This document shows positions 1-64,000 of a DNA stretch of 64,000 nt, one piece after another. Made by a program: the position numbers and the translations under genes. The stretch spans positions 1,054,001-1,118,000 of the forward strand of contig CP145410.1 in NCBI GenBank assembly GCA_036867785.1, given 5' to 3'. The DNA is from Plasmodiophora brassicae. Its lineage: Eukaryota. Under the pieces are notes generated by a model. That model saw only the letters and a list, made by a program, of their open reading frames with translations, had not been told where the DNA came from and made no database searches. Within the stretch, counting starts at the first letter, position 1. Every line of letters begins with the position of its first letter.

Positions 1-937
1 CCGTTGGCAATGACCGCGTTGCAGAAAAGCTCAACGAAGACTGAAGGGAGAGAGTTGCCTTTGTGAATATTTAGCCCAGGCGCAAATACCTCTGCCCCGA
101 AGACAACTTACCCGGCAACTTGAGAGTATTCAGATGCGTATTCTGTGACAGAAGCGACAGTGTCGACTGAAAACTCGACAGCTGCTCACAGCTCAGCATC
201 TCCGCTAAGACCGGGTTATCTTCGAGCAGGAACGCTTTCATCTGTGGAGTAGTCGAATGGATCTCGAGTAGCGCCGTCTTCAGGCTTTCAACGTTCGCAG
301 AATGCTCGTCCGAATTCCTGTTCGACAGAATCACGTGAGCAGTGTTTGCGTTTGCTGGGGAGCGCCAGTTGACGTTGAGTTCAATGATATGAGGGTTCTT
401 CTGCAACGCATCCAACAATGCCTCGTCGGCCACCGCTGTCGACGGACGAAGCTGGTTAGCCGCCCATATCTTCATGTTGTGCTGCACCTGCAGACCCGAT
501 AGGCATTGCCCCAGAGCAACGAACCCCGTATCTGTTATCAGGTTCTGGTTCAAGTTCAGCTGCGACAGATGTGGAAACCGGCCGTCTGAAAGCAGCTTGC
601 AGAATGCTATCAAGAATTCATCAGACACGAAGGACCTCTGAAGACGGCCGTCAGGTGAGTCGTTTGCGTCATTGCAGTGCACCCGATTTACCTGAAGACT
701 CAGCGTTTCCAGGACAGTTACCTCACTTAGCGCATTGAGAAAGCGGCTATAGGCGACTTGACGAATCCCGGTGGCCAGACGCGACATGAACGGATTATCG
801 GTTAGGAAAACGTGGCGTTCCTCGCGGCGATGACTGAGAAAGGCGATAACGTCATCTAGGTTGCCGAACTGGACGTATCCAGCCGACTGCAGAGAGCGTC
901 GCGGTGACAGAATCGCACCGGCGCCTTCGCCCTTCAT
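1..937 (-). CDS. RNI-like leucine-rich repeat protein (tropomodulin-like LRR); 3' end probably runs off the window
   Basis: ORF 71..937 contains LSQLNLNQNLITDTGFVALGQCL and NQLRPSTAVADEALLDALQKNPHIIELNV, which resemble tropomodulin/RNI LRRs; a second repeat block begins near the ORF end. Confidence 0.55.
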
Positions 938-1010
938 ACTGAACCCCGTGCCGATTTATGGTCCGTGCGTACGCCGCCCATTCTGGATTTGCCTCCGTAT
1001 TGACAACTCG

Positions 1011-1082
1011 ACACACAAAGTGTCAGCCACACACAAAGTGTCAGCCACACACAAAGTGTCAGCCACACACAAAGTGGCAGCC
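1011..1082. repeat. 18-bp minisatellite (ACACACAAAGTGTCAGCC) x4
   Basis: Three perfect copies at 1011, 1029 and 1047 and a fourth at 1065 with one mismatch. Confidence 0.95.
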
Positions 1083-1485
1083 TCGTACACACTAGAACCG
1101 GTACGGTGGATGTACAGCGTCTTGCGTCGACGACAAACTTTAGACAACGAACCATCAGGCAGATGAGGCGGAAAATTGTTCCCCTACCATTCGAGTGATG
1201 ATGCCAGGTCTCGGGAACCTCCGCGTAGACTAATTCGACTGATGATGCAAAGTGAAGGAAATTCCAGGTACAGAACAAACGTGGCTACCTTGTTGTGCTA
1301 CCTTGCAGGTGTGCACTGTGCAGTCAGCACCCTGATTGGTGATTGCGCGGAACACGTGCAAGTACAAGTTTGTGATGCTGCTGGAATTTTTTGTTCGACA
1401 TTTTGTGGCGTTTGGCTGCGCGTCGCGATTATCAGTTTGGCGTTCACAGAGCGAGCGGCTGGCGTTTGGTCGGCCGTGACGAACG

Positions 1486-3274
1486 ATGGTTGTTTCCGCC
1501 GTCTTCATCATGGACCTGAACGGCAAAGTTATCATCTCCCGTAACTACCGTGGCGACATCCCGATGACTGTTGCCGACACCTTCAAGCAGATTATGTATG
1601 AGAATGCGTCTGTTTTGAATTTAAGCACACGTTGATGAATGATTGTGGGTAGTGCGACAGCTGAAGAAGGGGCGCCATTAACCCCTGTCATCCCTACCGA
1701 AGAGGGATATAGTTTTGTGTACATCACACATTCCAACTTGCTGCTTGTCGCCGTCACGAAAAGGAATTCAAATGCTATGATGATTTTAACATTCCTGTTC
1801 GTACCATACGGGTTATTCGGTACTCGGCACTGAGCTGTACGTGCAGGTATTCGCTTGTCAAGGTTATGATCGATTATTTCCGAGTTCTCGAAGAAGAATC
1901 CATCCGCGACAATTTCGTGATTGTTTATGAACTCATGGACGAAATGATGGACTTTGGTTATCCACAGCACACTGACTCTCAGCTGCTGAAGAAGTACACA
2001 TGTGTTCGATGTCACGGTGGTATACTATGTAACATGTGCGTTCAGGTACATCATGAACGAAAGCCACAAGATGGAAGCCCGTCCTCCTGTTGAGCTGACT
2101 AACGCCGTGAGCTGGCGCGTTGAAGGGATTAAGCACAAGAAAGACGAGGTTCGCATTTAGAAATAGTTTTGATTACGACTCTGATATGGCGGTAGGTCTT
2201 CCTCGACGTCATTGAAAAGCTCAATTTACTTGTCTCCAACACTGGAACAGTTCTCCACTCAGAAATCATTGGGACTCTCAAGATGAAATCGTTCTTAAGC
2301 GGAATGCCCGAGCTGAAACTTGGCCTCAACGACCGTCTTTTGTTCCAGTCACGAAATCCTAGTTCGTTTCCCTTTTTATGTTTCTAAGGCTAGAGTTAAA
2401 GTCAATGTTCTAGATGTCAAATCCAAGACCGTTGAAATGGATGACATCCGCTTCCATCAGTGTGTCCGTCTTGCGCGATTCGAGCAGGACCGCACGATAT
2501 CGGTAGCTATCCCTAGCGTTAACACGAATACCAGCTCTGACTTGCACTTTAGTTCATTCCCCCTGATGGCGAATTTGAGCTCATGTCCTATAGGCTTGAC
2601 ACTCAGGTTGCTTTCGAGTTTTGCGTTGCACTGAGCAAGCTAATGTGTTACGGTCAGGTTCGTCCGCTCTTCTGGGTCGAATGTAAAGTTCAGCCACACT
2701 CCCGGAGTCGAGTGGAGTACATGGTGAAGGCGAAGTCTAGCTTCAAGCGCAAGAGTTCAGCGAACAATGTCAAAATTATCATACCTGTCCCTTCGGTATG
2801 CCAATCTCACAGCACGTAATAGCAACTGACGGCATGTGCTCCCTAGGATGCCGACTCCCCTCAGTTCAAAGCGAGTGTTGGAACAGTGGAATACATTCCA
2901 GAGAAGAACTCTCTTGTATGGAACATCAAGCAGTTTCCAGGTCAGTCAAGCGTCCCTTGACTTTCACCACGTTTTGTGAACGTGCTATTAGGTCAAAGAG
3001 AATATCTTATGAGGGCGGAAATTGGTCTTCCTTCGGTAGAGGCGGAGGAGTCGTCAGAAAGTCGACCACCGATCCGTGTTGAGTTCGAAGTAATTCGTTT
3101 GGGAATTCATAGCTCATGTACTTCGCGTGCTCATTCGTGTGTTAGATTCCCTACTTCACCGTTTCCGGAATTCAAGTGCGCTACTTGAAGATCATCGAGA
3201 AGAGCGGATACCAGGCGCTCCCATGGGTGCGCTACATAACACAGAACGGCGAATACGCCCTTCGTATGAACTGA
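1486..3274 (+). CDS. AP1M: AP-1 adaptor complex mu subunit (multi-exon)
   Basis: MVVSAVFIMDLNGKVIISRNYRGD, LEEESIRDNFVIVYELMDEMMDFGYPQ, FHQCVRLARFE and C-terminal YQALPWVRYITQNGEY are all mu-adaptin signatures. Confidence 0.95.
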
Positions 3275-3315
3275 TGCAAACGCTACCGTATAAATGTTAC
3301 ATTGCATCATGTACT

Positions 3316-4428
3316 TTACGTTTCTATCTGGAACAGTTTCGGCCAGCGCTTGCCCGAGATTATCAGTCGTTGCGTCGGAGCGTGAAAGGCAATGCCATTA
3401 AGCACCGAGTCGTAATCTGTTTCGAATCCCAGCTCTTGGATATGCTTTACGATGGATGCCATGGCCAACACTCTCTCCACTTGCCCAGTCAGCGGGTCGA
3501 CGACGATCATATGCGCGTCCATCCATATGTTCGCCCACACCTTGCCTTCAATACACTCAAGCTCATTGATTCGCGGCACGGGTTGTCCTTGAGCAGTGGT
3601 AACCTGCCGAACAATACAACGTCACATTCGCCGCAAAGAGCGGATGCACCCAGATGTACCTTCACAGATCTCTTCTTGGTGAATTCAGCGTCATCGTAGA
3701 AATTGAGTGTATGGGAACCGTCACTAACGACGAATTCACCAGCAGCCGGGAGGTGACAAATGCCCCACCCCTCTGTCTCCAAGTGGTGCTTTCGCACAGT
3801 CTTAAGCGTATGCTTATCGTAAACCAAGACGACATGTTCCCTCCACGTCAGCTGGTACACTGTATCATCGACAACGGTAAGGCCCTCGCCAAACAGCTCC
3901 GCGTCCAGCGCCCTGCCCGGATTCCATATTGTAAGAGCAGTAATTCGGCTGAATTTAAACGTTCTTACCGTTCACGTATAATCCGGCCTGATGTTATATT
4001 CCATAGCCGAACGAATGATTTTCCGTACAGTCCACCACTTTCCCATAGCAACTCGGCATGCTCATCGTCAGGTTCAAACTCGATTCCTTGCAGAAAAGCT
4101 TTAACGAACGTGTTATACTGGGATCCTGACGCTTCAAGACAATACGCGACTTACAGTTAGTATCATGAACGAATTCGTGAACGACACGAGGCGTCTCAGG
4201 TACAACGACACGAGGCGCCTTAGGTACCAGGTTTGAAGGGGGCACATCCATCACAGTCATCGTCGATCGCAATGCCGGTGTCGACAGAACAGCATACCAG
4301 CCAGCGCTGCACAGCGCTGCGATAACGATGACAGCGGGTCCGACAATACCCCATGAGCAACTCCGCTCATATCTGGGTGCACGCTGCCTGCCTGCCTGGT
4401 TCATCTGCCGCCGCCGCTGGCGAACCAT
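3316..4428 (-). CDS. Glutaminyl-peptide cyclotransferase, plant/bacterial type I, N-terminal membrane anchor (multi-exon)
   Basis: Motifs ESGGLYG, YQLTWRE, EGWGI, VSDGS, INELE...WANIW and VLNGIA...SGKRWP; hydrophobic segment near the N-terminus. Confidence 0.9.
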
Positions 4429-4795
4429 TCATTGACCGATTCCACGAATGCTGCTCGTCTGCGTTAGCCGCTGTAATGAACGCGGCCACGCCCACAGTGG
4501 TGGACCAATCCGAATCGGCGCGCGCAGCGTGTCCTGTCAATCGGCAGCCACGGATGCTTGACAATGGGCATACGCCATACGGACATTCGTGGCACCCTGC
4601 GATGACGGCGATCGTTGCCCGTTCCCGCCAAGCGCTGTTCTGCTCCGCCACCTTTGCAGATGGTAGCGAAGCTGCACATGCGAAGAACGGAAAGAGCGGG
4701 TTGACGTTTCAGTGGGAGAAAAACGCGTGCTCGTGCAGACTCGCAGCGGTTTATTTAAGCAGTAGGGAGTACTTGGCACGCATTGTAATTTTGTC

Positions 4796-6922
4796 ATGGG
4801 GACGGATACCGGCCCGCTGGAGCCGCTGCCGATCAACGCCGACACGATCTCTATAGATGGCTTGTCGAGACGGCAGAGGCAGTGCCTGTTGATGATTTTC
4901 GCAGGAGCGCTGCGCGCCTCGCCAGAGTTCGGCGAACCTATCCTAGCCGACCTGGCCGGGTACCTGGATTTGCCCGGCGCCGACGAAATGACATCGATGG
5001 CGGCACCATTGCTGGAGCATGACATCGATATTTCGCCGTTCGTTGATGACCTGGAGCTGCCGGCTCTTTCGGAACGTGCCCGACTCGTACTCATTCTCCT
5101 GCATTTCTCCCTCGTTCGATTCAAAGCCTATGACTCCCGAATACGCGTTGCAATGTTTGCTCTTACAGACGCTCTCCATGTCGCAAGGTCATCCTTTAAC
5201 GTGCGTTTGCAAACTTGCTACTGATCTTCCTGTTAGGACTTGGCTATACAATGAGGAGTCTTTATATATCACCCTGCTGCTCGCAGAAGACACGAACCCC
5301 GATGCGACAGTGAAGAAGCGGAAACAACGGCTAAGTAAATGGCTCAAGGTTGGACGCGAATGTGCTATATACTAGTTGAATGATCGACTTCTTACGTCAT
5401 GTAAAAAAGGTTGGCGCTGCCGCTGCCGTCGGAACGGGACTGATGGTTGTTACTGGCGGGTAATCGATGTGATGGGTTGTTATTCGTTTACCAGTAACCA
5501 TCATCTGTTTTGCTTCGCCAGTTTAGCAGCTCCTGCAATTGGTGCCGGCATATCAGCTCTGGGCATAACATCTGTTGGTGCATTTCTTGGGACGAGTACG
5601 CTCTCTGGATACCGCTGCAATCCCTGCGATCGTACTGACCAGGATGTGGTGACAGCAACCGGAGCGGCGATTCTGACCGGGCTCTTTGGGGTTGGTGGCG
5701 GTGGTCTGGCCTCCTACAAGATGCATCGACGCGTGGGCGACCTGTCAAATTTCGACTTTCGTCCGATTTGCAACGGTCCCATGAATTATGGACGCATTTG
5801 ACTTTTGGAAAATGTGATTCATGTTTACCAGACGGGTCGATTCACGTCATGATCACTGTTTCCGGGATTCTCTTTGGCGAACATCAATCCAGCCTCGATG
5901 TCTGGGGGCCGCTCTCTGCGACTATTGAGGCAACTTGTGCTGATGCATTTACACTGGAAGTAACGGAACGGTAGTGGTGCCTACCCGAAAGACTGCTAAG
6001 CAGCGTGATGCAGTGGCAGACAGAAGCCCAGATCGATGCAGGACGATGTGTCTCCGACTTCCTGACCACGCAGGCAAGCGGGATCGTAGTTCAGCATGCC
6101 CTTCAAGAAACAATAGTAAGCATATGTAATGTTTATATTAGTACTGTCGAATAACGATTGGACACGACCAGCTTGGCGGTGTAGCTGCTGCAGTTGCAGC
6201 GCCTGCTGCTGTCTTGTCCACCGGTGGATACCTAATTGATAACCCCTGGGGCGTTCTCATCTCCAAGGTCTTGGGATCTCAAATTCGCGGATTCCTCCTG
6301 CTGATTAACCAAGTTGACCTTGTCAGGCTGACAGAGCTGGCGACGAACTCGGGCACGTGCTGCTTCAAAGGCTTCACGGGGGACGGCCTGTCGTCTTAGT
6401 CGGGTTCTCAGCTGGGGCTCGCGTTATTGTCCGCGCTTTGGAACATCTGCATGCCAACAAGGGCTTTGGCATTGTACAGGACGTATATATACTTGGCTGT
6501 CCGTACTGGCCCTCACACGGCTGGAGCCGAGTACGAGAAATTGTAGCTGGAAGGTATTTTGAAACTTCCATCCGCGATTCGCCATATAACGTGTGTTGCA
6601 GAATTGTGAATGCCTACTCGCCTGACGATTGGTATTGGGAACTGTCTGGTCCGCAATTCGAGTACTCACGTTGGGAACTTAGGGTTATGAAAGTCGTGTA
6701 CCGAGCTGTGACAGCATCATTTTCTGTTTGCGCATTGGGGCCTACGAACTGTCCGGGCATTGAGGATATCAATGTCAGCCATATTGTAACTAACCACGGT
6801 TCGGATGAATGGCAGCTTGTTGTCCATCGTCCTCAGTGAATAGTCTGACAGGCCACTATATCAAGAAGCTTCCCGAGGTACTTGGTGCCGTCGGTCTCGG
6901 GCCAGCTTCGCCTACAGCGTAG
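4796..6922 (+). CDS. TMCO4/DUF726 family alpha/beta-hydrolase-like membrane protein (multi-exon)
   Basis: YDSRIRV, GLFGVGGGGLASYKMHRRVGD, IDNPW, RPVVLVGFSAGARVI and NAYSPDDW match DUF726. Confidence 0.88.
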
Positions 6923-7208
6923 CGAATCCCCACTGTTGCCTGTGCGTCCTATATCTTATGTATAGTCTATCAGGAATACATAGCTTTACTTGCAGACCGT
7001 TGAAGAGAGGACCTGTGTTTGGTAGGCCGCGCGAAGTCCACTGTTTCTACCAGGTTTTGTCGTAGTGTACGGTATGTAGCGCAAAAGGCCGTTCTGCCCA
7101 AAAATCAAGGGGCACCCGCATCCCACGCGACTCGCGACTGTTACCTGGATTGGAACTTGGAAGTAAACGGGCGGCGCTTCGTTGGCAGCAGGTAGCCGCA
7201 CCAGCTCG

Positions 7209-8697
7209 ATGGCGGGCGTGGTTGATCCCGGCGCCAGGTTGAATTCCCTGATTTGCGCTCGTTGTTACCGGAATTAACTAGTCTGCTTGGACAGTCCCGA
7301 TGTGGACGGCCTGGCCTTCCCGGGGTTGGCGTCTCAGGTCTCGGATGAGCATGAACTGACGAAGGAATTGTCGCAGTATCGCGAATCGTTCTCAAAATTA
7401 AAGTAAGGTATAAATAACGACAACGTCGCTACAGTCTAATTGACGACACTGACTAGGTTTAACATTTGCGAACTGGAGACGAAGCAAGGTTGACAGCAAT
7501 CGATTGTTTTGTTACTTGTAGGAGCTGACATACTGCCAGGTGTTCTGGAATCCATATGGAAAGACAAAGTCAGCGTAACCGACGAAGAGCTTCAGACAAT
7601 TGAAGACCGTTGTACCAGTGCCAAAGCTGCGTTCAAGGTCGCCAACGTATGTCTCGCCGTATCAGATTCGCTTAACGCTGAGTTAGGCGTCAAAAGCCGA
7701 GGTCGCCCGGCTCGAGAAAGATGTCGTTGCGCTATGCGACTCGGTGGCGAGAAAATGGCACACCCTGGCTTTGCGTCGTTCGTCTGTGGCTGATGTTGAA
7801 GCCATGCGCGAGAAAACCGCGGCAACAATCGCATCCGGCCCTCCTTCAGAACGCTTCGGCCGTGTTGACTCTGACACAATGGCGATGGACACGGATGCCA
7901 AATGCGAAGCGGTGCTGGGCGCTCAGGTTGCTGTGATTCAGGAGCTGTCGTCATCAATCCAGCAGTTAAAAGATGAAGTCGAGCGGCTGTCCTGGGACGC
8001 GGATACGCTCCAGAAACAGTTGTCCAGCATGCCGAACCACCCGTCAAGCACTGAGGCGTTGGAGCCCGATGAGGTGGCTGTCGCCGAAGAGCTTGCTTCT
8101 TTAATCGAGTTCATCGCAGGCATTGAATTGGTCGTCATGAATGACAACGAGGTTTCCGTCAAACTCACCGATGAGCGGCGCACCCTTCTCGTTCGTTTCG
8201 ACCCGACGAACTTGTCCGTTGTAGCCGCTCGCCTCGAACCTGTCTCGGATGACGATCCTGTCTCGATTGACGACATTGTCGAATGGTGTATCGAGTCTCG
8301 TGAGGACACAGGCCTGACGTTTCTCGTCAACGAGGTTCGCGAACGCATTGCAGCGACCCGTGAGCGCCGCGCTAGAATCAATCGTCTGTCGGAGGCCATT
8401 CCTTCGTGCACCGAAACTCTCAAATCGATCATCGTCCCGGTGCCTGACACTGATCTCGTTTGCACACTGGAGGTTCCGTGCGATTTCGACGGTGCCAAGG
8501 CGGTCATCGTCCAGTTCGACGTTGGTCCTCCTGGCTTGACGGAAGAGAAAGCCGAGGCCCTGGTAGACGCCATCAACAGCGATCCAGACGCTCCGATTGA
8601 TCTCGTCGAATTCATTCGCAGCATCGGCACTCGAGTACGGTTCTGGCTCGACCAATCTCCTAATGCTAGCGAAGGCGGCGAAGGAGCTTCCCCGTAA
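7209..8697 (+). CDS. Coiled-coil plus tandem RWD-like protein, possibly a Zwint-like kinetochore subunit (multi-exon; long last exon from ~7688)
   Basis: Coiled coil QELSSSIQQLKDEVERL followed by beta-rich LLVRFDP...IDDIVEWC...LTFLVNEVRERI; start ATG 7209 inferred by splicing. Confidence 0.45.
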
Positions 8698-8751
8698 TGC
8701 TTAATTAACGATGCGTGTTATCCTTTCGCGGCCCATTTTCCCAAGACGCCC

Positions 8752-9092
8752 TCACAGCTGGCTGCCTGCCGCAGACGCGTACAAACATTAAGTAAACATC
8801 ATTGTCGTGAAACGTACCGCTGTCACCTTCCGCTGCTTGGTCCCGCTGGTTTTTGATCTCTTTGACCTTGTCCCGTAGTGCACCCTGCGCGAAGATGATC
8901 GGGTGAGCACATGATCTTGGCATGAACGCACACGCGCCCTTGCCACACCATGTAGCATTCACGATACTGTTTGAATTCGTCGATGCACCCTTCCTGGAGG
9001 TTGCCGCGCAGGAACTCGCCCTTGTACCATTTGCTGAAGCACTCGTCGTAGACGTCCTTCACGTCCTTGCACCTCGCCTCGAATTGCGACAT
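8752..9092 (-). CDS. MDM35: Mdm35/TRIAP1 mitochondrial intermembrane-space twin CX9C-type protein
   Basis: MSQFEARCKDVKDVYDECFSKWYKGEFLRG...CIDEFKQYREC; two short introns. Confidence 0.9.
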
Positions 9093-9323
9093 GGTCGCGT
9101 TTCGGTCGCTCTGCAACGATAGTCCGTGACGAGAGTGGGCACGGGGCGCGCCCCCCGCTTCAGTTCGCTCTCAGTCCTGGCCGCAATGTAAATTGAACGA
9201 ACAAGGGCACCCGGACTCGAGCTCGAATGCTCTCCCTCACTGAGGACGCGGCCTTCCTGTGACATAAACATCGTCTTTCCGTCTCCCTGCTACTTCACGG
9301 TTCGCAGTACGCGGCAGACACAG

Positions 9324-10397
9324 ATGTCGGGTTCGTTAGAAGACGCGGCATCGAGCCATCTGAACAATCGCCACCGGCAGCAAGTCGTCGACTACTTGAA
9401 ATACTTCCGCACGAAACGCGAGCAGCACTTGCGCGAGATGCAGCGAACGTTCGACGAAGTGAAGGACACGAGGCTGCTGGAAGACGTGTACACACATGAA
9501 GATGTCGTCGACATATTTGACGCGCTACAAGTCCTGCTCAAGAGCAATACCAGTGATGAACTAGCTAACTTTACGCACACGAGCGTGCTGTTCATCAGGC
9601 AGCTGTTCCTACAGGCCGAAGGGCACAACATCCAATTACGAATCGATACCTCCAAACTTGACGACGAGTATTGAGCGGCGCTCTTAATTGCCATGATTTA
9701 TTCTGAATCAGTCTCTAGGGTCCTACTTAAAGACATCGACCAGATGGATTCTGTGAAAGAAGCCACTGTGAACATTGCCAATTTGCCACCGGTAGGACGG
9801 TGATGTCTCTTGCAATGTGTATGGTTGCTGACCTGGCATGGATGCCCATCGAAGCCATCAAAGGTGCGTCTCGGTGCAATTTCTGGAGGCGTTGTCGACA
9901 CCAACTTGGTGACGCAAATCAAGGAGCTCACGGCGGAGAACGCGCGATCGCAACAACGGATCGACGCGCTGAAAGCCCAGGTCGTATCGTTATGCCTCGT
10001 CAGCGCTCCACTCTCATACGGCTTGCTCAGCTGGCGGAACTGTCACAAAAGAACAGCAAGCTTGATGACCAGTTGGCTCACCAAGACGCCGAGCTGCGAA
10101 CGTTCAAGGACGGTGCGTCGCGCTCCTCACCCGGCGAAGCAGCTCAGTTAACGGTGAACGGACCATTCCTGACCCACCATCGGCCGTGCATCTAACCCCG
10201 AGCGCCGTCAGGCCCAGCTGGCGGAAGCGCGAGCCGAACTAGCCGATACCCGCAAACTGTTGGACGCGAAAGTGTCGGCGACGACCCAGTTCCAGGAGCT
10301 ACGCAAGATCGTCGCCAGGAAGAACGCGCAGATCAAGACGATGAAGGCGCGCCTCGCGGAGGTCGACCCGAGCTTCTCCATGGACTCGATCGCATAG
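9324..10397 (+). CDS. LZTFL1: Leucine zipper transcription factor-like 1 (BBSome regulator, BBS17)
   Basis: HRQQVVDYLKYFRTKR...DTRLLED...LFIRQLFLQAE and C-terminal FQELRKIVARKNAQIKTMK. Confidence 0.9.
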
Positions 10398-10465
10398 GTG
10401 CAGAAATACATTCGCCGTTGGCGTTGCTGGCGCGTGTTCCCGTCCCGCAGTTCGCGGTGCGCGCG

Positions 10466-11082
10466 ATGATGATGTTCAGGGTCGCCGCCGGCGCCCGGCA
10501 CCTGGTAGCGCGGCCGATGTGCACCGTCGGGCGACGACCGGCAGCCGTATGGTCACCTGTGTCTGGCCCGTCGAGAACGCTGCTGAACCGGCGATGGTGC
10601 GCGTCGAAGGCGCCCCTGGAGCAGACGCCGCTGGAACAAGCGACGGCGGCCGCCCAGAAGGCACCCGGCAAGTTGCGCGACCTGTGGAACAAGTACGGTG
10701 TCGTCGCTGTCTCGACATACGCTGTCACGTATGTATCGACGCTGGGCCTTATCTACGCCCTCCTCGAGTCCCCGTTCCTGTCGCCCGGCGACTCCCTTCG
10801 CCTGCTGGATTCCATTGGAGCCGGTTGGCCATCAGGTATCGCCACTGCACGACCGACGATTGAACGTTCGCCCTTAGGCCGAATATTTGACCTGTCTCAA
10901 ATCAATCCCAAAGCGGGAAGCTTCGCCGTTGCCTGTAGGTGTCTGTCTACCCAGTCGACTGGCGTACCCTGACTGATTAACGTTGGCCAGGGATTCTGGC
11001 CAAGTTCACAGAGCCGCTGCGCCTCGGTTTCACTGTCCTGGTCACGCCAAGGATCGCACTTTGGATCCGTCGTGGGAAATGA
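10466..11082 (+). CDS. FAM210/DUF1279 mitochondrial membrane protein
   Basis: Arg-rich presequence, KLRDLWNKYGVVAVSTY and AKFTEPLRLGFTVLVTPRIA. Confidence 0.8.
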
Positions 11083-11227
11083 GCGACCCGGTATCGTGGA
11101 ACGACTGTCCCCACCGACAAACAGCAATATATACAACTCCATGTAGGTCGTGCCCGTTATAACACGTCGTGCCGGTGTGATCGCATTAGGGTACAGCAGT
11201 GCCTATGCGTCGCGGGATACGGCGACC

Positions 11228-12285
11228 ATGCGGATAGTTGAACGATCCGTCTACGATCCACACAAGTATGAAAGCGTTCCGGACAGCCAGCCGCGGCAGC
11301 GGGCTGTGATCCCCCATGTTGTGCAGCGCCGAATCCCATACGATGATTGGCTGCAGCGCGCGCTGCTCCATCTGGCGAATGTTCGTCATCAGAAGGAGGA
11401 GCAGAGAGCAGGCGCCACGGCCAAGCTGGCGAGCGACCGGGAAATGCGGCACCCGTCCAACATTCGTTTCGATGATTGGCTGCGTCGCAAAAGCGATCTC
11501 ATTGCACAGCGATTGCTGACCGATCGCGCGGACGCTGATATCGTGAGTGCCCGTGCTTTGGTGCATGCGACCTCTGAACTGACGCCCGAGCAGCAAGAAC
11601 GTCGAAAGGATGAACGTCGTACACTGCTGGAGAACGCTGTTCGAGAATGGCATCGACGTGTAGAAAACGCGTTGCGTTGTCGTCGCCAACAGGGACGAGC
11701 CCTCCAAGAGATGTCTGAAACCAGTACAGCCGCCTCCGAACTCGCGACGTGCCAGCTACGTCATCAATCGTACCAGCGTTGGCGGCAGCGGTGGAAGCTG
11801 GAAATGCAACGTCGGAAGAGCAGGTACGTTACGATTTACGTAGGCGGAACACAATGGCCGAATGACTTCGGAATCACCAGGCAGTGTGAGGAGCATTTGA
11901 AACGGCCCGTGGTGGACGTCGCGTATCGACAAATGAAAGTGCAGCAGTGGCGAGCCGAGAAAGCAGCGCTAGAGAAAAATATTCGCCATGAGGTAATTCG
12001 GTTGGTCAGCGAGGACGAACGGCAAACCGAGGCGAGGAGATCCCTCGCGCGTGAGAGGTAAAATGATCTTGTTATGTTCTCTGATGACGTTACTGATACC
12101 ATCCAAGGTTTCGTGCGTGGCTGGAGTCTCATCGACCTTCCGCTGCCGATCCTAATCCGCCTGCTATACAAGTGAACGGTCATCATCAGACGTGGAAGAA
12201 ACGGCCCATCGTGGTGTCATATTCCACCAATACTCCCCAGTTGTTTCGAATGCCTGAAGGCGTTTCCATTGACCCAAAGGAGTAA
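11228..12285 (+). CDS. Coiled-coil protein with repeated (Y/F)xxWL motifs (CCDC34/CCDC181-like)
   Basis: YDDWLQR, FDDWLRRK, YQRWRQR and FRAWLE in a charged helical ORF. Confidence 0.45.
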
Positions 12286-12467
12286 AGGGTCAGCGTCTGA
12301 TTACCCTGCCTAACCTCGAACGTTTCTAAAACAATACGAATGTACCCCGCCCCGGTTGGTACGTATGATACGTATCAGGTGTCTGGGACAGGTACCGTTC
12401 GCCAATCGCGGGGGTTGTGTGGGGCCTGCAAAGTGCGGAGCCGCGGTGTCGTGGCAGTCGACGCCCA

Positions 12468-15400
12468 ATGGACCCGAACGATACCAGCCGAGTGCTGTGC
12501 GACGTCCTACAACTGTCGCTGGTCCCATTACCGAAGTCGCCCAGGCCGTCGCCGGTGACATACTTGCCAGAGTTGGCCAGCGACCAGACTCTGCTTACGC
12601 TCGATGTTCTTGACCTGGCTCTGCTGGAGCGCATTCAAATGCCGTTCCCGCCGGAGCGTACCCCATTCGACTACCTTGTGGCATCGTTCGAGAATGCGTC
12701 GAAGTTGGACGACAAGGGCTTAGCGGAGACATTGGCGAAGCGGCTGGCCTCGTTTTCTGTCATAACGCTGACATCGGAGATTCTGACGGGTACGTCCCGA
12801 GACAAATCTCTACAGACATTTGTTCGTCTTCTTGGTGCCGATCCCAAGAGGAATCGTGCGCTCCCTGCTGGCTTCGTTAAGGTCATGATCGATGACGATG
12901 CTGATGAGGCGACGACGAATACCCTGTTCTCCTCTGTGCTCCACGTTATATCAACACAGGTCGGGACGGCCACGAAAATTGAGGATGTCGTTGTCCCGTT
13001 GCGTGCACTTCGTCACATTCTCGACGCTCATGGTGCCGCAGAATATTTCGTCCAAAGCCCCTACTTCAAGGTTGGCGTTGTCACTCGGTGTCCAATCTAG
13101 TGTGACTTATCGTGTGTCGGCAGGTCGTTCCATCTGCGTACTTGACAGGTGCACTGTGTGCACATCAGACAATTCTCGGAAGAGCCTTGGTCTTGTCATC
13201 CCCGCCACTGACCAATATTATGGGGAAGACGCGAGATTTCGTTGAAAGCTGGGCGCAGGGCGTCCAGGCACTCACTGAGTCTATGCATCTTCAGGTGCAG
13301 CAGGTAGGGCGCGATCCATGTTTGGAATACGTAGCGCATACTGATAGACCGTCTCTGTCCCACAGATCATCAATAAACTGCTAGTGAGCGGCCCAACATG
13401 CTTGCAGGGAGTTCTCAACTGGTTTTCCATTGTCCTTCAGACTAATGCGTCCCGAGGGCAAATGAGGTGTGTTCCGTGTACCTGTTCCGTTTGTCGTTCA
13501 AAAGTGACTTGTGTCCCTCAGGTATGACCCTATTCGGGTGGCACCTGACTCGTTCTTTTTGTCCTTCTCGGCCTTGTTACTTCGACTCGCCAAACCGATT
13601 GTCACTACAAATCCTAAAACGGGTTGGTTGTGACATTGAATGCCTCCATGTGCTGCTCTGCTAACTACGGTTTCCAGGTAGCGACAGACTAGGTCTGGTC
13701 GATTTGCGTTACTGTATTGATACGCGTCCTCCCCCAACTTGCCTCGTGTCGTGCGCCGACGTGACCCGAATGAATGCTGCCAAGGATGTTGTCGATGAGG
13801 TTCGAGCGTCGATGCAGGCCGAAGTAGACGCCATCCAGGACTATCACTTTGTCACGCACCTCATCTTCCTGACCTTGTACGGCCTGCATCTGGTTGGGCG
13901 CACACGGCCAAGTGAAGTTGCCTGATATTGACGCAACAATGGACAGGGTTTGTTACGGTCAATGCAGAATTACGCGGATTTGGCAAGACACATTCACGAG
14001 CGTCGTGAGATGGTCAATCGCATGCAGCTGTCATCGAATCCGATGGCGCAAAGGATGCGGACTCGAGAAAACGAAATTCTGGACCGTCAGTATTCAGCAT
14101 CGTACTTGTTGAGGGCGGAACTATTATCTCCTTGGATGCTCCAAGAGGCGGGTGATTTTTATGAAAAGGTTGGCTTCCGTATCAGCCGTACATGGGGTTA
14201 ACTAACCACCGACAACCTCTCATATCGATTAGATTGCAAAGTGGTTGCTACACCTGCATAAGACTACCCATCCCTTGCTGCGGTTGCTGCCTGAGTTTGC
14301 TGCTGGAGATGTAGTCGAATTCTTCATGTGGATCTCAAAGTTCGATCCAAGCGCTCTACAGAAGAGATCTTTGGACGAGCTGTTATCGTTCGTCGTCGAG
14401 TTCATGCCTGGCAGCACATCGCCGCTGAAAAATCCACATCTGCGAGGTTTCTCATGCTGTTCTCGTGTGATTTCTTCGTGATCTCATGACGTTTCAGGCA
14501 AGATTAGCGAGCTGCTGTTTGTTATGCTTCCAGACGATAGGCACCCGTCGCCTGGCCACGTTTTCGTCACTCACCCGACCCTGCGGGAGACGATTGTCGT
14601 TGCATTGCTTGATTTATTTGTATCGATATGCTGTGCGTAGTCGTAGCGAGCGTATCTCTGACATGCCTGTAGGTCGAAGTCGAGTTCACGCACGATAAGC
14701 TGACTTCCCGGCACTTGATTGCTGATATGCTCCAGTTTCTCTGGCAATACCCGGTCAGCTCAAGCAAGGCTTGGTGCCTGCTTTCTAGGCGTGTACCTTG
14801 ACGTTTTCGTTGTTACAGTTCCACCGAGAAAAGTTCCAGTCCTGTAGTGATTCGCCACGATTCATGAAGTTTCTGAACATGCTTATTAATGATGCCGTAT
14901 ACTTGCTGGATGAATCACTGAAGTGTCTGAAAACAATCCGCGAGGGTACGCTGCAACGGGTTTCAAGCGGCAACGTACTTCAACGGCAATGTAGGTCAAA
15001 CAACCCGAAATAACCGAGCTGCGTTTTCTGCAATGTCTCCAGAAGAAGTCGATTCATTTGAACAGGTCGGTTTTGGATATTGGTTCGGGTATGTCGTAAT
15101 AATTTGTGCTTCTAGGAGTTTTCTCGTGCTGAAGATAATGCTGGTGCATTCTGCAAGTTGTCCGATATCGGCGTCAAGACCCTTTGTTATTTAACTGGCG
15201 ACGAGAAGATAAGACCTCAGGTACGGTTTTCTACAGGGACCCTATGACCTTCCCTAACGGTATGCAAAGTTCCTTACCCCTCAGTTTGTTGGACGCATGG
15301 CCCAAATGATCGACTATTACATTGTCGTGCTGATTGGTCCCGAGGTGAAACCCTCATCACTGCATCATAAGACTGCCTGTTAATCCCATGGCTCTGACGA

Positions 15401-16093
15401 CGCTCTCGATGATGTAGGTGCTGGAGATCAATGTTGACAACCCTGGCAAGTACAATTTTGTTCCCCGAAACCTGCTTAGTCAGATTATCCAGATCTTTGT
15501 CAACCTGTCCGCATCGGAAGAGTTCATCAAGAGTATGTCTGGCCGCTGTCATCGTCATTTTACGTACGCTCATTGTGGGTGTCAGGCGTTGCAAACGATG
15601 AGCGAAGTTACAAGCCCAGATTGTTCCAACAGGTTCGTGGCAGTTTATTCTGCTCCGATGGCGTCTCACCCGTCGTTGATAGGCGTACAGGGTGTGTTCG
15701 AAACGGAATCTGCTGCCGCAGGCAGATTCGGCGACGTTTTTCGCCGCGCTTGAACGGGTTGCAATGGTTAAGAGCGACCTGCAAGATGAAGATACGCTGA
15801 TGACCGACATCCCGGACGAGTTCCTGGATCCCATCATGCAAAGTGTTATGCGGGACCCGGTTATATTGCCGGTTTCGAGGCAAATTATCGACAGGCCAAC
15901 TATCGAGCGCCATCTTCTCAACAATCCTACCGGTAAGCAGCTGCGATATCTTACTGCAGCCATTTCTAACAGAACTTGCTCAGATCCGTTTAATCGACAG
16001 CCGCTGTCGGTCGAGGAACTCATCCCAAATCCAGAACTGAAGCAACGCATCGACGACTGGATGCAAGAACGAAAGAGAAAGCCGTCTCAGTGA
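12468..16093 (+). CDS. UFD2: Ubiquitin conjugation factor E4 (U-box), many exons
   Basis: [37 protein letters not shown] and U-box [22 protein letters not shown]...DPFNRQPL. Confidence 0.95.
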
Positions 16094-16217
16094 CCATTCA
16101 AACCGTATCAGCGGGAATGAAAACGCATAATGAGTTGTGTTACCGGTATCTCAGTCCAGGTTGCGGCTGTCCTGCCCACGAACTGATCAGCTGGGTTCCG
16201 ATACCAAGAAGTAGAGC

Positions 16218-17560
16218 ATGGATTTCGCATCCGAACCGAGGTGGTTCTTTGCCGGTGCCACAGCCGTCCACGAAGCGGGACCGCTTCTGATGGTACAATG
16301 TCCATGCGTCAACCAGTTCGTTTCCTCATTGTATGGTGGCGGCCCTCCAATCGATGACGGCATGGCGTATCGAGCAGGCACCGGTCGGCACTTCCATCCT
16401 TGTCCACCCAGGTCGGCATCAGGGAGTGGGAAAGCGAAGCCGCCCCGGCATAGGCGGCGAGGTAGACGGTTTCCTGAATGTCCTCGGGAAACGCGTGCGT
16501 CCCCTATCTTGATCGCTCTACATCGGTGTCGGATCGGTGTTAATCCAGATGGTGCTTTCCATCACGCTTGGCCCCATTGCGGATATCGGTCACAATCGTT
16601 TCGTGCTTATGGCAACGTTCACCACGCCGCTTGGCGTGACCGAAATCTCTTTCCTGTTCGTGTCCTTCTGCACCTGGACGTACCAGTTGGCCCGCCGTCC
16701 TCGCCGTTATCGCCATCGCCGCCTATGGAAGTGCCATGGTGTTCTGCAACGCATATCTACCAATCATGGTCGCAGCCGACCCTGAAATGTTGACCGTACC
16801 AGCTGATGATCAGGAAGCCATCAAGCGAACCGCGAATCGGATCATCAGCCGATTATCAACGGCAGGGTACGTGGCGGCGTACTCGAAAGGGCTAACCATT
16901 CTAACCGGCACCACGTTACCCCCGGTCTTGTCGGGTTTCTCACGCTAATCGGTTTCAATTCGACAACGTTCCGATCGCTGCGACCTAGACCTGGTTCACC
17001 GTGATCACGGTCTTCTTTCAGATTGCTGCCCTACCCGTGGACGAGAAATGTCAACACGACCACGTACGCGAGCGTGCTGCTGACCATGTTCCTGTACCTG
17101 GTAAAATGATTGTTTCTCAGCGAAAGGCAGCCCACCGGTATGACTTTGATCGCACTTGATGCACTCGTGACTGTCATTCTGACATGGGTCTCTATCGGCC
17201 TGATACTCGGCGCTCCTACTGCTGTCAAATCATTCAACGAGATGTGGGTGCTGGTCACATACTTCGGTTTCCCAGTTGGTGTGCACACACAGGCACGGCA
17301 CTGCACGTCATCATTCAGACACTGGTAACGGTATAGGTGCAATAGGGTTGTTCTCCCGAGCGGGGCTCACTGAGCTGATCCAACGGGACATGGAGAGTTA
17401 ACTGTTCGGCCTGCTTCAGATCACCGACCGTGGGTCATCGTGACTGGGTCCAGCCCCTGGTCGGTGCGCTCTCCCGGTCTTTCGGCAGCGCCCAGCGCCA
17501 TCTCATTGCTCTGTTCTTCATGCTTGGCATATCCGTTCCCCAAGCGCTTTTTCAAATGAC
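16218..17560 (+). pseudogene. Atg22/UMF1-like MFS transporter pseudogene (3' boundary approximate)
   Basis: Fragments LGPIADIG, VFCNAYLP, ISRLSTAGY and FSRAGLTELI...LQITDRGSS*LGP; in-frame TAA at 17399-17401 and TGA at 17441-17443, plus apparent frameshifts. Confidence 0.7.
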
Positions 17561-17730
17561 TGCGAATCGTTGCCGAACGTGACCTTTAAAGCTGACATCA
17601 GGTGGCTGATGAATGCGGTCGGTATCGGGTATCCTATTTGGCCGAAACAGGGGGGAGGGGCGCAGTGCGTTGCGGCTTGCGCCATTGGCTGCGGGTGTGC
17701 ATCACGTCGTGCGGTTCGGTGTGGGGCCCG

Positions 17731-18764
17731 ATGATGTTCGGCGAGACAGACGTGATGCTGGGCGCGGTAGTCGGTGCTGTGGTGACGGTGGCGCTGTTTC
17801 TGTATATGCGCAAGGGTGAGGTGGGGAGTCGACCCGGTGGATGGCTGTACCGCTGAGCACATCCGTGTGCATAGCCGTGGCCGCCGAGGAGCCGTCGCTG
17901 GACCCGAATAAATACGTAAAGTTCAAGCTGAAGGAGAAGACCATCATCACGCATAACACGCGTCGGTTCCGGTTCGCGCTGAAGTCCAAGAACGTCATCC
18001 TTGGTCTCCCCGTCGGCAAGCATATCCTCCTGCAGGCCCAGATCGACGGCGTTACCGTCTGCAGACCGTACACGCCCACGTCGTCGAACGATGACGTTGG
18101 GTACTTCGACATTGTCGTCAAGGTCTATGATAATGGGAAAATGTCGCAACATCTGGACAAGCTGGCCATTGGGGATTCCATCGAGGTCAAAGGTCCACAG
18201 GGCCGCTTCGCGTAAGCCGGCGTTGCAGTGTGCGTGATGATTCGGTTTGCTCAGCGTGTCGGGCGTGTTCAGATACTTGGGGCTTGGCCAGTACGACATG
18301 GGTCCACGTGGTCATGGCACGGCGACGCACATTGGCATGCTGGCCGGCGGGACCGGTATCACGCCGATGCTCCAGGTCATTAAATCGATCATGCGCGACC
18401 CGAACGACAAGACGCAGATGTCCCTCATCTTTGGCAATATCGAGGAAAGGGACATCCTTCTCAGGGAGGAGCTGCAGGCTATCCAGGAGAGTCGGTCGTC
18501 GTTTAAGGTGCACCACACACTGAACACCGTAGGTTTGAGACTCCACATGGGCGGAGCGCCTCATCAGTGACGTTTCGTTCGCAGCCGCCAGAGGAGTGGA
18601 AACATGGCCGCGGGTATATCACGTCCGGGATGATCAAAGCGCACATGCCGCCGCCTGCGAAATCGACCCTGATCCTGATCTGTGGGCCAAAGCCGTTCGT
18701 CGATGCCATGATCCCTCTGCTCGACCAGCTCGGGTACACGGCTGCCATGATGTACAAGTTTTGA
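17731..18764 (+). CDS. CYB5R: NADH-cytochrome b5 reductase, N-terminal membrane anchor
   Basis: LGLPVGKHI, RPYTP, GKMSQHL, KGPQG, AGGTGITPMLQ and CGPKP. Confidence 0.95.
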
Positions 18765-18851
18765 TTTTAGACCGCACCGACAACGCCATTAGCAATACAT
18801 CTTCCCCGACTTACTTCCAGTGTGTTTCGTATATCACCCTCTCTGCATACA

Positions 18852-19721
18852 CTACTGAACTTTATACACGTCGGGTCTCTTCTGTTTCCGGATCGGTATC
18901 TGATTACGAACGCGACCAACGAGATCAAGATCGAGGTCGGCAATGACGACGTCCGGGTCATGGCCCGTCGTCGCGATGACCGTGCCCCAAGGGTCGCAGA
19001 CGCTGGAGTGACCCCAGGCCTGATAATCCTGCGGGTCCGGCGACCTAGCTGGCGACACCGTTGCCACAAACACTTGATTGTCGACAGCCCTTGCCCGTTG
19101 CAGAAGTTCCCAGTGCGCTGGCCCTGTCGTCATGTTAAACGCTCCTGGGAACACGAGTAGGTCGCACCCGAGGCCGGTAGTCGCCGCACAGAACTCACTA
19201 AACCGAATGTCGTAACAGATCCCGATGCCCACCCGAGTGCCGTCCGCCATCGAGAACGACGTTAGCGAATGGCCAGGTGACAGCGTGTCGCTCTCCCGGA
19301 ATGTGATCTTCCCCGGGATGTCCACATTGAACAGATGCACCTTGCGATGTTTGGCGATAACGTTGCCGTCGGGGGACACGACGACGCACGTGTTGTATAG
19401 CTTCTCGTCGCCGTTACGCTCCGGCATGGAGCCGCCGACGATATACGCGCCTGTTCGTTTCGCGATTGCCGCCAGCGCCGCCAGAGACGCTGACGCCGCC
19501 TGGTCGCCGCCCGCACCGGCATCGGGGACCGGTTCCGCGAACGCCGGGAACGCCTCATTCGAATACGGGCAGTTGAAGCATTCTGGCAGGACGATCAGGG
19601 TGGCGCCCTGACGAGCAGCCGCGTCCGCGGCGATGCGCGCCGCCTGCAGGTTCGCCGTCTTGTCGCCGCCCACCATCACCTGGCAGAGCCCGATCCGCAG
19701 CACGCGACGCCCACCACTCAT
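18852..19721 (-). CDS. NIT2: Omega-amidase NIT2-like (nitrilase family), single exon
   Basis: Catalytic E-K-C triad in LPECFN, HRKVHLF and GICYD; PGAFNMTTGPAHWELLQRARAVDNQ. Confidence 0.95.
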   Translation of the reverse strand: MSGGRRVLRIGLCQVMVGGDKTANLQAARIAADAAARQGATLIVLPECFNCPYSNEAFPAFAEPVPDAGAGGDQAASASLAALAAIAKRTGAYIVGGSMPERNGDEKLYNTCVVVSPDGNVIAKHRKVHLFNVDIPGKITFRESDTLSPGHSLTSFSMADGTRVGIGICYDIRFSEFCAATTGLGCDLLVFPGAFNMTTGPAHWELLQRARAVDNQVFVATVSPARSPDPQDYQAWGHSSVCDPWGTVIATTGHDPDVVIADLDLDLVGRVRNQIPIRKQKRPDVYKVQ

Positions 19722-20422
19722 CCGATCGCCACCAAAACGCAATGAACGACCCTGCGCCCAGAGAGACGCAGTGTCGCTCAGCCTCAGACTCTGACGAACG
19801 CGCACGGCGGCTGCCTGGGCAAGGCCATTGTATGATAATGTTGCACTCTGCGCGTGTTGCCTGTCGGGCCGGACCCTGCTGCAGTCGGACCGGATTTCGT
19901 GGGGTGCAGTCGACCGTGCGCCGACGGCGACGTGACTCACCGTTCCGGTGTGACTGGGGACAGCAGCGTGGACGATCATGCCGAGGCAATTTCCAAACGA
20001 AGGTCTACGGTATGCAAGGTCCTGGTCGTCGTGTCGTGTACGTCGACGGTGATGTGTTCGATGCGCGCCCGCCGTGCGTCGTGCCGCCAGCGCGCCTAGG
20101 GCAGGTCGTGTCGCACGCGTTCGAGGTGCGCCCACGCCGAAGCGCACCGCGGAAGCCCGCTGCTGCCGTCGCCGTCGTCAGCCTCGCCACGCGGCCGTGC
20201 TAAGTTCCCGATCGTCGTCCACGAGGGCCGTTCATTTCTAGAGTACACTTCGCACATGACTGCGTCCTGGCATTTGTCTGCGACCTTGCCCCGCTGCCTA
20301 GTACTGTGAACGGGCTTACAGAGTCGTTGAGCGTCTGTGCCGATTGCTGTCCGCTGTCCCTCCCAGTGTGCCGACTGCAGATAGGGACGCCAGGCGTTGT
20401 CATCGTCGTCGACATCCCCTCA

Positions 20423-21050
20423 ATGACGCCTCGACAATCGGCGTTGAACCCGACGGGCGACTCTGTCGTTGGCCAGGTCCCGGGATTGCACCCCGACACC
20501 CGTCCAGCCTCGCAGGGCCTTGTCTGGACACCGGACGGGTTCCAGCCTCAGACACCTCAGGTCCCCGCTGCTGCCGCTGCACTTTGCTGAACGCCAATGG
20601 TTGACCTGACCCTGTCCAGCCCGCGCTCGGCAACGATGGCTTGATCCCAACATCGTGCCGGTACTGCTGGGCAGAGATGCAGTACCGGAAGAAGGACGTT
20701 GACGTCAGATGCCCGCGGTGCAATCGTTTCCAAAGCCCAACCAGCCAGCGGCAGATGCGCTGTCCAAAGTGCACGGTCCTCATTCAGCACCCGCCGCGCT
20801 GCCTCTCGGTTCGCTGTCCGTCCACCCGTCGCTCGCCTGCCAGTCGTCGTTGCTAACACACCCCCCGGCCCCAGGCCCATACTGCCGCACGGAACTCTCC
20901 TGGACCACCATGCGCCAACAAGCGTACTACCTCGCCTGCCAACGCGCCACCCAGCAATACGGCCACGTCAATCGCCAGAAGAAGCGCAGCGTGATGCGCC
21001 GGCCGACGCCTAACGAAACGGCACCCCACCCGCCGCACCATAATACATAG
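20423..21050 (+). CDS. Protein with two LSD1-type C4 zinc fingers (start uncertain)
   Basis: After splicing: CRYCWAEMQYRKKDVDVRCPRC and CPKCTVLIQHPPRCLSVRCPYC. Confidence 0.65.
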
Positions 21051-21118
21051 TCCTTTGCGAACACGTTCATCATGGGCTGTGTGCCTGGCGCCGGTGGCGG
21101 TGCGGATCAGTGGACACA

Positions 21119-21142
21119 GTGTGTGTGTGTGTGTGTGTGTGT
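21119..21142. repeat. (GT)12 microsatellite
   Basis: Perfect GT run; shorter GT/CA runs at ~21373 and ~45633. Confidence 0.95.
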
Positions 21143-21498
21143 GGGTGTTGGACAAAAGCGGCGGCGGTCGCCGCCGGGTGGGAGTGGACCATTCCGGCCA
21201 GGCCACTATTGTAGAGGCTCGGGGGGAAAATTGCGTGGTACGACAACGCGAGGCCGAGGGGCAAGAAGAGCACCTACAAGCTCGCGGTTGGTGTCGGACC
21301 CCCATTCTTGTGTTCACGAACCACGACAGGAATCGGGTACGCCGTGTCAAACAGGGACGACGATAGGCCAGGGTGTGTGTGTGTGCCCGGTAGCGTACGG
21401 CAAGAGCGGGTCTGTTAGGACGGCGGCGATGAGAGGTGGGATTGTCGGCGGCGTCCTGCGCGTTCTATATAGGCGGCTGAGCTCTTGCGGTAGACGCT

Positions 21499-22728
21499 AT
21501 GGAATCGGGTGGAGCGCGCTCCCGCCTTCGCAGTACGTGTGCGACCGGGCGCCCGTGCGAACCGGCCGACGACGGGTACGCGGCGCGCCTCGAGAAGGAG
21601 ATCGGCGCGTTGGAGAACGGCACGCATCACCTGCTGCGCGCCGGCCTCGCCGACATCCAGGCGCGCAAGGCGCAGCGCATCGCCAGCGCTGAACAGTGGC
21701 GCAAGCACTGTATCGCGAATATCGAGAACGAGTTCGACGGCGCTGTCAAGGCCGCGTTCGACCAGTACGATGTAAGGCGCACCTGGCGTGCTGGTCGACG
21801 ACCGCGCTGACGATATTATTGTTTGTCGCAGGAGGACGTACGCGCGCTGAGGACGAAACTCATCGATGATATCAAGCGGAATCGGCGTCGCGCCCTTGAT
21901 ACGCACGGCGCCGACGGGTCGCCGACGAGGAAACGGCTGAGGCCCTGCCCACCGCAGACCACAACGACGAGATCGGCGGCGGCCATCGCTGGCAGCGCGA
22001 ACAAACCGGTCGCCGTGAAGCCGAGGCTGTCGGACGACGAGATCAGGAACGACATCAGGCGCATGTCGAAGGCGTTCACGCCGAAATCGTCCTTGGCCAG
22101 GCGGGTGGACGTTGTCAGGGTCGAACGCGGCGCGCTCTACGTTGGCAACGTTCGGTTCCGGGTAGGCGACTTTGTCGAATGCGGCAGGAGCCATCGCGTC
22201 GTCCTGGGGCGCGTCACGTCGATCAACGACACCGGTAACCGTGTCGCGTGGTACCCCGCATGGTAATCACTTGACGTCGGTCGGCCCGCAGAGATACACT
22301 ATATGAGCACGGACGACAAGATGGAGCATCGTCTACTGCTGGCGTACCTGCGCATGGGGTTGGCGTCGATCATGCACGTCGATTCGTCGCCCAGCGTCCA
22401 CCGGTCACCACACGAGTCCAAAACCGGCGACGTGAGCGGCGAGCTCGATGCACCCGGCGGCATTGTCGAGAGGCCCGCCGAGCACGAGCACGAAGAGGAG
22501 GACGCGGCACCACTTCCGAACGTGGACGACAGCAGGAGTAACGCCGAGGCAGCCGCCATGGCCATCATCGACGACATAACAGAAGCCGTCGTTGGAGCCG
22601 CCGTCGCCGCTGCGTCGGCGGCGTGTACAGACGACAGGGTATCCGATGTGGACGCGGACGACAAGATGGTGACCGAGGCACCGCCGCTCGCCGGTGATGA
22701 CGGGGAGCACACTGCACAAGCAGTCTAG
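21499..22728 (+). CDS. Sds3/BRMS1-like Sin3-HDAC complex subunit (multi-exon)
   Basis: LEKEIGALENGTH...AEQWRKHCIANIENEF...LRTKLIDDI, LSDDEIRNDIRRM and a C-terminal beta domain. Confidence 0.75.
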
Positions 22729-22729
22729 A

Positions 22730-23618
22730 CCAGAGGGCCTCATGGGGCGGTGTGATCTGGTAAACAATATGCCTCGTGGCTTCAAGCGTGCTCTGTGTAT
22801 TACGCCGCTGCTGGGCGCGATGGAACGCGCGCCGGTCCTCCACCAGCGTATAGGTCGCCACCTGGGCGTAATGCGTGTGCCCATTGAAGTCGATGCGAAG
22901 TGGGACAGCGCGCCCGATCCGCCCCGGCACGTTCGTGATGCGCCCCGGCACGTTCGTGATGCGCCCCTCCCCGACGTCGCCCAAGTGGCTCTCCACCATG
23001 GTCAGCACGCCCAGCGCGGTATAATCCGGTTGCCACGACCTGTGTGACACACACGATTGAGCGCGTGGCAGACGAACCCGTTCATCAGCGCCTCGATGCA
23101 GGTGGAATCGCCGATGGCGACCTGGCCACTGCACTGGACGCAATTGGGCTTCACAATCCGAACTGAGCATGGATGCCTCGGGTAGCTGGCCGGGAACCGA
23201 ACCTCCAGACGCAACGCGCCCTGATTATGCTCCGACTTCAGCCTGGCCCGGTCTCTGTTGGGCTGGCGGCCGCCCTTCAAGACGTTGTCAAAGTGTCGCA
23301 TGGCGTAAGCCCAGGTCAGGGCGTTGTCGTCCACCATGAACCACTGATGGGTACGTCCCCGGGACCGGTCGTCGTTGCCAGCAACGACCGCGTCTACTTG
23401 AACTCGGCCATAACGCGCTTGACGCCCGACAGGGACACGTCCCGTACATCCGATCCCGACGATGGTGCAACCGCGTCTGTCGTCCCCGTCGGTTTCCGCT
23501 TCGTTGTCTTCCGCGTCCCCCGTCGCGCGTTGTCGTTCGCAACGACCAGTGCCGCTTGCCCGTCCCCATCCAATTCACCGGTCGATGGCGGGTCGTCTCC
23601 GAACAGGGCCTCCATCAA
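22730..23618 (-). pseudogene. UBE2Q-like ubiquitin-conjugating enzyme, probably disabled (3' boundary approximate)
   Basis: KRVMAEFK*, LEVRFPASYP...VRIVKP, GDSTCIEAL, WQPDYT and YTLVEDRRAF; in-frame TAG at 23394-23396; the frame runs on antisense into the Sds3-like gene. Confidence 0.65.
22921..22967. repeat. 21-bp tandem duplication (encodes GRITNVP x2)
   Basis: GCCCCGGCACGTTCGTGATGC at 22921 and 22942. Confidence 0.9.
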
Positions 23619-23768
23619 ACGGTAACTGTACCTGCCCCCGGGGGGTACATCCCTGGCGTGACGTCATTGCTCGACAGTTACAGACAGATATGCCTGTCCA
23701 CGTAAGGGCCGGGCGTACGCGAGGCGCATCTGGGCGCGTGCTTACTTGCTTGCCTGGTATAATGCACA

Positions 23769-24618
23769 ATGGCGTTCAGCACGGATGACTTCCTGCAAAT
23801 GATCGACCCGGCGCAGCTGTACGGCTTCGGCAAGCGACGCACGATCTTGATCTGGACGCGGCTCCTGTCGACGATCCTGGTCCTGTACGTGGTCGTGTTC
23901 ACCGTGGTCACCGATCAGGATCCCACGCTGTACGCGCTGTACGCGACCTACTGGCTGACTATGCTGATCTTCTTGTACGTACGGCGGTCTGGGCGATCCC
24001 CCTCTGTGTCAGCCAGTAACCAGGTCGCAGGTACTTTGCGCTGGCAACGGCCATCTCCTGGTGGCAGATGTTCAAGTCGCCGCCCAGCTCCACCCTGGAG
24101 CGCATCGCCTACGTCATGTGCGAACTGGCGCTCCCGTTCAGCATCACTGTCGCTGTAATCGTCGACCTCAGGTGACATGGGCACGGCGCTGATATCGTGC
24201 GACTCAGGTTGGGTACTGGGGCGTCATCAACCCGCATGGGGTATTCGTCAACGTCGACAGGGAGATATCGAGTATACAGAACCATGCCGGAATGGCCGTG
24301 CTGATCTCGGTTGATTTCATCCTGAGCAACATCGTCCTTCTCCATCAGCATGTCGTGTTCGGCATCGGGCTCATGGCGTTCTACTTCGTTGTCAACGCGG
24401 TGTGGACTCTGACGACCAACATCCCGATCTACAATATCTTGACGTGGAGGTCGAAGAGCACGATAGCCTACGTTGTCGGCAGCATGCTCCTGTTCCCGAT
24501 CATCTACCTATCCTTGGCATCCCTGACAGCCAAGGTGCGCTCGGGGGCCACCAGGTCCAGATCCGTGTCGGAGCTGGACGACGCACACAAGGTCATCCCG
24601 GCCGCTTCCATGATATGA
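23769..24618 (+). CDS. Rolling stone/FAR-17a/AIG1-like multi-pass membrane protein, copy 1
   Basis: YATYW, VGYW, QNHAG and PIYNILTW; two introns. Confidence 0.75.
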
Positions 24619-24830
24619 TACACCGTATCTGTTCCAGACACACGACTTTATTCAGCGCCGGCATTGGCGAATGCAACGACCGCCACCACGGGGGACGGGG
24701 GCTATGACAATCTCCAGATGGAATATCACGAGATTTGTACACGACGGGAGCGTGTACGCCTGTCGTGACGGGTCGTAGGGGCGCGTGCACACGTCTTCCC
24801 CATCCCTATTGGCGTCGTCCACAGCTAACA

Positions 24831-25655
24831 ATGAGGAGCCGGTGCGACTATTTCCTGCACATCATCGACCCCGAACAGATGTACGGGTTCGGGAAACGAC
24901 GGGCCGTCTTACCCTGGACCCGCCTCGTATCGGCTGTCCTCGTCCTGTATATCATCCTGTTCACGGTGGCCACCGACCCGGATCTGTACCTACTGTACGC
25001 GACGTACTGGGTCACCATGCTCGTCTTCCTGTAAGGACGACATGGGCGGCACATTGTCAAATCAGTAACGACCGCAGGTACTTCGTCCTGGTGACGGTCA
25101 TTTCGTTCTGCCAGGTCTACCGACCCCCACCCAGCGTCACGCTGGAACGGGTGGCCTACGTTGTCTACGAACTGGCACTTCCTTTCAGTGTCACTATTGA
25201 TGTAAACACGACGTCTGTCGCATAAGGCGCTCTCGTTCACCAGAGCACAACAGGTTGGGTACTGGGCCGCAATCAACCCGGGCGGCGTATTCGGCGGCGT
25301 CGACGACGAGATATCTTCCATCCAGAACCATGCGGGGGCGTCCTTCTTAATCCTTATCGACTTCGTCCTCAGCGACATTGTTCTGCACTACCGGCATGTC
25401 GTCTTCGGCTTCGGTTTCATTCTGTTCTACCTGGTCGTCAATGCGACGTGGACATTGTCGACTGGCATTCCAGTCTACAACATCTTGACCTGGAGGTCGG
25501 CGACCACAGCCTATTACATCATTGGGGTACTCGTCCTGTTTCCTATCGTGTACTTGCCACTGGCAGCCCTAACGGTCAAGGTGCGCTCCTGGGCCACAAG
25601 AGCAGAACAGAAACGTCCTTCCTCGACGCTCAACGATGCGTCTTCCGTCCTCTAG
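24831..25655 (+). CDS. Rolling stone/AIG1-like membrane protein, copy 2
   Basis: YATYW, VGYW, QNHAG and PVYNILTW; same intron positions as copy 1. Confidence 0.75.
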
Positions 25656-25897
25656 AATACACCTAGGCGAAGGTTCCCCGATCAACTGCACAGAAACAGC
25701 ACCAATGGGTACAGCGCCAACGTTCGCGAATGCCACGAGAGTGTTCCAGATCGTCCCCGTCAGCCTTGGCCATCGCCCCTCTGTGGCCATATTCGACAAG
25801 CCAGAGAGATAATCGGAGGCCTCGGCCTGCATGGGCCTGCGTCATCATTTGGTAACAGTCTGGGCGCCTGACCTCTGTCCATCTTCCATACTCAGCC

Positions 25898-26760
25898 ATG
25901 CCGGTTCCGCATGACGATTTGCAGCAGGGCCTCGCCCCGGCCCGAATGTATGGATCGGGGATGCGACGTACGATCCTGGCCTGGACACGCCCAGTGTCGA
26001 CCATTATCGTGCTGTACGTCATCCTGTTCACCGCCATCACCGATTCGTTCCTGTACCCGCTGTACGCGACGCACTGGACCACAATGATGATCTTCCTGTA
26101 AGGTCGACGACGAGTACGGATGCTGCCGGGTCGTAACGGATGGCAGGTACCTGGCGCTGGCGGCCGCCATGTCCTGGTGCCAGATGTACCAAATCTCGGT
26201 GAACGCCACCCTGGAACGAGTGGTCTACATCCTATTCGAGGTGCTGCTCCCGATGAGTGTCACTATCGATGTACGTCATGACGTCATTCGCGGGCATACG
26301 TGACGATCCGTCTGGACAGGTCGGGTACTGGGTGGCGGTCAACCCACAAGGAACGTTCAGACAGGCCAGCAACGCGATATCGGACATACAGAACCATGCC
26401 GGCGTGACCGTGTTCCTCATCGTCGACTTCGCGTTCAGCGACATCGTCCTGATCTATCGGCACGTCGCGTTCGGATTTGGCCTGATTCTGATATACCTCG
26501 CTGTGAACGCGGCCTGGACGTTGGCGACCAACATCCCCATCTACCACGTCTTGTCGTGGACCTCGACAAGCACGGCCTACTATGTCATCGGGACCGTGAC
26601 CATATTTCCTGTGGTGTACTTGGGCCTCGCCGCCCTATCGATCAAGATACGATCGTGGGACTCGACGACGACGACGACAATGACGACGAGCCAGAAGAGC
26701 GCACCGCCAGACCTGGATGGTGATGCAACGATTGCTGTCCCGGTCGCTTCCATCATCTAG
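25898..26760 (+). CDS. Rolling stone/AIG1-like membrane protein, copy 3
   Basis: YATHW, VGYW, QNHAG and PIYHVLSW; same intron positions. Confidence 0.75.
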
Positions 26761-26917
26761 TGGGCCGTCGGCGCCGAGAACGCGTTGGGGGTTGGTCTGG
26801 GACCAGGCTCCCCTCGTTGTGAAGGCATTGTATCCCCATTTTGATCACTGGCCGTACCTCGAAGGGCAGTCTAAACAGGCGCACTGTGGAATTGGGTGGA
26901 TGGAGCGGCGTATCCCC

Positions 26918-28423
26918 ATGAGGCGCTGGGTCCAGGCAGCGTGTAAACTGAGGCGGTCGCTCCCGTTTATGGTAGCGCGCCCCCTTGTCATCCGTACTGG
27001 CGTTCACAGGGTCGAACCTGACGTTAGACGCGCAGGTGAAAACTCGCCTAGTCGTCACGTGGCTTTCAACGGTCGCTGCGCTCGGGCTGCTGACCAAGGC
27101 GTGTATGAACGCCGATTGGCATGCAGGCGGCCAGCAACGAGGCGACGTGGCCTTGTCTCGTGATGGGACCCCCGTCAAGCGCAGCTTGTTCTCGACACAT
27201 CTGTGCAAAGGCGACGCTGGCCATCGTCGAGGCAACAGGTACTGCACATTCCAGAACGTCTGCTTCCGGTCGTCGTCCGAGATCCTGTACTACTGGGATG
27301 GGCGGTCGCGCCCGCCTCCGTCATGGAGCAACACGAGCGCCGAGCACGACAGCGGTGCCCTGTGGCCAGGGCCAGAAGAACCGGTCAGGGCAATGTTCGA
27401 CGTGGTTCCCGGCGAGAGTCGCCCGTTCCCCACGATCCGTCGCGTCGATGGAGAACGCCCCGCATCCTACCGGTTCCATGGGCGCCCGGTCCTGCTCGTG
27501 CCGCACACGACCGAGAGGAACTTTGGGCATTTCCTCGGCGATCAGCTCCTTGCGAATTACATTCTGATGGAGGCACTCGGTCGCGAACCGTCGCCTGACG
27601 TCGACTTCATTGCCTACGGGTTCGGGGATCGGACGGTGCCCGCCACCGGATTCCACCGAATGTTCTCTGCGCACCCGGCGAAATCGATGGACACGCTAGC
27701 AAGCGAATATGGGCCCGATGGCATCGTCTGCGTCGACGAGTTGTACGCGGGGGCGGCGAACAACTTCCTGGTCCTCGAGACCCCGCTGATCAAGGTCGCG
27801 TTTGATCGGTTCAAACGGTTCGCATTGACGAACATGGGCGTGTGGCCTCCCCAGCCACCTGCGCATCACAAGGTAGCCCTGTTCGCCAAGCGGCCCACAG
27901 GCACACGCGGTCGGGCGGTTCTGAACGCGGACACCATCGTCGAACACCTTCGGACGCAGCTGACAGGAACAACGACAACGGTGGAGGTCATGGACCCCGC
28001 GTCCATGTCGGCGGAAGACCAGCTGCGGTTCATCATGGAGACGACGGTCTGGGTAACGCCCGCATCGGGCGGGTCCTTCATCGGCATGTTCCTGCCACGA
28101 GGCAGCAGCGTCATCCTGTTGGACATCATCGACCGCGACGCCGTCACCAGCCGTCGATTCGGGCTCGACTACAACCTCTGGTCCCAGATCCCACACCTCC
28201 ACGGTCGTACCCGCATCGAGGAACACCTTCACGACGCCCCGCTAACATATTGACCGCAGACCTGTACTACCGCGTCGCTCCTCACGAAATGCGGGGCGTC
28301 TGCCCGTCCAGCCCCGACTGCGTCAATGGCGTCGACCCGCACTACGTCCTCGACCCCGAGCGCATCTGGCAGGCTGTTGACGTTGCCCTGCGGGAAACCA
28401 CGGTGTCCTTCGCCGCCCAGTAG
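26918..28423 (+). CDS. Glycosyltransferase family 61-like, type II membrane protein
   Basis: N-terminal TM, CTFQNVC, NFGHFLGDQL, RAVLNAD, MSAEDQL and MFLPRGSSVI. Confidence 0.75.
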
Positions 28424-28694
28424 GAAGTATACCTACATAAACAGCTGGGAAGATGTCTCGAGACGGAAACGAAGAACAAAACCGGAGCCTGTGTGGCACT
28501 ACACTGGCACGACGTCGACGTCGCCGCGTCTGCAACGAAGATTGCGCAGTGTCGCCGATTTTGTCGGTTGACAGTACCGCCACCAGGGGGGCCGGAGCGG
28601 GGCAGGCCGGCACGGGGCGCGCGCGGGGGAGTTCATTCCGGAAGAAGGTCGGGCGACGCGGGCTGATCCGACGGGGGGAGGGTAGTCGTCGTCC

Positions 28695-30843
28695 ATGTCG
28701 TCGAAGGTGGCGGGGACGCCGTCGACCGGCCGCCTGCACCGCGTGCCGTCGCACCATGAGATGTCGCGGTTCCTGCGCCGCGGCCTGCCGAACCGCGTCG
28801 ACGTGACGGCGCCGCTGGCGAACCGGAAGACGAAGATCATCTGCACGATCGGGCCGTCCTGCCAGTCCGTGGAGATGCTGAAGAAGCTCGTGCGTGCGCC
28901 GCCGGTTGCGTCGTTGGGCAGCCGCCGCCCTGACCGATTCGATAGCTTGCGGCCGGCATGAACATCGCCCGGTTGAACTTCTCGCACGGAAGTTACAAGT
29001 ATCATGCAGAATCGATTGCTAACATACGCGCGGCATCGGACGCCACAGGGATTCCCGTTGCGATCATGCTGGACACGAAGGTTGCCCCACCGTGGATGCG
29101 CGCTGTTGGCCGCTGCCACACTGACTGACCTATGCAGGGGCCTGAAATCCGCACCCTGAAGTTGAAAGGCGGCAAGCCGGTCATGCTGCAAGAAGGTCAG
29201 AAACTGTTGATCAAGTGCACATCCGACCGCGAGTTCGAAGGGGATGGGACATCGTTTATCGGCATCGACTACGTGAACTTGCCGAAAGTCGGTCGAGCAA
29301 TGCTGTTGCGCGTCCAGTAACTCACAGATGCCTGCTAGGTTGTCAAACCGGGGTCCACCATACGAATTGCCGATGGGGTTCTCAACCTATCCGTCGTTAG
29401 GATCGACGGGAACGAAGTTGAAACTATTGTGCAGAACGCTGCCGAAATCGGCGAGAACAAAGGTTGGCGGCAAGGCGTCGCTAAATGGTGTATCTGATTG
29501 CCTTGAAGGGTGCAATCTTCCTGGATGCAATGTGGATCTCCCTGCGCTGTCCGAGAAGGACGTTGCAGACTTGAAGTTTGGTGCTGATCAAGGAGTCGAT
29601 TTCATTGCCGCCTCGTTTGCGCGATCAGGTTTACCCTGTGGGCTGACGGATATGCGTCCCGCTCGTCGTTGAGATTCTGGACAGGCCAGGGTGTCGATGA
29701 CATCCGCGAAGTTCTGGGCACGAAGGGTGCCAACGTTAAAATCATCTCGAAGATCGAGTCCGAGCAAGGACTTAACCATTTCGATGAGATCCTTGCAAGG
29801 TCGGACGGTATCATGGTAATCGGTTATTGCGGTGACATTGGCGGTTGTCGTTTCCCTCAGTCGTTTCGCAGGTGGCTCGCGGCGACATGGGGGTCGAGAT
29901 CCCCATACAGAAGGTGTGCATGGCACAGAAGCGAATGATTCGCGAATGCAATATTGCAGGAAAGCCTGTTGTCACGGCAACACAGGTGTGTCAACTACTC
30001 GGGATGTCGGTAGTTCACCAACGATAATGTTTGGCGGCAGATGTTGGAATCGATGATAACCAATCCTCGCCCCACGCGTGCCGAAGCGACAGATGTTGCT
30101 AACGCCGTCTTTGATGGGACGGACTGTGTGATGCTTTCCGGAGAAACGGCTAAAGGTGGATCTGTCGGGTCTGCAAGTCCAGGGTTACGCTGAACAACAA
30201 TCGCCAGGCCAGTTCCCAGTTGAAGCTGTTACTGTCATGGCCCGTATTTGCGTTACCTCCGAGTTGGCCATCGATCACAATGCGATGTTCGAATCGATTT
30301 TGACACTTACTCCAAAGCCGTTAACGCGGGCTGAGGTAGGGAAACCGGGTATGTCCATTTTCGCTCTCCTGAACGGATTAATAGGCAATTTCTTCATCAG
30401 CGGTCAAGGTGGACATCAACTTGGATGCGGCCATCATCGTCGTTCTTACGGAATCTGGCGCATCTGCTCGTTTCGTGGCGAAATACCGGCCATCGATACC
30501 TGTGCTAACGTTAACGACAGACAAGTAGGTGTTGGTCGGCGGAAACGCTGCAATTGTAACCGAACGTCGATTTTGTGTAGGACCGTATACAGGCAAACTC
30601 TTGCATCGCGAGCGCTGTGGCCAATGCTTGTACAAGGCGGTAAGTCTGACGACGAAATGATGCAAGATGCAATCGCCTACGCGCAAAAGAACAAATGGGT
30701 TGCTGTTGACGATTGGGTTATTGTCGTTAGCGGTACCCAAGGCATTCAAGGTAGGCGTTCAGGAAATTCGTGCTTTGCACACCGCTCATAGGTATCGTCT
30801 TGTAGGGTCGGCCCACACTCTCAGAGTCGTCCGTGTCCAGTGA
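28695..30843 (+). CDS. PK: Pyruvate kinase (many exons)
   Basis: [44 protein letters not shown] and ATQMLESM. Confidence 0.97.
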
Positions 30844-30952
30844 CGCTGATCAGCGCGCCCGAATAAACGCTACCGTTGGTTGATAGCCGGGGTTGATATA
30901 GGGGTAGAACAATGTATTTGGAAAGTAACGGCACAGACAAAGCCGTCCACCC

Positions 30953-33900
30953 TCACTTCTTGTTAAGACAGTGTTGCTGACAATATTGCCACATTGAAAT
31001 CGCTGCAAATCACAGGAATCGCTCAGCACCTCATAACACGCATAACGACTAGACACAGAATGTAATCACCTCCGGAAACGTGGACGTTCAGGGACCTTAC
31101 GACACCCAGTTGCGGGATTTCCAAACAGGCATCGACGATGCTCAGTAAGTCAGCTGGTATCCCTGACATACTGTCAGGGGGCACTGCCAGCGTGGGACAC
31201 ATTAAGAAACCTGTCCGTTCGATGCCGAGAAGAAGGGCACACTTGGCGGGGAACACGTACGACTCCAAAGACACACTCTGGTCACTCTGCTCAAGCCCAA
31301 CGATGGTGTAACCGTCGCCTTGAAGTTGCTTGATGAGAGACGGTAAGCCGGAAACTCGACATTCCTCTATGTTCAACCAGTTGTGCGAGGTCACCGATAA
31401 CGATGTAAACAGAGGATCTTTGAGGACGTTGAAATCATTCACAACGAACCTGGAACTAGGGCTCAGTATCGGTCTAAAGCACACCAGAAAGATAACTATG
31501 CGTACCGCCCAACGCCAAATATTTCAGCTGTGCGAGCCAAGCCGCCAAGGTTTGTTGGCCTTTCTACAAGAGACGCAATAAGAACGAAGTCTGACGACTT
31601 TCCCGATTGCGCGCTGGTCGATATTCAGAAAACGAGTTGCGAATGCACATGGCGACGTTATACCTGCTGTAAAAACGTTCAAGGACGTCACGTTGCCGTT
31701 CGTTGATGTCCCAGTCAGCATAGAACGCCTCCAGAGGCCGTATCTTCCTCTGGAAGACGCTCACTGCACTCGCCATACGGCTCGACAGTGTGGGAAGCCT
31801 GCACCCACGCTTTCCGTTGGCCTTCCTCCGAATTGGCTTTTGAGGTTTCTCTTTCATGGCCCAGTTGGCATCGCTATCCGCATCTTCACCTCTGATTTCG
31901 GTCAACACAGAGCCAATCTGACGAAAGGATCAACCTAGGCGGCCAGATGACTGTGCGCTTAGACTTAGACGACTTACCGCTTCTGATGTTGTTTCCAAGA
32001 TCGTAGCAGAGAACGCAGCGTCTGTGTCATCGGCCAATTCGGATAGACCTCGAAGTGTCGTGAAATGCATCGGCCGTAAGCGGAACATCTTAGGACCAAC
32101 ACGGTTGTTGAGGTCCTGGAACTCAGGCAGGACCCCAATAAATTGGGCAACCGACTCGGAAAGAGGCGAAGGAAACTGTTTCCACTGATCATGCAGCCGC
32201 ATGAGTAGCAGCTGGGCAGGAACGCGTACAACCCTGGGCAATACCATGTCAGATCTAACCAGGGGAAGAGCGGTCACGCCACCGACCCAGCATTGTGAAC
32301 GCAGCGAAGTGCAAATATATCAGCCACACGAGCCTTGTGAGGCTCCAGAACGGAATCCTCCATCTCAAGAGCAGCTAGCCCAGCCACAATCAGTATTGAT
32401 GCATCCAAGCCTGGTTTGCCTCGAGGGGATTCCAGTCGAGCAACGCAATCTGCAGCAAGCCGTCCTCAGAACACGCTATCCAGTTCGGAACAGCGAGCGT
32501 GCCAGACGCCAGACCTTCGAAGAATACTCTCGGAGATGTCACAATTAGCCTGACGAGACAGCACTGAACCGCCTGACGCAACGTTGGACACAGGCCGGTT
32601 TCCAGCATATTCCATAACGTGTCCCGAATACGTAAACTGGATGACTCACTGCACTTGCCGAGAAGCAGGCCAGCCGCCTGCATGTGCAGCAGGAACCTGA
32701 CGAAGACGTTAGTCTGCATGGAGCACCACAGCAGCCGTGATTCCAAACCGGTTTGAATCTGGGGAGTCGGCAAACTTCACATGCGGCGACACGTATAGAC
32801 CGGCAATGGCCCTGAAGTGCACATCCAGCAGCGCATCGACGAGACCCTTGTCGGTGATAAATTCGTGCAGAGCAAGTACTGACATGCGCACATGGGAACG
32901 TTGAGCAGAGAGCGCGGTGCAGAACCCTGTCTCGGAGGCAACGAACGTGACCGATAACTCAGCGATCTCGCTGGCATAGGACGCGGCTATCTCTTGTGAT
33001 GACATCAACAACGGAATCAACTGCTCGACAACTTTGATTAGGTACTTGTACGGGAACGCCACGACACGCCGAAGGGCACATGCGATAGCACCGTTTTCAC
33101 CATGGAGACCAGGAGTCAACCACAGTTCAGCAGGCAACGCTACTCGCAGCATGGAAGCAAGGATACGAGCCTGGATGGGCCTAGCAGCATTGAAAGATTC
33201 GACGGCTCGCGCGATTAACATCGACTGCTGCTCTGGAGTCGCATAAACAAGGACAGCGCGAGCAACAGAATAGATGTCGAACAGGGAATCATCAAACGTC
33301 GTGGCCAAAGCAGCTATGGTGCGTTCAATGAGATCCGGCGACCCCCCTTGACTGGGAGAAACCAGAGACAAACACTCCCAGAGAACAGCACTGTCAGGAA
33401 AACGCAGTAACCATGGGATGAGCTCTGGAATGTCAGGAGGCGACGATTTGCACCATAGTGACGTCAGCACCGTGTACAGCGACGACAATGTAGGTTCGGA
33501 TCCTGAAGTGGAAACCAGAGAACGTGCTAATTCGTAACAGCGCCGACGGTGAGCAATAAACACACTGTTGTCTGGAAACTGTTCTACGAGCTCCTATACA
33601 GAAACGCGCAACAACTTAGACGCACAATCATATTCGCAACGGATGTTGGGTACAACCTTCAGCACAGAATGAGCATCAGCAGATGAGGCTTGCCTCTCCG
33701 AAAGGTACAGGCTCAAAGAATCTGATAAACGCTCATCTGCCAGGAAATCGCGGACAGGACGCATCGCACGGGAACCCAGTGACCCTTGTAGCAGAGCGAG
33801 GGCGCGGTCCGGTTGGAACCGATGCGATAAATAGGGTCGAGATTGTGCCTCACTGAGACACAGCAGGCACTTTGTGATAACCGTATCGAAGATAGCCCTT

Positions 33901-35601
33901 GAATCTAAACAGAAATAGTCGCTCTGATTAAATCCCAAACGGACAGGAACATCGGTTACCTTGAAGAAACGACAGTATTCGAGAATATGCAACAGCATCA
34001 TGTGAGCCAGATCCAGAAAGCCAATCTTCGATGTAAGACGGGGCGACCGATTCCAAACGTGCAACATCCAGCTTAACGGTTTGGAAAGCATCACTGTCAA
34101 GTGCGCCTAAGAGGCTTCCAAGAGCCGCAATGGATACGTCATGCCCAGCGTGGTTCGATATAATCTTTGCAATGCTCGCATGCTGTTGGCATCGTACTGC
34201 GGGCATGTGCGATAGAACCGCAACCGAACGAAGCAAGGCACATGACGCGTCATCCAGCCACTTCTTGTCACAGCGTGCGTCGGCCACGAATTCCAGGAAA
34301 GGGGTAACGCACGCCGAGAAGTCACACTGAGCATCGCCCAGCATCACAATAAGCATGCGTCGCAAGGTATCAGGACATTCGGGCGAATGCACATGGCTGA
34401 CGAATTGCACAATTCTCTGAGATCGATCATAAATCGACCCGGTTTTGCCACGAACAGATCGCAGCCAGGACGAGCGACCGCACAGTGGGAGCAGGATATC
34501 AGTGACGAATCGAGCCGAAAACTCGGGAGGAAAAGATGAGTTCAGAAGGGATTCGAGAATGTCGGATTTCATCCGCGACTCGCATAAGCCGTACTGGAGT
34601 AGAGGGTAGAGCCATTCGAAGTGGGTAGTTAGCTTGTACAGCAACGGCCACACCTGAGCAAGCTAACAACCAGCAAGTCAGCACGATGGTTCCGACGTGG
34701 GCAACGTGGGCACGAAACGAACCTCATCAGAACACTGTTCTTGGGTAACCGCTCCCCATAGTTCTATGTATGCGTCCCAGTCGTATCCCGGCAAATGTTG
34801 CCTATGGTTTGCAAGTAGGAACAACGCATGCTTTCGGTTTGGGGCCACACGAACGTTGAGTTCGTCAAGACACACTCTCGCAATCAACGATACCCAAGTG
34901 GTTCTGGTGTCGTCACTCGTCAGCCAGTCGTATATGGGGACGGAGAAGTGCACTAGAAGCAGCAATGCAGACTTGTCGAATTTGTCCAGCGTCGCCAGTC
35001 GCCCATGTACCAATTCTATAAATTCGGGCGGAAATCCCTGCGACTCGTAGAGCCCGGGAAGAAGGGCACGAGCACAGTGAAGCGACCGGTCACCTGTGGA
35101 TACCAAGGCAACGTCAAGGCCGGCAGAAAACAGTTCTCCTGCGAAGACTCGAGCACGAGACGAGAGACGCTTCGACATATCCACAGCTAGACGTGTTACG
35201 GCAACGTAGTCATCGGTCTCGATACCTTGTCGACAGACGAACGACACGCGATCGAACACGTTCGGGAACTGAGACGCAGTCTCGGCAACCAACTGGCAGA
35301 TCTCAGCCCTCGCTGTGGCGCCGTTCTCATGCAACGTCGGAAGAAGACGATCCTGAACGAACCTAGACGCAAGATCACCCAGAATGCCACGCGTTTGAAC
35401 TGTCGCGGTCTCGAGTAGAACCGACACCAGACGAAAGGCAGTAACGGTGCGATACGTCGACGACAGCAGACGGTCAGCAGCCGTCACCCGGCACTCGTTC
35501 GGCACGAGGGCCACCAGCGCTCTGCATGCTGCAATAGGAAGACTGGCACCCAGTCCCGGCACCTGCTCGAGAAGAATGTCGGCGGGATCCTGCCTGGTCA
35601 T
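30953..35601 (-). CDS. TRM3: tRNA (guanosine-18 2'-O)-methyltransferase Trm3/TARBP1-like: long helical N-terminus plus C-terminal SpoU domain
   Basis: KKANKPWRLGSH region preceded by the NLGG-type block, then IVGLEQ, LLLGIERTG, LEIPQLGVVRSLNVHVSG and AISMWQY. Confidence 0.85.
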
Positions 35602-35839
35602 GCTGGCGACCTTCAAGCGACCAGCACCACGGGCAATTCCGCGCGGAACTTTGAATTTGCGTCGCGGGTGCACTGTGCAGCAGTCGCGGATCGCGCAGAC
35701 CGTGGCCAAACAGGAGCTGGAACGGGCCAGACCCAAACCCCGTATATCTCCCATCAACGATTGGCACTTTCTACTGAGCAGTGGGAATAATCGACAGTCG
35801 CAACCGAGACAGCGGTAGTAAGAATGGCCTGATGAGAAT

Positions 35840-36319
35840 CTAATCCTCGTTGACGAACTTTGCGCAACCTTTCGGGTCATAGCGGCGCCCGAACGTGACG
35901 GGAATCTTGTTCTTCTCGGCGAACTCGAGGATTTCAGCGGCGCCCTCCTCGCTCATCCAGACCGGGCGGGGCAGATGCGCTGGACCGATAAGGTCTTCCG
36001 CGGGGATGCCCTCCGGTTGGCCGCCCTTGATCGTCTCCTTTAGCTTGTTGTCGATAATAATTTCGGGATTTGGGGCGGCCGCTGGGTTCCGAGGAAAATA
36101 CGCAATGTTGAAACGGCGGTCCACTTCGCCATCGGGCAGGCGAGGCGGGCCTAGCGACCTGTGTACACGCAATCATAAGACAGGTGCCCGCACAGACGCG
36201 TATTGGCGTATCGACGGTGGTGCCCTGCGCGTCTGCTTCGGGATGTACGGCATGCTCTCCGGGTTCACCGTCCAGATACGCTTGATCTTGGAGTAGATAC
36301 GTGACCACAACGACGACAT
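35840..36319 (-). CDS. Probable complex I accessory subunit NDUFA7/B14.5a-like
   Basis: Spliced MSSLWSRIYSKIKRIWTVNPE...RAPPS...DRRFNIAYFPRN resembles B14.5a/NUZM as recalled. Confidence 0.5.
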
Positions 36320-36540
36320 GACGACGGGCGACGATCTCCACTCACCAGTTCGTCGGGTAATTCGAATTTGTGACTAGAAGGCGCAATTTTTTGCTGCACT
36401 GGTACCCCAGTCCTGATGTGCATTGTCCTTACATCGCCGCCGACGTTCCCGCATGCTGTACGTGCGTTTCTAATTCAACTGATAAACAGCACATATTGAC
36501 GCATCGGCAGCACGGGACGGTGACGTGTGTTGATTGGAAC

Positions 36541-38433
36541 ATGGCACGCGCCTTGGAAGAGTACGACCTGCCAAAGGGCAACTGGAAGTCCAGTTTCTTG
36601 ACAGCGGGTGCCCTTTGAAATGGCAACGAACGAAGCGCGTTCGGGGACGGAGGCGCTGCCTGCTGTTGCGAGTCGGGCTGTCGACGCGGCTGTCGACCAC
36701 GTTGTCCGCGTTACGCGCCAAGAGGAGAAAGTGGTCGAGAAGCGCCCTTTCCTCAACAACATTATCCGTATTCTCAACAGTGGCCAGTTCGACGACATCC
36801 AACCACAGCTGCTTGATTCGGAGCGCCTATACCTTGAAAGGCTCCGGAATGAACGTCGAGAAGTGTACGAGCGTGTCAGGAAGGCAACCAAGCACTGGGA
36901 AGAATTGAGGTGCCGCATGGAGGAAGAAATAGCCACTCTACAGGAGCAGGAGAACCGCGACCTTCAGGAGGCTCGCCAAAGAGAAATTGCAAAGCGGGAG
37001 GCATTGCGAGTTTCCATCGCAGAGGCAGCCCGTACCAAACGTGAATACCGTTTACACCAGCGAGACGAGCTTGCTGAGAAGAGACGTCAGTCCAGGGCTG
37101 AAATTCTCCGCTGGTCGAGACGGACCAATATGGCCGACGTTGAGAGTTTCTCATTGCCCACCAAAGGAACGTCATTGGAAAGTGATACGGAAGACGACAG
37201 TCGACGCAAAGCCCGGCGGCCGAATCCCGTCCCGACTGAAACTCATCGACGGGTCCTACGGCAGGCGGAAGAGCAGAAGCGAGAACGAATCGAGCTGACC
37301 GAGACAGCCGCGAAGAAGCTTGCAAAACGCTACGAATATGGAGATCGCGTCCGTCTAATGCATGCTCCAGTAGTGTCGCCAGGTTTGACTCCGCCCTTGG
37401 AAATGTCGGCCCCCATTTCTGACATGAGTTTGCAGCTTTGCAGAGCGAACTCGCAGAGCGCATCGAACGGATCTATCATCCTCCACACGTTAGGCAGCCG
37501 GTCGACGTTCGCTCGCTGTACCCGGTGCCTGTAACTGGGAGGACGGGAAGGCTGCCAGCTACCGATGGCAGCGGGGCAGACGACGATGCCCCAGCAAAGG
37601 CTACTGTCCCAGACTATCTGACGGAGATGCAAAAGAAGAGATTGCATGCTGCGAAGCGTAAGGTTCACTGCAATTGACCTGACGAGGCGTTAACCCTGAT
37701 TGCAATTTGACAACAGCGACGAATGAGACGGAGACCCGTGCTGATGTACTTGCTCGGATCCAGTCCCTCGATGATTCGATCAGGCAGAAAGAGACTGCAT
37801 TACGGCGCCCTGATGCCACGGCTGTGGCGCTTGCCGACGACCTCTCGCGTCTGTCAGTTCTGTACCTTACCACAATCTCCAGCAAGATCCAACTCTGCGA
37901 TATGGTTCGAAACGGTGACGATATCCCGTCGTAAAGATGCTCTGCCTGAGCAAAACGTATGCAGGAATCCATGTTGTGCAATCCGAACCGACTGCCGCCC
38001 AATGTGTCCATTTCGCAATGAAAACACCACATTTTGTCGAATCACTCTGCCGTTGCCCAAACGCTATGACCGCTTACCGATCAGCCGCGTCCCCTCCACG
38101 CAGCCGGCTAGCGCTGTGTTGCTGAGGCTGTTCGATTTAGAATTTGATATGAGTGTTGCGAACGTAAGGTCAACGAGGCACATGTGCTCGGGTGAGCTTC
38201 AACTCGAAGGTTTTATGTGATTCGCATGTCGCTATGCCTCCCTGTATCTGATGACAGCGCCCAACAACGTCGGCGCTATCATGCGTTACGAGAGGACTGC
38301 ATTTCGCGAGATTAGTTGCGAACTGCGCGGAGCGTCCGACTCTGAAGACGTTTTCGGACCTGATCCTTCGCCAATGGGATCCGTTCAACTCCGTAGGTTC
38401 ACTACGTCCAGTTTCGATTCAGACATCTTTTGA
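36541..38433 (+). CDS. Uncharacterised coiled-coil protein with a Cys-rich C-terminal patch (multi-exon)
   Basis: Long charged helical ORF 36608..37534; later exons include CRNPCCAIRTDCRPMCPF; stop at 38433 inferred. Confidence 0.55.
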
Positions 38434-38687
38434 AACTAAGTCCGAACGTTATACAAATGAAGCAGAACTACCGCTGGAGTGCCTTGTCACGAATTTGGCT
38501 GGCAGTGGGTCGGCTTACGGATGTCTCTTGAGGGAGTCGTAACCCACAGATATTATATAATGTGATCGTGTTCGCAGCCGTATTGCAATGAAGAAAATGG
38601 AGTGTTGCATTCCGCCAGGAACCGATTCGCATGGTCACTTCGCATGCCGATCGACGCTCGGAGTCTGGTTGATTTTTGCGGTGGTGT

Positions 38688-39120
38688 ATGCAGCGTCACT
38701 GGGCACGTCTAATGGCGACAGTCGCGGACGGGCCAGTTGCAACCGCCATACGCGACAAGCTCTCGAAAGCGTTCTCGCCCGTGCATCTTCTCGTTATCAA
38801 CGAGAGTTCGTCACATAACGTTCCCCGTGGTTCAGAGGTAATTGGCCGGAGCGCGGAGCTCGCGTCGACAAGCTCGTCATTTATTAGTATGTTTCTGTCA
38901 GACGCACTTCAAAGTGTTTGTCGTGACGCCGGCATTCGAAGGCATCTCCTCCATTGATCGCCACCGGTCTGTTCAGAAGGTGCTTGCAGAGGAACTCAAG
39001 GGCGGCGTTCACGCGCTATCAATTATTGCCAAGACGCCAGCGCAATGGTCATCAGACGATAATGTACCTGCGTCCCCGGCTTGCATGGGTGGCGATGGAA
39101 CTTTCAGCCGGAAACATTAA
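38688..39120 (+). CDS. BOLA1: BolA1-like protein (mitochondrial)
   Basis: INESSSHNVPRGSETHFKV...FEG...RHR...GVHALSI...PACMGG. Confidence 0.92.
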
Positions 39121-39255
39121 ACAGGTCCCATGATATTCCACGGCACATGTGCTATATGGAGTGCGCCCTAGTATTTTCACCTGACGGAGTCCGCGGAGTC
39201 CGAGGAAAGTCCGGCGACGGAGGTGAGAGAATCGGTTTCTGATTGCACCAGCGTC

Positions 39256-39846
39256 ATGGCAAGCGAGAAGGCCGTCAAGGACAAGTCGTCCAATCCGATG
39301 ATGGACATTCGGATTGAGAAGCTTGTCCTGAACATCTCTATCGGCGGTGGTGACCGTTTGACGCGTGCTGCGACGGTGTTGAAGGAGCTCACTGACCAGG
39401 AGCCCGTCTTCTCCAAGGGTTAGCCAGTGACTTCTATTATACGTGTTTTGTAGACGTCCTCTAATTCGCTCGCAGCTCGTTACACTGTCCGATCGTTCTC
39501 CATTCGTCGTAATGAGAAGATCGCGACGCACGTCACTGTTCGCGGTGAGAAGGCTGAGAAGCTCGTCAATCTCGGCCTTCGCGTTAAGGACTACGAGATT
39601 AAGGCGAAGAACTTCTCCGACACGGGCAACTTCGGTTTCGGTATCGAGGAGCACATCGATCTCGGTGTTAAGTACGACCCGGCGATCGGTATTTACGGCA
39701 TGGACTTCTACGTCGTCCTGTCGCGACCCGGTGGCCGGGTCGCCGTTCGCAAGCACAAGCGTGGCCGCGTCGGCAAGAAGCACCGCGTCACCAAGGCTGA
39801 GGCGATGAAATGGGTGCAGGCCAAGTTCCAGACCGCCATTCTGTAA
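39256..39846 (+). CDS. RPL11: 60S ribosomal protein L11 (uL5), one intron
   Basis: [39 protein letters not shown] and [14 protein letters not shown]. Confidence 0.98.
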
Positions 39847-39937
39847 ACTTGAATGTGCACTTTCGTACCAAAAGTCACTACACCCAATACATCCTACTCT
39901 AATTTCATACGTCGTCCCGCTTTAATGTTCTTTATAG

Positions 39938-40704
39938 CTAATGACGAGCGATAACTGTCGTCGCTCCACCCGATTCAATCGCCTCGATCTCGTCATCAGT
40001 AATCATCTTTCGCGAGTACCGTGCTGGAGTTGGTTCATACGGGGACGTCGCGGGCGGCGTACTATCGACATTACGGTCGCGGCTGGCCCGACTCTTCTGA
40101 CTGCCAACCTTAGGGGATACGTCTTCATGCTGCCTATCGGGACCGTATCGGAACTGGATCAGCGGTCGGTACGCAGACGCCTGTGACGATAATGCTGTCG
40201 ATGGCGATTTCGTTGATGTTGGAGGCGCTGGTTGCGACCTCGTCGGAGGCGTCTTCTTAGTATCTGGTTCCGGAGCAGAGGGACGCGGCCCCGTAGCATC
40301 GTCGATGGACAATATATCGTCTCCAACCTTAATTACCTGTTTGCCGACAAGTCAGGAACACATTGGGGCTGATCCGCTGTCCATAAAATGGAGCAACCTG
40401 GCCGGGCTTTGCGAAGACCTCCTTGACAACTCCAGAGGACGACGACCGAATATCAACACTGACCTGAAGGTTACCGCGTCAACAAGCGCAACGAGTACTG
40501 CCGCGTACGCCAACCTTGTCCGTCTCCGCGATAGCGACAACGTCATCAACGGCGACCTGATCGCCCACGTTTTTCACGATTTCAACGATCTCACCCTCGG
40601 TGATCGAGTCGCCCAGCGAAGGTAGCACAACCTTCGACGCCATCCATCGTGACTGGACGCGACCCCCCACCCACATCCGCATCGTCGTTGCCATGCATCT
40701 CATC
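39938..40704 (-). CDS. Mitochondrial lipoyl domain plus MRPS36/KGD4-like adaptor fusion (two introns)
   Basis: Presequence; lipoyl domain PSLGDSITEG...ETDKVSVDIRS; Pro/Thr linker; RPLIQFRYG and PARYSRKMITDDEIEAIESGGA; no acyltransferase core. Confidence 0.8.
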
Positions 40705-41183
40705 ATCACTACCGGAGAGAGACGCCTCAATCCTGCTTGCGCCAAATTGAAATACTCCGTCCCTGTCCAACTGTCAAAACGAGTAAAACAGGCGGCGATG
40801 TGAGGTTTATTGACTGTCGGTCTATCGCAGGGATAACACTGGGCGACTATGCTGTCAAACAAGACATCGGTTTCGAATCTACCTAGCAGCATTGGCGTAC
40901 TATGCTTTGGCGGGACAGGTAGAGGTGGTGCCGTGGTTGTTAGGTAAACAAATTGACAAGAGTTCTGACCCACATGGCATGGCGCCTTGGCAACTTAGCG
41001 TTTGTGGGCCAGAAACTACGTAGTCGTCGACTTGCAGTCGCGTCAAGCGAATCTCAAAACGTAGGCCCCATCGTAAACTCAAGAACGTCGGTGGGGGGTT
41101 TATTGCGAGAACCGCATTGGTTCGGTGCGTGGTCAGACAACGCAATCCGACGCGACATGTGAAGACGCGCGAACGTCGGCGCA

Positions 41184-42865
41184 TTACGCCTTGGCAGGAG
41201 GGCGCGATGAGGCCGTCGGCACAGCTTTGCGCGAGTCACTTCTCTGCAGAGGGAACTGCGGCCGGACTGACTCGATCTTTGGAAACGCCATCGTAAGGTC
41301 GAAGAACGCGTCTGGCGCTGTGGAAAACACATCGTCATGCACATGACAAGCGCCTACGGTGAATGTTTACCAAGGCAGTCGGGCCTGTTGAACAGACGAT
41401 TGAAGTTTTCACGATCGATTGTTAGGAACAGCGATCGGCAGACTGCCGTTACAGCCGCTTTCCGTTTCGTGTCGCCCTTGACCATAAGGCCAACTTCGCC
41501 GAAGTAACTGCCCTTCTCGCGTTTCGTGGCGACACCTTTACTGGAGGTGATGGACACAGCACTGCCGGCGAGTCAATGCGGGCCATCAGGTAGACAATCC
41601 AGAAGTTCGGTTCCCTACCCGTCAGCAATCATAAAGAAACGATCGCTTTCGTCGCCTTCCTTGAAGATGCAATCACCAGCCTGGAAGACTTCAACCTTGG
41701 AAACCTTCGATACTTCGTCGAGTATTTCGTCGGACAACGCGTCGAAGAACGACTTGGAGTACTTGCGGAATTGGCGGGCGATCGTGTCCTTCGTTTTAGA
41801 TGCTACGTACTTGTGTACGACGCTGTCAACTTGCATGAAGCGGTCAAAGTCTGTGGCAAACAGTTCTAGCAACGAGCCACGTCAGTAGAGCAACTTGCGC
41901 ACACGTGGCAGGAGCGTCCCATAGAGAATGCAGGCTTTCGTCGATACGACAGTCGACGTTCTTGGGATTTGCATCATCATAGCGATCTCACCGAAACCTG
42001 TACGTGTTTAGCGCAACGATGAGCGCAGAGGCCCGACCACATTTCCATACACTGGCCTGGCTTGATTGTGCTTAGAACGAGGTTACCTATGGCGTCATCA
42101 GAAGGGTGCCTATGGCAAATATTGGTGAAGCGCTTACCAGAGCGCGCCTCGAGCTCTCCGCGTTCGACGATATAGAGCGATTTCCCCGTGTCGCCCTCTT
42201 TGACAGCTGTTTCGCCAGCGCGTACGCCACGTATGTGGACCATGTCAGCGAACATCTCGAGGTTGTGCTTTGTGACGCCCTTGAACATGTCCATGGACTT
42301 AAGGACGTCGTACGCCCTGGTCAATCGAAGCGCCTCCATCACGGCCCCCAAGTCGATCGCGCCATGTTCTTCGGTCTGCATTGCGGCCATGGCACGACGG
42401 CCCAGCTGCAATACTTCAACGTCAGCGCACGCCTTAAGCGTGTACTGGCGCGTTTCGCTGGAGCTCTTCCCATGGACTACGTCCGCCCCGAATATGTCGC
42501 CTGGAGCTAGCGTGCACAAGATCGATGTCAACCCGTTATCGTCGGCTGCAGTGACCTTGATTGCTTTTCCTTTGCATATCACGCCCCAGTAGTCGGCTCT
42601 CTGTCATCGACCATCAGATGTAGCACAGAACAAGCATTTACCGATCGGTTACGTCTCCGGCGCCATGGATAGTTGTGCCTGTGGCATGGAAGGACGTTGA
42701 CATCTTCGCCGCGAGCTTGGATAACATGTTGTCGTCGAAGAAGGCGCCCAGTGGTGTTATGCGTAGTATGCTGGTATACTTGCTGTCCCTGGTGGCTTGG
42801 TCGACCCTTACAGGCACCTTACCGTCCGCACCCGCCGTCGTCCCAGCAGTACCTGCGCTGGCCAT
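41184..42865 (-). CDS. Protein with three cyclic-nucleotide-binding domains and no kinase domain
   Basis: PGDIFGAD (degenerate), FGEIAMMMQIPRTST and YFGEVGL...KRKAAVTA; spliced stop at 41184. Confidence 0.8.
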
Positions 42866-43064
42866 GGATGCCGACCCTTTCTCAGACCCGCCCGTCGGTG
42901 ATAGCGACAGCTGGCCGGGATCTGGTCTCGTGCCAACCGGAGGTACTGTCGCGAAGGTCGCCTTCTCTAGTTGAGTTTACGAACCATCGGTATCGCGAGA
43001 GGGTACCTTCAGTCGCGTTCAGTAATGATAGATATCTTGTATTTACTGTATTCTATGGCTCGGG

Positions 43065-45570
43065 TTACTGTATTGCTCGAAATGGATTTGCAGAACGTCG
43101 AACGTGCTTCTGGAACGCCAGCTCCTCGCCAGACAAGCTGGCGCCGCCCGCCTTGTTGCCGTCGTCAATAATCAGCAGCGGCGGCTGGACGCGCCCGGTG
43201 GTTGCTAGGCCTCGGGTGGCATGTATCCAGTCCGGCTCTGTGCCTTTGCTACCGCTCGGTGCAGGTCTCCCACTGGAGATGGCCTTCGGCCTGCTGATTG
43301 GCGCTGCCACAGCAGTTGACGATAATGCCGTTGTGGAGGGCAAATTTGTTGGCGAGCTGGAGCGTACATTGGTCCCTGGATGGAGCGTGGCCGCACCCGA
43401 CACGACCGCGGCCGCTGAAGGCGCCGCGTCATGCTGCTTGTGGGTCAGTTGCTGGTATTTCTTCTGCATGAGTTGCAGCTGCTGCTGTAGAGTCAGGTTA
43501 AGCGCCTCGAACTTGCTCGCAAGCGATTCCGCTTCCTTGGCTTGGTTCTGCACTCGAGCCAACGCGGAACGGCATTCGGATAGCTCGGTGGCGCGCGCTT
43601 GCAGGTCGCGTTCCCGGGCGGCTACAGTATTGAGTGCTTCGTCACGGTCGCGAACCGCCTGGTTAGCCTCATCTCGCCACATGTTCTGCGCATCCGAGTC
43701 AGAACCAACGTGGTACGGATCTGACTGGGCCACACGAACGCGTTCGTTCTCGGCGGCCTTCAGTTCCGATCGCAATTTGGACATTGACGAGCGCGACGCC
43801 GCTGCGTCAGCCTCACCGCGGCGCCTGGCAGATGCCACTAAAGAGGTTGCTGTCTCTAGTTGCTCCTGGAGCGTCTGTCCCCAGGGCGAGGTTATAAGCG
43901 ACATGTCGAGTCGATCCGGAACAATGCACCCACCTGTATATCTTTCTCCACTCGCAAACGCGCTGCCTTCTCTGTAGCGTACAGTCGTTGCGTTCGTGCT
44001 GAACGTGCTTCAGCTTCTTTCGCTGTCTCTCGACATTCTTTCAGGCTCTCGATGGTTGCGTTCTGATCCTAGGAACGACACGCCATCAGCGTGCTGATAG
44101 ACCTTTGCAAATTCGAACCAGTACATCGATGGTCCTGTGCAGCGTCTGGGTGGAAGATTGCTCGTGCTCAAGTTGTTGGGCCAATTCAGACGCTTTCGCT
44201 TGAGCTGCCGCTAATGCTGTAATCTTCTCTTGCAACTCTTCGTTAAATTTCGCCCTGGCTCGCCAGAGGACATTGGCTGCGGATTCATACAAGGACTGGT
44301 AGTTAATTTCGAGATCTGCTCCATGGTTACCAAAGAATGCAGTTTCTAAGCGCGGCACCTACCAAGTTTGTCCAAATCCATTAGATCCAGATAACGCGGG
44401 CACTTGTCCAGATTGAGAAGACGGCCTGAGAATGGGTTGCGTTATATCTCAGGGATTTGTTTGCGCGCACAGGTTGGGCTATACCCTGGCGTCTCAGAGA
44501 AACGCCTCTGGGATCATCGCATGACCCGTCACGTCCTGGCCCTTTACAGTGTATCTCGACTACGTTCCTTAGGGGGCACGTCCATGTGATCCGATAGCAC
44601 GATTCCTGAAGGTAAAGAATACATAACCATTCGACATGGGCAGCACAGACAGTCCCTGACAAACCTCTCCCGTATTACCATCGCAGATAATCAGCCTAAG
44701 CGTATCGGACTCTGAAGATGTTTCGGGCGCAACGTCGGGTTCTCCTCTTTGGTCGAGCTACCGACAATGTCAACGTGGTGTTGAGCTAACCGATCAGTCC
44801 AGGACAAGCGAAACCTGCACTGCAGTGACGGCACGCCTTGGTTCCCGTCGCCGTTTGCTTGGTTTCTTCGTTGGCAACTGGATAAGCGGCTCGAGCTCGG
44901 GTGGCCGCTCAACTTTGCTTCGAAGGCAGATGTCCTCGAGGAGGACGATAATGAGGATGGAGAGTACAAGGGTTGGCCCAGCAAGCACTTTCAACCAGAA
45001 CGGGCTGTTCACTCCAAGGATTCCTTCCGATGTGAGCCCACGAATGAGATACGATTATAACTGAATACAGAGCCGGGATGACTTCAGCGTACCCGAGGGC
45101 GACACGAATTCACAAGACCGCGGGTCGAGCAGGCCTAACCACAACATGACATGGCAGCCGGCCTCAATGATCTCACTCATGATCGCGGTACGCGTCACGC
45201 TCGTATGCGACCGCTGTGGCGATGGACAGTCTCGCCCTTCCGTCGCTCACAGAGTACGCTTGCGACCACAGACTCCACACACTGCCAGACAGTGTCAGTG
45301 GAATACGCCAGTGTGACGGGACGCCACCCATAATCTCATGTGCGTCCACTCCCCAGTCCCACCAGGTTTTGTAGAATGACAAACCGCCCGCTCCATCTTT
45401 CGGCACAGCCACAAGACCTTCCACGTTCTGAACGGCTCCCGTTCGGTGTTTACCCACGGCTTCATGAGACTGCACCAGGGAGTTGCGGGAATCCGCCCAT
45501 GACCACTAAAGAGCATCTCCACCCGTTGTACCTAAACCTATACCTAAGCGGGCTCTTAAAGTCACGGCAT
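43065..45570 (-). CDS. Uncharacterised protein(s) with a TM segment and long coiled coil (5' extent uncertain; may be two genes)
   Basis: Same-strand ORFs 43065..43904, 44086..44358, 44794..45012 (TM) and 45173..45475. Confidence 0.45.
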
Positions 45571-45819
45571 GCCCACTGCCTGAAAATAAATAGAACAATC
45601 GCTCACTGGCGTCTTGTCCGGGCGGCATTTGGGCACACACACACACACCCGAAAGTGCAATTGCAGTCATTCGTGGACGGACAGAGGAGGGGGGGCTCCG
45701 CGACGTTGGCCTCCGCGCCAGAAACGCGTCGGCGGCGATGTCGAAACGATTGGGCCCCGGTGCGCCGCTGAGAATGTCCGGATCCGGATGCACTCCGTCA
45801 CGGTGGTCCACGCTCCGAC

Positions 45820-47008
45820 ATGGTCGTCTTCACCGATAGGCTGACGGTCGTGGATCGCCACGATGGCAAACGCTCGATAAATCAGTATGACGTCGGCGAG
45901 GAGATCGGGCATGGTACGTCGTCGACGGTGGTCAGTGCAGTTGATAAGAAGACGGGCGCTCATCGGGTCCGATGTCGCCACCCGGACGTATTATATTGCT
46001 CTCTGACGAACTGGTTTGATGGTTAGGCGTTGAAGATTTTCTCCAAGAGCGTTCTAAGGAAACAGCGCGAGGCCAGCTCGCGTGGTATCAATCTTTCACC
46101 TGGCAACGACCGCGCTCAGGTCGAGGTTGAATGTCTGACTTTGCTGGCGGAACGGTCGCACCCGCATATTATCTCGCTGCACGAGGTCATTGATCAACCA
46201 GATAGAGATAAGCTCATCCTCGGTAGGTTTCATTTCGAGATTCACCATCATTGTTCGCTGAAGACCGGTTGCGTTCAGCGCTTGATTTAGGCGACCTCGG
46301 CGAACTCCTCGAATGGCAGAACGAGTCGTCGTCGTACCTGTGCAGATGGAGCTCGCCGTCCACATCGCCTTGGGCGCTACCTGAAGACTGTGCAAAACGC
46401 TGCTTCAGACAGCTTGCCCTCGCAATATGCCACCGTAAGCTCTTCCAGTACGATGTGATTGGTCGTAACAACTGATGACCGCTCTGGAGTGCACAAGACG
46501 GCCATGATATGCCATCGCGACGTGAAGCCAGGCAACTGTCTGATCCGCAAGGATGATAGCGGGTCTCCTCATTTGCTCTTGGCTGATTTCGGTGTTGCCG
46601 AGCGGTTCGATGACGCCGGTTCGCCGCCGACGTACACCGACACTGTCGGGACGTATCCGGTTGTTGCGCCTATGGACCCGACCTTGACCACGTTCATTTG
46701 TGACATTTGGTGCTCCACAGTTCATTCCACCCGAGGCTTGCAGTGGCGATGAGTACGACGGTCGCTGCGCCGACATTTGGGCCATGGGAGTGACGCTGTA
46801 CGCGATGGTCTTCAGTCGCCTGCCGTTTTACAGCTCGAACCTGCACCAGCTGTTCCAGATGATCGAACACGATCCCCTGGTGCTCCCAGCGACGGTTGAC
46901 GGTCCAGTCCTCGATCTACTGAGCAAGATTCTTGAGAAGGACCCGGTGCAGCGTCTGTCAATCGACGGCATCCTGACACATCCCTGGCTGGAGACAAAAT
47001 GTCCCTAA
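45820..47008 (+). CDS. CAMKK/SnAK-like Ser/Thr protein kinase
   Basis: INQYDVGEEIGHG, ALKIFSKSVLRK, LHEVIDQP, HRDVKPGN, DFG, PPE and DIWAMGVTLY. Confidence 0.9.
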
Positions 47009-47163
47009 CACGTATTTCAACCCATGCGCTGCTTCCGACCGTCTGTCTACGTAGGCTCACAGTGTATTCTGGCAGCATACAAGGAAGAGGGTACACATGA
47101 TATCGCGACCGTGACATCGGCGATTAATCATGGAGGCGGATTTGAGACGAGCCGTCCAGCGCG

Positions 47164-48336
47164 CTACAGATCCAGCGCCCTCAGCACCGATTCGACGAAC
47201 TCGCCATCTCTCGCGGTCTTGACGCGGATCATGTCGCTAACGCTGGCACACTTGTGCACCGCTCTGGCGATGTCATCCGGCGACCTCCTATCTCGGTTGT
47301 ACGCCAGGTGGTCGGCGCCCAGCCTCATCAGCGTCTTGATCGCCTCCAGGTGCCCCCGACGGACCGCATCGTGCAACGGCGTCCCTTGCAACCCGTTCGG
47401 CGCGCACGCGTTCACGTTCCAACCTCGTCGCGCCAGCACCTCGATACACGCTGGGGCGTTGGCCCTGGCACAGACGTTGAGCAGGATGGCCGTCTCCCGG
47501 GGCGGCAGCACATGGCTGCGTTCGTTCAGCAGCGCGTCCAGCACCGCCGCGTGGTCGCTAGAAGGCAACCGAACGCCCAGGCTCTCCAGCGCCGCCTTCG
47601 AGTCTGGGGACAGGTTCGTGGCACCGTCGTCCTTGACGGCGATCGCGAACGGGCACCCGGGGCGCCTGCTGGCGTCGGCGATGAACTCCTGCAGGCGGGC
47701 GTTCTCGTCCGCCGAGAACGTGTGCGTGTCGAAACTGGCCGATCGGACATCGAACGTGCCGGGGTCCACAACGATCATGTTGATGCCCCGCCGGTTCAGG
47801 CTGTAGTCGATGCCGTTCACGACGAGGCGCGCCTGGTTCCCATCCATGTACCCAGACGAGATCGCGTGGATCACGATCTGTTCGCCGCCGTCCTATCAAC
47901 GTCGTCGCCATCCGTTTAGTCGCGATGCGCCACGTCATGTTTCGGTACCGGCGCTTACCTGTGGCACGACCCATCGCACATCGGCGGGGCCCTGGTACCT
48001 GGATCGGATCTGGGTCAGGTCCCGACCGCTGTCTCGGCTGGTGACGCCGATATGCGCCAACGATCCACGAAACGGCAACCCGAATATGCAGTCGTACGCC
48101 AGGTGCAACGACTCGACGTCGACGTAGGGTCGATGGTGGTGCCGATGATTCCGGTACGGGTGCGCATCGTCATGGTGAACGGCAGCGGGGCGGCGATCCG
48201 CCTGTGGGTAGAACGTTGCCGATGGGGTCGGGGCACTCGCACTCCCGCTGGCGAAGTCGGGCGATGCCGTTCGGTTGTACACGACCGGCGGGTACCATTG
48301 CTGTTGACGCTCAGGTCGAACCATGTTGGACGACAT
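47164..48336 (-). CDS. ILEI/PANDER (GG-type lectin) domain plus ankyrin repeat protein
   Basis: SSGYMDGN...RRGINMIVVD...FDTH...IAVKDDG...KAALESLG, then GTPLHDAVRRGHLEAIKTLMRLGAD; one intron at ~47894-47959. Confidence 0.75.
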
Positions 48337-48698
48337 GGTATGTAGGGTGACTCAGGACGACAGACGACGACCCAACCGGTTCTAACCTCGTAACAGCGTC
48401 ATCACAATGGGCACGCGACGACGCGTAGATTCGAACGGTATCGCTCACATAGATTCATATCCGATCGCGTACGCGCGAAACACTGAATCGACCTGCATAC
48501 TTAGGAATGTCTGGACGCCAGGTCCCGAGGGACCAGACCGCGTTGCCCAGGGCAGGCTCCGGCGTGAACCGTGAACGGGTCCAAGATCAGGGTCGAGTCA
48601 ACTGTGCCGAGGACCGGTCATGACGTGACTCACTTCCACGAGGGAAGGTGATGAGGCTCGCCGCTGATCGTCTTGTATTTTTCTTATTTAACAGAGGC

Positions 48699-50350
48699 AT
48701 GACCAGGTCGAGCGCAATCCAGTTCTATACGTCGAAGCATTTCACGAACCCCAATGCCCGGTACTCGGTGAAGTTGTCGCCGGCGCCCGCGCTCGCCGAC
48801 CTGCCTGAATGTGTCCGCGATCGTCAGCGTCAAGCACGACGCCATAGCGTCAAGCGCCAACCTGAACGCGACCTGAAGCGTTCGGCCCCCAAACACCATG
48901 GCGACCACCACCCCGTACGCCAACCTCGTGTCCACGTCGACGATCGCCAAACGAAACGCCATGCCGCGCCTCCCAGGCACAACACGGTCCAGCATGTGGT
49001 CCAGCAGGACTATCGCCAGGTCCAGAAGGAGCACCGTCCAGTCCAACAAGAGCGCCGCCTGCGTGTGCCCGTCGACGACACGGCCCAGCATGTGGTCCAG
49101 CAGGACTATCGCCAGGTCCAGAAGGAGCGCCGTCCAGTCCAACAAGAGCGCCGTCTGCGTTTGCCCGTCGACGACAGCGCTCGTCAGGCGCAGGTCGAGA
49201 GAGTGCCGACGCCATCGGCACCGGCAGCACCAAAGTCGACTCGGGAAGACGATCGAGCGCAGGTCAGTAAGTTGCTGAAGGAGCTGCTGGACACCGAGAT
49301 CAAGTACGTCACCGATCTCAAATCGTTGGACACGTTCTTCACCCAGCGCATGCTGGACCTGGCCGAGGACCCGTCGACCGCGATCCTGTCCGTCGAGCAG
49401 ACCCGTGCCATCTTCCTGGACACGTCCGCCATCCTCGACGTGCACGGTCACCTCCTCGAGCGCCTTAGCGATGCGCTCGACACACAGCGATCGACGGCCC
49501 AGCAGGTGTCGCTGCTGTGCTCGATCATCCTGGACCAGAAGGATGCACTGATGCGGCCGTACGTCACGTACATGTCCCAGTTCGGGACGTCGGCCCAGTT
49601 GCTGGCCCGCCTCCGGCAGTCGAACGCCCGGTTCAACAGCCAGCTCGAAGAGATACGATCGCAGACCGGCCTCGAGCTGAACTCGCTGATGATCCTACCC
49701 GTGCAGCGCCTGCCGCGCTACGAGCTGTTCCTCGAACGGCTGCAGAAGCACGCCCCTGGGTCCCGACGGGTACGGAACGCCTGCCAGGAATTCAACGCCA
49801 TGGTCCAGCAGGTCGATGCGTCCATGACGCTGACGTCGCCGCTGCAGGAGTTGCAATGGGACCGCTTCGACGGCCGTGTCAACCTGGTGGCCCCGAACCG
49901 CACGCTGATCTGCGTTCGCGACGTCCGCCTCGTCAGCGAGACGGCGTCGTTCTGGCACAAGCGCGTCTCCATCATCGACGTCGTCGGCGTGCTGTGCAAC
50001 GACGTCGTCGTGTTTGCTGCTCCTCAAACGGGTAGGGCGATTCGAAAATGTGTCACTGTTGGATATTCTAACGGCCTTGTGGTACAGATCGTCAGCTGCG
50101 TTTCCATTCCTGCATGTCCCTCATTGGCGCCCGGGTCACAGATCTCGTGGACGATGGCGACCTCGTCGATGCCGTGCGACTCGAGACGGACAGGCAGATG
50201 GTCACCGTGCTGTGCAACGGGCCGGAGGACAAGCAGGCATGGTTGAACAGCATCCGCGAAGCCCTGTGCACTGCCGACAACGCCAGGCGACTGGGTGCCG
50301 ATACGCCACAGGCGGTCGAGAACGCCGTTGCTCTCGATCTGACCGCCTGA
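48699..50350 (+). CDS. Dbl-family RhoGEF (DH-PH)
   Basis: LKELLDTEIKYVTDL, IF...ILDVH, LMILPVQRLPRYELFL and PH C-terminal helix EDKQAWLNSI. Confidence 0.9.
48984..49178 (+). repeat. 96-bp (32-aa) in-frame tandem duplication inside the RhoGEF N-terminus
   Basis: CAGCATGTGGTCCAGCAGGACTATCGCCAGG... starts at 48990 and 49086. Confidence 0.95.
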
Positions 50351-50393
50351 GTGATCGCAGGCAATCGCCGCGTAAATCACATAATTTAACAGT

Positions 50394-52225
50394 TCATGAG
50401 GTCATGAGTCTGGTTGCCGCCTGGACAATGTCGGACACCTGCTCTGGCACATCATCGTCGTCGTCGTCGTCGACGTTGACGACGACAACGTTGTCGGCAA
50501 AGCGAGCCAGTTTTCCGGTCAGCGGAACACTGCAGGCGACCAGCCAGGGGCGAGCAATAGTCTTCATGAAATTCAGAAGCGTCGGTACCGTAACGGCCAA
50601 AGGCCCGACCATGAGCAGAGGGCGGTCCACCCGTTCGGCCGCTCGCTTCTTGATTGATTTCACGGAAACGTCGTCAGTGCAAACCATGGGCGATGTGTCT
50701 GCCATCGCAGCGCGTACGCCCTCGACGAGCCCGGGTGATGCATCGAACGCGAAAATGATAACCATCTGCGGCGCTGCATTGCCGTTGTCGATCGGTTGGA
50801 ACGAACGATCGGCCTCACACTGGCTAATCAGGACCGCGTATCGATTGCGGATCGAATGCTTCTCCGAATACGGATGGTGTTTGTCGATCCATGATGCCAG
50901 ACGAGCGCCGTACTGCTTCCAGTGGGCAACCTCCGCCGACGTCAGTTTGAGCCACCTGCCGATCTGGTCCATGCGCTTGGGAATCCCGTCAGCCCGACCG
51001 CCAACAATCTTCTCGCGAATCGCCCGTTGGCAAATGTACCAGACAGACTTGACCTTCCAGAGACCAACCGTCCGCCCCCGTTTGTCGACGCAGTAGATCA
51101 CAGACCCTTCCGAGTTGGCACGTGTCCTCGCGGACGCCATAGCACGGTTCAGGTCGTTGGTATCGAACACGCTGTGGCGAACAACACTGAATCCAAGCTC
51201 GCGAGCCTTCTCCAGTCCATCGGCAGGAGGAAACGCGGGGCAGAGCAGGCCGTTCTGGACAGGATCCAAGTTCGCTGCCGTCCAGGCAAAGAACAGCAAC
51301 TTAACAGGGCCGTCTGGGTACAGGACAATGTGCTGCGACGACGGGTCCACCAGTTCAAAATTCGCAGTCATTTTCTGTACACGCGCACGACCATCAGCTA
51401 GCAAATGGCCAGCAATGTTCGAACGCCGACTTGCCTGGTCAGCCATGAACCTCAGTAACTCGTCGCGGGCATCCGCCTTCATACCGTACAGCAGCGAGAA
51501 CACGACCCGTGCTATACGAAGCGCATACGAGTACGACGGATCACCGTCATACGCGTCGAGGTCGGCATCGGACCGCGCTACCAGGTGGACGTTCTTGCTG
51601 CCAGCGACCACGAGGAACTCGTTGTCGTTGAACCGAGTGACGGCCAGATGCCCAGCCTCCCCGTTCTCCTTCTCAGTGGCAACTAGGTTATCAGGCAGAC
51701 CTCAGCCCGATCAGGCGATGAACGCGCGCCATCGCTCAGTTACCGAACGTCGCGACGGTGTTGAGGGCTTCGGCCCCGCCAACGAAGAACTTTGACCAGT
51801 CGGCATGCGTGTCTGATGATTTCGCCTGGATGTCGGCGATGTCGTCGTCATCGCAATCATCGTGCCCCGTGAACTTGCGAATCCCTTGCAGGGCGAACCG
51901 GACCTCGGCGGGGCGCCCATCCGCATACTGCACGCGAAGCAGCGCGTTCCCTCGGGCGACGCGCGCCCACAGGACCGGCGACTGCCCGTACAGCTTGTCA
52001 TCGGGGCCGCGACTGCGCAGCCCGACGTCGAACAGCTGCAGCGACTGCACGCCGCGTGGCAGGCGCCGCAGTCGAACCTGTAACACGCGGGCGCGGCCCC
52101 CGTCAGCCGACGCGCTCCCCCCGCAGTCACGCGCTGCAGCTCACCTCGCGACTGACGACCCGGACGTTCGCCTGGCTCGATGCCCATTCCAAATAGTCCG
52201 CTGCAGTCAGCATCGCGACGCTCAT
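50394..52225 (-). CDS. Stand-alone ATP-dependent RNA ligase-like nucleotidyltransferase (Trl1/Rnl1-like)
   Basis: Spliced protein has ARG, GIRKFTG, motif I TEKENGE, SKN, motif III TANFEL, motif IV EGSVIY and motif V WKVK in canonical order. Confidence 0.75.
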
Positions 52226-52314
52226 CGTGGCGCAGTGCGCGAGATCGATCCCTGACCCGGGGCAAACCTAGCAGCGGTAGGCGGCGGCCAGTCATGGAGA
52301 GTCAGTGCTTGCCT

Positions 52315-55300
52315 TCATGAAGGCAAGCCCCGTATGCTAGTGGTATTATTAAATTCTGAGCTGTGCCTCGAGATGTTCCTGGCGCGGCGCCGCCGATGGA
52401 CGGGATCCCCGACGGTCATGACGTCCAGCGTCCAGGTGACCGAATCGTCGATGAAGAACTCCTGGTGGGAGCACGCGTTGACGCCACACTGGTTGATGAG
52501 CAGGCGCGCTTGATGGACAATGCCTTTCTTGTCCTCGTCGCACCCGGCGTGCTTCGCTAGCTGGATAAGTGACAGGGCACCGAAGAACTTCAGCTGCGTC
52601 ACCGAGCACGTGTTCGACGCTTGCAACGCTGCTGCGGTCGCTTCGGATGCGTTTCCTTGCAGAAACAGCAGCCGAGCCTTCAGGATCAGCATCAGGGGCA
52701 ACGCGTAAGGGAAGCAGGCCGCGAACGCCGCCATCAGCTGGACGCCGTACGAGGCATGGGCGACGAGGTGCCCGAAGGTTTCACTGTTGCCGTCAACGGC
52801 AACAGATTCGGCGGCAGACAGGGCCAGCATGCCAAAGTACCACCTCGACGGCCAATCGTACCAAATGATCGGACGTCGTTTCTGCTGTACCTCGGTGAAC
52901 GTGTTCAGGAACGTGACGATCGATGCGGGCGCCGAGTCGCCAAGCAGGAAGGCGACGTATTCGCGGAACACGACGACGCTGAGGTCGTTGGAGTGGCCCA
53001 TCTTGCCCACGTTCATGCCAATGGCCGAGTCCAGCAACTCCAGGATCGAGTAGGACGCCCCGCCCGTTGACATCATCGTTTGTGCCTTCAGGAACGTAAT
53101 GGACCTCAACAGGAAGTGGTCGTCAGCGGCGGGCATGGAATCCTCCAGCAACGCCAGCTCTTCCAGGCACGTTTCGAATCGGCCCCGCAGGTGATGGATG
53201 ACGGCAATGCTGAACTTTGAATCGCGCGTCCTGGCGCCGCCGTCGAGCGTCCTGTACATGTCCACCGTCTGCGAGAACATCTCGATCGCATGCAGCCACT
53301 GACCCTGGGAGGCCTCAAACATGGCCAACATGGTCAGCGCCCCCAACTGGTACGCTGATGGTTCCGTCCGGGATGGCCTCAACAGTTCCTCAGCCTAGTG
53401 ACGCGCCCGTCAGCAGTCGACGACATGGTCGACGACGCCAATGAAAGACCTTTGCGCGGAAGGCCTCTCCCAGGTCACCTGACTCGAACACGTATCGTGA
53501 AGCATAGGCGCAGGACGCGTAGCAGTAGGCCAACAATGTTCGATCGTCAAGGCGTGTCTTGCAGAGGTTGGCCGCCGACGTTACACACAGGTTGTTCAGG
53601 TCCACGTGCTCGGCCATCATCGCCGACCGCTGCATGTCGAGGAGAATCTGGACAGAACGGCGAGTTCGGTATTCTCGTCGACAACGGACAATACGTCGCA
53701 ATGTACCTCGACGGCTCTTCTTGTCGGTTCCTGGCCAGACTGCTCGACCGTGACGAGTTTCGCAGCCAGTTTGGGGATCGGCTTATGGGAGCCGACACCC
53801 AGGCTATTGAAGCTCTCGACAATCTTGGTAGGTATCCCGGGATCGGCGAATTCCAACGTCCTGTGCATCCGGGGCAACCGGACCTTCAGGAGTTCCAGGC
53901 ACCGGATCGCACTCTTTAGCGCCACGTCGAATTCGCCGATCGTCGCATTCAGCTGGTAGATCTTGAAACGGGTGTCGAGGGCGTCCTTCGGCCGTGGCTC
54001 ATTGAGCCTCTTCTCGAGGATGATCATGCGTGCGCCTAGGTGCGTCAGCGCCTCAGCCCATGCGTGCCTCTCCAGGCATTCCTCGATGGTGGCCTCCAGG
54101 AACTCTAGCGCGTTCTGCCACATGGAGGCGCAGAACGCATGGTAGGCGAGCGACGCTGGAAGCCACCTGGTCAACGATACATGCTGTGCATGCGAACCGT
54201 TCTGGCCTACCGGGCTGGTACTGCGAGTGCTTGTTCGTCTCGCGATCCTTGAGCATGTACTTGAAGGCGGCGGCGTGTATCTCGATCTGCTGTTCCTGCA
54301 ACAGGGTACCGTAGGCCACGTCGCGAAACAGCTCGGACGTGAAGCTGATGACGGCGTCCAGAGGGATGTCTGGCGCTGACGATTGCGGTTCCGAATCGTC
54401 GGACATGGACGCGGCGGCGCTGGAGCGGCTGACAATAGAGATGTACCCTTCTTTGACTAGATCGCGTAGGTGCTGCTGGATCGCCTGAAGATAGTTGACG
54501 CGCGGGTGCACCGCCGACAGCAACGACAGGTTGAACTCTTTGCCAAGCACGCTCATCACCTGGCACACATCGTCAGGGCGATTCGCTCGACGTGCCCCAC
54601 ATCGTACTTGCCTGCATTGTCAACTGCAAGTTGGCAGAAAGACGATCGATCCGGCTGGCAATGATGGCACGCACGTTCTGAGATATCGCTGACGCGTCGA
54701 TGTTGTCCATTGCTCCAACACAGACGCCGTTCTGAGTTGGCAGGCGTCGTCAGTTAATGCCTCACCAGCAACCGGCAGATGCCCCGTACCTCAATGGTGA
54801 TCGCATTCGTTTGAAGCAGAGTCTGCGCCAAATCAATGGCGAACAGCGGATTGCACTGCGTGTGCTTCTCGAACAGCACTTCGACTGGGCGCGGAAGCGA
54901 CTTAACGCCCAGCTTCATGCATGCTAGCGTCACGATATCTGCCGCAGCGAACGGCAGTAGCGGCGTTGGTCGAATACCTGGCACATTATTGAGTGGCACG
55001 TGGATTCGCTCGTCACGAACCCACCGATCTGGGTCAGCTGGCTGACAAAGTGCGCTTTGCTTTCTGAGCTGAATGGTCGGTACGTGACGATACAGCAGCA
55101 CTGCTGCATCGGTTTCAGAATGCCGAGGACGACCTCGAACGAAGGCCCGTCGAAACAGTGCAAGTCTTCCAGCACGAACAGGCACTTTGACCGGGTTAAC
55201 ACGGCCGTCGCCATCGCGAGGACACACCGGTGCGTGATGGACCTGCGTTCTTCTCCAGACACCACTGATGGGATCCCTCCCGCTTCTGTAGAGACAGCAC

Positions 55301-57858
55301 CGTCATGAATCATTCCTGAAACCCGAGGCATTTTCCCTGTCTGATGGCGCACCTGTAAACTTCAGTCCAAAGAGTTCAGCGACCACGAAAGCCATTTCTT
55401 TGAGGTCGGCGGGCAGCATGCTGACGATCAGGGATAGCCTCTCCTCAGTACGTCGAACTTCATCGAACATCAATGCCTGGAACAGCATGGTCGTCCAGGG
55501 GGACCAAGGGGTCTGTTTGACGGGTAAACGGGTGACAGATGTAGGACAAAGTCGTGTCTCTGACCGAAGCGCTGGAAATGCTTCCAGTACAGTAGTGGAC
55601 GTTGACACCTTTCGTTGCGGCCAGCGTGGTCGCAAAGCGAACCAGGGTGGTCTGCCCGTGACGTCAGGGTACGCGATTGGGATGAACGGCCACGTAGTAA
55701 CGATACCTTGCCGGACCCTTTCTCTCCTTCGAACACGAGGATCCTCGTCTGCGTTTCGTCATCGTTGACCACCGCCTGGATTGCAGCAGTAATCTTCGAT
55801 CTGCTCAGCGTATTATATACCGGGACGAACGAGGAACCACGTCACCCGCGCTGACCTTTCGGGCAGTCGATTGACGATTGAACCTTCCGACATAGTGGCT
55901 CGGCTGCCATGTGCGCCCTCTCCAGAGTCACAGACGTTGACGCCGAATCTCTGCCACGTGAGGTCATGCCACTGACGGGCCACCTGGTGCCATCGCATCC
56001 CCTTACTTTGATGTAGATAGCGATGTTCGGGTCACTCGACAGGCCCAGCGGACGATAGACAGTGATAGGGTGGCTGAGGCCCTTGACGGTGACGTCGCCG
56101 CAGTTCTCAAAGACGACGGCTTGTCGCTTGGCCACAGTGAACAGTTCTGCACTGCATAATATGCCCTGGGAGAGCGCCTTTAAGCAACAGCGACGGCCGC
56201 GCCTGTGGGCAGTACACGATGTACCTTCTCCAGCTGCGATGCCTGCTGCATGAGGCGGGCGGCGAGGTTGACATGGAACCCAACAGCTGTGTACTCGCAG
56301 CGAGCGGAGCTTCCCGCTTCGCCGCAGAAGACGGTCCCCACCGACAGCCCAATGACCGCTTGCGTATTGCAACGCGCCGGCAGCAGCCTTATAATCTCCA
56401 GACCCGCCAGAATACATCGCGACGCGTCGTCTTCGTGCATCAGACCTGGGACGACGGGTCAGCACGGAAAGCAAGACCGGGCAGTGTATCCATGGACCTG
56501 GCATCCCAAAGACAATCTTGAAGCGCGTGCCCTTGTCGTCAGCCAGCAACCGTAGAACGGTCCCTTCGAAGTTCTTGATGACTCCTTGCACGACCCTGAC
56601 CGATTCATTCAGCGTGTCGAGGACATCCGGTTTGTCGTAGTCGACGCCCAGGATCTTGGCGAACATGACGTACGCCCGCCTGTATTCAGCCACTCGTATT
56701 CCCGTCTGCTCGTTGTGCTCGATGCGAGCCCGCACGATCCTCGGGATGAACCTGTGCCGAACCCTGTCAGTGCGATGTGTTTGTGGCGACGGGCGATGCA
56801 GGCTGACAGCTCCAGGAATGGTTCCGATGCGGCCGGGACATTGCAGATCTGTGTGCGGTTCATCGGCACCTCCTCAGTCAAGTTCTCCAGGATACGCGAC
56901 TGTTCGTTGATATCCGCTTTGTGGAGGAGACCGGACGCCAGCAACAGGCTCGAGTTGTCGCTCTTCAGGACTGCCCAGTTCTTGATGAGAGAGTACGCCG
57001 TCTCGGACAAGGCAATCTCCCCTGGACAAGCGCCCACCGTTACGACCAGCAAACGCAACAGCAAGCTAGAGAGCGTTAACGCACCGGTTTGTGCACCTTC
57101 AAGAGCGTCGCCCATCTCCTGGATCGGAGTGCCAGCAATGAAGAACTCCCAGGCGTTGTCGATGCCGCCGACGATGAGCTCGGAGATCTCGCCCGCCCCG
57201 ATGCCGATGTGCAGGTTCAGCGTGTATCCTTTGGCGGGCGAGAAGTTGTTCAGCGACTTCATGATGGCCAGCGCACATGACGCCGCCCGCAGCACGAGCG
57301 TGTGCACCGGGACCGACGTCGTTCCCAGCAGCTTGATGTTCTTCTCCGTGATGCCCTTCGTCTTCTTCCTCGGGCTTCGCCACATCACCAGCATGGCGTC
57401 GCCGGCGAACTTGATGATGTCGCCGCCGTGCGCGTACACGACCGACACGAGCTTCTCGAAGTAGTCGGAGATGTACTTGGTCAGCTTCTCCGACGCCGAG
57501 TCGCCATGGATCAGGATCAGTTTCTCGGACAGTTTCGTGAACCCCGAGATGTCCACGAAGCAGACGGCGGCCGGGACGCGCTTGTTCGATGCGGTCGGCT
57601 CATACGGTTCATCGGTGTCGAACTGACCACGCCTGTCACATGGATATATCGCGCAGGTGACATGCACATTTCCGACCTTCTCCAGTAGGGTCGCAGGGAG
57701 GTATTTACCTAGACGGAGAGGGGGGGCTCAGGTCAGGATTAGCGCGCCACACGATGGACGTATTGCAGACCGTAGACGAAGTGCCACCAGGACCGGCTCT
57801 GCTGGACGCTCAAGCCTCGTGCGACCGTCAAGATGGGTTTCCTTTCGCCGTCCGACAT
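52315..57858 (-). CDS. Soluble adenylyl cyclase (ADCY10-like): two class III cyclase domains, STAND NTPase and TPR-like region
   Basis: FVDISGFTKLSE, IIKFAGDA, DDKG, HEDD, EYT...VNLAARLM, P-loop GEKGSGK, VLEDLH and CNPLF. Confidence 0.9.
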
Positions 57859-58252
57859 CTATCAGCGCCTCGGCGACGGCCGCATCAACCCACCGGTGGT
57901 GGAGGACCCGTCACTCAGCAAGGTCCAGTGGGTTCCGCTCTCCCACTGACACTACCCTCATGTTCGGTCACATTCATCGTCCATTGTGGTTCAACGAGAC
58001 AGGGACGTCAACCTGGGCACGTGAACAGGATCATAGACGACGCGAGATGGTCCGTGTGGCCAACGGGTCGGTTGTATCGGGGCACTCAGCACACGCCTGC
58101 GAACAGGGCGACAGCCCCGATACCTGCGCTTCCCATCAGCGTTGTCGGTTGACACGTCAGCCAGGCACGGATGCCAACCGGCGACTCGCCTGAAAGGTGC
58201 TCATCAGGCGAACAGACCCGAGGAGGACCTTTGTATTGAAGACGAACAATGA

Positions 58253-59950
58253 TCAGACTTCGTTGGGCACCGCGGCATCCTCGGTGCTCTCGCCGCGTTT
58301 GGGACTGGCCCGGACACGTTTCGGGAAGGTGCTCGAGGCAACGAGCGCCCAAAGGGACATCAAGGCAAATGATGCAACGCAGAAGGTCGAGAATCCCCAC
58401 TGGTTGACGATGACCTGCGAGAGAATTGGACCGACGGTATCACCGGCGCCCAGCATGCCCACGAACACGGCGGCAGCGTATCCCATGCGCTTCTCATCAG
58501 CCGCCGTATTGTCGTTGATGACGCCGAACGCGTCGTTCAGGTACGGGTGCTGGACGACGACCCAGGGCGCCTGGAATGTGCTCAGGACGCAAACGGACAG
58601 GATCACCATGGCCAGACGGAACGGGCTGTTGAAGGAAGAATGCACCCAGTCAGGGATCGGCGACAGCAGCAGCGGACGAAGAGCGAATGCAATAATGCCA
58701 ATAACGCTGGCTGCACGCGCGCCAATACTTCGGTTGACTTTCATGGACAGGAACGCGCCGATCATGAACATGACGGCGTTCCCAGTAATGATAAGTCCCT
58801 GGAATGTGGAGGACAGGCCAAGGGTCTGCGCCAGGAATGGGGGCAATGTGGGAAACATGCCAGTGAGGACAAACTCGTAAAGGAAAACGTTCAACGCGAA
58901 CAGGACACGCTGGAACAGCACAGTATGTGGGACTGGACATGAGCTTGGGACGGGAGCGTCTTCAACGCGCCTATTGATCTCATTCTGCAGTTGTTTGATC
59001 GGGATCATGGACAGTAGCCAGACGAGAGACGTAATCCCACCGAGGACTGCGAACGGCAGGATGAACCCGCCATGGTCATACATAAGGCCGCTGAGACCCG
59101 GGCCCAACTACATTAAGCGTCAAGTTGTCATCGTCTAGAAACGTGTAACGGGCACCAACGTACAAGCATGCCGATGGCCAGAACACCTCGAAAGATCCCA
59201 CTGACGTCCACGCGTTCGTCTCCGGTGAACACCTGCGACATGACCGCCAGGGCGACGTTCGTGTTGACCTGCGCCACCACGCCTGCCAGACGCTATACGT
59301 GTAAGCCGCCTGTAATCGGCGGCCATTTGCCACAAGGTTCACGTACCGAGCATAATGTACACTACGAACAACGCGACTTTCGAGCGAAAGACGAAGCCTA
59401 CCAGGACGGCGAGAATGGCCTGGACGAGCAAGGACACCTGGATCGCGCGGCGCCGGGCCTTCAGTGTCGTCAGGTAATTACCCGACAGCGTTGAACTATT
59501 CACAGCGCGTCCGTGTCAATTCGTCATTGCATGCGGACGTGTACCGTACGCGATGATGCCGGCGAAGGGGTACGCGGACATCAGTATGGCGACCTGCAGC
59601 GACGTGTACCCGTACTCGGTCAGATGAATGGGGAAGATCGGGACGACGAAGGCGCGGTACAACCCTTCGACACCAGCCAGAGCAGCCAGCAGGCCGATAA
59701 CGGGATTGAATTTCTTACGAGGTTTCGCCGATTTTTCGACAGCGATCGTCTCTTCGTCGAGGTCGCTTTCAACTAACTGCCACGTTGGCGACGTATGCCG
59801 GGGGTCAAGATGTATCGGGACCGCTTCCGCGCCGCTGGGGGTAGCCACCTCCCGGTACGTCGTTTCGGAATCATCCCCATCCGCGGCAATGACGGCCACC
59901 GATAGTAGCACGATAAGGCCAAATGAGAAGGTCTGTCCACCGAGCGCCAT
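58253..59950 (-). CDS. MFS transporter (SLC18B1-like) with a signal-peptide-like N-terminus
   Basis: FVVPIFP, GPGLSGLMYDHGGFILPF, GDTVGPILS and many TM helices. Confidence 0.8.
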
Positions 59951-60058
59951 GGCTGGAACAACGGTACAGATCTGACGCCGAGGGTTCACGCGGAGTTTGC
60001 CACCTCCTCAGGCGTTCTGACCCATAACCCAGGGTACACCTATTTCTGGTTCCTTCCC

Positions 60059-60066
60059 TATTTATA
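60059..60066 (-). promoter_or_regulatory. TATA box of the MFS gene
   Basis: TATAAATA on the minus strand in a GC-rich context ~110 bp upstream of the ATG at 59950. Confidence 0.6.
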
Positions 60067-60214
60067 GCGGGAAAAACGGGGCCCCCGCGCTGACGTCTCG
60101 CCGACATTCGCGGTCTATCGTGGCGAAGCCGCTTGCAATCCGATATAACGTAATCATGCAACATAATCATCTGATGTTTTGGTCACATACTGGTACCCGA
60201 GATTCCGGAGTGAC

Positions 60215-60464
60215 TCAGCGAACTGAGGCGGTCGGTAGCGACATTGTTCGCGCGCAGGGCCATTCCCAGACGAAGACGTTGCAGAGGAACAGGTCCACCA
60301 GCTGAGCCGCCGTCGTGGAATTGTTGCTTGGAATAAAGTGCGCCATCTTCGAGTAACGGTCGACAACCACCAGTATCGAGTCGAACTCGCTGGATCTTGG
60401 CAGCTTGACGATGAAGTCCATCACGATGGACGACCACAGCGCTGTTGGAAGCGGAAGCGGAGTA
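60215..60464 (-). mobile_element. Ty3/gypsy integrase fragment
   Basis: PLPLPTALWSSIVMDFIVKLP...ILVVVDRYSKMAHFIP. Confidence 0.88.
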
Positions 60465-60810
60465 TGGTGGTGCAAGCTCCGGTCGTATGCCAAGGACTAC
60501 GTTGCCTCCTGTGACATCTGCCGTTGTAAGTCGCCACGTCACAAACCTTCTGGCTTGCTTACTCCGCTTCCGCTTCCAACAACGCTGTGGTCGTCCATCT
60601 TGTTGGACTTCATGGTCAAGCTAGCTAGGTACCAAGATTCAGGGAATTCGACTCGATATTGCCGGTTGTCGACCGTTACTCGAAGATGGTGCACCTTATT
60701 CCTTGCAACGAGTCCACGACGGCGCCTCAGCTGGCGGACCAATTCCTCTGCAACGTCTTCCCTGTGCATGGTCTGCCGACGGACATCGTGTCCAACAGGG
60801 GACCCTCCGG
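60465..60810 (+). mobile_element. Ty3/gypsy integrase fragment (zinc-binding end plus core), frameshifted
   Basis: WW.KL...DYVASCDIC...KPSGLLTPLP...WSSILLDF, then a frame change to VDRYSKMVHLIP...HGLPTDIVSNRGP. Confidence 0.88.
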
Positions 60811-61738
60811 CTCGGCATCCAGCGGAACCTATCTGTCTTATGCGCGTCAGAGGGGGGTCAACGAGATTCTCGAACAACCAACGTCAACTTCCAGCAGTTA
60901 TTTGGCTGGGGCAGTGTTACGTTGTGGTATCCCGCCACCGTAATTCGTCTGACAGCGCCTTCATCGCGCAAGCTGAAGTCTCGCTTGTGGTGTCAGCAGC
61001 CAATCGTTTCGCTGGCCAAACGTCCGTGCGGATAAACCACGAAGGTTGGGACAGGAACAGGGAGCGGACATGGCAACTCGTTGACGGCTTTGAACCGCCA
61101 CTGTAGGATGGACGCCCTGCGTGATATTCGCCAGTCCGCGAACTACGAGCCACCATATAGGTGCCCTAATAGGTAGCTTGGCGCTGATGAATAACGGTCC
61201 TGAGCAAATTGTGTGTCGTAATAAGCGTGGCCTGCGTGTACGTACAAACAGTCATGCTGGACGCAATGCCGGGCAACCATCAACGACTAGAGAATCGTTG
61301 ACGACCAGGTCAGCCGAGCACACCCGGAAAGTGCCGTACGTACGGGTGCGTCGTTGGGCTCGTAGAGCCCGCAGCTGCCAACGCTCTGCGGCATGCACGA
61401 ACGCGATTTCGACTACGTCTGCAGTATCTGGGCAATGGCGGGCGATATCTCCGTCACCGGGTGGGATGGTATGTTCTTGCCGTGCAGCGGACCCGTTCTA
61501 ACCCAGTCATCGGTCGTGCTGTGGTGGGCGTTTGTTGCTGACTTGCTCGGCTGTTAGGGGAAACGCTGGCTGAGGCGCTGGCGTGGTGCGATCTGGTTGA
61601 CACGCCGGGCAGTCTGGATAACGCCCAGGTTGGCCGCTGCAATGCAATTGGGTTACTAACGCGAGGGCAGACAGCACGAACGTAAGCCTGCTCCTGCATA
61701 AGAATAACGCCGCCGTACTAACTTCATCTGGCAGGGCC

Positions 61739-62318
61739 TTGCTGCGTCGGTTGCTTGACAATTACTTTACGCCTGCCGATCTGATGGCCTCCATGATATC
61801 GTCGTATCCAGATCCAGCGGCCTTCTGCGATGAATTTGCTGAGGTCGCTGTTGCTGAAGCTAGTGCTGAGAAGCGACTACGCGAGCTCAATTGCCACGAT
61901 AGCCAGACACTGCAAGAACGTGCCATTGCAAGATTGTTATCGGAAGCGTTGCAGCATTGCACAAGTAAGGCACGGTACGTTCGAGCATGGCCTTAGGCCC
62001 AAGCGGGCGTCCCATTCTGATAGGTACTCCAGGCGTCGCGAGCTTATTGTTCGCTGTTCCGAGGATCGCATCACCATGCAGGCTTTGCTGTGGAACCTTA
62101 GTGATGGAGCTATCGCAATGCCTGAAATTGCAGACCTCGTGACATCGGCGACTCTGTTGGATAATGCGGAATTCCTCGCGAGATCGTGCTGGGAATCAAA
62201 TGAGTTCAGACGCCAGTGTGGGCGTCTGATATCTGAACGGCAAGATCTGCGCCAAGTACCGGTGTCAAATGCGCGCCTTATGGCTGATTGCATACAGGAT
62301 TGTCCCAGGAAAGCATGA
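61739..62318 (+). mobile_element. Possible degraded retrotransposon gag-like fragment
   Basis: Two overlapping broken ORFs (AEKRLRELN..., GLRP..., LVTSATLLD) near the integrase relics; resemblance is weak. Confidence 0.25.
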
Positions 62319-64000
62319 CGCGATGTGGCACTTGGCCCTTGAATGCGGTGTTGACGTTCGGGGTAGCAACGACGACACGGCTGTCGTCGATTTAAGCATG
62401 GAATCCGAATAAACCGTGTTCTGCTGTATTCCTCGGCGTTAGGGCGTCACAGGTCGATTGTTCTGGAACCTCTTTGATCGCCGGTTGGAACGCGAACACG
62501 GCCGAGTCTTGTGGTTCGCGCGTTTCGGCTTGCGCGCGTTCCTGTTCAACAGCGTCATGGGCACCAGTCCTAATCACATTTTTTACGTTCGCCCCGAACC
62601 CGTGCCGTTCCCCCAGAACCTTACCTGCGGCGACGACGCGTCGCAGTAGAGACTCGACCGTCAACGCCGCCGGCGCCAGCTGCGTCGCCATCGTGACACA
62701 AACACGAAATCCCGCAAAATCGCCCACCGCCGTCTGGTAGCAACGTATGTAGGTCGGCCTATGTAGCTTACTGGCGCGACAACACTGACAGTGGGGCTGG
62801 GAACTCGATATATTATGCATATTTATTCTGGGGCGCAACAGAGCCGTGTCGCGGTTCGCACACGGAACGATGTGAACGAGAATCCGACCGATCCCGACGC
62901 TGACGGGATTGCGCGTCTCTTTCGGTTGACCGCTTGCGGAATGAACTATCGCCTCGTGATGCGTCTCTCGGTAGCCTGCACCGTGCATATCGTCAGATCA
63001 CTCGTTACTCAGTGTGTGACCATGACAAGCCCAACCGGTCCCCGCACTGATCGGATGGCGCGCCCCTGCTGTTTCCGCGAAAGGCAACGTCACGCATAGA
63101 TACATCATCCAGTGCCCTAAGCCACACAACACCACATCAGATTGGCCACCCGAGGTGGAACGCATTGCCCGGAGTCTAACCGATCCCGATAGCGCCTGGC
63201 ATGCCTCTCTGGTTCGCTTGATCGGGATGGAGCACCGCGAACTGACCCATTTCCGGCCGGTATCCTAGCCATTGAATCAGAGGTTGCTGTCGGGTGGAGT
63301 GCGCCCTCGGGTAACTAACCTATCCCAATAGCAAGCGGGAGCCCGTTCTCTTTCGCTTGCACGCAAAGGAACGTCGCGCCTTGATGCATCTCCCGGTGCC
63401 CTGCGATACCAGAAATCAGCTTCTGTCAAGTGAAACGAGCTATAGAGTGCCTAACCGATCCCGGTTGGAGAAGCGCTCTCTTTCGATTGCCCGCAGTGAT
63501 CCGTCGCGTCTTGACGTATCGTTCAGTAGCCTATCGCAGGGGGACATGATCAGATTGGCTACCAAACGACGTTACTCGGACGCGAAGCGATACCGCTCGT
63601 GGCCAACAGTGGCTGAACAGCGTTCAACACAGTGCGGGCTAGAATTTCGATTCGCTGAAGAAGACGACATGGCATGCTGCCCTTTCGGGAGCGGTCCTCC
63701 AGCAGATTCACGGCAATCTTGGGCGAATTCAGAGCGACGACCTTGAGATGGATGCCGCTCTTCTTGTGTCGTCAATTTAGAATCGGACCGAGCAAGATGC
63801 GACTCCGAACGCGCATCCCTCGGGGATTGAGCGCGTTGTTGTTTCCTCAGTTTCCTCTCCTTTGCCCTCGCTCGCTTGCTCCGACGGTCTCGTTTCTGCT
63901 TCGTCGAAGGCTTCGACGCCGAATTATCACCAGGCTTCACCTCAGTCGCCTCAGACTTTAGACGTTTTCGTTGGATGGCAAGCTGGGCAAAGTGCTCGGA

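What the first reader, a model, noticed from the sequence alone, without database searches (positions are those of the whole stretch)
39938..40704. Lipoyl domain fused to MRPS36/KGD4: an E3BP-like subunit for 2-oxoglutarate dehydrogenase
Seen: presequence, an E2o-type lipoyl domain with the intact ETDKV lysine, a Pro/Thr linker, then RPLIQFRYG...PARYSRKMITDDEIEAIESGGA and a stop. There is no acyltransferase domain. Known: yeast Kgd4 and animal MRPS36 are small adaptors without a lipoyl arm that recruit E3 to the E1o-E2o core, and they carry PLIKF-like and EIEAI..GG-like motifs. Inference: an adaptor with its own swinging arm, analogous to the E3BP of pyruvate dehydrogenase, and a possible intermediate if MRPS36 arose from a truncated E2 duplicate. 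Automated pipelines would likely mislabel it as a partial E2.
Basis: partly seen in the sequence, partly recalled or inferred. Interest (0 to 1): 0.75.

Follow-up and report, generated by a model that had tools for sequence, protein, structure and literature searches.

The report
Lipoyl domain fused to Kgd4/MRPS36 adaptor
This clubroot-parasite gene joins a lipoic-acid-carrying "swinging arm" to the small adaptor that ties the E3 enzyme to the 2-oxoglutarate dehydrogenase complex, and the same unreported fusion turns up in diatoms, brown algae, oomycetes and a haptophyte.

Summary
On the minus strand at 39938-40706 there is a three-exon gene of Plasmodiophora brassicae. It encodes a 218-aa protein: short basic N-terminus, lipoyl domain (Pfam 60.7 bits, lysine K64), Pro/Thr/Ser linker, then a Kgd4/MRPS36 region (30.0 bits, cutoff 22) with both Kgd4 motifs. 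It has no acyltransferase domain.

Contigs from 4 of 4 runs join the exons at the predicted GT-AG borders and run unbroken through exon 3, so this is one transcript.

The fusion is not unique. Of the 120 best database relatives, 103 are short lipoyl proteins without a catalytic domain; 49 of the 103 hit PF10937 and 86 carry both motifs. Named members come from Rhizaria, many stramenopiles and a haptophyte. Named stand-alone Kgd4 proteins were all fungal or animal. A profile comparison of fusion against stand-alone forms gives 99.1% probability (E 2e-18).

A complex model docks the C-terminal motif of the Mallomonas orthologue onto its own E2o core (score 0.68, best control 0.01).

Most likely this is a lipoylated, E3BP-like E3-recruiting subunit of mitochondrial OGDH. 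Lipoylation, complex membership and the evolutionary direction are inferred, not shown. I found no description of it in the searched literature. Verdict: a new variant of a known kind.

The parts
39938..40706 (-). Whole coding region of the lipoyl-Kgd4 fusion gene (218 codons plus stop; three exons, two introns). It equals the public protein P0012 (CEO94914.1, PBRA_003727).
40515..40706 (-). Coding exon 1 (64 aa). It holds a basic N-terminal stretch (residues 1-24, 4 Arg, no Asp/Glu) and the first half of the lipoyl domain. The last codon, AAG at 40517-40515, is the lipoyl lysine K64.
   Evidence: K64 is invariant in 103 of 103 family members
40464..40514 (-). Intron 1, 51 nt, GT..AG.
   Evidence: Skipped by contigs in 4 of 4 runs (joint 40461/40513 with cut +2)
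40398..40463 (-). Coding exon 2 (22 aa), the middle of the lipoyl domain (Pfam profile positions 41-62).
40337..40397 (-). Intron 2, 61 nt, GT..AG.
   Evidence: Skipped by contigs in 4 of 4 runs (joint 40334/40396 with cut +2)
39938..40336 (-). Coding exon 3 (132 aa plus stop): end of the lipoyl domain, the linker and the Kgd4 region.
40304..40634 (-). Lipoyl domain, residues 25-97, interrupted by both introns. Predicted beta-barrel with pLDDT above 90.
   Evidence: Pfam 60.7 bits; AF2 model
40175..40303 (-). Pro/Thr/Ser/Ala-rich flexible linker, residues 98-140 (block-mean pLDDT 58-66 over residues 101-140).
40142..40168 (-). N-terminal Kgd4 motif RPLIQFRYG (residues 143-151). It is homologous to the fungal TPLIRFLGKR motif, which lies in the N-terminal half (residues 1-68) that binds E3 (Lpd1) in yeast.
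   Evidence: Alignments; P144, I146, F148 and G151 conserved in at least 90% of 103 sequences; yeast data from passages of PMC4214781
39962..40027 (-). C-terminal Kgd4 motif PARYSRKMITDDEIEAIESGGA (residues 190-211), with a predicted helix at 200-208 (pLDDT about 93). It is homologous to the part of yeast Kgd4 that binds the E1-E2 core.
   Evidence: in the Mallomonas orthologue pair the modelled contact lies in this motif
40181..40238 (-). A 58-nt 'intron' used only by the alternative public model P0004 (125 aa). It shifts the frame and ends the protein at RLRTDR, before the Kgd4 part.
   Evidence: P0004 sequence compared with the DNA; not skipped in any contig of the 4 runs laid. Contigs can miss rare isoforms.
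40707..40900 (-). 5' leader present in contigs of 2 of 4 runs. It contains an in-frame ATG at 40892 with no stop before 40706.

Best explanation
[quoted passage not shown] Proposed mechanism: the C-terminal motif (PARY..EIEAIESGGA) docks on the E2o core, or the E1o-E2o core. The RPLIQFRYG motif, about 40 residues upstream, holds an E3 dimer. The N-terminal lipoyl domain, on a linker of about 45 residues, acts as an extra swinging arm right beside the tethered E3. There it can be succinylated by E1o, or exchange reducing equivalents with E2o lipoyl domains, and be re-oxidised by E3, much as the lipoyl domain of E3BP (protein X) does in eukaryotic pyruvate dehydrogenase. Shown here: the gene structure, a single spliced transcript, the two-domain architecture, homology of the C-terminal half to Kgd4, and conservation of the lipoyl lysine and both motifs across a large family. 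Inferred: mitochondrial import, lipoylation, binding to E3 and to the core, and any catalytic use of the arm.
For: Architecture: Biotin_lipoyl 60.7 bits plus Kgd4-YMR31 30.0 bits on one 218-aa protein, both above Pfam cutoffs (per exon). One transcript: contigs of 4 of 4 runs laid (4 studies; kind guessed RNA, not on record) skip exactly the 51- and 61-nt GT..AG introns and run unbroken over 39919-40334. Family: 103 of the 120 best hits of a profile search are short lipoyl proteins without a catalytic domain. All 103 hit PF00364 and 49 of 103 hit PF10937 at E<=0.01. A loose motif scan finds both motifs in 86 of 103. D63 and K64 are invariant, and P144, I146, F148, G151, E202, G209 and G210 are conserved in at least 90%. 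Homology to stand-alone Kgd4: hhalign 99.1%, E 2e-18 over 66 columns spanning both motifs. Lipoyl domain type: the best NCBIfam hit is sucB (71.7 bits). I tested 10 of the 17 full-length E2 proteins that the fusion profile pulled in; all 10 have an E2o model as top family, 9 of them above its cutoff. Need for an adaptor: 4 of 4 E2o proteins tested (one is from Mallomonas; the other three are unnamed) have two lipoyl domains plus the catalytic domain and no E3_binding/PSBD hit at E<=0.01. The fusion (P0069) and a full E2o (P0023) co-occur in one Mallomonas transcriptome. Vertical descent: in a tree of 26 named members, Rhizaria (99/94), oomycetes (100/100), the brown/yellow-green algal group (100/99) and diatoms plus Triparma (100/100) form clades. 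Docking: the model supports binding but does not show it. For P0069 residues 185-237 against three copies of the P0023 catalytic domain the score is 0.68 and the best of 3 controls is 0.01. That mark was reached by 51 of 78 solved complexes and 2 of 108 mismatched pairs. The runs agree in at least 66% of contacts, the partner's pLDDT is at least 52, and the contacts lie in residues 209-230, the conserved motif. No Kgd4 chain was found in the PDB by profile search, so recall of a solved complex is unlikely. Known biology, from passages I read: the N-terminal half of yeast Kgd4 binds E3 and the C-terminal half binds the Kgd1-Kgd2 core (PMC4214781); eukaryotic E2o lacks the PSBD and MRPS36 is proposed to replace it (PMC9974300, section 2.2 read).
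Against: No biochemical evidence exists for any member: lipoylation, localisation and complex membership are all untested. I could not retrieve P. brassicae's own E1o, E2o or E3, because no genome is held, so the partners are assumed to exist in this organism. The docking test used a Mallomonas pair, not the P. brassicae protein. It was unlike the calibration (three copies, a short largely disordered partner, alignments not used), and the tool's text lists peptides and disordered chains as untested. E3 binding by the N-terminal motif was not modelled at all. In yeast, Kgd4 bound the Kgd1-Kgd2 core but not Kgd2 alone (PMC4214781), so docking on E2o alone may be incomplete. The E2o-type call for the lipoyl domain rests on a 7-bit margin, and a lipoyl-domain tree was unresolved. 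The true start codon is uncertain because of the in-frame ATG at 40892. A second public model (P0004) splices out 58 nt and would lack the Kgd4 part; contigs cannot exclude it as a minor isoform.
Confidence: 0.7

Rival explanations
1. It is an OGDHc adaptor of the Kgd4 type, but the lipoyl domain is not a working acyl or electron carrier. Instead it serves as an extra anchor, binding the lipoyl-domain sites of E1o or E3 to raise avidity, or as a redox/regulatory sensor.
For: Architecture and homology are as for the best explanation. The E2o of related organisms already carries two lipoyl domains of its own, so extra carrier capacity may not be limiting. A structural 'anchor' role for surplus lipoyl domains is discussed for fungal OGDHc (PMC10203282, Discussion passage seen).
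Against: The lipoyl lysine and its Asp neighbour are invariant in 103 of 103 members. That is what selection for lipoylation predicts, and a pure anchor would need it less strictly.
Confidence: 0.18
2. The protein belongs to a different 2-oxoacid dehydrogenase complex (branched-chain, 2-oxoadipate or pyruvate dehydrogenase), as some database names suggest.
For: UniRef names P0012 and P0004 'Lipoamide acyltransferase component of branched-chain alpha-keto acid dehydrogenase'. In the PDB search, E2p chains score as high as E2o chains in total. NCBIfam separates sucB from PDH E2 by only about 7 bits.
Against: The Kgd4 half is homologous to a subunit shown to act in OGDHc. The best single-domain PDB match is an E2o chain (9njt_A, 62.4 bits, against 44.5 bits per domain for the top E2p chain). 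All 10 full-length E2 proteins tested (of the 17 that the fusion profile pulled in) are E2o. The C-terminal motif is modelled onto an E2o core with controls at 0.01 or below. The database names are automatic transfers from the lipoyl domain alone.
Confidence: 0.07
3. It is an artefact or a decaying gene: two neighbouring genes wrongly merged, or a truncated E2o pseudogene whose downstream reading frame resembles Kgd4 by chance.
For: One public model (P0004, 125 aa) ends before the Kgd4 part. The Kgd4 region is short and partly of low complexity.
Against: Spliced contigs in 4 of 4 runs carry the whole frame. The same architecture recurs in transcriptome-derived proteins (MMETSP, EukProt) and in gene models of at least 26 named organisms, whose tree follows taxonomy. 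Pfam and hhalign statistics are far beyond chance.
Confidence: 0.02

Closest known systems
Kgd4 / Ymr31 / MRPS36 (Pfam PF10937), the fourth ('E4', 'E3BPo') subunit of fungal and animal OGDHc
   Same: The C-terminal 80-90 residues are homologous. Both conserved motifs occur in the same order and at similar spacing: R-x-P-x-I-x-F-(R)-[YL]-G-K-R, then P-A-R-[YF]-x-R...S-x-x-E-[IM]-E-A-I-E-S-G-G-A. The expected role is the same: bridging E3 to the E1o-E2o core.
   Different: The known proteins are about 85-165 aa and start with the E3-binding motif directly after a short presequence. Here a complete lipoyl domain and a linker of about 45 residues precede it. Every named stand-alone form found (23 fungi, 1 beetle, 1 tardigrade) is an opisthokont. 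Every named stramenopile, rhizarian or haptophyte form found is fused, or is a model truncated inside or just after the lipoyl domain.
E3-binding protein (E3BP, protein X) of eukaryotic pyruvate dehydrogenase complex
   Same: It works alike on paper: a non-catalytic subunit with an N-terminal lipoyl domain, a flexible linker, an E3-binding element and a core-docking element.
   Different: It is not a member. It has no PSBD (no PF02817 hit at E<=0.01) and no catalytic-like inner domain (no PF00198 hit). The E3-binding and core-binding elements are short linear motifs of the Kgd4 type, and the lipoyl domain is closest to E2o.
E2o, dihydrolipoyllysine-residue succinyltransferase (SucB/DLST, TIGR01347)
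   Same: The lipoyl domain is closest to E2o lipoyl domains. Bacterial E2o has the same order of functions (lipoyl domain, E3-binding element, core), by recall and per PMC9974300 section 2.2.
   Different: There is no acyltransferase domain: sucB scores 71.7 bits against a cutoff of 378.65, covering profile positions 3-126 only. A true E2o co-exists with the fusion in Mallomonas.

Membership tests
Kgd4/YMR31/MRPS36 (PF10937) | Match to the family profile above the curated threshold | tested here: met
   30.0 bits on P0012 (residues 120-211) and 31.9 bits on the exon-3 translation, cutoff 22. hhalign of the fusion family against stand-alone Kgd4 gives 99.1%, E 2e-18.
Kgd4/YMR31/MRPS36 (PF10937) | Conserved N-terminal motif (P-L-I-x-F..G), lying in the half that binds E3 in yeast | tested here: met
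   RPLIQFRYG at residues 143-151 aligns with the fungal TPLIRFLGKR. Actual E3 binding was not tested.
Kgd4/YMR31/MRPS36 (PF10937) | Conserved C-terminal motif (..E-I-E-A-I-E-S-G-G-A), lying in the half that binds the E1-E2 core in yeast | tested here: met
   PARYSRKMITDDEIEAIESGGA at residues 190-211. Docking of the orthologous Mallomonas motif on its E2o core is supported by a model only: score 0.68, best of 3 controls 0.01; the mark was reached by 51 of 78 solved complexes and 2 of 108 mismatched pairs; the runs agree in at least 66% of contacts and the partner's pLDDT is at least 52.
Kgd4/YMR31/MRPS36 (PF10937) | Small stand-alone protein with no other domain | tested here: not met
   A lipoyl domain (60.7 bits) precedes the Kgd4 region on the same transcript. 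Hence 'new variant', not an ordinary member.
Kgd4/YMR31/MRPS36 (PF10937) | Physical subunit of OGDHc that is needed to retain E3 | not testable with these tools
   Needs co-purification, complexome profiling or a knock-out.
Lipoyl domain (PF00364, lipoyl type) | Profile match, with the lipoyl lysine in the D-K motif at the hairpin | tested here: met
   60.7 bits; ETDKV with K64; D63 and K64 invariant in 103 of 103 members.
Lipoyl domain (PF00364, lipoyl type) | Flattened beta-barrel fold | tested here: met
   AF2 model: strands over residues 23-98, block pLDDT 92-97. This is a prediction only.
Lipoyl domain (PF00364, lipoyl type) | Covalent lipoylation of the lysine | not testable with these tools
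   Needs an anti-lipoate blot or mass spectrometry.
E2o succinyltransferase (TIGR01347 / PF00198) | Acyltransferase catalytic domain with the DHR..DG active site | tested here: not met
   No PF00198 hit at E<=0.01. sucB scores 71.7 bits against a cutoff of 378.65, lipoyl part only.
E3BP / protein X of PDC | Peripheral subunit-binding domain (PF02817) | tested here: not met
   Not among the families hit by P0012 at E<=0.01.
E3BP / protein X of PDC | Catalytically inactive E2-like inner domain that integrates into the core | tested here: not met
   No PF00198 hit. The protein ends 7 residues after the Kgd4 motif.

The most novel reading that the evidence does not exclude
The lipoyl-Kgd4 fusion is the ancestral form of the eukaryotic E3-recruiting OGDHc subunit. 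On this reading it began as an E2o (or E3BP-like) duplicate that kept its lipoyl arm while its E3-binding and core-binding functions shrank to two linear motifs. The arm-less Kgd4/MRPS36 of fungi and animals would then be a secondarily reduced remnant. In Rhizaria, stramenopiles and haptophytes the retained arm would be catalytically active, feeding electrons directly to the E3 that the same polypeptide holds.
Probability: 0.22. Interest if true: 0.8.

Novelty: new variant of a known kind. Interest (0 to 1): 0.62.

Why it matters
Kgd4/MRPS36 is described in the papers I read as a small adaptor without a lipoyl arm, known from fungi and animals (PMC4214781, passages) or as eukaryote-specific (PMC9974300, section 2.2).

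This finding shows three things:
- The Kgd4 module exists well outside opisthokonts.
- In three large eukaryotic lineages it is the tail of a lipoyl-domain protein. Their OGDHc would therefore have an E3BP-like fourth subunit and an additional class of lipoylated mitochondrial protein.
- Hundreds of database entries named 'E2 component', 'BCKDH lipoamide acyltransferase' or 'single hybrid motif protein' are probably this adaptor instead.

It also makes the origin of Kgd4 testable, by asking which form is ancestral. The organisms concerned include major primary producers (diatoms, brown algae) and crop pathogens (Plasmodiophora, Phytophthora), and this gives a concrete, animal-unlike feature of their TCA cycle for basic study.

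Tried and rejected
- **Whole genome:** none is held for this window. P. brassicae's own E1o, E2o, E3 and any stand-alone Kgd4 paralogue therefore could not be sought. The exhaustive phmmer search with exon 3 found no second P. brassicae protein, which is only weak evidence.
- **First word-based search with exon 3:** it found only the truncated model P0004.
- **P0005 (433 aa, 8 repeats):** a repeat protein without lipoyl or Kgd4 Pfam hits. I treated it as spurious.
- **Lipoyl-domain tree (135 domains, 75 columns):** unresolved. It cannot say whether the fusion domains form one clade or arose from E2o. One 'domain' row, P0007_LD2of2, was a false motif match in a linker.
- **hhalign of the Kgd4 part against the E2o alignment:** probability 0.2%. 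There is no sequence trace of an E2o origin for the Kgd4 half.
- **PDB profile search with stand-alone Kgd4:** nothing below E 0.06, so no solved Kgd4 chain.
- **Protein atlas:** the best feature cluster (score 0.97, 283 aa) has Chlorophyta as its commonest phylum. This is an untested lead that the family may reach green algae. The Kgd4 part alone gave Kgd4/MRPS36 clusters at 0.76-0.77, which is lead level only.
- **Literature searches:** mixing gene and taxon terms was uninformative by design. One search was a syntax error. One search found nothing relevant.
- **Not attempted:** E3 binding by the N-terminal motif, because no matching eukaryotic E3 sequence was in hand.
Full report
**What is in the window.** The finding lies on the minus strand. 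Reading the reverse complement and translating by the standard code gives three coding exons:
- 40706-40515: 64 aa, ending ...AIAETDK
- 40463-40398: 22 aa, VSVDIRSSSSGVVKEVFAKPGQ
- 40336-39941, with the stop at 39940-39938: 132 aa

They are separated by GT..AG introns of 51 and 61 nt. Pfam places the exons on consecutive parts of the Biotin_lipoyl profile (positions 2-40, then 41-62, then the rest). It places the exon-3 translation on Kgd4-YMR31 (PF10937) at 31.9 bits, E 4.5e-7, cutoff 22.

A word-based search showed that the organism is Plasmodiophora brassicae. A cluster look-up found the public 218-aa protein P0012 (CEO94914.1, PBRA_003727, 'hypothetical protein' / 'Lipoyl-binding domain-containing protein'), which equals the spliced reading. 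On P0012, Biotin_lipoyl scores 60.7 bits (residues 25-97) and Kgd4-YMR31 30.0 bits (residues 120-211). Neither a 2-oxoacid_dh catalytic domain nor an E3_binding domain appears at E<=0.01.

**Is it one transcript?** No listed run is on record as RNA. I laid Logan contigs from four runs of four studies, whose kind is guessed as RNA, on 39800-40900. In 4 of 4 runs a contig skips exactly 61 nt and 51 nt at the predicted borders (CT..AC on the plus strand, which is GT..AG on the minus strand). The same contigs are continuous over the rest of exon 3: from 39916-39919 in X1 and X13, from 39800 in X2, and from 40005 in X7, with no differences. This joins the lipoyl and Kgd4 parts in one spliced molecule.

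A second public model, P0004 (125 aa), removes a further 58 nt (40181-40238). That shifts the frame and ends the protein before the Kgd4 part. No contig shows this joint, but contigs drop rare variants, so a minor isoform is not excluded.

In two runs the contigs reach beyond 40900, past an in-frame ATG at 40892. The N-terminus could therefore be 62 residues longer than in both public models. Contigs cannot show transcript starts.

**Anatomy of the protein.**
- Residues 1-24 carry four Arg and no acidic residue. This is consistent with a mitochondrial presequence, but no predictor was run.
- An AlphaFold2 model built with 103 relatives gives pLDDT 92-97 over the beta-barrel (residues 23-98).
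- The Pro/Thr/Ser/Ala linker (residues 98-140) scores 58-66 (block means over residues 101-140).
- The block holding RPLIQFRYG scores 74.
- Residues 191-210 score about 93, with helices at 200-208 and 211-216.

The best NCBIfam hit for the lipoyl domain is sucB, i.e. E2o (71.7 bits), against 64.9 bits for PDH E2. In the PDB its best single-domain match is an E2o chain (9njt_A, 62.4 bits). The margin is small, so 'E2o-type' is likely rather than certain.

**The fusion is a family, not a one-off.** An exhaustive phmmer search with exon 3 found eight proteins at E<=0.001. They include Spongospora subterranea P0007 and four unnamed proteins with the same layout (one of them, P0009, truncated at its N-terminus), and a stand-alone tardigrade MRPS36.

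A profile of five fusion proteins then gave 2429 hits at E<=0.001 among 8000 scored candidates, of which the best 120 are listed.
- 17 of the 120 carry a catalytic domain.
- The other 103 do not. For the analysis I replaced the truncated P0004 with P0012.
- All 103 hit PF00364, and 49 of 103 hit PF10937 at E<=0.01.
- A deliberately loose motif scan finds both Kgd4 motifs downstream of the lipoyl lysine in 86 of 103. Nine have only the C-terminal motif, seven only the N-terminal one, and one has neither; several of these are truncated entries.
- In the alignment D63 and K64 are invariant. P144, I146, F148, G151, E202, G209 and G210 are conserved in at least 90%.

Named members:
- Rhizaria: Plasmodiophora, Spongospora, Leptophrys.
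- Diatoms: Fragilariopsis, Seminavis, Nitzschia, Cyclotella, Cylindrotheca, Astrosyne, Stauroneis.
- Brown algae: Pylaiella, Scytosiphon.
- Other stramenopiles: Tribonema, Chrysoparadoxa, Triparma, Mallomonas, Ochromonas, Nannochloropsis, Heterosigma (partial).
- Oomycetes: Lagenidium, two Pythium species, three Phytophthora species.
- The haptophyte Prymnesium.
- A 'Durinskia' transcript.

Two unnamed members (P0014, P0016) carry two lipoyl domains before the Kgd4 part.

A maximum-likelihood tree of 26 named members recovers Rhizaria (99/94), oomycetes (100/100), the brown/yellow-green algal group (100/99) and diatoms plus Triparma (100/100). This is the pattern expected from vertical inheritance within these groups.

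**Homology to stand-alone Kgd4, and who has which form.** I made a profile of the Kgd4 parts only (alignment A6) and searched proteins of 34-247 aa. It gave 92 hits at E<=0.001 (the first attempt, timed out). The named stand-alone PF10937 proteins were 23 fungi and one beetle.

The named stramenopile hits were 10 fused proteins, two more with cut names, and five short entries. Three of the five start inside the lipoyl domain (P0133, P0175, P0186). Two start at an internal Met just after it (P0138, P0139), so they look like truncated models.

The fungal proteins begin with ..R-T-P-L-I-R-F-L-G-K-R.. directly after about 10-15 residues. They end with ..E-L-P-A-R-F-R-R...S-x-A-E-M-E-A-I-E-S-G-G-A-S. 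These are nearly the same words as in stramenopile fusions. hhalign of the 103 fusion proteins against the 25 stand-alone ones gives 99.1% probability, E 2e-18, over 66 columns spanning both motifs.

Neither search had the reach to say anything about plants, excavates, amoebozoans or alveolates. An atlas cluster whose commonest phylum is Chlorophyta (score 0.97) is an untested lead.

**How it most likely works.** From passages of PMC4214781: the N-terminal half of yeast Kgd4 pulls down E3 (Lpd1), and the C-terminal half pulls down the Kgd1-Kgd2 core. From section 2.2 of PMC9974300: eukaryotic E2o lacks the peripheral subunit-binding domain, and MRPS36 is proposed to replace it. That paper contrasts this with PDC, which uses E3BP.

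I tested 10 of the 17 full-length E2 relatives, and all classify as E2o. Four of four examined have two lipoyl domains, a catalytic domain and no PSBD. A full E2o (P0023) and a fusion (P0069) come from the same Mallomonas transcriptome. The fusion is therefore an addition to E2o, not a replacement of its arm.

I modelled P0069 residues 185-237 with three copies of the P0023 catalytic domain.
- The model supports binding; it does not show it.
- The score is 0.68 and the best of 3 controls is 0.01.
- The mark was reached by 51 of 78 solved complexes and 2 of 108 mismatched pairs.
- The runs agree in at least 66% of their contacts, and the partner's pLDDT is at least 52.
- The job is unlike the calibration: three copies, a short and largely disordered partner, alignments not used. 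The tool's text lists peptides and disordered chains as untested.
- The confident contacts fall in partner residues 209-230, the conserved ..YGRP..EIDAIESGGA.. motif. They touch two neighbouring E2o subunits.
- No Kgd4 chain is in the PDB by profile search, so the pass is unlikely to be recall of a solved complex.

Putting this together, the tail docks on the core, the RPLIQF motif holds E3, and the lipoyl domain on its flexible linker swings next to that E3. Binding to E3, lipoylation and any catalytic turnover of the arm are inferred.

**Comparison with what is known.** The protein works like E3BP but is not an E3BP, because it has no PSBD and no inner domain. It has an E2o-like arm but is not an E2o, because it has no catalytic domain. 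It meets the sequence definition of Kgd4/MRPS36 but breaks that family's 'small stand-alone adaptor' form.

Searches of the held library found no description of a lipoyl-Kgd4/MRPS36 fusion:
- Kgd4 / MRPS36 / lipoyl domain: 20 papers holding at least two of the three terms.
- Kgd4 + lipoyl + fused: 4 papers.
- MRPS36 + lipoyl: 10 papers.
- Kgd4 + lipoyl: 13 papers.
- PF10937 / Kgd4-YMR31 / IPR020373: 0 papers.
- The gene's accession numbers: 0 papers.

I read passages or sections of four of these papers (PMC4214781, PMC9974300, PMC10203282, PMC11436768) and judged the rest by title and abstract only. The library lacks most subscription journals, and the supplements of PMC9974300 could not be opened. 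The proteins themselves are public, and some already carry both Pfam hits in precomputed tables, so what is new is the recognition, not the sequence.

**Evolution.** In its favour, the order of functions (arm, E3-binding element, core-binding element) mirrors bacterial E2o and E3BP. The arm is E2o-like, and two-arm fusions exist alongside two-arm E2o proteins. Against it, or at least not for it, the Kgd4 half has no detectable similarity to E2o and the lipoyl-domain tree is unresolved. The known distribution (fused in Rhizaria, stramenopiles and a haptophyte; unfused in opisthokonts) fits either a single fusion or a single loss.

**Verdict.** This is a conserved, previously unremarked lipoyl-armed variant of the Kgd4/MRPS36 adaptor. 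Interest is moderate to high (0.62).

Noticed in passing
window 40181-40238 (minus strand): A second public gene model of the same locus (P0004, SPQ94247.1, 125 aa, labelled 'mitochondrion') splices out 58 nt within the linker. This shifts the frame and loses the Kgd4 part. None of the contigs in the 4 runs laid shows this splice.
   Followed up: partly
window 40865-40892 (minus strand): The 5' leader seen in contigs of 2 of 4 runs contains an in-frame ATG at 40892, which would add 62 residues. It also contains a 6-codon out-of-frame upstream ORF starting at 40867. The real start codon is unsettled.
   Followed up: partly
window 39223-39846 (+): A ribosomal protein uL5/RPL11 gene (Ribosomal_L5 and Ribosomal_L5_C hits) converges on the fusion gene. 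The two stop codons are 91 nt apart, and one contig (run X2) spans both genes.
   Followed up: partly
window 38842-39117 (+) and 41357-42603 (-): The neighbouring genes are a BolA-like protein (66.3 bits) and a protein with cyclic-nucleotide-binding domains, spread over several ORF pieces and therefore probably containing introns.
   Followed up: no
P0020, P0023, P0025, P0076 (E2o proteins; P0023 is from Mallomonas, the others are unnamed): These E2o proteins carry two lipoyl domains rather than one and have no PSBD. Two unnamed fusion proteins (P0014, P0016) also carry two lipoyl domains before the Kgd4 part.
   Followed up: partly
P0058 ('Durinskia', EukProt/MMETSP0117): In the family tree this sequence sits inside the chrysophyte pair (Mallomonas, Ochromonas; 100/99), not with the diatoms. 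That is odd for a dinoflagellate with a diatom endosymbiont and may reflect contamination or prey.
   Followed up: no
P0127 (Nitzschia inconspicua), P0209 and others: Fusion proteins are annotated as 'dihydrolipoyl dehydrogenase', 'Dihydrolipoyllysine-residue succinyltransferase component...' or 'biotin carboxyl carrier protein'. This is systematic misnaming by transfer from the lipoyl domain.
   Followed up: partly
P0005 (433 aa, unnamed): The top phmmer hit of exon 3 is a protein of eight near-identical repeats, each holding GKPLLKFQQQ. It has no lipoyl or Kgd4 Pfam hit, so the match is probably a repeat or composition artefact.
   Followed up: partly
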